Source: a virus (Duplodnaviria > Heunggongvirae > Uroviricota > Caudoviricetes). Taken from it: 23,895 bases of DNA. The stretch lies in the IMG/VR virus record IMGVR_UViG_2667527698_000003; one strand, given 5' to 3'. Shown piece by piece: positions 1-23,895 of the stretch (positions are counted from its first letter, which is position 1; each line of letters begins with the position of its first letter). The position numbers were made by a program, and so were the translations under genes. Below the pieces are notes generated by a model. The model saw nothing but the letters and a program-made list of their open reading frames with translations, was not told the DNA's origin and did no database searches.

Positions 1-1373
1 TCGTTAAGCTTGACGATTTTCCCGTTTTCATCACGGTGATAGAGGCGGAACTCCTCAAAGAATGGCTCACAGGTGTTGAATACTTTGAAGCGACCATCGA
101 GCATCATGTCGCGCAATTCAGTGATGCCAGGCTCCACAGCGTTACCGCCATCAGGCCATGTCGCATGCTCCTGCAACATCATAAAACCAGCGTCGGCATA
201 CTGCCCTTTGAGCTGCTCACCGCCGCCCTTCTCATGCTGGTTTCCGTCATGAGGCCATGCGGTTGGCACTTTATGCGCCCATGATTTAACGGCTCCCCAT
301 GCCTGAACGGCTGTTTTTTCTTTCGCCTTCCACACGCGTGAAACGTAGATTGTGTCTGCGTCCTTATCCCACCAAAGCTGAACCTGCGCCTGTGGGTGAT
401 CCCATCCGAAATCCATCCCGCCAATTACGTAGAAGTGATCAGGACACTCGAACGGCTGACACTTAATTGTCTCTTCCGGTATCTGGAAGATTCGACCACT
501 ACCCATCGTAGGAATACCACGAGCACGTGCCTCTCTCTCATGCTCGGGATAGGATGCGATGATTTGCTCTTTCTGCTCGTCGGTGTAGTGCTCTGCGTCA
601 TAGATGGTCATGTTGACCACTTTCTGCGACTTGCTGGGATTCTTCAGGAACTTGGTAACAACGTCAGACATCCCCATCAGCGGGGTAAACGTCAGAATTG
701 AGAATTGCCCGTATTTGTTGGTACGGGTAAGACCTTCGCCATAAATGCTGTATGGTGGTTCTTCGTCAAACCACACGCCGTGGATTGTGTCACCCTGCCA
801 GCGAGCGCGGCCTTGCGAGTATGGTTTGAAGTAGCAGATTGAAATGCCATCTTCAACGCCATCAGCCGTGTGATGCTTAACCAGAAGATGATCAACAAGG
901 TTCGGAAAGAAAGGAGACTTCTTCCAGCTAATGATGTCTTCTTTCGGTATTGAACCGTAGCCAGGCTCATCATTCTCTTCGATACGACCGCACAGGATAC
1001 GTTGAGTCGTTTTGGTTACAGTCTCGTTTGTCTCGCCGCCAATCCAGAAGACAACAGGCTCATAGAAACGCTTACCTTTCCACTCTCCGCCATATTTACC
1101 ATCAGCAGGATAGCCTTTTGTGCCCGGATAACGCCCGGTAAGGTGAAACGCGACTTCAGCAGCCCCAGTAAATGACTTACCAAGCTGGTTACCAGCCATA
1201 AAACAGCGCTCTGGATAGTCATGCCCGGCGTCGATGAACTCACGCTGTTTGCTGTATGGCGTAAATTCATATAGCAGGTGTGTGTTCCGGTAGTTCTCTT
1301 CTTCTTCGAGTAGCTCGAGCAATTCTATTTGCTCTTCGTCGCTCAAGTTATCAAGAATCGCGTCCAGTTCCAC
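1..1373 (-). CDS. Terminase large subunit (P22 gp2-like), 3' end runs off window; probable GTG start at 1373
   Basis: Minus-strand frame open from 1373 to position 1 (absent from ORF track because no stop in window); translation [28 protein letters not shown]...[33 protein letters not shown]... has TerL ATPase-like motifs; AAGGAG 10 nt upstream of GTG; start overlaps terS stop. Confidence 0.8.
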
Positions 1374-1839
1374 GGTTGAATAGCTCCTTGATACGAGAGC
1401 GTCGCTTATCGCGATCTCCCTTATCAGGTGTCACGTCTTCAACTTGCGACTGCTCTTTGAGGCCCAAATCACGGGCGATGATGTTAGCGTTGAGAAGGTC
1501 AGCGGCTGCGCCAGAGAATTTCTGGTCGTAGATGATGTCTTCCGCTCGTGATGTGACGTCAGAAAAACCTTCCATTGACCGGAAGGTTCCCCATGTTTGC
1601 CTGGTGATATCAAGGAAGGTACACAATCCTGAAATAGTCATGGCTCGCATCTTAGGGACATTAGCCTTAATTATTTCTCCCTGATATGAAAATACCTTAC
1701 CCTCCCATAGCGGGTTATCATCAGCCCACTCGAAGTATTCACAACAAGCAGCCCACAGCGCCTCAGGCGATTCGAATTTAGGGTTTCGCCCATGACTACT
1801 GCGGGCCTCCCAAAATCGGTTGCCCTTTGGTGCTGCCAT
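1351..1839 (-). CDS. Terminase small subunit (P22 gp3-like)
   Basis: ORF 1351..1845; product [38 protein letters not shown]... recalled as P22 gp3; start taken at second ATG (1839). Confidence 0.8.
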
Positions 1840-1862
1840 ATTCATCTCACTTAATCGTTATT

Positions 1863-2042
1863 TCAGGTTAAGGACTCTTTCGCGCCTTCAATCAGTGACT
1901 GCTTCAGCAATTCGAGTGTACCAATCGCCTCGCATAAACTGATTTCACCATCATAATCATGAATAACGCTTTCAAGCCGCTCGTATAGCTCTTGAGTAAT
2001 TGGGAATTTCTTCTCCTTACCCAAATTGATTACGCGGCTCAC
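1863..2042 (-). CDS. Hypothetical small protein (59 aa, GTG start)
   Basis: Open frame between the 80-aa ORF and terS, GGAG 6 nt upstream of GTG; below ORF-track length cutoff. Confidence 0.3.
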   Translation of the reverse strand: MSRVINLGKEKKFPITQELYERLESVIHDYDGEISLCEAIGTLELLKQSLIEGAKESLT

Positions 2043-2043
2043 A

Positions 2044-2286
2044 TCATGCTCCGGTAGTAAACAGGTCTAACGCTTCCTTCGATTTACGCACCGCTTCGAT
2101 AGTTCGGGTCGTGATATCTGAATTAGCGCCACCTGACTGGAAGTGAATTTTGAATAGCTCAAGCTTCAGCTCGTCAGTGCCAATGAACTGAAATGCTTCT
2201 TCTGCGGCTGCGTTCTGGTTCATGACCAGTTTGTAAATCTCTAACTGGAATTTCTGTTCTTCAGTCATGGGAATAATCTCTGCCAT
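2044..2286 (-). CDS. Hypothetical protein (80 aa)
   Basis: ORF track; GGAG 6 nt upstream of ATG; same orientation as late operon. Confidence 0.5.
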   Translation of the reverse strand: MAEIIPMTEEQKFQLEIYKLVMNQNAAAEEAFQFIGTDELKLELFKIHFQSGGANSDITTRTIEAVRKSKEALDLFTTGA

Positions 2287-2534
2287 TGTTGGCTCCGTTT
2301 ATCCGTTAAAAGGGATATCAGTTAAGTTATCCCGTGTAGGGTATAAGCCATTGTCGAGACCACTCATTGAATGGTCTCTGCAATAACCGATGTCTTTCCA
2401 TCAGTCCGCCACCACAAAGAATCTTTTTTTGCCATAAGGCAGGAGGTTCATCTTTCAGTGGCTGCCAGTGTTATTTCCCCACTTACTGGCTTGGGTTGTT
2501 TCGCTGTACTGCCGTTAATTAGTGAGTCCGGGGA

Positions 2535-3020
2535 TTATTTCAGTTCGTTACCAGGCATTTCTTTTAGCTCTTTCAAATGACAACGATTGAGGCTAAACCA
2601 CTCCCCGTGCGACCTATAGTTGTAATATTTTTGGTGCAATTTGGTTTCAAGCTCTCTATCGGCCGGAATCTTTGCAATTAGATTTAGCTTCCCACCACTC
2701 ATGCGAGATATCTCTGAAATTCGTTTATTAACCCTGCGACTAAACCCTATTTTTGTTAGCCCACTATCTTCAGCATGCAGAACGTACACATATGATTTTT
2801 GCGAAGCACTGGGTGCGACTTTGTTGTAATTAATCATGTCAAACATAAAGCCTTGCTTTAGCAAAGTTTCAAAAAAGATAGAATTAACACACCCATTCCT
2901 TCTCAGCTCTGCACTTAGCTTGTCAATTTCCTCTATGATGTCGCCAGACCCCTTTCCACTTATAAGAAAATCTTGGTACATGCGACCAATTCTTGAGGTA
3001 ATTTCAACAAAGTTATTCAT
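2535..3020 (-). CDS. T5orf172 / GIY-YIG-like domain protein (161 aa), accessory gene
   Basis: C-terminal half YVYVLHAEDSGLTKIGFSRRVNKRISE...HGEWF matches the GIY-x10-YIG / Arg / Glu pattern; N-terminal ~65 aa unassigned; region AT-rich by eye. Confidence 0.6.
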   Translation of the reverse strand: MNNFVEITSRIGRMYQDFLISGKGSGDIIEEIDKLSAELRRNGCVNSIFFETLLKQGFMFDMINYNKVAPSASQKSYVYVLHAEDSGLTKIGFSRRVNKRISEISRMSGGKLNLIAKIPADRELETKLHQKYYNYRSHGEWFSLNRCHLKELKEMPGNELK

Positions 3021-3163
3021 AGCGTTTACCTTTTAGAAAGATGAGCCTGTTCGCACAGAAAAGCCGCCCCCGAGATGGTCGCCACCATATACGGCAATTC
3101 TCAGGCTCAGCTTTCTGAAAGACTCGGGATTGTTACGCGCTGCGATGCGCGGTTTACTGCAGA

Positions 3164-3191
3164 TGTAAAAAAGCCCCGCAAATGCGAGGCT
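3164..3191 (-). terminator. Rho-independent terminator-like hairpin downstream of Rz
   Basis: Minus-strand agcctcgcatttgcggggct (8-bp stem) followed by TTTTTT. Confidence 0.5.
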
Positions 3192-3364
3192 AAATCCTGG
3201 TATTTGTAATGACTGGCTCTTATCTCAACGCAGCCCCTTACCGCGCGCCAGATGCTCAATATCAAGCATCAGCAATGAGATGTTTAATCTGGATTCACTC
3301 CAGAAGTGATCATCACCCTGTCTACAGAGCCAGATGTGAAGGATGATGAGTAAAATTATCGCTA

Positions 3365-3802
3365 TCATCGAAGGCATTGCGTCCTGATGTACTCCTGCAG
3401 GTAGTTAACCTGCGCGGTTATCCTGTCGATTCCGCTTCGTAGACGGTAATAATTGAGTTCAGCATCTGCTGTAAGTCTTGGGCTTTCTCCATCGCCCATG
3501 CTGCTGGCTCCGGTCGTTGACTTTGCACAGGTGGCGGCGACTTGCAGGCGCTTACGCCCAGCAGAAACATCAGCACGGAGACTTTCGATAGTCGCGTTAG
3601 CATCAGCAAGCTCCTTTGTATATCTGGCATCGAGTTCTGCTACATCACGTTGACGCTTCTGCATGTCAGCAATTGTGGATGCGGCCTTATCGCGCTGCTC
3701 TTTGTAGGCGATGGCGTTATCACGGTAGTGATTAACAGCCCATGACAGGCAAACGATGATGCAGATAACCAGAGCGGAGATAATCGCGGTTACTTTGCTC
3801 AT
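3365..3802 (-). CDS. Rz: Rz i-spanin
   Basis: Product [31 protein letters not shown]... resembles lambda Rz; start overlaps R stop. Confidence 0.85.
3418..3603 (-). CDS. Rz1: Rz1 o-spanin (embedded in +1 frame of Rz)
   Basis: Embedded ORF with lipoprotein-like signal [10 protein letters not shown] and proline-rich stretch; start chosen at MLTRL (61 aa). Confidence 0.6.
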
Positions 3803-4275
3803 ACCTCAATCTCTCTGACCGTTCCGCCTGCCTCTTTGAATTTTGCAATCAGGCTGTCAGCCTTATGCTCGAACTGACCATAACCAGCGCCAGGCAGTGA
3901 AGCCCAGATATTGCTGCAACGGTCGATAGCCTGACGAATATCACCGCGATCAATCATCGGTAAAGCGCCACGCTCTTTAATCTGTTGCAGTGCCACAGCG
4001 TCCTGGCTTTTCGGAGAGAAGTCTTTCAGGCCAAGCTGCTTACGGTAGGCATCCCACCAACGGGAAAGAAGCTGGTAGCGTCCGGCGGCTGTTGATTTGA
4101 GTTTCGGATTTAGCGTGACAAGTTTGCGAGGGTGATCAGAGTAATCAGTGAATAGCTCTCCGCCAACAATGACGTCATAACCATGATTTCTGGTTTTTTG
4201 ACGTCCGTTATCAGTTCCCTCTGACCACGCCAGCATATCGAGGAACGCCTTACGTTGATTATTGATTTCCACCAT
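3799..4275 (-). CDS. R: Endolysin R (lambda-type lytic transglycosylase)
   Basis: 158 aa, [35 protein letters not shown]... near-identical to remembered lambda R. Confidence 0.9.
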
Positions 4276-4582
4276 CTTCTACTCCGGCTTTTTTAGCAGC
4301 GAAGCGTTTGATAAGCGAACCAATCGAGTCAGTACCGATGTAGCCGATAAACACGCTCGTTATATAAGCGAGATTGCTACTTAGTCCGGCGAAGTCGAGA
4401 AGGTCACGAATGAACCAGGCGATAATGGCGCACATCGTTGCGTCGATTACTGTTTTTGTAAACGCACCGCCATTATATCTGCCGCGAAGGTACGCCATTG
4501 CAAACGCAAGGATTGCCCCGATGCCTTGTTCCTTTGCCGCGAGAATGGCGGCTAACAGGTCATTTTTTTCTGGCATCTTCAT
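4259..4582 (-). CDS. S: Holin/antiholin S (dual-start MKM motif)
   Basis: 107 aa, [34 protein letters not shown]... lambda S-like. Confidence 0.9.
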
Positions 4583-4824
4583 GTCTTACCCCCAATAAGG
4601 GGATTTGCTCTATTTAATTAGGAATATGGTCGGTTACTGATAGAACAAATCCAGGCTACTGTGTTGAGTAATCAGATTTGTTCGTGACCGATATGCACGG
4701 GCAAAACGGCAGGAGGTTGTTAGCGCGACCTCCTGCCACCCACTTTCACGAAGGTCATGTGTAGAAGGCCGCAGCGTAACTATCACTGATGAATTCAGGA
4801 TAGCCAGTGGCTACGGCTCAGTTA

Positions 4825-4900
4825 TGGTGCTGGTTAACGGACTTGAACCGCTACCCATTCGCTTACAAGGCGACTGCTCTACCATTGGAGCTAAACCAGC
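4825..4900 (-). tRNA. Phage tRNA, anticodon UGU (Thr) by manual folding
   Basis: 76-nt cloverleaf on minus strand: 7-bp acceptor GCTGGTT/AACCAGC, D-arm GCTC..GAGC, anticodon loop CTTGTAA, T-loop TTCAAGT, 3' CCA. Confidence 0.6.
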
Positions 4901-4905
4901 ATGTT

Positions 4906-4980
4906 TGGCGGGACAGCGTGGACTCGAACCACGATAAGAAGGTTAACAGCCTTCCGTAATGACCTTTATACGACTGACCC
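4906..4980 (-). tRNA. Phage tRNA, anticodon GUU (Asn) by manual folding
   Basis: 75-nt cloverleaf: anticodon stem GAAGG/CCTTC, loop CTGTTAA, T-arm CGTGG-TTCGAGT-CCACG, 3' CCA; one T-T mismatch in acceptor stem. Confidence 0.6.
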
Positions 4981-5027
4981 AAATAAAAAAAGCCACCGTT
5001 GCAACTTAAGAGTCACTAACGGCAGCT
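4981..5027 (-). terminator. tR'-like terminator just downstream of late promoter
   Basis: Minus-strand hairpin agctgccgtt...aacggtggct followed by TTTTTTTATTT. Confidence 0.5.
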
Positions 5028-5030
5028 TAC

Positions 5031-5066
5031 CCTCTAATTATGGCTAAATGGCTAATTGCATGTCAA
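5031..5066 (-). promoter_or_regulatory. Late promoter pR'-like (sigma70), -35 inside Q 3' end
   Basis: Minus strand TTGACA (5061..5066) - 18 nt - CATAAT (5037..5042), straddling the Q stop codon. Confidence 0.55.
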
Positions 5067-5562
5067 GGCTTTTAACGGCAACATGCTTAACTTTCTCAAC
5101 ACGTTTACGCATTTTGAAAGCATTTTGCATTGGTTGGTACAAAACAAATAACGACGCTTTCAGGATGTCGTCAATTTCATTTCTACAGGTTGCCAGTGAA
5201 GGTTTTCTCCATCCCTCACCACCACGCCCACACATCTTGCGTGGCTTTGCAGTCGCGTGATAGTAGGATGCAATTGCTCGCTTAGATGAACCATGAGCGT
5301 AGTAGCTGAGGAGGATGCCAAAGGCTTTCTTGTCAATGTACATGACGGAATCGACGACCTGAGAAATCAACATTCCATCATCATCATTACACATTGGCCT
5401 TGTCATAACTCTTCCCGGCTCTACGCTCTCCATGAACTTCGCTATTACGCTGCTCATGCGCTTTTCCAGGCGACCTGAGTAAACCCATGCACCCCACAGT
5501 TCAAGCCAGCCATTCAGCCAATCGTGCTGTTCTTTGGTGAGGTTTAGTTCTCTTATGCTCAT
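5044..5562 (-). CDS. Q: Late antiterminator Q (QuuD/phage 82-type)
   Basis: 172 aa; motifs ELWGAW and RPMCNDDDGM resemble DLP12 QuuD family; located upstream of pR'/lysis. Confidence 0.65.
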   Translation of the reverse strand: MSIRELNLTKEQHDWLNGWLELWGAWVYSGRLEKRMSSVIAKFMESVEPGRVMTRPMCNDDDGMLISQVVDSVMYIDKKAFGILLSYYAHGSSKRAIASYYHATAKPRKMCGRGGEGWRKPSLATCRNEIDDILKASLFVLYQPMQNAFKMRKRVEKVKHVAVKSLDMQLAI

Positions 5563-5747
5563 CGTCTTCCCCTCTTGCCCTGTTTGACCATCAGGACGCC
5601 GTTAACTATTACGTGACGCTCGCCTTTGCTGTCTCGGTTGTACTTGAGCACTGTTCCTCTTGCGCAGGAAAGCATCCTCGCCACTTCGGTCTGATTTCCT
5701 CGTGTCTGGATAAGAAGCTCTGGTATCGTTTGAATTGTGGCGTTCAT
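5559..5747 (-). CDS. ninH: NinH-like protein
   Basis: 62 aa, TIPELLIQTRGNQTEVARMLSCARGTVLKY similar to remembered lambda NinH. Confidence 0.7.
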   Translation of the reverse strand: MNATIQTIPELLIQTRGNQTEVARMLSCARGTVLKYNRDSKGERHVIVNGVLMVKQGKRGRR

Positions 5748-6106
5748 ACGTTCTCCAGTTCGGTGATTTTTATTCCAAGCCGTCCGCCTGGTACTTTCAC
5801 ACCACGAATTACGCGAATGTCATCGAATTGCTCGTCGTCTTCCGCAAATCCGGCGTGGATAAGGGAATCGAGTAAACCTTTCAGGATGTTATCGAGGTCG
5901 CGGCGGCGGGAGTCTGGAACGTCTGCGATGACTTTGATGCGGAGTCGTGATTTGGTGAAAATGTCTAACTTGAGTTGGCGGATGATTTTCTGAACGTCTT
6001 TTCGGTATTTCTGGCCTTTATCGCTGATGTAGTATTGGCTTCCCCGTCTTCGCCAGTAGGTGTTCACCGACGGCGGGTATGGAAGCACAAACTGATATTC
6101 GTTCAT
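5744..6106 (-). CDS. rusA: RusA Holliday-junction resolvase
   Basis: 120 aa, LPYPPSVNTYW...RRRDLDN...GGRL resembles E. coli RusA. Confidence 0.85.
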   Translation of the reverse strand: MNEYQFVLPYPPSVNTYWRRRGSQYYISDKGQKYRKDVQKIIRQLKLDIFTKSRLRIKVIADVPDSRRRDLDNILKGLLDSLIHAGFAEDDEQFDDIRVIRGVKVPGGRLGIKITELENV

Positions 6107-6393
6107 GGCTTAATCTTCCCCTCCTTCAGCAGTATCGCCTGCGTCCTGATCACGCCTTCGAGGTGGTAAAGTCTGGCGTCTTTGTTGTCGAGATTATGGG
6201 TGCGTCGGTCGATTTCATCGTGACACGCGCTACAAGCCCATGCGCCGATCAGGTCGTCAGGCTTCATTCCCGTTCCGCAAATTCCAGCCATCCGGTAATG
6301 TGCCAGAACTGTAGTTTCAGGATTGCCATTGCATACGCCGTAAATACGCACCTGACATTCTCTTCCGCGCGCTTCTTTGCGTAGATTAGCCAT
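6103..6393 (-). CDS. YbcO-like (DUF1364) zinc-binding putative nuclease
   Basis: Start taken at MANLRKEARGRECQVRIYGVCNGNPETTVLAHY...CSACHDEIDRRTH (96 aa), like DLP12 YbcO. Confidence 0.7.
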   Translation of the reverse strand: MANLRKEARGRECQVRIYGVCNGNPETTVLAHYRMAGICGTGMKPDDLIGAWACSACHDEIDRRTHNLDNKDARLYHLEGVIRTQAILLKEGKIKP

Positions 6394-6691
6394 TTGCCAG
6401 CTCCTTCTGTTGCTCATCTTCGTGAGAGAAGTCTTCTCCGTCGATTGGCATGAGTTCATCACTGTAAAAATAAGAGAAACCACCTGAAGGCTCGTTTGTA
6501 TAAATCGATACATCGCCTTTAACTAGCCACCCAGGGGTGTCATCACGCCAACTATGCTTACCTGCACCAGGAAAATTAAATACATATCCGTTTGTTACTT
6601 TTTCGATTAACTCAACGCATCTGCCAATTTCGGGTTTGTTTTCTGAAAAAATGACTATTGCGATGCCACCTGCGCGTAACTCACTCATCAT
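6386..6691 (-). CDS. Hypothetical nin-region protein (101 aa)
   Basis: ORF track; start overlaps NinF stop. Confidence 0.5.
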   Translation of the reverse strand: MMSELRAGGIAIVIFSENKPEIGRCVELIEKVTNGYVFNFPGAGKHSWRDDTPGWLVKGDVSIYTNEPSGGFSYFYSDELMPIDGEDFSHEDEQQKELANG

Positions 6692-6854
6692 CTTCCTCCA
6701 GCATTTGTCCGTTAGGGTCTGCCATTAACTCTGCGCAGCAGTGCTCACACACGTGAACTTCCAGCACATGCAGCTTCTGACCGCAGTTAGCGCACGTTAA
6801 AGCTCGCTCGACGCTTTCTTTCTGGTATTGAAGGGATTGGGATGGGCTAAGCAT
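6681..6854 (-). CDS. ninF: NinF-like protein (57 aa; below ORF-track cutoff)
   Basis: Manual translation MLSPSQSLQYQKESVERALTCANCGQKLHVLEVHVCEHCCAELMADPNGQMLEEDDE matches remembered lambda NinF. Confidence 0.75.
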   Translation of the reverse strand: MLSPSQSLQYQKESVERALTCANCGQKLHVLEVHVCEHCCAELMADPNGQMLEEDDE

Positions 6855-7218
6855 TATTGGATTCTCTGCATCATGAGAAAGACAATCATGGCGGCGCGAA
6901 GGGGATTTTCATGTATAGCTCGCTTAGATTTACGGTAGGTCACACCGCGTGCACCCCACTCGTCTTCATCGAGATTGATAATGCTAATCCTGTATTTTTC
7001 AATAATCGGCCATGCGTCTGCTGGGTTTGCGCATGGGTTAAAGGATCCGCGCTCAACCTCTACTTCAACTGCGTCTCCGTTTACAATGTCTCCCTCAAAT
7101 GAGATAAACACCATCGCGCCATTCTTACCTTCTTTGTAATCCGGTGATCCGTTATGAATGGCTTCGAATACCGCCACGTTAATTTCAAAATCACTTAACT
7201 GTGAATAATCCATTGTCA
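6854..7218 (-). CDS. NinX-like protein
   Basis: ORF 6854..7255; start taken at MTMDYSQ (7218), overlapping the NinE stop (ATGA). Confidence 0.5.
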
Positions 7219-7391
7219 TTTCCTCGCACGATTTCTTAGCCACCGGATATCCCACAGGTGAGCCGTGTAGTTGAAGGTTTTTACGTCAGATTCTTTTGGG
7301 ATTGGCTTGCGTTTATTTCTGGAGCGCTTCGTTGGAAGGTATTTGCAGTTTTCGCAGATTATGTCGGTGATACTTCGTCGCTGTCTCGCCA
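7215..7391 (-). CDS. ninE: NinE-like protein (58 aa, GTG start; below ORF-track cutoff)
   Basis: Manual translation (V)[57 protein letters not shown]; AAGGAGG upstream of GTG. Confidence 0.7.
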
Positions 7392-7532
7392 CACGTCCTC
7401 CTTTTCCTGCGGTAGTGGTAACACCCCTGTTGGTGTTCTTTCACACCGGAGACACCATCGATTCCAGTAAGGTTGATTTGGTCGGAAGCGGTTATCTTCT
7501 TTGCATTCACCGCACCGATAACATCGCATCAT
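7359..7532 (-). CDS. NinD-like small zinc-finger protein
   Basis: [16 protein letters not shown]...CLRCE (CxxC x2); start overlaps NinB stop. Confidence 0.5.
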
Positions 7533-7969
7533 GCTGCCCTGTCTCCCCATCTTGCTTTCCACTCCAGAGCCAGTCGCGCTTCGTCTGACCACTTAACGCC
7601 ACGCTCTGTACCGAATGCCTGTATAAGCTCTAATAACTCCGCAAATTCGCTTACACGCATCCTGCTGGTTGACTGGCCTATTACCACAAAGCCATTCCCG
7701 GCAAGGTTAGGAACAACGTCCTGCTGCTTTAATGCTGCGGTAAACACACACTTCCAGCTTTCTGCATCCAGCCAGCGACCATGCCATTCAACCTGACGAG
7801 AGACGTCACCAAGGCAAGCCCAAAGCTTCCGATTCTGGTCTAAGCTGCGGTTGCGCTCCTGAATGATCACTACGATTGGCTTGGTTGGGTCTGGAAGGAT
7901 TTGCTGTACTGCGTGAATAGCGTTTTGCTGATGTGCTGGAGATCGAATTTCAAAGGTTAGTTTTTTCAT
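7529..7969 (-). CDS. ninB: NinB (Orf-family recombination mediator)
   Basis: 146 aa, [34 protein letters not shown]... NinB-like. Confidence 0.85.
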
Positions 7970-8162
7970 GACTCCCCTCTCTAACAGATTTCAGGTTATT
8001 CCACTCCGTTACCGCACTGCGATAATTCGCGGCCGCCACAGCGGCATGGTTAGCGCAGTAGATTTGGCACCCGTTCTCCATGTCGAATATTGTCGGTGAT
8101 TTTCCGCATTTACATTTTTTGGCATGCGGTGCGTCTGAACACATTCCGTTAACGGTGTCCAT
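7950..8162 (-). CDS. Small Cys-rich (zinc-ribbon-like) protein, 70 aa
   Basis: ORF track; CKCG...CQIYC; GAGGGGG RBS; 3' end overlaps NinB start. Confidence 0.5.
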   Translation of the reverse strand: MDTVNGMCSDAPHAKKCKCGKSPTIFDMENGCQIYCANHAAVAAANYRSAVTEWNNLKSVREGSHEKTNL

Positions 8163-8184
8163 CAGAAGCCCCCTCGTTCTTAAT

Positions 8185-8217
8185 CCAATAAAAAAGGGCT
8201 ACTGTGTAAATAGCCCC
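8185..8217 (-). terminator. tR2-like rho-independent terminator between helicase and nin region
   Basis: Minus-strand hairpin gggcta..tagccc followed by TTTTTTATT. Confidence 0.6.
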
Positions 8218-8245
8218 TGTTATTATCTCAGTGATGTAGATGTCA

Positions 8246-9682
8246 TCAGAATCCTCCTTTCTTCTTGGACTGCGGTTCCTCGCGTTCACGGCGGCGCATT
8301 TCAGCAGACTGTTGGTCTGTGTCATAAATAGCGCCATTTGCCTGAATGCAATACACCGTGCCGGTATTGCCATGACGATTGAGACGAAGGATTAGTTCAG
8401 TTTCACCAGGTGGAACACTGTCATCAAAAGCGCCTTCACGATGGATCCCGACCCAATAATCGCAATCCTGTTCAATCTGCCCTGTATCTCGTGAGTCACT
8501 TGGTAATGGGCGTTTATTGGTTCGGCTTTCCAGTGCGCGGTTAAGCTGTGTCAGAAGCACAACAACGCAATCAAGCTCTTTGGCAAGGTTCTTCAGTCCT
8601 TTGGTGATCATACCGTAAGCAAGGTCGTTGCGATCGGCCTTCTCAGCGGTCATTAGTGTCAGGTAATCGACCAGAATCATGCCAACACATCCTTTTTCTC
8701 GCTTGATTCGACGGCTTTCGCTGACGATTTGAGCCAGAGATAATCCCGGCGTGTCGTCGATGTAAAGCATGTCGATTTCACTCAAGCGATTTGCTGTTTC
8801 TATCGCCCTGTTGAAGTCACCATCGTAATCACCCTGATAGCCGTCATCAGCGTCATTTGTCGCCGGAAGGTAAAAAATATTCGGGTTAACACCTGACTTC
8901 TGTCCTACCAGCTTTTCCAGTATCTGGTCGCCTGGCATTTCAAGACTGAACATCAGAGCGGGCTTTTTCTCATGCACTGCGCAGTTGATTGCCATCTGGC
9001 TGTATAGCGTCGTTTTCCCCATCTTAGGGCGAGCGCCAATGACGAACAGAGAGCCTTTCACCAGACCTTTCGGTGACAGCATCCTGTCCAGAGATGGGAT
9101 CCCTGTGCTCATTCCTCGTTGTTCGCCTGACGGGTCAAATCGCTTCTCAAGGTCGCTAACCCAGTCTTCCATGACCTCACCAAATGAGCGAAGGCCGCGA
9201 CGCGATCCGGTTTTTGCATGGTCTGTCAGTTGCGTGAAAATCGCCTGAATAGCTTCGTACTTCTGCGTTGCAGTCATTCCGTTGCGGGAATAGAGCAATT
9301 CCGTCGCTTCAGTCATGCGGTTTATGGCGTAGCGTTCCATTGCGGTTTCGCGAACCTGCATTGCATAGGCAACGATGTTTGCGGCGCTCGGCGTGTTCTT
9401 TGCGATCTCAGCGATATAAGCAAAACCGCCAACAGACGCCGTTAACGATTTACGCTCCAGTTCATCGAAAAGCGTCAGGCCATCTACTGGCTTTTGCTCC
9501 CGGTGCATTCTGGTTATTTCTTCGAAAAGGATTTTGTGTGGTCGGCTGTAAAATGAATCGGGCTTCAGCATCGCCAGAACTTTCTGGACGCGCTCACTGC
9601 TGTCATCATCCAGAAGCAATCCACCAATCACCGCCTGCTCTGCCTCGATGCTATGGGGCGGCGCATAAAAATTATCGGTCAT
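8246..9682 (-). CDS. Replicative DNA helicase (DnaB family; P22 gene 12-like)
   Basis: 483-aa ORF; DnaB N-terminal and RecA-like motifs (GARPKMGKT, DxxxL); start chosen at MTDNF (9682). Confidence 0.9.
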   Translation of the reverse strand: MTDNFYAPPHSIEAEQAVIGGLLLDDDSSERVQKVLAMLKPDSFYSRPHKILFEEITRMHREQKPVDGLTLFDELERKSLTASVGGFAYIAEIAKNTPSAANIVAYAMQVRETAMERYAINRMTEATELLYSRNGMTATQKYEAIQAIFTQLTDHAKTGSRRGLRSFGEVMEDWVSDLEKRFDPSGEQRGMSTGIPSLDRMLSPKGLVKGSLFVIGARPKMGKTTLYSQMAINCAVHEKKPALMFSLEMPGDQILEKLVGQKSGVNPNIFYLPATNDADDGYQGDYDGDFNRAIETANRLSEIDMLYIDDTPGLSLAQIVSESRRIKREKGCVGMILVDYLTLMTAEKADRNDLAYGMITKGLKNLAKELDCVVVLLTQLNRALESRTNKRPLPSDSRDTGQIEQDCDYWVGIHREGAFDDSVPPGETELILRLNRHGNTGTVYCIQANGAIYDTDQQSAEMRRREREEPQSKKKGGF

Positions 9683-10571
9683 CGTGTTCACCCTCACGAA
9701 CTTTCAGGTAGGTATTATCGTTAAGCAGGAAATCAAATCCCTTTTTGTGCCAGACGGTTCCGCGTTGATGGTTTGGGCGCTCTTCGAACATCCATCGGCA
9801 ATTTTCGCCAACGTAGCTCAAATAATTTCTCCAGTCCTGCATCGTGAACCCATGCCCGTCAAGCTGGCGGGTTATCACTCCGGCTTTGCGCCAGAACGTT
9901 CGGATCTGGTTTTTACGCTTGTCATTCAGTGCGCGGATTCTTGGAGCTTCAGGAAGGATTTCGTGGTAAGCATCGACAACATCCTGACAGCTGACGGAAG
10001 GTTTTTTCTTGTCAGACTTTTTGTCTGCTGTGGCACTCTCTAATACGTCAGTATTAGAGATAATATTATTATATTCTTTATCTGTGGTAATTTGCTGGTA
10101 ATCTGCTGGTACAGCATTGCTTACAGGCATTGGTATTGCTGGCTTTGAGGTGGTAATTTGCTGGTAATCTGCTGGTACAAAATTTGACTGATAATCGTCA
10201 TATTTCTCTACTGAGAAAACTGAGAATTTACCGTGTGAAACCCAGTCAATCATGCCGAGTTTTTTGAACTTTCTAAGCAGGTACTGAACGCGATCTGGTT
10301 TGAGTCCTGTTTCAAACGCCAGAGAGTTTCTACCGCCAAGTAGCTTCCCTCTGCCTACCAGAATTTCTCCTGCGTCAGTCATTACATACTCAGGCGTATG
10401 CTTTGCTTTGAGGATTAAGTGAACCCACAGATGCGCTGCTTCTGCATCCTTGTAAAACGGCACATCCATAATTTTACGGTGCAGCAAGGCATACCCCTTA
10501 CCGCTGCTTTGATGCGGTTGTTGTAGCCTTCTGGCCTCTCTGGCTTCGGCTAGATTAGATATGTTACTCAT
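9672..10571 (-). CDS. Replication initiator O-like protein (P22 gene 18-like)
   Basis: 299 aa; N-terminal replisome-organizer-like region; internal duplicated [10 protein letters not shown] encoded by the iterons; AAGGAG RBS. Confidence 0.8.
10055..10179. repeat. Candidate origin: direct repeats (iterons) plus AT-rich stretch inside the O-like gene
   Basis: tggtaatttgctggtaatctgctggtaca at 10085..10113 and again at 10151..10179, with sub-repeats GCTGGTA; adjacent AT-rich 10055..10082. Confidence 0.5.
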
Positions 10572-10710
10572 GACCTTTCTCCTTCTGCATCAGCTTCACT
10601 TTTTCCAACTCAGCCCGGAATCGACCAGGCTGCTTGAAGCTGGACAGGAAGCGATCACGTAGTATGTGTTTGTGAATTTTGTCCTGGTAAGGACTGAGTT
10701 GTTTTGTCAT
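10564..10710 (-). CDS. Small ORF (48 aa) between cII-like gene and O-like gene
   Basis: Manual translation [48 protein letters not shown]; GGAG 6 nt upstream. Confidence 0.4.
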
Positions 10711-10742
10711 AATTACTCCTGTGGATTGATCCAGTAATTCCC

Positions 10743-11039
10743 TCAGAATTGCATATCAATTTGCTTAAAATCCTCGGTGGCGGCCGGGGATTTTTTCTTT
10801 GTGATTTCATCAAGCGCATACTTAAAAGCCCTGCTAATCGGACTGATGTCTGATGCCATTCCGAAAGCACACAAGACCGAAGCAATAAATCTCCAGTCCG
10901 TTCTGCTTATCTTCGATTCATGACAGCCAATCATCTTTGCCAGACCGCGCTGGGTAAGCGTTGACAGGTTGATGAGTAAATCAGTTTCAGCGCGATCAAT
11001 TTCTCGCTGTGTTGGCTTGCTGTAGCTTGCTTGTGCCAT
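10743..11039 (-). CDS. c1: CII-like transcriptional activator (P22 c1-like)
   Basis: 98 aa; HTH region and position immediately after cro. Confidence 0.7.
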
Positions 11040-11107
11040 TTGTTAATTTTCCTATATTGATATTGAGTTATAGCGGCACACCCAATGGATTTGCCGCTGA
11101 TGTTTGC

Positions 11108-11148
11108 TCACCCGGTTAGAGGTGAAAGGCCAGAACTGTTAAAGAGCA
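11108..11148 (-). promoter_or_regulatory. nutR-like site (boxA + boxB hairpin)
   Basis: Minus strand TGCTCTTTAACA (boxA-like) followed by stem-loop tcacct-CTAACC-gggtga. Confidence 0.5.
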
Positions 11149-11154
11149 ATTTGC

Positions 11155-11340
11155 TTATGCCGCTTGGCGGTAAGCACTTTCTTGATACTTCAGGGCGCCA
11201 GCTGTAACGATTTCCAATCGATAGGCGTCTTTCTCTGGGATAACTTCTTTCCACTGAGAGACTGCTGCATCGCTAATGCCTAGTGCTTTAGCAACAGCAC
11301 GCTGGGTTCCGAAGTGGTCAATAACATCTTTTTTGTACAT
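11155..11340 (-). CDS. cro: Cro repressor (P22-type)
   Basis: 61 aa, MYKKDVIDHFGTQRAVAKALGISDAAVSQWKE... HTH; divergent from c2. Confidence 0.85.
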   Translation of the reverse strand: MYKKDVIDHFGTQRAVAKALGISDAAVSQWKEVIPEKDAYRLEIVTAGALKYQESAYRQAA

Positions 11341-11420
11341 AGACTCGCTCCGAAATTAAAGAACACTTAAATTATCCACCAAAGGAATCTTAAGTCAAGT
11401 TTATTTAAGATGTCTTAACT
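11341..11420. promoter_or_regulatory. OR operator region with divergent pR/pRM
   Basis: 80-bp cro-c2 intergenic with dyad sites ATTTAAGATGTCTTAACT (11403..11420) and ATTAAAGAACACTTAAAT (~11355..11372); c2 ATG directly abuts the operator (leaderless-like). Confidence 0.6.
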
Positions 11421-12071
11421 ATGAATACACAACTGATGGGTGAGCGTATTCGCGCTCGCAGAAAAGAACTCAAGATTAGGCAGGCTGCCCTTGGCAAGAT
11501 GGTTGGCGTGTCTAATGTTGCTATTTCCCAATGGGAGCGATCTGAAACTGAGCCCAATGGCGAAAACCTATTGGCCTTAGCCAAGGCTTTGCAGTGCTCC
11601 CCTGATTACCTGTTGAAAGGAGAGGATAGTCTTTCAAACATTGCCTATCACAGCAGGCATGATCCAAGAGGTTCGTATCCTCTAATTAGTTGGGTAAGCG
11701 CAGGATGTTGGATGGAAGCTGTAGAGCCATATCATAGGCGTGCAATAGATAACTGGTACGACACAACGGTAGATTGTTCTGAAGACTCTTTTTGGCTCGA
11801 CGTTAAAGGCGATTCAATGACTGCCCCGGCAGGACTGAGTATTCCTGAGGGGATGATTATTCTCGTCGACCCAGAAGTCGAACCACGTAATGGAAAGTTG
11901 GTAGTCGCCAAACTTGAAGGAGAAAACGAGGCGACATTCAAAAAGTTAGTTATTGATGCCGGTAGAAAATTCCTGAAACCACTCAATCCACAATACCCAA
12001 TGATTGAAATCAATGGGAACTGTAAAATCATTGGCGTTGTCGTTGATGCCAAGCTAGCAAACCTTCCTTAA
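11421..12071 (+). CDS. c2: C2 prophage repressor (HTH + S24 LexA-like autopeptidase)
   Basis: 216 aa; N-terminal HTH, C-terminal ...GDSM...K... S24 motifs; recalled as P22 C2. Confidence 0.9.
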   Translation: MNTQLMGERIRARRKELKIRQAALGKMVGVSNVAISQWERSETEPNGENLLALAKALQCSPDYLLKGEDSLSNIAYHSRHDPRGSYPLISWVSAGCWMEAVEPYHRRAIDNWYDTTVDCSEDSFWLDVKGDSMTAPAGLSIPEGMIILVDPEVEPRNGKLVVAKLEGENEATFKKLVIDAGRKFLKPLNPQYPMIEINGNCKIIGVVVDAKLANLP

Positions 12072-12094
12072 GGGGCTTTCGCCCCTTTTTTATT
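12071..12094 (+). terminator. Rho-independent terminator after c2
   Basis: aggggctttcgcccct hairpin followed by TTTTTTATTT. Confidence 0.6.
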
Positions 12095-12160
12095 TCCCGT
12101 TAAAAATCAAAGACAAACTAAATTCACGCCCATAAAATTAAGTTTTCTTCAAAAATGCAC

Positions 12161-12190
12161 TTGACCAATAAATTAAGAAGTCTTAAATTT
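12161..12190 (+). promoter_or_regulatory. pL-like promoter with overlapping OL operator
   Basis: TTGACC - 17 nt - TAAATT; palindrome TTAAGAAGTCTTAA overlaps the -10. Confidence 0.5.
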
Positions 12191-12234
12191 AAGCCATCAG
12201 CAGGACGCTGGAAGCCAAACGGAACAGATTGGCA

Positions 12235-12275
12235 GGCTCTTTAACATCGACGGACTCTCAACCTAACCGTTGAGA
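12235..12275 (+). promoter_or_regulatory. nutL-like site (boxA + boxB)
   Basis: GGCTCTTTAACA then perfect hairpin tctcaac-CTAACC-gttgaga (same loop as nutR). Confidence 0.55.
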
Positions 12276-12385
12276 CCAGAACTTGAGTGGTTTTGGGGAT
12301 GGCGCGAATTGCAGCTGCAAGACAGCGATCGAGAAGATAAGCACCTCGACGCGTCATGCGCCAAAGCCACTTAAAGGAGACCATC

Positions 12386-12691
12386 ATGGTAACCATTGTC
12401 TGGAAAGAATCCAAAGGTACGGCAAAAAGCCGCTACAAAGCTCGCAGAGCAGAACTTATTGCCGAGCGACGCAGTAATGAAGCACTGGCGCGAAAAATTG
12501 CGCTAAAGCTCTCTGGTTGCGTCAGAGCAGACAAAGCAGCATCGCTAGGATGCCTTTGCTGCAAGAAGAAAGAAGAAGTCGTTCGAAAAAATAGAAGTAT
12601 TTATTACAAAGATTCAAACCCATTAGGAAACAAAATACATGCAGTCCAAAAAATAAAATTGTACAGTAAACTACCGTACGGTGCTTATTGA
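12386..12691 (+). CDS. N-like antiterminator (arginine-rich motif) with divergent AT-rich 3' end
   Basis: MVTIVWKESKGTAKSRYKARRAELIAERRSNEALARK...; GGAG 6 nt upstream; C-terminal ~27 codons AT-rich. Confidence 0.65.
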   Translation: MVTIVWKESKGTAKSRYKARRAELIAERRSNEALARKIALKLSGCVRADKAASLGCLCCKKKEEVVRKNRSIYYKDSNPLGNKIHAVQKIKLYSKLPYGAY

Positions 12692-12693
12692 GT

Positions 12694-13032
12694 ATGCTTA
12701 TGGTGAAAAAGACTATTTATGTTAATCCTGACCGCGGACAAAACAGAAAAGTATCTGATAGAGGTCTTACATCTCGAGACAGGAGGAGAATAGCGAGATG
12801 GGAAAAAAGGATAGCATATGCATTAAAAAACGGTGTAACACCTGGATTTAATGCTATAGATGATGGCCCTGAATATAAGATTAATGAAGACCCAATGGAC
12901 AAAGTTGACAAAGCATTAGCAACACCATTTCCTCGCGATGTCGAAAAAATTGAAGATGAAAAATATGAGGATGTAATGCACAGAGTTGTTAATCACGCTC
13001 ACCAACGAAATCCAAATAAAAAATGGTCATAG
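12694..13032 (+). CDS. Hypothetical accessory protein (about 112 aa), AT-rich
   Basis: ORF 12688..13032; basic N-terminal half (DRGQNRKVSDRGLTSRDRRRIARWEKR), acidic C-terminal half; own terminator. Confidence 0.45.
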   Translation: MLMVKKTIYVNPDRGQNRKVSDRGLTSRDRRRIARWEKRIAYALKNGVTPGFNAIDDGPEYKINEDPMDKVDKALATPFPRDVEKIEDEKYEDVMHRVVNHAHQRNPNKKWS

Positions 13033-13055
13033 CCCACTTCGGTGGGTTTTTTATT
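13031..13055 (+). terminator. Rho-independent terminator
   Basis: cccacttcggtggg hairpin + TTTTTTATT. Confidence 0.7.
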
Positions 13056-13067
13056 GTCTGAACAAAC

Positions 13068-13157
13068 CTAATTTACTACCGCAAGCCACGCAGTGAAATG
13101 GGTGTGACTTGTGTTGGTCGCCAGAAAATGAAATTAGGCAGCAAACCACTTATTTGA
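13068..13157 (+). pseudogene. Orphan 3' end of an N-like gene (29 codons, no start)
   Basis: Translates LIYYRKPRSEMGVTCVGRQKMKLGSKPLI*, colinear with the C-terminus of the N-like ORF at 12386..12691 but separated from it by the AT-rich cassette. Confidence 0.5.
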
Positions 13158-13165
13158 GGTGATAT

Positions 13166-13252
13166 ATGGAAGAAGAATTTGAAGAGTTCGAAGAGCATCC
13201 TCAGGATGTGATGGAACAATACCAGGACTATCCGTATGACTACGACTATTGA
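13166..13252 (+). CDS. Tiny acidic Tyr-rich ORF (28 aa)
   Basis: MEEEFEEFEEHPQDVMEQYQDYPYDYDY; GAGGTGA 5 nt upstream. Confidence 0.3.
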   Translation: MEEEFEEFEEHPQDVMEQYQDYPYDYDY

Positions 13253-13322
13253 TAAAAATCAATGGTGTGGACAATACGAACGACGGCAATGATTTCCAGA
13301 GAACTTGGTAAACAGAACAACA

Positions 13323-13350
13323 AGGCTGCCTAATGGCAGCTTTTATTTTT
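13323..13350 (+). terminator. Rho-independent terminator
   Basis: gctgcc-taat-ggcagc hairpin + TTTTATTTTT. Confidence 0.7.
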
Positions 13351-13469
13351 GCCATAAAAAACAGAATAAACACTGCTCTGTGTATTCATTCCAACGAGTG
13401 AATACACGGAGCAATGTCGCTCGTAACTAAACAGGAGCCGACTTGTTCTGATTATTGGAAATCTTCTTT

Positions 13470-13497
13470 GCCCTCCAGTGTGAGGGCGATTTTTTAT
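13470..13497 (+). terminator. Rho-independent terminator
   Basis: gccctc-cagtgt-gagggc hairpin + GATTTTTTAT. Confidence 0.6.
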
Positions 13498-13515
13498 CTA
13501 TGAGGATATGAATAG

Positions 13516-13884
13516 ATGTCAAACATCAAAAAATACATCATTGATTACGACTGGAAAGCATCAATAGAAATTGAAATCGACCATGACGTAATGACAGAGG
13601 AAAAACTTCACCAGATTAATAATTTCTGGTCAGACTCTGAACACCGACTCAATAAACACGGCTCTGTATTAAATGCTGTATTAATCATGCTGGCGCAACA
13701 TGCTCTGCTTATAGCAATTTCAAGCGACTTAAATGCATATGGTGTTGTGTGTGAGTTCGACTGGAATGATGGAAATGGTCAGGAAGGATGGCCTCCAATG
13801 GATGGTAGCGAAGGAATAAGAATTACCGATATCGATACATCAGGAATATTTGATTCAGATGATATGACTATCAAAGCCGTCTGA
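13516..13884 (+). CDS. Hypothetical protein (122 aa), acidic
   Basis: ORF track; GAGGA RBS; preceded by two terminators and a 9-bp-stem palindrome. Confidence 0.55.
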   Translation: MSNIKKYIIDYDWKASIEIEIDHDVMTEEKLHQINNFWSDSEHRLNKHGSVLNAVLIMLAQHALLIAISSDLNAYGVVCEFDWNDGNGQEGWPPMDGSEGIRITDIDTSGIFDSDDMTIKAV

Positions 13885-13993
13885 GCGCTGCGTTACCGCA
13901 TACCAATAACGCTTCACTCGAGGCGTTTTTCGTTATGCAATAAAACAGAAGGAGCATCCTATGTGAAGTGGTCAACAAAAACTGGCCACCGAG

Positions 13994-15141
<1,148 letters not shown>

Positions 15142-15213
15142 TATGGCACCTGTGTTGTTCTGAGGTGAGCATATCACCTCTGTTCAGGTGGCCAAATTCA
15201 GTAAACCACTTCA

Positions 15214-15384
15214 ATGCAACAGTTCGCTATTGCAGGGGCGGCATCGGTTCGCCCTTTCAACCCGATTTTATCGGTACAGCATTCACGAAAAAACATTTTA
15301 ACCGGAGCAGACTTTAAACAACCAAGAATGAAAAGTTTGCTCGAAAAGCTTTGGGATATTTTGAAACAACAAGGCCGTCCATGA
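15214..15384 (+). CDS. CIII-like small protein (56 aa); start codon is the IS target duplication
   Basis: MQQFAIAG...KSLLEKLWDILKQQGRP resembles lambda CIII (MQYAIAG...SLLER...IDILNQPGVP); its RBS (GGAG) is on the other side of the IS. Confidence 0.5.
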   Translation: MQQFAIAGAASVRPFNPILSVQHSRKNILTGADFKQPRMKSLLEKLWDILKQQGRP

Positions 15385-15539
15385 GTTTTACAGATAACTG
15401 GTCAGACGAAGAATTCATTCGTCATATGAAAGAATTAATCGGTAACGAAGGAGATATTCATGTCACTTGCAACCACAGTGAAGGAGAGCAGGTTACAGAG
15501 ACGCATGTACACGCAGAAAGCTCTCTGGTATCGCCATAA
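15381..15539 (+). CDS. Small protein (52 aa) in kil position
   Basis: ATGA overlap with cIII-like stop; MSFTDNWSDEEFIRHMKELIGNEGD... Confidence 0.4.
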   Translation: MSFTDNWSDEEFIRHMKELIGNEGDIHVTCNHSEGEQVTETHVHAESSLVSP

Positions 15540-15640
15540 TGGCGACCGCGAAGGAATGCGGGTATGCCTTAATTTGTCCCGAGTCGAAGTATTAAATCAG
15601 CGTTATTTTCTTGGGCCGTGTCCATTCTGAGATCAAACAT

Positions 15641-16246
15641 ATGAGCAAAGAATTTTATGCAAGGCTGGCAGCCATTCAGGAGAATCTGAACGCGCCAAAG
15701 AATCAGTACAACTCATTCGGTAAATATAAATACAGAAGCTGCGAAGACATTCTTGAAGGCGTTAAGCCGTTACTGAATGGCCTGTTTTTATCAATCAGCG
15801 ATGAAGTTGTGTTGATTGGTGATCGGTATTACGTGAAAGCAACGGCAACTATTACTGATGGCGAAAACAGTCATACAGCAACCGCTCTTGCACGAGAGGA
15901 AGAAAGCAAGAAAGGAATGGATTCTGCACAAGTTACGGGAGCTACAAGCTCTTATGCACGCAAGTATTGCCTCAATGGTTTGTTCGGCATTGATGATGCG
16001 AAAGATGCAGATACCGACGAGCATAAACATCAGCAGAACGCAGCAGCAAAGCAATCAAAACCATCACCTACACCTGAACAGGTTCTAAAAGCATTCACTG
16101 ACGCAGCATTGCAGAAAAACACCGTGGAAGAGCTTAAACAGGCGTTCGCCAAAGCGTGGAAGATGCTCGAAGGCACACCGGAGCAGCACAAAGCGCAGGA
16201 CGTTTACAACATCAGACGAGACGAATTAGAAGGAGCGGCTGCTTAA
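15641..16246 (+). CDS. erf: Erf single-strand annealing recombinase
   Basis: MSKEFYARLAAIQENLNAPKNQYNSFGKYKYRSCEDILEGVKPLL... recalled as P22 Erf-like. Confidence 0.85.
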   Translation: MSKEFYARLAAIQENLNAPKNQYNSFGKYKYRSCEDILEGVKPLLNGLFLSISDEVVLIGDRYYVKATATITDGENSHTATALAREEESKKGMDSAQVTGATSSYARKYCLNGLFGIDDAKDADTDEHKHQQNAAAKQSKPSPTPEQVLKAFTDAALQKNTVEELKQAFAKAWKMLEGTPEQHKAQDVYNIRRDELEGAAA

Positions 16247-16629
16247 TGGCACATTCGATTACTGTAAGACTAAACAAGCCCGCAAGAGAGTTTCAGGCCG
16301 GGGAAAATATCGGATTCAACATCCGTGCTGGCGTTCAGTATTACGATCGCCAGACAAAAAAGAAAGAATGGACAAACTACAGCGCCGTTGTATTTGCCAA
16401 GCCGGGAGCGCAAGCGGATTACTACCGTAGTGTTCTTGTTGAAGGTGGCATTGTAGAAATTACCGGAGAAAACATCAGGGTTGATGTTTATCAGGGGCAA
16501 AATGGTCAATCAATCACTCTTGAATTACTGAATGCAAAGATTGGATTTGCAACCTCAGGAAACAGCCAACAGCAGCAAAGTAGCAATCATCAAAATCATC
16601 CTGAATACGACGATTCAATTCCCTTCTAA
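16246..16629 (+). CDS. Protein with SSB-like C-terminal tail (127 aa)
   Basis: Ends ...PEYDDSIPF, like the SSB C-terminal DDDIPF tip; Gln-rich linker; AGGAG RBS; TAATG overlap with erf. Confidence 0.45.
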   Translation: MAHSITVRLNKPAREFQAGENIGFNIRAGVQYYDRQTKKKEWTNYSAVVFAKPGAQADYYRSVLVEGGIVEITGENIRVDVYQGQNGQSITLELLNAKIGFATSGNSQQQQSSNHQNHPEYDDSIPF

Positions 16630-16652
16630 AGTAGCAACATAAGGATTCCATT

Positions 16653-16946
16653 ATGCCAGCGCCTCTGTATGGTGCGGATGCCCCGCGCCGCTGTTCCGGC
16701 AATTCCGTATCGGAGGTGCTGGATAAATTCAGAAAAAACTACGATCGGATAATGTCGCTACCGCAGGAAACGAAAGAGGAAAAGGAATTTCGCCACTGTA
16801 TATGGCTTGCAGAGAAAGAAGAACGCGAGCGAATTTACCAGACATCAATCCGACCATTCCGCAAAGCCACATATACCCACTTCCCTGAAATTGACCCGCG
16901 CCTGCGTAATTACCGCTCACGCTATGGCGCTATCAGTAATGACTGA
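16653..16946 (+). CDS. Abc2-like (anti-RecBCD) candidate, 97 aa
   Basis: Position after erf and size match P22 abc2; sequence identification from memory only. Confidence 0.45.
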
Positions 16947-17121
16947 GGAATTTACCATGAGAGGACTTGCATACAACCCCGGCATTCTTCCGGCAGAAAT
17001 GATTATTCGCCAACGCGTAAAGCCAATGCCATCGAGAGAGGAATTGCTTAAGAGAAATTCTTTTCCATCAGTGAATCAAAACAAGTATCTGAATGCGATG
17101 TTGCGGAGTGGGAAGAAATGA
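16939..17121 (+). CDS. Hypothetical protein (60 aa)
   Basis: ORF 16807..17121, start taken at ATG overlapping previous stop. Confidence 0.4.
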
Positions 17122-17600
17122 AACAAATGACACTAATTGAGATGGATGGTTTTCTGAAAGGTAAATGCATCCCACGAGATTTAAAGGTTAACGAAACAAA
17201 CGCTGAATATCTTGTGCGTAAGTTCGGTGAACTTGAATCAAAACTAGAAACGGCGTTGCGGGAGTGTCGTTCTGCTGGAATCACGATTGATAACCTTGAG
17301 GCTAAATGCGCGAAGATGGCTGCTGAAAATACCTCACTTAAGCAATCTGAGAAGGAATTTAATGACTTTTGTCGTGAGGAGTTTAGCGAATGGGAAGATG
17401 ATGTTACTGAAACTCCAGCCACCGATGCTTTCCTGGCTGAAGTACGGGCGCAGGGGGTAGAGATGTACGCAGATAACCTCGACAACGGAGCAGACGACGC
17501 AGAACGAGGTGGTTTTGATTATGCCGTTAAGTTTCTACGCAGTGAAGCATCTAGTGTACGTTTGTTCGCCGACCAGCTTCGCAAAGGAGGCAACCAGTGA
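17118..17600 (+). CDS. Hypothetical protein (160 aa), predicted coiled coil
   Basis: ORF track; ATGA overlap with upstream gene. Confidence 0.55.
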
Positions 17601-18493
17601 GCAAGATTGACTATCAGGCACTGCGTGAGGCGGCAGAAAAAGCAACGTGTGGTGAGTGGTCGCTCGAATATGGAGAGGGCCAATTTGATGGTGATGATGC
17701 GCTAATTCATCGTGACGTTGTTGGATATCTTCCCATTTGCAGAATTGAAGGAGCGCATCCTGAAAGCGGTTTCGATGAAGATTTCCAAATAGAACAGCAG
17801 GCCAATGCTGAATTCATCGCCGCAGCCAATCCAGCTACCGTCTTGGCGCTGCTGGATGAGCTGGAAAGAAACCAGCAATACATCAAACGCCGTGACCAGG
17901 AGAACGAGGAGATTGCGTTAACGGTAGGGAAGCTGCGTGTTGAGCTGGAAGGCAAAGACAAGCTGATTGCAGAGCTTGGAAAACAATGCGCCGAATGGGA
18001 GCGAAAAGCATTAAGCAACTTTGAAGAGTGTGCTGCGATGGCTGAACGTATCGAAGAGTTGCAGACAAAATCTGCACCAGATTCGTTTGGCATCATCGGT
18101 GAAAATATTCGAACACAGGATAATCGAATAACGTCAGACCCTATGTTTTGTGTGTATCAAAAGCGCGAAATCGTTGTTGATGCTGATTATGACTATGACC
18201 GGATTGTCTGGGTTGATGAAGATGGCAATGAAGCCAATAAACGCCAAAGTCGTCGTCTCGAACTACTTCACGAAAACTTTCGAGAGCCACCAGAAAAATG
18301 GCGGCGCGTTGCTGTGAAAGATATTGATGAATTCGTTACCTGCTGTTTCACCGAACAGGGTTGTAAAGACTACCTGGCAGCCAATGGTCACAATCTTCGC
18401 TTGCCATTTATATATGTAAATGGCGGTTTCAGGAACGCTGAATATATCGGCATAAGAAACTGGCTTGCTGGCATTCGCATCAAAGGAGAGTGA
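17597..18493 (+). CDS. Ead/Ea22-like protein
   Basis: N-terminus [21 protein letters not shown]...FIAAANPATVLALLDELE typical of the Ead/Ea22 family of lambdoid prophages. Confidence 0.7.
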   Translation: MSKIDYQALREAAEKATCGEWSLEYGEGQFDGDDALIHRDVVGYLPICRIEGAHPESGFDEDFQIEQQANAEFIAAANPATVLALLDELERNQQYIKRRDQENEEIALTVGKLRVELEGKDKLIAELGKQCAEWERKALSNFEECAAMAERIEELQTKSAPDSFGIIGENIRTQDNRITSDPMFCVYQKREIVVDADYDYDRIVWVDEDGNEANKRQSRRLELLHENFREPPEKWRRVAVKDIDEFVTCCFTEQGCKDYLAANGHNLRLPFIYVNGGFRNAEYIGIRNWLAGIRIKGE

Positions 18494-18695
18494 GATGAGC
18501 AGGAATACGGGTTTGTAAAAGATAACGCTTGTGAAAATGCTGAATTTCGCGTCGTCTTCACAGCGATGCCAGAGTCTGTAGTGTCAGATGATGACCGTAC
18601 TCAAACATCGGGTTGAGTATTATCTTACTGTTTCTTTACATAAACATTGCTGATACCGTTTAGCTGAAACGACATACATTGCAAGGAGTTTATAA

Positions 18696-18977
18696 ATGAG
18701 TATCAATGAGTTAGAGTCTGAGCAAAAAGATTGGGCGTTATCAATGTTGTGCAGATCCGGTGTCTTGTCTCCATGCAGACATCACGAAGGTGTTTATGTA
18801 GATGAAGGTATAGATATAGAGTCGGCATACAAATATTCCATGAAGGTTTATAAGTCTAATGAAGACAAATCCCCATTCTGCAATGTGCGAGAAATGACTG
18901 ATACCGTGCAAAATTATTATCATGAGTACGGTGGAAACGATACTTGCCCTCTCTGTACAAAACATATAGATGATTAA
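18696..18977 (+). CDS. Hypothetical Cys/His-containing protein (93 aa), AT-rich accessory gene
   Basis: ORF track; AAGGAG RBS; CxxC at C-terminus (CPLC); own terminator. Confidence 0.55.
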   Translation: MSINELESEQKDWALSMLCRSGVLSPCRHHEGVYVDEGIDIESAYKYSMKVYKSNEDKSPFCNVREMTDTVQNYYHEYGGNDTCPLCTKHIDD

Positions 18978-18997
18978 ACCAAATATTACATAACAAT

Positions 18998-19025
18998 CCT
19001 CGCATTCGCGGGGATTTCTTTTATC
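18998..19025 (+). terminator. Rho-independent terminator
   Basis: cctcgc-attc-gcgggg hairpin + T-rich tail. Confidence 0.55.
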
Positions 19026-19065
19026 TGAACTCGCTACGGAGGGTTTTGTTTTATGGAGATGATAA

Positions 19066-19233
19066 ATGCACTTCCGAGTTACAGGTGAATGGAATGGAGA
19101 ACCATTCAACAGAGTTATCGAAGCCGAGAACATCAGCGACTGCTATGACCACTGGATGCTGTGGGCGCAGATAGCACATGCAGACGTAACCAATATTCGA
19201 ATTGAAGAACTGAAAGAACACCAAGCCGCCTGA
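19066..19233 (+). CDS. Small ORF (55 aa)
   Basis: MHFRVTGEWNGEPFNRVIEAENISDCYDHWMLWAQIAHADVTNIRIEELKEHQAA; GGAG 8 nt upstream; stop lies inside terminator hairpin. Confidence 0.4.
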   Translation: MHFRVTGEWNGEPFNRVIEAENISDCYDHWMLWAQIAHADVTNIRIEELKEHQAA

Positions 19234-19247
19234 TGGCGGTTTTTTAT
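19223..19247 (+). terminator. Rho-independent terminator
   Basis: gccgcc-tgat-ggcggt hairpin + TTTTTTATT. Confidence 0.7.
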
Positions 19248-19259
19248 TGGAGACAAGAA

Positions 19260-19604
19260 ATGTCAGATTTGGCTATGAAGGTTTTGAAATGGCAATCGAC
19301 TGGCGATGTCGGCATCAGTAGCGCAACTCTTGCCTCAATCGCATGTGGACTGAAAAAGAATATCTATGGTCATCACTTCGGCGCTCCACATGACGCAGCC
19401 GATTTCAGACGATGCGTTGCACTTGTTGAGCAGATCCCAGAAATCAGAGATTCATTCGACAAGGTTGCAAAGCGCGTTCCGGCATTCAAAGGCATCCTCA
19501 ACGAATGGGATTCCCTCGTTGATCTGTTGAAGTCTGAAATGAAGATACACGGAAACAAAGCACCAGAGACTTACAGAAGAATTAGCGAGTTACGCAAGGA
19601 CTAA
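19260..19604 (+). CDS. Hypothetical protein (114 aa)
   Basis: ORF 19233..19604, start taken at ATG 19260 with GGAG upstream. Confidence 0.5.
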   Translation: MSDLAMKVLKWQSTGDVGISSATLASIACGLKKNIYGHHFGAPHDAADFRRCVALVEQIPEIRDSFDKVAKRVPAFKGILNEWDSLVDLLKSEMKIHGNKAPETYRRISELRKD

Positions 19605-19694
19605 CCACAGCCTCATACTCGATGAGGCCTGTTCATTGCTCAATGATATCCAGACCTACCGCAATAATACCAATCCAATAAATGGAGATTCCAG

Positions 19695-20042
19695 GTGGAA
19701 GAAGAAATCTTCACTCGTGAAGAGGCAGCGTCGTATCTGAAGGTAGACAAAGGCACTATCACGCAGTGGATACGAAGTGGACGACTTCAGGCCGCAAAGA
19801 TAAATCCAGATAAACCTAAAAGCCCATATCGCATTTGCAAGTCAGACTGCATTGCGGCGCTTAAGTCTGTGAGACACAATAGCGCGGTGAATGCGGTTGA
19901 TGTGCAGGAGGTTAAAGCATGTCAATCAAACTACGCGGTGGCACGTGGCACTGCGATTTCGTCGCGCCAGATGGATCAAGAGTTAGACGCTCTCTTGAAA
20001 CATCGGACAAAAGGCAAGCGCAAGAACTTCACGATCGTCTGA
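19695..20042 (+). CDS. xis: Excisionase (P22-type, long form)
   Basis: GTG start with GGAG upstream; HTH FTREEAASYLKVDKGTITQWIRSGRL; overlaps int 5' end. Confidence 0.65.
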   Translation: MEEEIFTREEAASYLKVDKGTITQWIRSGRLQAAKINPDKPKSPYRICKSDCIAALKSVRHNSAVNAVDVQEVKACQSNYAVARGTAISSRQMDQELDALLKHRTKGKRKNFTIV

Positions 20043-21079
20043 AAGCAGAAGCGTGGAGAGTAAAAAATCTCGGGGAATCACCGAAAAAGCTATTCAAGGA
20101 AGCCTGCATACGGTGGCTGCGTGAGAAATCGGATAAGAAGTCCATTGATGATGACAAGAGCATTATATCGTTCTGGATGTTGCACTTCAGAGAAGCCATT
20201 CTCTCTGACATAACAACAGAAAAAATAATGGAGGCGGTAGACGGGATGGAAAACCGCCGCCATCGCCTGAACTGGGAGATGAGCCGGGACAGGTGTTTGC
20301 GACTTGGCAATCCGGTGCCGGAGTATAAACCAAAGCTTGCAAGCAAAGGAACGAAGACGAGGCATCTGGCAATACTTCGCGCCATTCTCAATATGGCTGT
20401 TGAATGGGGATGGCTTGACAGGGCACCCAAAATATCAACACCACGCGTTAAGAATGGACGCATCAGATGGCTTACAGAGGAGGAATCGAAGCGCCTGTTT
20501 GCAGAAATTGCTCCTCACTTCTTCCCTGTGGTCATGTTTGCAATCACGACAGGCCTTCGCCGTTCCAACGTTACAGACCTTGAGTGGTCACAGGTCGATC
20601 TGGATAAGAAAATGGCATGGATGCACCCTGATGAAACAAAAGCTGGCAATGCGATCGGAGTTCCTCTTAACGAAACCGCATGCCAGATATTAAGAAAACA
20701 GCAGGGGCTCCATAAGAGATGGGTATTTGTCCACACCAAACCTGCCTACCGAAGCGACGGAACAAAAACAGCAGCGGTAAGGAAGATGAGAACCGACAGC
20801 AACAAGGCATGGAAGGGAGCGTTAAAGCGGGCAGGCATTAGCAACTTCCGCTTCCATGATCTGAGGCATACCTGGGCAAGCTGGCTGGTTCAGTCCGGTG
20901 TCTCTCTTCTTGCACTTAAAGAGATGGGAGGATGGGAAACTCTCGAAATGGTTCAAAGATACGCCCACCTTTCAGCCGGGCATCTCACCGAGCACGCAAG
21001 CAAAATCGATGCGATTATAAGTCGCAATGGCACAAATACGGCACAAGAGGAGAACGTGGTTTACTTAAATGCGAGGTAA
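19919..21079 (+). CDS. int: Tyrosine integrase (P22 Int-like)
   Basis: 386 aa; AGGAGG RBS; C-terminal catalytic region HDLRHTWASW...RYAHL; adjacent to tRNA. Confidence 0.9.
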   Translation: MSIKLRGGTWHCDFVAPDGSRVRRSLETSDKRQAQELHDRLKAEAWRVKNLGESPKKLFKEACIRWLREKSDKKSIDDDKSIISFWMLHFREAILSDITTEKIMEAVDGMENRRHRLNWEMSRDRCLRLGNPVPEYKPKLASKGTKTRHLAILRAILNMAVEWGWLDRAPKISTPRVKNGRIRWLTEEESKRLFAEIAPHFFPVVMFAITTGLRRSNVTDLEWSQVDLDKKMAWMHPDETKAGNAIGVPLNETACQILRKQQGLHKRWVFVHTKPAYRSDGTKTAAVRKMRTDSNKAWKGALKRAGISNFRFHDLRHTWASWLVQSGVSLLALKEMGGWETLEMVQRYAHLSAGHLTEHASKIDAIISRNGTNTAQEENVVYLNAR

Positions 21080-21093
21080 CTTATTGATTTAAA

Positions 21094-21169
21094 TGGTGCC
21101 GATAATAGGAGTCGAACCTACGACCTTCGCATTACGAATGCGCTGCTCTACCAACTGAGCTATATCGGC
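21094..21169 (-). tRNA. thrW: tRNA-Thr (anticodon CGU), host thrW; prophage attachment site overlaps its 3' end
   Basis: Minus-strand 76 nt GCCGATATAGCTCAGTTGGTAGAGCAGCGCATTCGTAATGCGAAGGTCGTAGGTTCGACTCCTATTATCGGCACCA, 15 nt from int stop. Confidence 0.9.
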
Positions 21170-21283
21170 CCTGAAAGGACATGTTCACGAACGTGAATCA
21201 CGGTGGACAAGGTTAAAACTAACCGGGCGATGCGTCAATGGCCTTGTGAATCAAATGGCTACTTTTGCATCACCCGGTTTTAT

Positions 21284-22537
21284 TTACGCACGAATGGTGT
21301 AATCACCAATGCCGATCCACTTGTAAGTGGTCAGTGCTTCCAGCCCCATTGGGCCACGCGCGTGGAGTTTTTGTGTGCTTACCGCCACTTCCGCACCCAG
21401 ACCAAACTGGCCGCCGTCGGTAAAACGCGTAGAGGCGTTAACGTAAACAGCGGACGAATCCACTTCGTTAACAAAACGCTGGGCGTTGCGCATATCGCGG
21501 GTCAGGATCGCATCGGAGTGTTGTGTGCCGTGTTCACGAATATGGGCGATGGCATCGTCAAGATCGCTGACGATTTTGACGTTCAAATCTAATGACAGAA
21601 ACTCATCGTCATACTCTTCGGCTTTAACCGCCACCACCTTCGCAGGGCCTGCCTGCAACTGTGTCAGCGCAGCTGCATCTGCGTGTAATGTCACGCCGCT
21701 TTCCGCCATTTGTTTGCTTAATGCGGGCAGGAAGCTATCGGCGATGTTTTTATTCACCAGCAACGTTTCAACCGTATTACATGTGCTCGGACGCTGAGTT
21801 TTCGCGTTGACGATCACTTTTAATGCTTCAGCGATCTCTGCACTTTCATCAACGTAAATATGGCATACGCCTATACCACCTGTGATCACCGGGATTGTCG
21901 ACTGTTCACGGCACAGTTTATGCAAACCAGCGCCACCACGCGGGATCAGCATGTCGATGTATTTATCCATACGCAGCATTTCACTGACCAGCGCACGGTC
22001 AGGATTATCAATCGCCTGCACGGCACCCGCCGGTAAGCCACAGGATTTCAGGGCGTCCTGAATCACCGCCACCGTTGCCGCGTTAGTGCGACAGGTTTCT
22101 TTACCACCACGCAGGATCACCGCATTACCGGTTTTCAGGCACAGCGAAGCGACATCAACCGTCACGTTCGGGCGCGCTTCATAAATCACGCCAATAACCC
22201 CCAGCGGTACGCGACGACGCTCAAGACGCAGGCCGCTGTCCAGTACGCCGCCATCGATTACCTGCCCCACCGGATCGGCGAGGTTGCACACCTGACGTAC
22301 ATCGTCGGCAATGCCTTTCAGCCGTGCGGGCGTCAGTGCCAGACGGTCAAGCATCGCTTCGCTAAGGCCATTGGCTCGCGCGTCAGCAACATCCTGGGCG
22401 TTAGCGTTGAGGATGATTTCGCTTTGTGCTTCCAGTTCATCGGCGATTTTTTCCAGCACGCGATTTTTTTCGCGGCTGGAGAGTTGCGCTAATTTATACG
22501 AGGCTTGCTTCGCGGCAATGCCCATTTGTTCCAGCAT
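21284..22537 (-). CDS. proA: Gamma-glutamyl phosphate reductase
   Basis: 417 aa ORF with typical ProA sequence. Confidence 0.95.
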
Positions 22538-22548
22538 CGGCCAGCTCC

Positions 22549-23652
22549 TTAACGGGTAATCATGTCATCACGGTGAACGGCAACCGGGCCGTATTCATAT
22601 CCCAGTATTGCATCAATTTCTTGCGAGTGGTGTCCGGCAATACGGCGTAATGCATCGCTGTTGTAACGACTGACACCGTGGGCGATATCGCGACCTTCGA
22701 GGTTGCAAATGCGGATGACTTCACCACGCGAGAAATTGCCAGTCACGCTTTTAATGCCTTTCGGCAACAGGGAGCTGCCGCGTTCCAGAATGGCGGCAGT
22801 TGCCCCTTCATCTACCGTGATTTCACCCGCCGGCGGCGCACCGAAAATCCAGCGTTTACGGTTTTCAAGCGGAGTCGCCTGGGCATGGAACAGCGTACCG
22901 ACGGAAATGCCTTCCATCACATCACCAATAACGCCCGGCTTGCTGCCCGCGGCAATAATGGTGTCGATACCCGCACGGCAAGCCACGTCAGCGGCCTGCA
23001 ATTTAGTACTCATGCCGCCAGTTCCGAGGCCTGAAACGCTGTCACCGGCAATCGCGCGCAGTGCGTCATCAATGCCGTAAACATCTTTAATCAGTTCTGC
23101 CTGCGGATTTCTGCGCGGATCAGCGGTATACAAACCTTTTTGATCGGTCAGCAGCAACAGTTTATCGGCACCCGCCAGAATCGCCGCCAGCGCAGAAAGG
23201 TTATCGTTATCGCCGACCTTAATCTCTGCCGTAGCGACAGCATCGTTCTCATTGATTACCGGAACGATATTGTTATCGAGCAACGCACGCAGGGTGTCGC
23301 GGGCGTTCAGGAAGCGTTCACGGTCTTCCATATCAGCACGGGTCAGCAGCATTTGCCCGACGTGAATGCCATAAATCGAAAACAGCTGTTCCCACAGTTG
23401 AATCAGTCGACTCTGCCCTACCGCCGCCAGCAGTTGTTTCGAGGCGATAGTCGCTGGCAGTTCCGGGTAACCCAGGTGCTCACGTCCGGCGGCGATCGCG
23501 CCCGACGTCACAATAACAATCCGATGCCCGGCGGCATGTAACTGCGCGCACTGGCGAACAAGTTCAACGATATGGGCACGGTTCAGACGGCGCGATCCGC
23601 CTGTTAGCACACTGGTGCCGAGTTTTACCACCAGCGTCTGGCTGTCACTCAT
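22549..23652 (-). CDS. proB: Glutamate 5-kinase
   Basis: ORF 22549..23739; start taken at [16 protein letters not shown] (367 aa), 11 nt upstream of proA. Confidence 0.9.
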
Positions 23653-23895
23653 GATTCTCTGCCATTCAATTTTAGGAAAAATGATATCAAACGAACGTTT
23701 TAGCAGGACTGTCGTCGGTTGCCAACCATCTGCGAGCAAAGCATGGCGTTTTGTTGCGCGGGATCAGCAAGCGTAGCGGCAGTTGTTTACGCTTTTATTA
23801 CAGATTTAATAAATTACCACATTTTCAGGTAATGACTCCAACTTACTGATAGTGTTTTATGTTCAGATAATGCCCGATGACCTTGTCATGCAGCT

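Follow-up and report, generated by a model that had tools for sequence, protein, structure and literature searches.

The gene for a GIY-YIG-type nuclease that lies between the lysis and packaging genes of the prophage studied here is a precise cassette with junctions at its start codon and at its last codons, and it represents one allele of a cassette slot rather than a simple insertion. As an object, the gene is not new and carries an annotation (RefSeq "GIY-YIG nuclease family protein", WP_001058931-type), and its protein is 100% identical to the products of three annotated phage genes, namely epsilon34 gp68, g341c gp64 and the homologue in phage NM-3. The 2008 epsilon34 genome paper does not discuss gp68 (PMC2629481), and a literature search with the protein accessions and with PDC-S57 found no functional study. 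Our additions are modest and consist of a link to the HkbL protein family, the exact borders of the cassette, a census of the slot, and evidence of a recent spread.

The window, i.e. the whole stretch of 23,895 nt that was analysed, represents the left part of a prophage that is P22-like (Lederbergvirus-type) and has the late operon on its minus strand. The following features are of relevance:

5044-5562, late operon: Q antiterminator, followed by two tRNAs
4259-4582, late operon: holin, located after the two tRNAs
3799-4275, late operon: endolysin
3365-3802, late operon: Rz/Rz1
3225..3377, minus strand: 50-aa ORF that overlaps the end of Rz, homologue of epsilon34 gp67 and Sf6 gp65, with a hydrophobic N-terminus
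3165..3191, minus strand: rho-independent terminator, consisting of the stem-loop AGCCTCGCATTTGCGGGGCT and a subsequent T-run
3021..3164, minus strand: conserved 5' flank or leader, common to different slot alleles, at the end of which are an AAGG (ribosome-binding site) and the ATG
2535..3020, minus strand: GIY-YIG-type nuclease gene, 161 aa, ATG start
2823..3020, minus strand: N-terminal domain, aa 1-66, a predicted acidic three-helix bundle with homology to HkbL/p61
2535..2795, minus strand: C-terminal domain, aa 76-161, T5orf172/MUG113, predicted GIY-YIG fold, basic
2287..2534, minus strand: 3' flank of the slot, a conserved non-coding spacer of 248 bp
2044..2286, minus strand: DUF2560 gene (P22 orf80 / HK620 hkbM; Pfam E=1.1e-43)
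1863-2042: 59-aa hkbN-like ORF between the DUF2560 gene and terS
1351-1845: P22-type small terminase gene (terS)
19919-21079: integrase, abutting tRNA-Thr(cgt), with a ProA-like ORF next to it

This arrangement of integrase, tRNA-Thr(cgt) and ProA-like ORF suggests that the prophage ends at thrW. The nin region of the same phage encodes the nucleases RusA and YbcO. An earlier note on this DNA had placed a 161-aa protein between Rz and terS. The ORF is present at 2535..3020 on the minus strand, and an AAGG can be read in the sequence 9 nt upstream of its ATG. The interval was thus named correctly, but the gene does not fill it alone, as the DUF2560 gene and the 59-aa ORF lie on the terS side and the 50-aa ORF lies on the Rz side. 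In Salmonella phage epsilon34, the gene has the same position after Rz/gp67 and a terminator, and the DNA is 98.6% identical over window positions 2046-3450. The two phages differ further downstream, where epsilon34 encodes gp70 and gp71 ("head decoration protein") 3' of the DUF2560 gene, whereas the window has the 59-aa ORF and terS.

The borders of the exchanged segment follow from pairwise comparisons. Versus HK620 and HK106, the replaced segment comprises 2525-3015, versus E212 it comprises 2516-3013, and homology to all three resumes at window positions 3014-3016. The flanks of the slot, which are 3016-3220 (including the terminator) and 2300-2524, are present at 3598 places in 2599 of 5426 complete E. 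coli genomes, i.e. in about half of the genomes, and they are also found in lambdoid phages, P22-like and HK97-like ones among them. The slot can hold the following alleles:

Rha, with the domains Phage_pRha and ORF11CD3
a protein with KilA-N and ORF11CD3, followed by HkbL
a protein with KilA-N and P63C, followed by p61
a second GIY-YIG lineage, represented by HK106 gp64, about 32% identical
DUF551
no gene (empty slot), as in L006 and many E. coli genomes

In the empty slot, window positions 2298-2365 are joined to 3168-3400 via 28 nt, and the terminator runs straight into 2365-2298. P22 Rha, HK620 HkbK and the HK97 gp73-type KilA-N proteins are encoded at exactly the same cassette position within the same flanks, but they consist of unrelated domains (Phage_pRha or KilA-N, combined with ORF11CD3 or P63C) and have no sequence similarity to the nuclease protein. 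The upstream border of the slot is formed by the 50-aa ORF at 3225..3377, which retains 92-100% amino acid identity beside several Rz types. On the other side, the spacer 2287..2534 has 95-99% identity among P22-like and HK97-like phages and holds a remnant of ST64T orf118, and the adjoining DUF2560 gene, a conserved neighbour in P22-like copies, is already outside the exchangeable cassette. The nuclease allele was found in 58 of the 5426 complete E. coli genomes, always on the chromosome and in single copy, even though at least some of these 58 carriers possess a second slot that is occupied by a different allele. Relative to the 2599 slot-bearing genomes, 56-58 carry this allele, and 5 of 254 phage records have the gene, always directly after Rz/orf50. 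It therefore has the accessory, non-core character that had been assumed in the earlier note.

That note had also spoken of a classic moron, and this label fits in part. In the sense of Hendrix and Juhala, the gene is indeed an extra gene that is missing from relatives, and its GC content deviates (38.9% versus about 48%). The AT-richness relative to the flanking genes (45-52% GC) that had been noticed is real; the GC content amounts to 51.6% in Rz, 49.7% in terS and 45.3% in the DUF2560 gene, and to 47.6% over the whole window. The label does not fit with respect to a simple insertion, to a promoter of its own upstream, and to a terminator of its own downstream. In the region 1800-3500, a strict-consensus scan, which weak promoters may escape, detected 0 sigma-70-like promoters, where 3.2 would be expected. 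Of minus-strand terminators with a proper T-run, there is one upstream of the gene and none downstream; the one upstream corresponds to the terminator-like hairpin seen before, was recovered by a terminator scan at 3191..3172 on the minus strand plus T-run, and a rho-independent terminator is annotated at the equivalent place in epsilon34. As no promoter was detected for the gene itself and a terminator is positioned upstream, it is probably expressed only during lytic growth, by read-through of Q-modified RNA polymerase, as would be expected from the biology of lambdoid late operons. An Rfam search of the region gave no family and only sub-threshold, terminator-driven chance matches. The idea of an IHF site, suggested by the IHF regulation of P22 rha, was discarded, as the leader 3021..3164 contains no WATCAANNNNTTR match.

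The assignment of the C-terminal domain to the T5orf172/GIY-YIG-like nucleases, which had been proposed from a sequence signature, is borne out by profile, predicted fold and conserved catalytic positions. Residues 77-154 match two Pfam models above their cutoffs, MUG113 with 50.1 bits (E=4.2e-13; cutoff 22.3) and T5orf172 with 39.2 bits (E=1.1e-9; cutoff 20), and the canonical GIY-YIG model PF01541 gave no match at E<=0.1. The full-length AF2 model (pLDDT 85.5) predicts helices at residues 3-21, 25-41 and 47-73 and thereafter a beta-beta-alpha-beta-alpha unit, and the best structural matches of the modelled C-terminal domain are GIY-YIG nucleases, with structure-specific SLX1 nucleases at the top. 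A PDB sequence profile search returned UvrC and UPF0213 GIY-YIG domains at E 0.2-0.4, which is not significant. The signature that had been quoted is present as V78-Y79-V80, K90-I91-G92, R100, E125, H129 and G139-E140-W141-F142, and Y79, K90-I91-G92, R100, E125, L128-H129 and E140-W141-F142 do not vary in an alignment of 17 full-length relatives with identities as low as 24%. The second motif, K90-I91-G92 instead of the canonical YIG, is thus an invariant property of the family. In I-TevI and the free-standing T4 Seg-type endonucleases, this motif has a Tyr where the present protein has a Lys, and the present protein is about half their size and has neither their linker nor their minor-groove or HTH DNA-binding region. 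The spacings, 11 residues from the Tyr to the second motif and 8 residues from the Gly to the Arg, match those of I-TevI Y6/Y17/R27. By spacing and by comparison with the literature, Y79, R100 and E125 are assigned as the catalytic Tyr, the catalytic Arg and the metal-binding Glu. Motif positions of T5orf172 domains are known to deviate from the canonical GIY-YIG positions (bioRxiv 10.1101/2020.11.28.402263; PMC8263062), and cleavage by Odn, a T5orf172 nuclease, depends on the equivalent Glu (PMC8263062). As the catalytic positions are invariant and the equivalent Glu is needed in Odn, the protein is likely an active DNA endonuclease. In a whole-protein PDB sequence search, designed pentatricopeptide-repeat proteins were matched with E values down to 3e-6, but this is a summed artefact, with about 5 bits per repeat, per-domain E values of 200-300, and one helical hairpin aligned to eight identical repeats.

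The N-terminal part, which was left unassigned in the earlier note (about 65 aa), turned out to have relatives. Residues 1-60 are homologous to HkbL of phage HK620, a free-standing protein of 85 aa (E=9e-11), and also match HK97 p61, with E values for the two ranging from 9e-11 to 4e-9. HkbL and p61 belong to a family of 83-87-aa proteins that are common in Enterobacteriaceae prophages. Both are encoded in the same slot as the nuclease, but 3' of a KilA-N gene and as separate proteins that have a basic tail in place of the nuclease domain. A remnant of a nuclease domain was looked for 3' of hkbL in HK620 and HK97, and none was found. Pfam has no match for the domain, and its structure prediction (pLDDT 85) gave three helices for which structure searches returned generic helical-bundle matches only. 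The domain is acidic (pI 4.85) and the C-terminal domain is basic (pI 9.6). No DNA-binding module was recognised in the protein, which has only two cysteines and whose extra domain is acidic, and a scan for the Bro network's DNA-binding domains (Bro-N, KilA-N, Phage_pRha, ANT, ORF11CD3 and others) yielded only the MUG113/T5orf172 matches. From sequence, a role of the N-terminal domain in protein contact or oligomerisation is more likely than one in DNA binding. The link between HkbL and the N-terminal domain of a nuclease is a small new lead.

The combination of both domains is rare. In a profile search of 1.84 billion representatives, the C-terminal domain was found in 17,251 proteins and the full two-domain layout in a handful. 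HK106 gp64 and related alleles of HK97-like, lambda-like and P22-like prophages have the same two-domain architecture with 162 aa and likewise occupy this slot between its conserved flanks, also behind a terminator after Rz. With only about 32% protein identity, they constitute an old lineage of their own within the family. Scans of viral contigs for distant two-domain relatives (P0015, P0017) gave only the two lineages already known. Relatives with about 60% identity and the HK106 lineage with about 32% identity have the same position after Rz, although the lysis and packaging genes around them are quite different. As relatives at both levels of divergence hold the post-Rz position, the family is an old tenant of the slot.

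The present allele, in turn, is very uniform. When divergence from the window was pooled over 34 further loci with this allele (from IMG/VR, phages and E. coli; the loci are non-independent, as several represent the same phage), the gene differed by 0.38%, the adjoining spacers by 1.9-2.1%, the DUF2560 gene by 3.9%, terS by 5.8% and Rz by 7.1%. Three loci retain more than 99% identity in the gene next to an upstream spacer with only 83-87%. In E. coli, 56 of the 58 copies are at least 99% identical, compared to 80-100% identity within two KilA-N alleles of the same slot. At the protein level (at least 99% identity), the same allele is associated with two lysozyme/endolysin types and with at least three types each of Rz and terS, in phages of E. 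coli as well as Salmonella. This uniformity across backgrounds, together with the low GC content, indicates at the sequence level that the gene is a recent arrival that would have spread by recombination at its borders. The 35 copies contain 19 polymorphic sites, 14 of which are synonymous and five non-synonymous (one of them nonsense), and the gene therefore is functional and under purifying selection. These counts and the identity to the three annotated phage proteins also speak against a spurious ORF.

Is this pattern the footprint of homing? The divergence rises outward from 0.38% via about 2% to 4-7%, in a manner reminiscent of co-conversion, but hkbL forms a similar island, and the loci are non-independent. 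In a control set of 79 loci with the HK620-type KilA-N allele, which were picked by allele similarity and are likewise non-independent, hkbK had diverged by 3.6-6.0% from HK620 and the adjoining hkbL by only 0.52%. As hkbL encodes no nuclease and shows a similar island of identity, the pattern alone is not readable as homing. A sporadic presence at a fixed site, as expected for a homing gene, is found (56-58 of 2599 genomes; 5 of 254 phage records), but the separate DNA-binding or recognition module that would also be expected is not recognisable. Moreover, the flanks are common to carriers and non-carriers, and a homing site therefore does not simply lie in the flanks.

What could be the role of such a nuclease? 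The earlier note had named a homing-type endonuclease and a nuclease-based exclusion gene as options. We tentatively favour, as a possible rather than a probable reading, an endonuclease of the lytic phase that has a restricted target and would serve in the competition between lambdoid genomes, by a homing-like spread or by the exclusion of rival markers. Production of the protein would be confined to lytic growth, in which Q-modified RNA polymerase passes the terminator. Its acidic HkbL-like helical domain would probably provide a protein-protein contact or an oligomerisation surface, and the basic T5orf172/MUG113 domain, with its predicted GIY-YIG fold and its intact Tyr-Arg-Glu set, would probably cleave DNA. 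The target would be restricted (sequence- or structure-specific), and the enzyme would be produced at the time when the phage packages its own DNA. In a shared cell, rivals with another slot allele would be cut, which would favour the inheritance of the own allele. The cassette travels alone, without an immunity partner, and we counted this in favour of restricted-target competition.

Such a function would have parallels among characterised relatives. T5orf172 genes show the behaviour of homing endonucleases, mark recombination boundaries, and are near terminase genes in 35% of the neighbourhoods (PMC10448857). The ICP1/T5-like T5orf172 homing endonucleases and ICP1 Odn (Gp88) belong to the same subfamily and have the catalytic Arg and Glu (PMC10448857, PMC8263062), and, like these homing endonucleases, the present gene is located near terminase genes and at recombination boundaries (PMC10448857). 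The differences are considerable. Zn fingers of the CapR/DUF723/DUF4397 types are carried by 87% of the described T5orf172 homing endonucleases (PMC10448857), and the ICP1/T5-like proteins have such Zn-finger or RepA_N DNA-binding domains and belong to virulent phages, whereas the present protein has the HkbL-like domain and belongs to a Q-dependent late operon of temperate phages. One may go further and propose that HkbL-like plus T5orf172 proteins represent a lambdoid-specific class of competition or homing nucleases that are targeted by docking of the N-terminal domain, with HkbL as an adaptor-only version and the slot as a locus of inter-phage conflict, but we regard this extension as highly speculative and improbable. 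Candidate docking partners would be a DNA-binding protein of the Bro network, or the packaging or replication machinery of a rival phage.

Other roles than competition have to be weighed against these considerations. The company in the slot would agree with a DNA-binding or regulatory protein of the Bro-network type that does not cleave, as the alternative alleles combine Phage_pRha with ORF11CD3, or KilA-N with ORF11CD3 or P63C, and as the KilA-N alleles precede HkbL, the homologue of the N-terminal domain of the nuclease protein. In other proteins, T5orf172 domains are reportedly found together with Bro-N and KilA-N, and the same preprint states that this co-occurrence is the context of their first description, with predicted DNA binding (bioRxiv 10.1101/2020.11.28.402263). 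P22 Rha is a product of the late operon that harms lytic growth in IHF-deficient hosts (PMC4936722, citing Henthorn and Friedman). Nevertheless, a pure binder would not need to retain the Tyr, Arg and Glu that are invariant down to 24% identity, and the nuclease protein and the Rha/KilA-N proteins themselves have no domain in common, which makes a regulator unlikely. If cleavage is accepted, the enzyme could act in the late DNA metabolism of its own phage, by degrading host DNA or by trimming or resolving intermediates before packaging. The late-operon place upstream of the terminase genes would suit such an accessory nuclease, as would the structural similarity to the structure-specific SLX1 nucleases and the retention of the Rz-terS position across three diverged lineages. 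We consider this quite unlikely, because the gene is dispensable, with a non-nuclease allele or an empty slot in most lambdoid phages, and because the phage already has the two nucleases of its nin region.

The variable accessory position in a prophage and the deviating GC content could also bring to mind a defence or superinfection-exclusion nuclease that is expressed in the lysogen and cuts incoming phage DNA. PADLOC gave a match to the candidate family PDC-S57 (E=4e-4, 18 bits), but this match is weak, covers only positions 4-82 of the 212 profile positions and concerns an unvalidated candidate family, and NCBIfam had no match. The location in the late operon 3' of a terminator, where no promoter consensus was found, does not fit expression in the lysogen, and neither a partner gene in the cassette nor a DNA methyltransferase in the nin region accompanies the nuclease. 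Such a defence function is thus very unlikely. A restriction-modification-like pairing with a phage methyltransferase had been considered separately and was dismissed, as the nin region in the window encodes none.

With these results, which are of modest practical value, a gene that was annotated by its family name alone is recognised as an accessory nuclease gene that is functional and under purifying selection. The T5orf172 homing cases described so far are mostly from lytic phages. If it is true that the nuclease promotes its own spread or excludes rivals, homing of the T5orf172 type would extend to temperate lambdoid phages, and there would be a mechanism for the mosaicism at the boundary of lysis and packaging genes. 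This boundary contains a second, independent cassette point at position 2388, where some relatives carry a gene of the Gp49 family.

The N-terminal domain of the 161-aa T5orf172/GIY-YIG-type protein (window 2823-3020) has a free-standing homologue in phage HK620 (locus L095), where it is encoded by hkbL at 2995-3241, the gene that follows the KilA-N gene hkbK. In the 79 loci from IMG/VR whose KilA-N allele is of the HK620 type, hkbL forms an island of nucleotide identity with only 0.52% divergence, whereas the adjoining hkbK diverges by 3.6-6.0%, and the flanks around the two genes are mosaic. HkbL and its HK97 homologue p61 match at 96% across the first 54 residues; beyond these, the C-terminal remainders of the two proteins (85 and 77 aa in total, respectively) do not align.

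The 161-aa gene itself is interrupted in one of its 35 copies, a variant found among the 34 loci compared with the window, by a TGG-to-TGA mutation that turns W141 into a stop codon (codon 141, window 2598-2600). This codon lies within the invariant GEWF motif, and the copy in question is inactivated.

On its two sides, the 161-aa gene is accompanied by the following features:

2287-2534, non-coding spacer of 248 bp
3225-3377, minus strand, 50-aa ORF (epsilon34 gp67/Sf6 gp65), hydrophobic at its N-terminus and in overlap with the end of Rz

The spacer is conserved at 95-99% identity among P22-like phages, HK97, HK022, HK106 and mEp phages, and neither an annotated gene nor an Rfam match was found in it. 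It contains a hairpin near 2348-2372, which marks the border of the junction seen when the cassette slot behind Rz is empty, and a second precise cassette point at window position 2388 (between 2387 and 2389). Exactly at this point, E. coli EC6, like several IMG/VR loci, has a 126-aa Gp49-family gene (N4 gp49/Sf6 gp66). The window has no such gene and retains just a short remnant, which in the Salmonella phage epsilon34 is annotated as the N-terminus of ST64T orf118. The 50-aa ORF is conserved at 92-100% identity beside quite different Rz types, and it is absent in one compared locus, L029.

Two IMG/VR contigs, L043 (IMGVR_UViG_2700989167_000002) and L041, are 99.6-100% identical to the window in all compared segments from the holin gene to terS, and represent in essence the same prophage as the window.

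The window further carries tRNA genes at two places, the second of them next to the integrase gene:

4825-4980, minus strand, tRNA-Thr(tgt) and tRNA-Asn(gtt), flanked by the genes for the Q antiterminator and the holin
19919-21079, plus strand, integrase, adjoining tRNA-Thr(cgt)
21094-21169, minus strand, tRNA-Thr(cgt)

The same tRNA-Thr(tgt) and tRNA-Asn(gtt) pair occurs in E. coli 13KWH46. After tRNA-Thr(cgt) follows an ORF of the aldehyde dehydrogenase family that resembles ProA, and the prophage appears to end in the region 19919-22537, at its attachment site. The site at tRNA-Thr(cgt) is probably thrW, where P22-like phages integrate, and the neighbouring ORF is probably proA.

Follow-up and report, generated by a model that had tools for sequence, protein, structure and literature searches.

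A 23,895-nucleotide stretch of Caudoviricetes DNA (IMG/VR record IMGVR_UViG_2667527698_000003; hereafter the window) very probably carries the nun exclusion module of a lambdoid prophage with phage-21-type antitermination. In this module, a moron consisting of tail A (an AT-rich alternative 3′ end of N, with the promoter P_Nun), nun and the terminator t_nun is lodged in the 3′ end of the antiterminator gene N. The lambdoid immunity region occupies window positions 10743-13900 and is read here with pL rightward (Table 1). Downstream of pL, whose transcription start as annotated in the phage 21 record is equivalent to window position 12196, the plus-strand order is nutL, N, an ORF of 110-114 aa (the cassette ORF), a 28-aa acidic ORF, ea10/DUF2528 and an IS3-family element. 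The genes proA and proB adjoin the prophage. An Rfam scan of 10500-14200 gave no match.

Table 1. Coordinates of the features of the immunity region in the window.
Feature	Position	Strand	Description
cII-like gene	10743-11039	minus	
cro-like gene	11155-11340	minus	
cI/C2-like repressor gene	11421-12071	plus	
pL-like promoter of the leftward early operon	12161..12189	+	TTGACC, 17 nt spacer, TAAATT; consensus scan
nutL	12236..12275	+	boxA GCTCTTTA 12236-12243; phage-21-type boxB hairpin 12256-12275
N antiterminator, 101 aa	12386..12691	+	N-terminal ARM and centre of phage 21 type, joined to tail A
Tail A, AT-rich alternative N 3′ end	12575..12691	+	homologous to the phage 21 tail, diverged
P_Nun, putative constitutive nun promoter in the N reading frame	12639..12667	+	-35 ATGCAG 12639-12644; -10 TACAGT 12662-12667
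nun, predicted transcription arrest and lambda-exclusion factor	12700..13032	+	110 aa from ATG 12700; older annotations start at 12694
t_nun, intrinsic terminator	13031..13055	+	stem AGCCCACTTCGGTGGGTT, then T-run; hairpin from 13031-13048; terminator scan
Tail B, orphan phage-21-type N 3′ end	13061..13157	+	95% identity with the 3′ end of phage 21 N
28-aa acidic ORF, MEEEFEEFEEHPQDV...	13166..13252	+	PHROG 16060, E = 7.1e-19
ral pseudogene, MTTTIDKNQWCGQYERRQ*	13236..13292	+	aligned to phage 21 ral; phage 21 Ral translation compared
ea10/DUF2528 gene	13516-13884	plus	

Identification of the cassette gene

A sequence-only reading of the window had described the cassette ORF as matching nothing recognised, and had noted that it lies at a position where lambdoid phages carry exclusion genes. 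We found that the ORF matched HK022 Nun in the PDB (6ALG chain N; 108/109 identical, E = 2.3e-71), with S11R as the sole residue difference, and the PHROG 5632 profile "Nun-like transcription termination factor" over 112/112 positions (E = 4.8e-71). Residues 20-45, comprising the ARM, were identical (26/26) to the Nun peptide in the boxB complex PDB 1HJI, and the C-terminal arrest motif HAHQRNPNKKWS, with its penultimate Trp, was identical to that of HK022 Nun. At the DNA level, nun was 98% identical to HK022 nun, and window positions 12574-13049 were 96.8% identical to the HK022 nun region. Judged by these matches, the cassette ORF is the nun gene of HK022. The positional expectation was thereby borne out, since nun is a superinfection-exclusion gene. 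The claim of novelty fell, as a match to a well-known family, which the reading had named beforehand as evidence against it, was found.

Scans of the ORF against Pfam, NCBIfam and PADLOC gave no match, and none of the three contains a model for Nun; the protein was identified through PHROGs and PDB sequence search only. Ral was also considered for the cassette ORF and rejected, given no Pfam match and the presence of ral itself further on. The suggestion of a Ral-type gene thus failed for the cassette ORF and held for a position further downstream, where the gene is a pseudogene.

Published work assigns boxB binding to the ARM of Nun and the arrest of RNA polymerase to its C-terminus (PMC4124055; PMC5386594), and describes a requirement for W108 (PMC4124055). 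Nun excludes lambda and lambda imm434, which have NUT sites in common (PMC4124055; PMC5386594), and abundant Nun is toxic in a boxB-independent manner (PMC4124055).

The AT-rich character of the cassette was confirmed, with a GC content of 0.36 for the cassette as a whole, 0.308 (31%) for tail A and 0.372 for the ORF, as against 0.487 for the 5′ part of N and 0.476 for the whole window. The cassette's own terminator, also proposed earlier, was recovered in the terminator scan as a hairpin followed by a T-run, and a homologous hairpin lies 3′ of nun in HK022 and all other loci. Taken together, tail A (with P_Nun), nun and t_nun are, as far as homology can tell, a promoter-gene-terminator unit, that is, a moron.

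A hybrid N gene with phage 21 nut sites

The N protein matched PHROG 271 over residues 1-99 (E = 3.9e-30, profile search), and its score against the Pfam N_peptide model (PF25694) was 18.1 bits, under the 27.9-bit gathering cut-off. Its ARM was identical (22/22) to the boxB-binding peptide of phage 21 N (PDB 1NYB chain A), and phages mEp235 and mEpX1 annotate the same protein as N. The DNA was colinear with phage 21 N, at 97% identity through the ARM and central region as far as ~12574. Both nutL (including boxA-L) and nutR were identical to the annotated phage 21 sites, and no lambda-type boxB was found in the whole window, even with two mismatches allowed.

The sequence-only reading had proposed that the 3′ end of N was exchanged, and alignment to phage 21 N, the check that it had suggested, upheld this and placed the breakpoints. 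On the left, colinearity stops in a transition zone at ~12544-12574, with no single sharp point; on the right, homology resumes at ~13061. The protein translated from the hybrid gene ends in ...RSIYYKDSNPLGNKIHAVQKIKLYSKLPYGAY, i.e. in tail A and not in a phage-21-type tail, and tail A differs from phage 21 at 21 nonsynonymous codons. Phage 21, in contrast, has a contiguous N with a tail-B-type C-terminus and no nun. From these comparisons, N is best seen as combining the phage 21 ARM with an alternative allele of the tail.

The new tail is no foreign filler. Tail A aligned over its full length with the phage 21 tail, tail B and a lambda-type N tail, and kept six residues invariant among all N tails compared (Y74, G81, Q88, K89, K91 and S94). 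On this alignment tail A represents a diverged N C-terminal allele, which also carries the putative nun promoter. The N C-terminus is known to bind RNA polymerase (PMC3526286). When tail A was compared with its most diverged lineage, the ratio of synonymous to nonsynonymous codons was 7 to 10, a count that is underpowered and does not by itself demonstrate protein-level constraint. That isolated plaque-forming phages bearing the hybrid N, e.g. mEp235 and mEpX1, are viable suggests that it works, and is the sole basis for saying so.

Tail A travels with nun. It was found in 218, and nun in 221, of 5,426 complete E. coli genomes, and among 77 viral-contig loci essentially every close relative had it 5′ of nun. 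The N 5′ modules to which it is attached are of at least two kinds, one with the phage 21 ARM and one with the "NARNRRRARRQAQREQ" ARM (L006, L069 and L072), and tail A is 96.8-99% identical in HK022 and O276, in which it lies directly 3′ of putL. A 15-nt near-repeat (14/15 matching) was noted between TCGAAAAAATAGAAG in tail A (12583-12597) and TCGAAAAAATTGAAG inside nun (12941-12955), and may be due to chance in AT-rich sequence.

The putative nun promoter within the N reading frame

The P_Nun hexamers were mapped by alignment from the phage O276 record MH547045, that is, the HK022 immunity region as annotated by R. King's lab ("nun gene promoter"), and were 100% conserved in the window. In O276, the -35 and -10 hexamers lie 55 bp and 32 bp, respectively, upstream of the nun coding sequence. 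In 2000, King, Madsen and Weisberg reportedly located P_Nun immediately 5′ of the nun coding region. The hexamers were conserved in all nun lineages sampled, with TATAGT and TACGGT as variants of the -10. They are absent from the phage 21 tail, which has GTGTTG and GGCAGC at these columns. The -10 falls on the codons Leu-Tyr-Ser (TTG TAC AGT), where phage 21 reads Leu-Gly-Ser (TTA GGC AGC). A consensus promoter scan of the window did not call P_Nun, the hexamers being weak, and its assignment here is predicted from homology to the annotated O276 record.

The cassette has in common with morons, as defined in HK97 and HK022, its own promoter and terminator, a lower GC content and absence from a colinear relative, and, as predicted for the cassette, expression from the prophage to the benefit of the host. 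The two differ in that the usual moron promoter lies in an intergenic gap, whereas P_Nun would lie inside the reading frame of N, the essential gene upstream, and in that the exchange took in the N tail as well. If the assignment is right, an essential gene can thus harbour the constitutive promoter of a neighbouring moron in its coding tail.

The orphan N tail and the sequence downstream

Downstream of t_nun, the sequence-only reading had recognised a stranded original N 3′ end without gene context, colinear with the C-terminus of N, and this was confirmed. The translation of 13068-13157 (LIYYRKPRSEMGVTCVGRQKMKLGSKPLI*) matched the C-terminal columns 144-171 of the 176 of PHROG 271 (E = 2.2e-11), far above chance, and 13061-13291 aligned at 95.7% identity with the 3′ end of phage 21 N plus its downstream flank. 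The start at 13068 proposed for the orphan holds for the N-tail translation and not for the homology, which begins already at ~13061. Tails A and B were colinear over their whole length, at ~60% DNA identity. An in-frame TGA (13059-13061) precedes tail B, and the only in-frame ATG is internal (13098).

Tail B lies 3′ of nun in most of the 77 viral loci, and the sample held more than 40 variants with 0 indels. It is mosaic, its last third or 3′ half existing as two N-tail alleles. Its stop codon and a Shine-Dalgarno sequence (TGAGGTGA) come before the next gene; tail B always ends in this sequence, and the ATG that comes next belongs, depending on the locus, to one of at least six genes.

In the window, as in phage 21, tail B is followed by the 28-aa ORF and ral. 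The highly acidic 28-aa ORF (MEEEFEEFEEHPQDVMEQYQDYPYDYDY) was 100% identical to an unannotated stretch of phage 21 between N and ral. It is normally found 3′ of phage 21 N, and its ATG is position-equivalent to the nun ATG after tail A. Unlike in phage 21, ral is a pseudogene in the window, with a 103-bp internal deletion between CAAT microhomologies; a "Ral family" CDS annotated in E. coli 2014C-3338 is about as short, at 72 bp. The IS3-family element (~13994-15177, minus strand; orfA of 112 aa and orfB of 272 aa) is inserted in the pL operon right after ea10, where relatives have cIII and kil, and may have impaired the prophage for lytic growth. Together with the ral pseudogene, it may mean that the prophage is partly defective. 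Expression of nun should be unaffected by these defects because nun would have its own promoter.

Comparison with HK022

HK022 has the same upstream 125 bp as the window, including the annotated P_Nun, and a homologous terminator. It differs in lacking the 5′ part of N and nutL, so that putL abuts the tail A remnant, and in lacking tail B, with IS903 in its place. In the window, unlike in HK022, N is complete and accompanies nun, and the nut sites are those of phage 21. In HK022/O276 (L002 1440-1560 / L005 1200-1320), the last ~39 codons of N are retained between putL and nun, with TGG in place of the TGA stop codon of the remnant. An HK022-type left side together with tail B on the right was seen in loci L058 and L060.

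Although HK022 is the textbook N-less phage, the ~39-codon remnant 5′ of its nun implies an ancestor that had both N and nun. This remnant and the location of P_Nun inside the N reading frame may be new; a literature search, whose reach did not extend to older HK022 papers, found no description of the N-tail remnant or the orphan tail. The findings in the window leave the accepted view of how Nun or N works unchanged, and we regard them as real but ordinary.

Origin of the cassette

Phage 21 is colinear with the window on both sides of the cassette and lacks the cassette itself. The left boundary varies by lineage, the PA28/Stx1a group being phage-21-like for a few codons further, in line with homologous exchange within the conserved centre of N. 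Two kinds of layout were observed. In the simple layout, t_nun runs directly into AACAGAATAAACAC..., a sequence found at ~13356, after ral, in the window; it occurs with a complete N (L006 and L071) and with tail A only, abutting putL (HK022 and HK75). The majority layout, which includes the window, has tail B after t_nun. By parsimony, we infer that N(tail A)-nun-t_nun, without the duplication, was the ancestral layout, the order of events not being provable. Since loci such as L006, L071 and HK022 lack tail B, the orphan may have been made by one illegitimate join, in which the sequence just after t_nun would have been connected to that just before the tail of a phage-21-family N gene. Such a join would give the layout of the window and leave tail B as the orphan. 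Tail B would then persist as the stop/Shine-Dalgarno (ribosome-binding) junction for the next gene, and also as a homology patch for the exchange of downstream modules.

Other origins were weighed. A local tandem duplication of the N tail within one phage, with nun between the copies and the upstream copy diverging to become AT-rich, would fit the colinear homology of the two tails and the fact that both junctions lie within ~15 bp of the same N position (phage 21 coordinates ~1975 and 1989; locus L001). However, tails only ~60% identical between flanks that are 95-97% identical to phage 21 would need very different ages or sources. Moreover, tail A-nun occurs without tail B (L006, L071, HK022 and HK75) and with a different N 5′ module, and is therefore an independent unit and no local derivative of tail B; we consider a duplication improbable. 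Still less probable is the insertion of the cassette into N by a mobile element or a site-specific mechanism, a reading to which the sharp GC contrast, the precise absence from phage 21 and the closeness of the two junctions would lend themselves. A repeat search at the cassette edges turned up neither terminal inverted repeats nor a target-site duplication, no transposase or integrase is encoded in the cassette, and a left boundary that differs between lineages fits homologous exchange and not a fixed site.

The preservation of tail B invites another explanation, namely that it is expressed, e.g. as a 19-aa peptide from ATG 13098 (MGVTCVGRQKMKLGSKPLI), and kept for a function of its own. Its retention 3′ of nun in most loci and the lack of indels among its variants speak for this. 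However, an in-frame stop lies just upstream, the ATG has no obvious Shine-Dalgarno sequence before it, tail B is directly behind an intrinsic terminator, and loci of the HK022 and L006/L071 types do without it. Its 3′ half is also swapped between two N-tail alleles, as expected from recombination with intact N genes, and such recombination with the N of other phages would keep tail B open without selection. Expression of tail B for its own sake is thus very unlikely, and the illegitimate join remains the reading that we prefer.

Proposed working of the module

In the repressed prophage, P_Nun would be constitutively active from within the last third of the N frame and provide Nun, with t_nun ending the transcript. 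When lambda or a lambda-imm434-type phage superinfects, the ARM of Nun would bind the lambda-type boxB hairpin on the nascent RNA of the invader. Nun on boxB would block lambda N, while the Nun C-terminus (..HAHQRNPNKKWS) would lock RNA polymerase, so that early transcription of the invader would arrest, resulting in exclusion. Lambda imm21 escapes Nun. Development of the resident phage would be spared because it uses phage 21 N, nutL and nutR and has no lambda boxB, and the resident Nun should, as predicted from these sites, exclude lambda-nut phages without harm to the resident phage. Tail A being homologous to the normal RNA-polymerase-binding tail, N itself would keep its function.

We also considered that tail A might be a co-adapted N C-terminus, which would allow the resident N to act on RNA polymerase in cells where Nun, which binds the same enzyme, is always present. 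Such co-adaptation would explain both the near-constant company of tail A and nun in the E. coli genomes (218/221) and the graft of tail A onto at least two unrelated ARM modules. If true, tail A would double as protein tail and promoter, and HK022 would come from an N-positive, nun-positive ancestor. We hold this to be unlikely, as plain physical linkage, in which the promoter must adjoin nun, accounts for the same data more simply.

Distribution and relatives of the module

The arrangement, far from being a one-off, turned out to be common and already annotated, and the gene is well known. The nun-positive genomes amount to ~4% of the complete E. coli genomes, and 213 genomes covered at least 80% of the N-nun-orphan query. 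The module was also found in the phages mEp235, mEpX1, Kapi1, PDP110P1 and PA28 and in a series of Stx1a-converting phages. GenBank already names both genes in mEp235 and mEpX1 ("antitermination protein N" and "transcription termination factor Nun"). In RefSeq, however, nun is labelled "hypothetical protein" in most sampled rows, and occasionally "transcriptional regulator", for want of a model in Pfam, NCBIfam or PADLOC, and surveys of prophage defence will therefore miss nun. Outside E. coli, a scan of GTDB representatives detected nun in Shimwellia, an Escherichia sp. and one metagenome-assembled genome, along with a distant Proteus homolog, four loci that are too few for taxonomic conclusions; the metagenome-assembled genome is probably mis-binned.

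Hybrid N, nun, terminator and tail B are shared by mEp235, mEpX1, Kapi1, PA28 and the Stx1a phages at 92-99% DNA identity, whereas the genes downstream of tail B differ: the divergence of mEp235 begins precisely at the stop codon of tail B, that of mEpX1 within tail B itself. Members of the PA28/Stx1a group (L007 2501-2839; L062-L067) have lost 1 bp close to the end of tail A, and the resulting frameshift makes N read into nun (...PPYGLIEYAYGEKDYLC*) with an overlap of ~30 nt.

More distant nun-like genes, 34-41% identical, were noted at L077 2155-2776, L079 2200-2788 and L088 (Proteus vulgaris); their conservation is chiefly in the C-terminal VVNHAHQRNPNKKW and an ARM-like KMRRYLARG. The nun-like gene of L077 directly follows an N-like gene (PF25694, E = 1.4e-13), and L079 has two nun-like genes in tandem. 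Finally, L081 1706-2587 (also L082-L084) encodes a 293-aa protein of PHROG 12139 (E = 8e-206), to which no function is assigned there and which had no match in Pfam, NCBIfam or PADLOC. It lies directly 3′ of a lambda-type N (ARM MDAQTRRRERRAEKQAQWKAAN), and its C-terminal end, NPVNHAHQRNPNKKWS, places the Nun RNA-polymerase arrest motif on a large unrelated body, so that it could be a different exclusion factor reusing the Nun C-terminus.

Follow-up and report, generated by a model that had tools for sequence, protein, structure and literature searches.

The 93-amino-acid Cys/His-containing protein encoded in a 23,895-nt stretch of phage DNA, the whole of which is here termed the window, is almost certainly Ea8.5 of bacteriophage lambda, the product of gene ea8.5. 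The overall reading, which is held to be very probably correct, is that this lambda gene is carried on a cassette of a mosaic prophage and would encode a zinc-stabilised regulatory accessory protein. The first-pass annotation, made from the nucleotide sequence without database searches, recognised no family for the protein. That statement fails, as the protein displays 100% identity to lambda Ea8.5 and scores 164 bits against a Pfam family whose curated threshold is 27 bits. The profile and structure search that the annotation proposed clearly matched the protein to a characterised family, the outcome it had itself named as contrary to its claim. Publications already describe the gene and its protein family, how relatives fold, and even the predicted terminator. 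As a discovery, ea8.5 in this location matters little, and it poses a modest question in lambda biology.

Identity and family of Ea8.5

At the amino acid level, all 93 residues are the same as those of lambda NP_040611 (BLASTP, 93/93). At the DNA level, positions 18508..19030 are 99% identical to lambda 29321..29843 over 523 nt, and also to lambda derivatives, e.g. DE3, HK630, O276 and 4W. The Pfam family PF20735 (Lambda_ea8_5), titled 'Bacteriophage lambda ea8.5-related domain', is the sole Pfam match of the protein and is aligned over profile positions 1–90 of 90 (E = 1.1e-48, 164.3 bits). The match to phrog_6325 is also end to end (1–93 of 93, E = 8.3e-54). A search of NCBIfam gave no matches for Ea8.5 or for the products of orf55 and ORF123, the two open reading frames that follow it.

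Although Ea8.5 was described as unique to lambda (PMC8614690), the identical protein is found, here and in other loci, in mosaic prophages that are not lambda and that have other recombination and integration modules. Of 5,426 complete E. coli genomes, 247 contain ea8.5 DNA. When 1.84 billion cluster representatives were searched exhaustively with phmmer, 73 proteins related to Ea8.5 were detected at E <= 0.001; the distant relatives make up at least 73 clusters, defined at 50% identity. A word-indexed homologue search with Ea8.5 returned near-identical sequences and fragments only. Among deposited phages, tblastn detected only phages of the lambda type, all 100% identical, and a C-terminal remnant in phage mEp234, with no diverse homologues. 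Phage mEp234 retains just the final 17–18 codons of ea8.5 together with the terminator (matching 18920..19030), and this fragment looks like the remnant of a recombination joint within the gene.

Several database records carry ea8.5 under other names. GenBank MW057783.1, termed 'Campylobacter phage CJLB-4' (48,361 bp), looks like phage lambda itself because it has an identical ea8.5 at essentially lambda coordinates. Lambda contamination may likewise account for the partial Ea8.5 records assigned to Ancylomarina, Acinetobacter and Salmonella. A 130-aa open reading frame antisense to ea8.5 (18741..19133, − strand) was dismissed as a by-product of AT-rich sequence, since no evidence supports it.

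Putative metal site and fold

The Cys and His residues of Ea8.5 are C19, C27, H29, H30, C62, H76, C84, C87 and H90, and these include a C-terminal CPLC. An alignment of 47 full-length members of the family, which are 27–61% identical to the query, has M1, C27, H30, C84 and C87 as its only invariant columns; A14 and A44 are nearly invariant. C27, H30, C84 and C87 are the predicted zinc ligands, and the site would be of the form CxxH...CxxC. The remaining residues, C19, H29, C62, H76 and H90, are not conserved among the 47 relatives and are probably incidental. Thus, the four invariant residues define the putative zinc site and set it apart from incidental Cys and His residues.

The first-pass annotation pointed to a C-terminal CxxC plus scattered Cys and His residues and suggested a small metal-binding module. 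The residues are present, the CxxC included, and the scattered ones beyond the four ligands are not conserved. The guess of a metal-binding module was probably right, because C27, H30, C84 and C87 are invariant across the 47 relatives and because the homologues in PDB entries 2M7A and 2M7B are published as hybrids that join a zinc finger to a homeodomain.

The alignment of Ea8.5 with 2m7a is full length (E = 2.5e-18) and that with 2m7b is weaker yet significant (E = 9.5e-4). These homologues belong to the same Pfam family, and the CxxH and CxxC motifs align with those of 2m7a, which is only about 41% identical to the protein found here. The PDB matches do not include a structure of Ea8.5 from lambda itself. 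Both entries are solved NMR structures and their fold is described as a hybrid of the homeodomain/zinc-finger type (Kwan et al. 2013; cited in PMC8614690, PMC4195576 and PMC3824215). Zinc binding is also reported for Ea8.5 homologues (Kwan et al. 2013, as cited in PMC8614690 and PMC4195576). By full-length homology to 2m7a/2m7b, Ea8.5 would have the same hybrid fold, with a homeodomain-like helical core and a zinc finger. Perhaps one zinc ion, held by C27 and H30 (CxxH) and by C84 and C87 (CxxC), ties the C-terminal tail to this helical core. A single-sequence AlphaFold2 model of Ea8.5 has a pLDDT of 41 and is unusable.

The ea8.5 cassette and its mosaic prophage

The window represents a mosaic lambdoid prophage, with thrW as the site of integration. 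The phages that match it best (phiv205-1, HK022, IME10 and HK75) have a coverage of only 37–44% each. The features of the region are listed in Table 1.

Table 1. Positions of genes and signals around ea8.5 in the window
Feature	Positions	Strand	Basis or remark
cI-type repressor	11421..12071	+	Family search
DUF2528 gene	Between cI and Erf	+	Family search
Erf recombination gene	15611..16246	+	
Abc2 anti-RecBCD	16653..16946	+	
Ea22-like ORF 1	17118..17600	+	phrog_614
Ea22-like ORF 2	17597..18493	+	Ead_Ea22 N-terminal part fused to phrog_3205 C-terminal part
Left cassette edge: last 27 nt of Ea22-like gene plus 202-nt AT-rich non-coding gap	18467..18695	+	Start of similarity
Shine-Dalgarno AAGGAG	18683..18688	+	7 nt 5′ of ATG, read directly
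ea8.5 coding region (ATG start, 93 aa and stop)	18696..18977	+	ORF list; BLASTP, Pfam, phrog and PDB matches
Intrinsic terminator-like hairpin and T-run after ea8.5 (predicted t3-lambda)	18995..19026	+	Scan, fold, PMC4195576 Table 4
orf55 (lambda lambdap35), second cassette gene	19066..19233	+	phrog_676, E = 5.5e-40; no Pfam match
Terminator-like hairpin after orf55 (t5-lambda), right cassette edge	19223..19249 (hairpin 19223..19242)	+	Scan; PMC4195576 Table 4
ORF123 (123 aa)	19233..19604	+	phrog_1229; without lambda counterpart
Integration module: HTH_17 excisionase (phrog_2907), tyrosine integrase ending at 21079, thrW	19695..21169		
tRNA-Thr(CGT) gene thrW	21094..21169		proA beyond

Read along the + strand, the genes are cI, Erf, Abc2, Ea22-like, ea8.5, orf55, ORF123, xis-like and int, followed by thrW. 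The order Ea22-like, ea8.5, orf55, (xis), int is common to lambda and eight further prophage loci. As expected of the early-left exo-xis region read from pL, ea8.5 is on the pL strand between the recombination genes and xis/int, and directly follows a gene of the Ead/Ea22 family (PF13935, E = 1.2e-32). The first-pass annotation likewise put the gene after an Ea22-like gene in the early-left accessory region, and the place between an Ea22-like gene and xis/int is the canonical slot. The recombination module is P22-like, with Erf and Abc2, and is not lambda Red. The two adjacent Ea22-like open reading frames illustrate the mosaicism of ea22.

The prophage end and attachment site are assigned to thrW because int is followed by the tRNA-Thr(CGT) gene and then by proA. 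The longest int open reading frame overlaps xis by 124 nt, and for this reason the true start of int probably lies further downstream. ORF123 has no Pfam, NCBIfam or PADLOC match. Its listed ATG falls within the orf55 terminator hairpin, and thus translation probably begins at another ATG, at 19261, which comes after a GGAG. In one of the other prophage loci, termed L007, a 78%-identical DNA homologue of ORF123 is found directly 3′ of ea8.5. Elsewhere in the window, the phage carries a pair of tRNA genes, for Thr(TGT) and Asn(GTT), at 4825..4980 on the − strand between the open reading frames 5044..5562 and 4259..4582, which by position are probably the Q antiterminator gene and the first lysis gene.

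Similarity to lambda is limited to 18467..19249, plus a 102-nt patch within the Ea22-like gene. By this similarity, the segment is a lambda-type cassette of ∼780 bp that carries ea8.5 and orf55. The left joint is constant at 18467–18470 in lambda and in eight other prophage loci that have an identical Ea8.5. The right joint in those eight loci is at 19249, or else at 19027 or 19068, just past the ea8.5 terminator. In loci L006 and L007 the similarity stops just after the predicted t3, at 19027/19068, and t3 is thus also a mosaic joint. In the eight other loci and in L003, the cassette is joined to Red, Rad52/SSB or RecT/Gp157 recombination modules and to integrases of the lambda type or the P4 type. 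The constant joints and the varied recombination and integration partners show that ea8.5, the gap and the terminator form a separable mosaic module. It was also observed that orf55 accompanies ea8.5 and is followed by a terminator-like hairpin of its own.

Lambda ea8.5 (lambda 29374..29655) has the same 93-aa protein, gap, ribosome binding site, terminator, downstream orf55 and slot after an Ea22-family gene. The host prophage, however, is not lambda, as the homology is confined to the cassette. Erf and Abc2 are found in place of Red, and the cassette is followed by the extra 123-aa open reading frame and then by an excisionase of another kind (HTH_17) and a thrW-site integrase. The gap differs from that of lambda by a single substitution and by an 11-nt indel at 18497–18507, at the left joint. 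There is one substitution in the ea8.5 open reading frame (at 18923, with the protein unchanged), five across 18508..19030, and eight in orf55. The pattern of substitutions in ea8.5 and orf55 is consistent with purifying selection.

The open reading frame is present as first described, with an ATG start, 93 codons for amino acids and a strong AAGGAG ribosome binding site. The region is also an AT-rich island, as claimed: the G+C content is 38.3% in the ea8.5 open reading frame and 38.8% over 18500..19030, compared with 47.6% for the window. The latter value is in the lowest 2% of same-sized segments and is not the minimum, which is 36.3% near 12551. The terminator that the first-pass annotation assigned to 18998..19025 is found by the scan within 3 nt of those limits. 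Its hairpin (18995..19016) has a 9-bp stem with five G-C pairs and a 4-nt loop, and is followed by TCTTTTATCT (terminator scan). The calculated stability is −13.1 kcal/mol (z = −3.65), and none of 200 shuffled sequences was as stable.

The hairpin 3′ of ea8.5 has already been named t3-lambda, and the next two t4 and t5 (PMC4195576, Table 4). Within 18300..19700, five terminator-like sites are seen compared with 0.8 expected from shuffles. Relative to lambda, t3 has changes in the loop (19005) and in the T-tract (19018). The t4 hairpin, within 19027..19060, has a C-to-A change at 19040, by which the lambda sequence GCGGG becomes GAGGG, and this may weaken t4.

Promoter signals were also looked for in the 202-nt gap (18494..18695). 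A scan for consensus sigma-70 promoters found none at threshold in the gap, and the best matches of a looser scan were 8/12. The annotation of the gene as self-contained thus stands for the ribosome binding site, the terminator and the separable mosaic module, and does not extend to a promoter that the consensus scan can recognise in this gap. A structured leader or riboswitch upstream of ea8.5 was considered and dropped, because the fold of the 207-nt leader is no better than that of shuffled sequences (z = +0.51). An Rfam search of the whole window matched three tRNAs only, with no family in the gap.

Proposed role and alternative readings

Published data bear on when ea8.5 is expressed and on what it does. 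The exo-xis region, ea8.5 included, is transcribed from pL, and ea8.5 mRNA is seen after both infection and induction, at a level lower than that of genes lying upstream of t2, a predicted terminator (PMC4195576). Plasmid-borne ea8.5 is reported to repress paQ markedly and to affect pI slightly, whereas pE does not respond; the paQ and pI effects are described as coming from multicopy overexpression and as weaker than those of the whole exo-xis region (Los 2008, as cited in PMC7093339). A frameshift in plasmid-borne ea8.5 is associated with delayed phage development after induction by H2O2 (PMC4195576). In yeast two-hybrid assays the partners of Ea8.5 were itself, Int, Q, Ren, Stf, Tfa and the host protein MinE (PMC8614690), and the authors flagged the Ea8.5 bait as promiscuous.

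The best-supported mechanism is that Ea8.5 would be made early after infection or induction, within the N-antiterminated pL transcript, and would act as a small regulatory binder, presumably of a protein or a nucleic acid. It would dampen the CII-dependent promoters paQ and, weakly, pI, and in this way may nudge the lysis-lysogeny decision, presumably toward lysis. The proposal is tentative because it draws on overexpression data. The promoter effects of multicopy ea8.5, being below those of the whole exo-xis region, argue against it, as do the many two-hybrid partners of a promiscuous bait and the finding that the plasmid frameshift led only to a delay after H2O2 induction.

A different reading, which appears doubtful, is that ea8.5 is a moron-like unit. 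The gap would have a weak or non-consensus promoter of its own, and Ea8.5 made from the repressed prophage would serve the lysogen, e.g. by superinfection exclusion or host modulation, rather than the lytic programme. The low G+C content, the strong ribosome binding site and the private terminator are in keeping with such a unit, as is the observation that the 200-nt gap always travels with ea8.5 and that the cassette edges are constant across prophage backbones. In addition, ribosome profiling reportedly lists ea8.5 with the genes that uninduced lambda lysogens express (Liu et al. 2013, as cited in PMC4195576), and it has been suggested that regulation of ea22 and ea8.5 is possibly independent of the pL genes (PMC4195576). 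The promoter scans of the gap speak against this reading, with no sigma-70 consensus at threshold and 8/12 from the looser scan. So does the level of ea8.5 mRNA, which tracks the location of the gene with respect to t2, the upstream terminator, as for read-through from pL (PMC4195576). Matches to PADLOC defence models (E <= 0.01) are also absent for Ea8.5, as they are for orf55 and ORF123. The fullest form of the proposal is rather unlikely, namely that the unit 18467..19027 would be a moron that acts autonomously: from a non-consensus promoter it would be expressed in the repressed prophage, and it would be shuffled among unrelated lambdoid backbones for the benefit of the lysogen. If true, the benefit might be phage exclusion, or a retuning of host transcription via the zinc/homeodomain-like module.

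It is improbable that Ea8.5 is a host cell-cycle effector that binds a factor of host division or replication, MinE for example, and adds to the exo-xis block of host DNA replication and to cell-cycle synchronisation. MinE came up in the two-hybrid assays, and cell-cycle and replication effects are reported to be tied to the exo-xis region (Sergueev 2002; Kourilsky and Knapp 1974, as cited in PMC8614690 and PMC3824215). The evidence for the MinE contact is, however, from two-hybrid assays alone, with a bait described as promiscuous, and the literature consulted does not attribute the cell-cycle phenotype to ea8.5. Stx phages that show the exo-xis effects are without ea8.5 (PMC7093339).

That ea8.5 is a chance open reading frame or a decayed, functionless remnant has practically no probability and is in effect refuted by the pattern of conservation, since nothing apart from its laboratory dispensability (ea8.5 was non-essential in a CRISPRi screen; PMC10695390) is in favour, while the protein is identical to that of lambda despite substitutions in flanking non-coding DNA and eight in orf55, its relatives make up dozens of sequence clusters with four invariant ligand residues, and homologues fold and have solved structures.

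With respect to the preferred reading of Ea8.5 as a zinc-stabilised regulatory protein, lambda Orf73 and the TraR-DksA type C4 zinc-finger proteins are described as likewise small zinc-binding accessory proteins of the early-left region, proposed to act on transcription (PMC9239242). Ea8.5 differs from these in having no sequence relationship to them and in its predicted ligands, which are CxxH...CxxC and not two CxxC motifs. A zf-dskA_traR gene is present as a separate gene in neighbouring loci.
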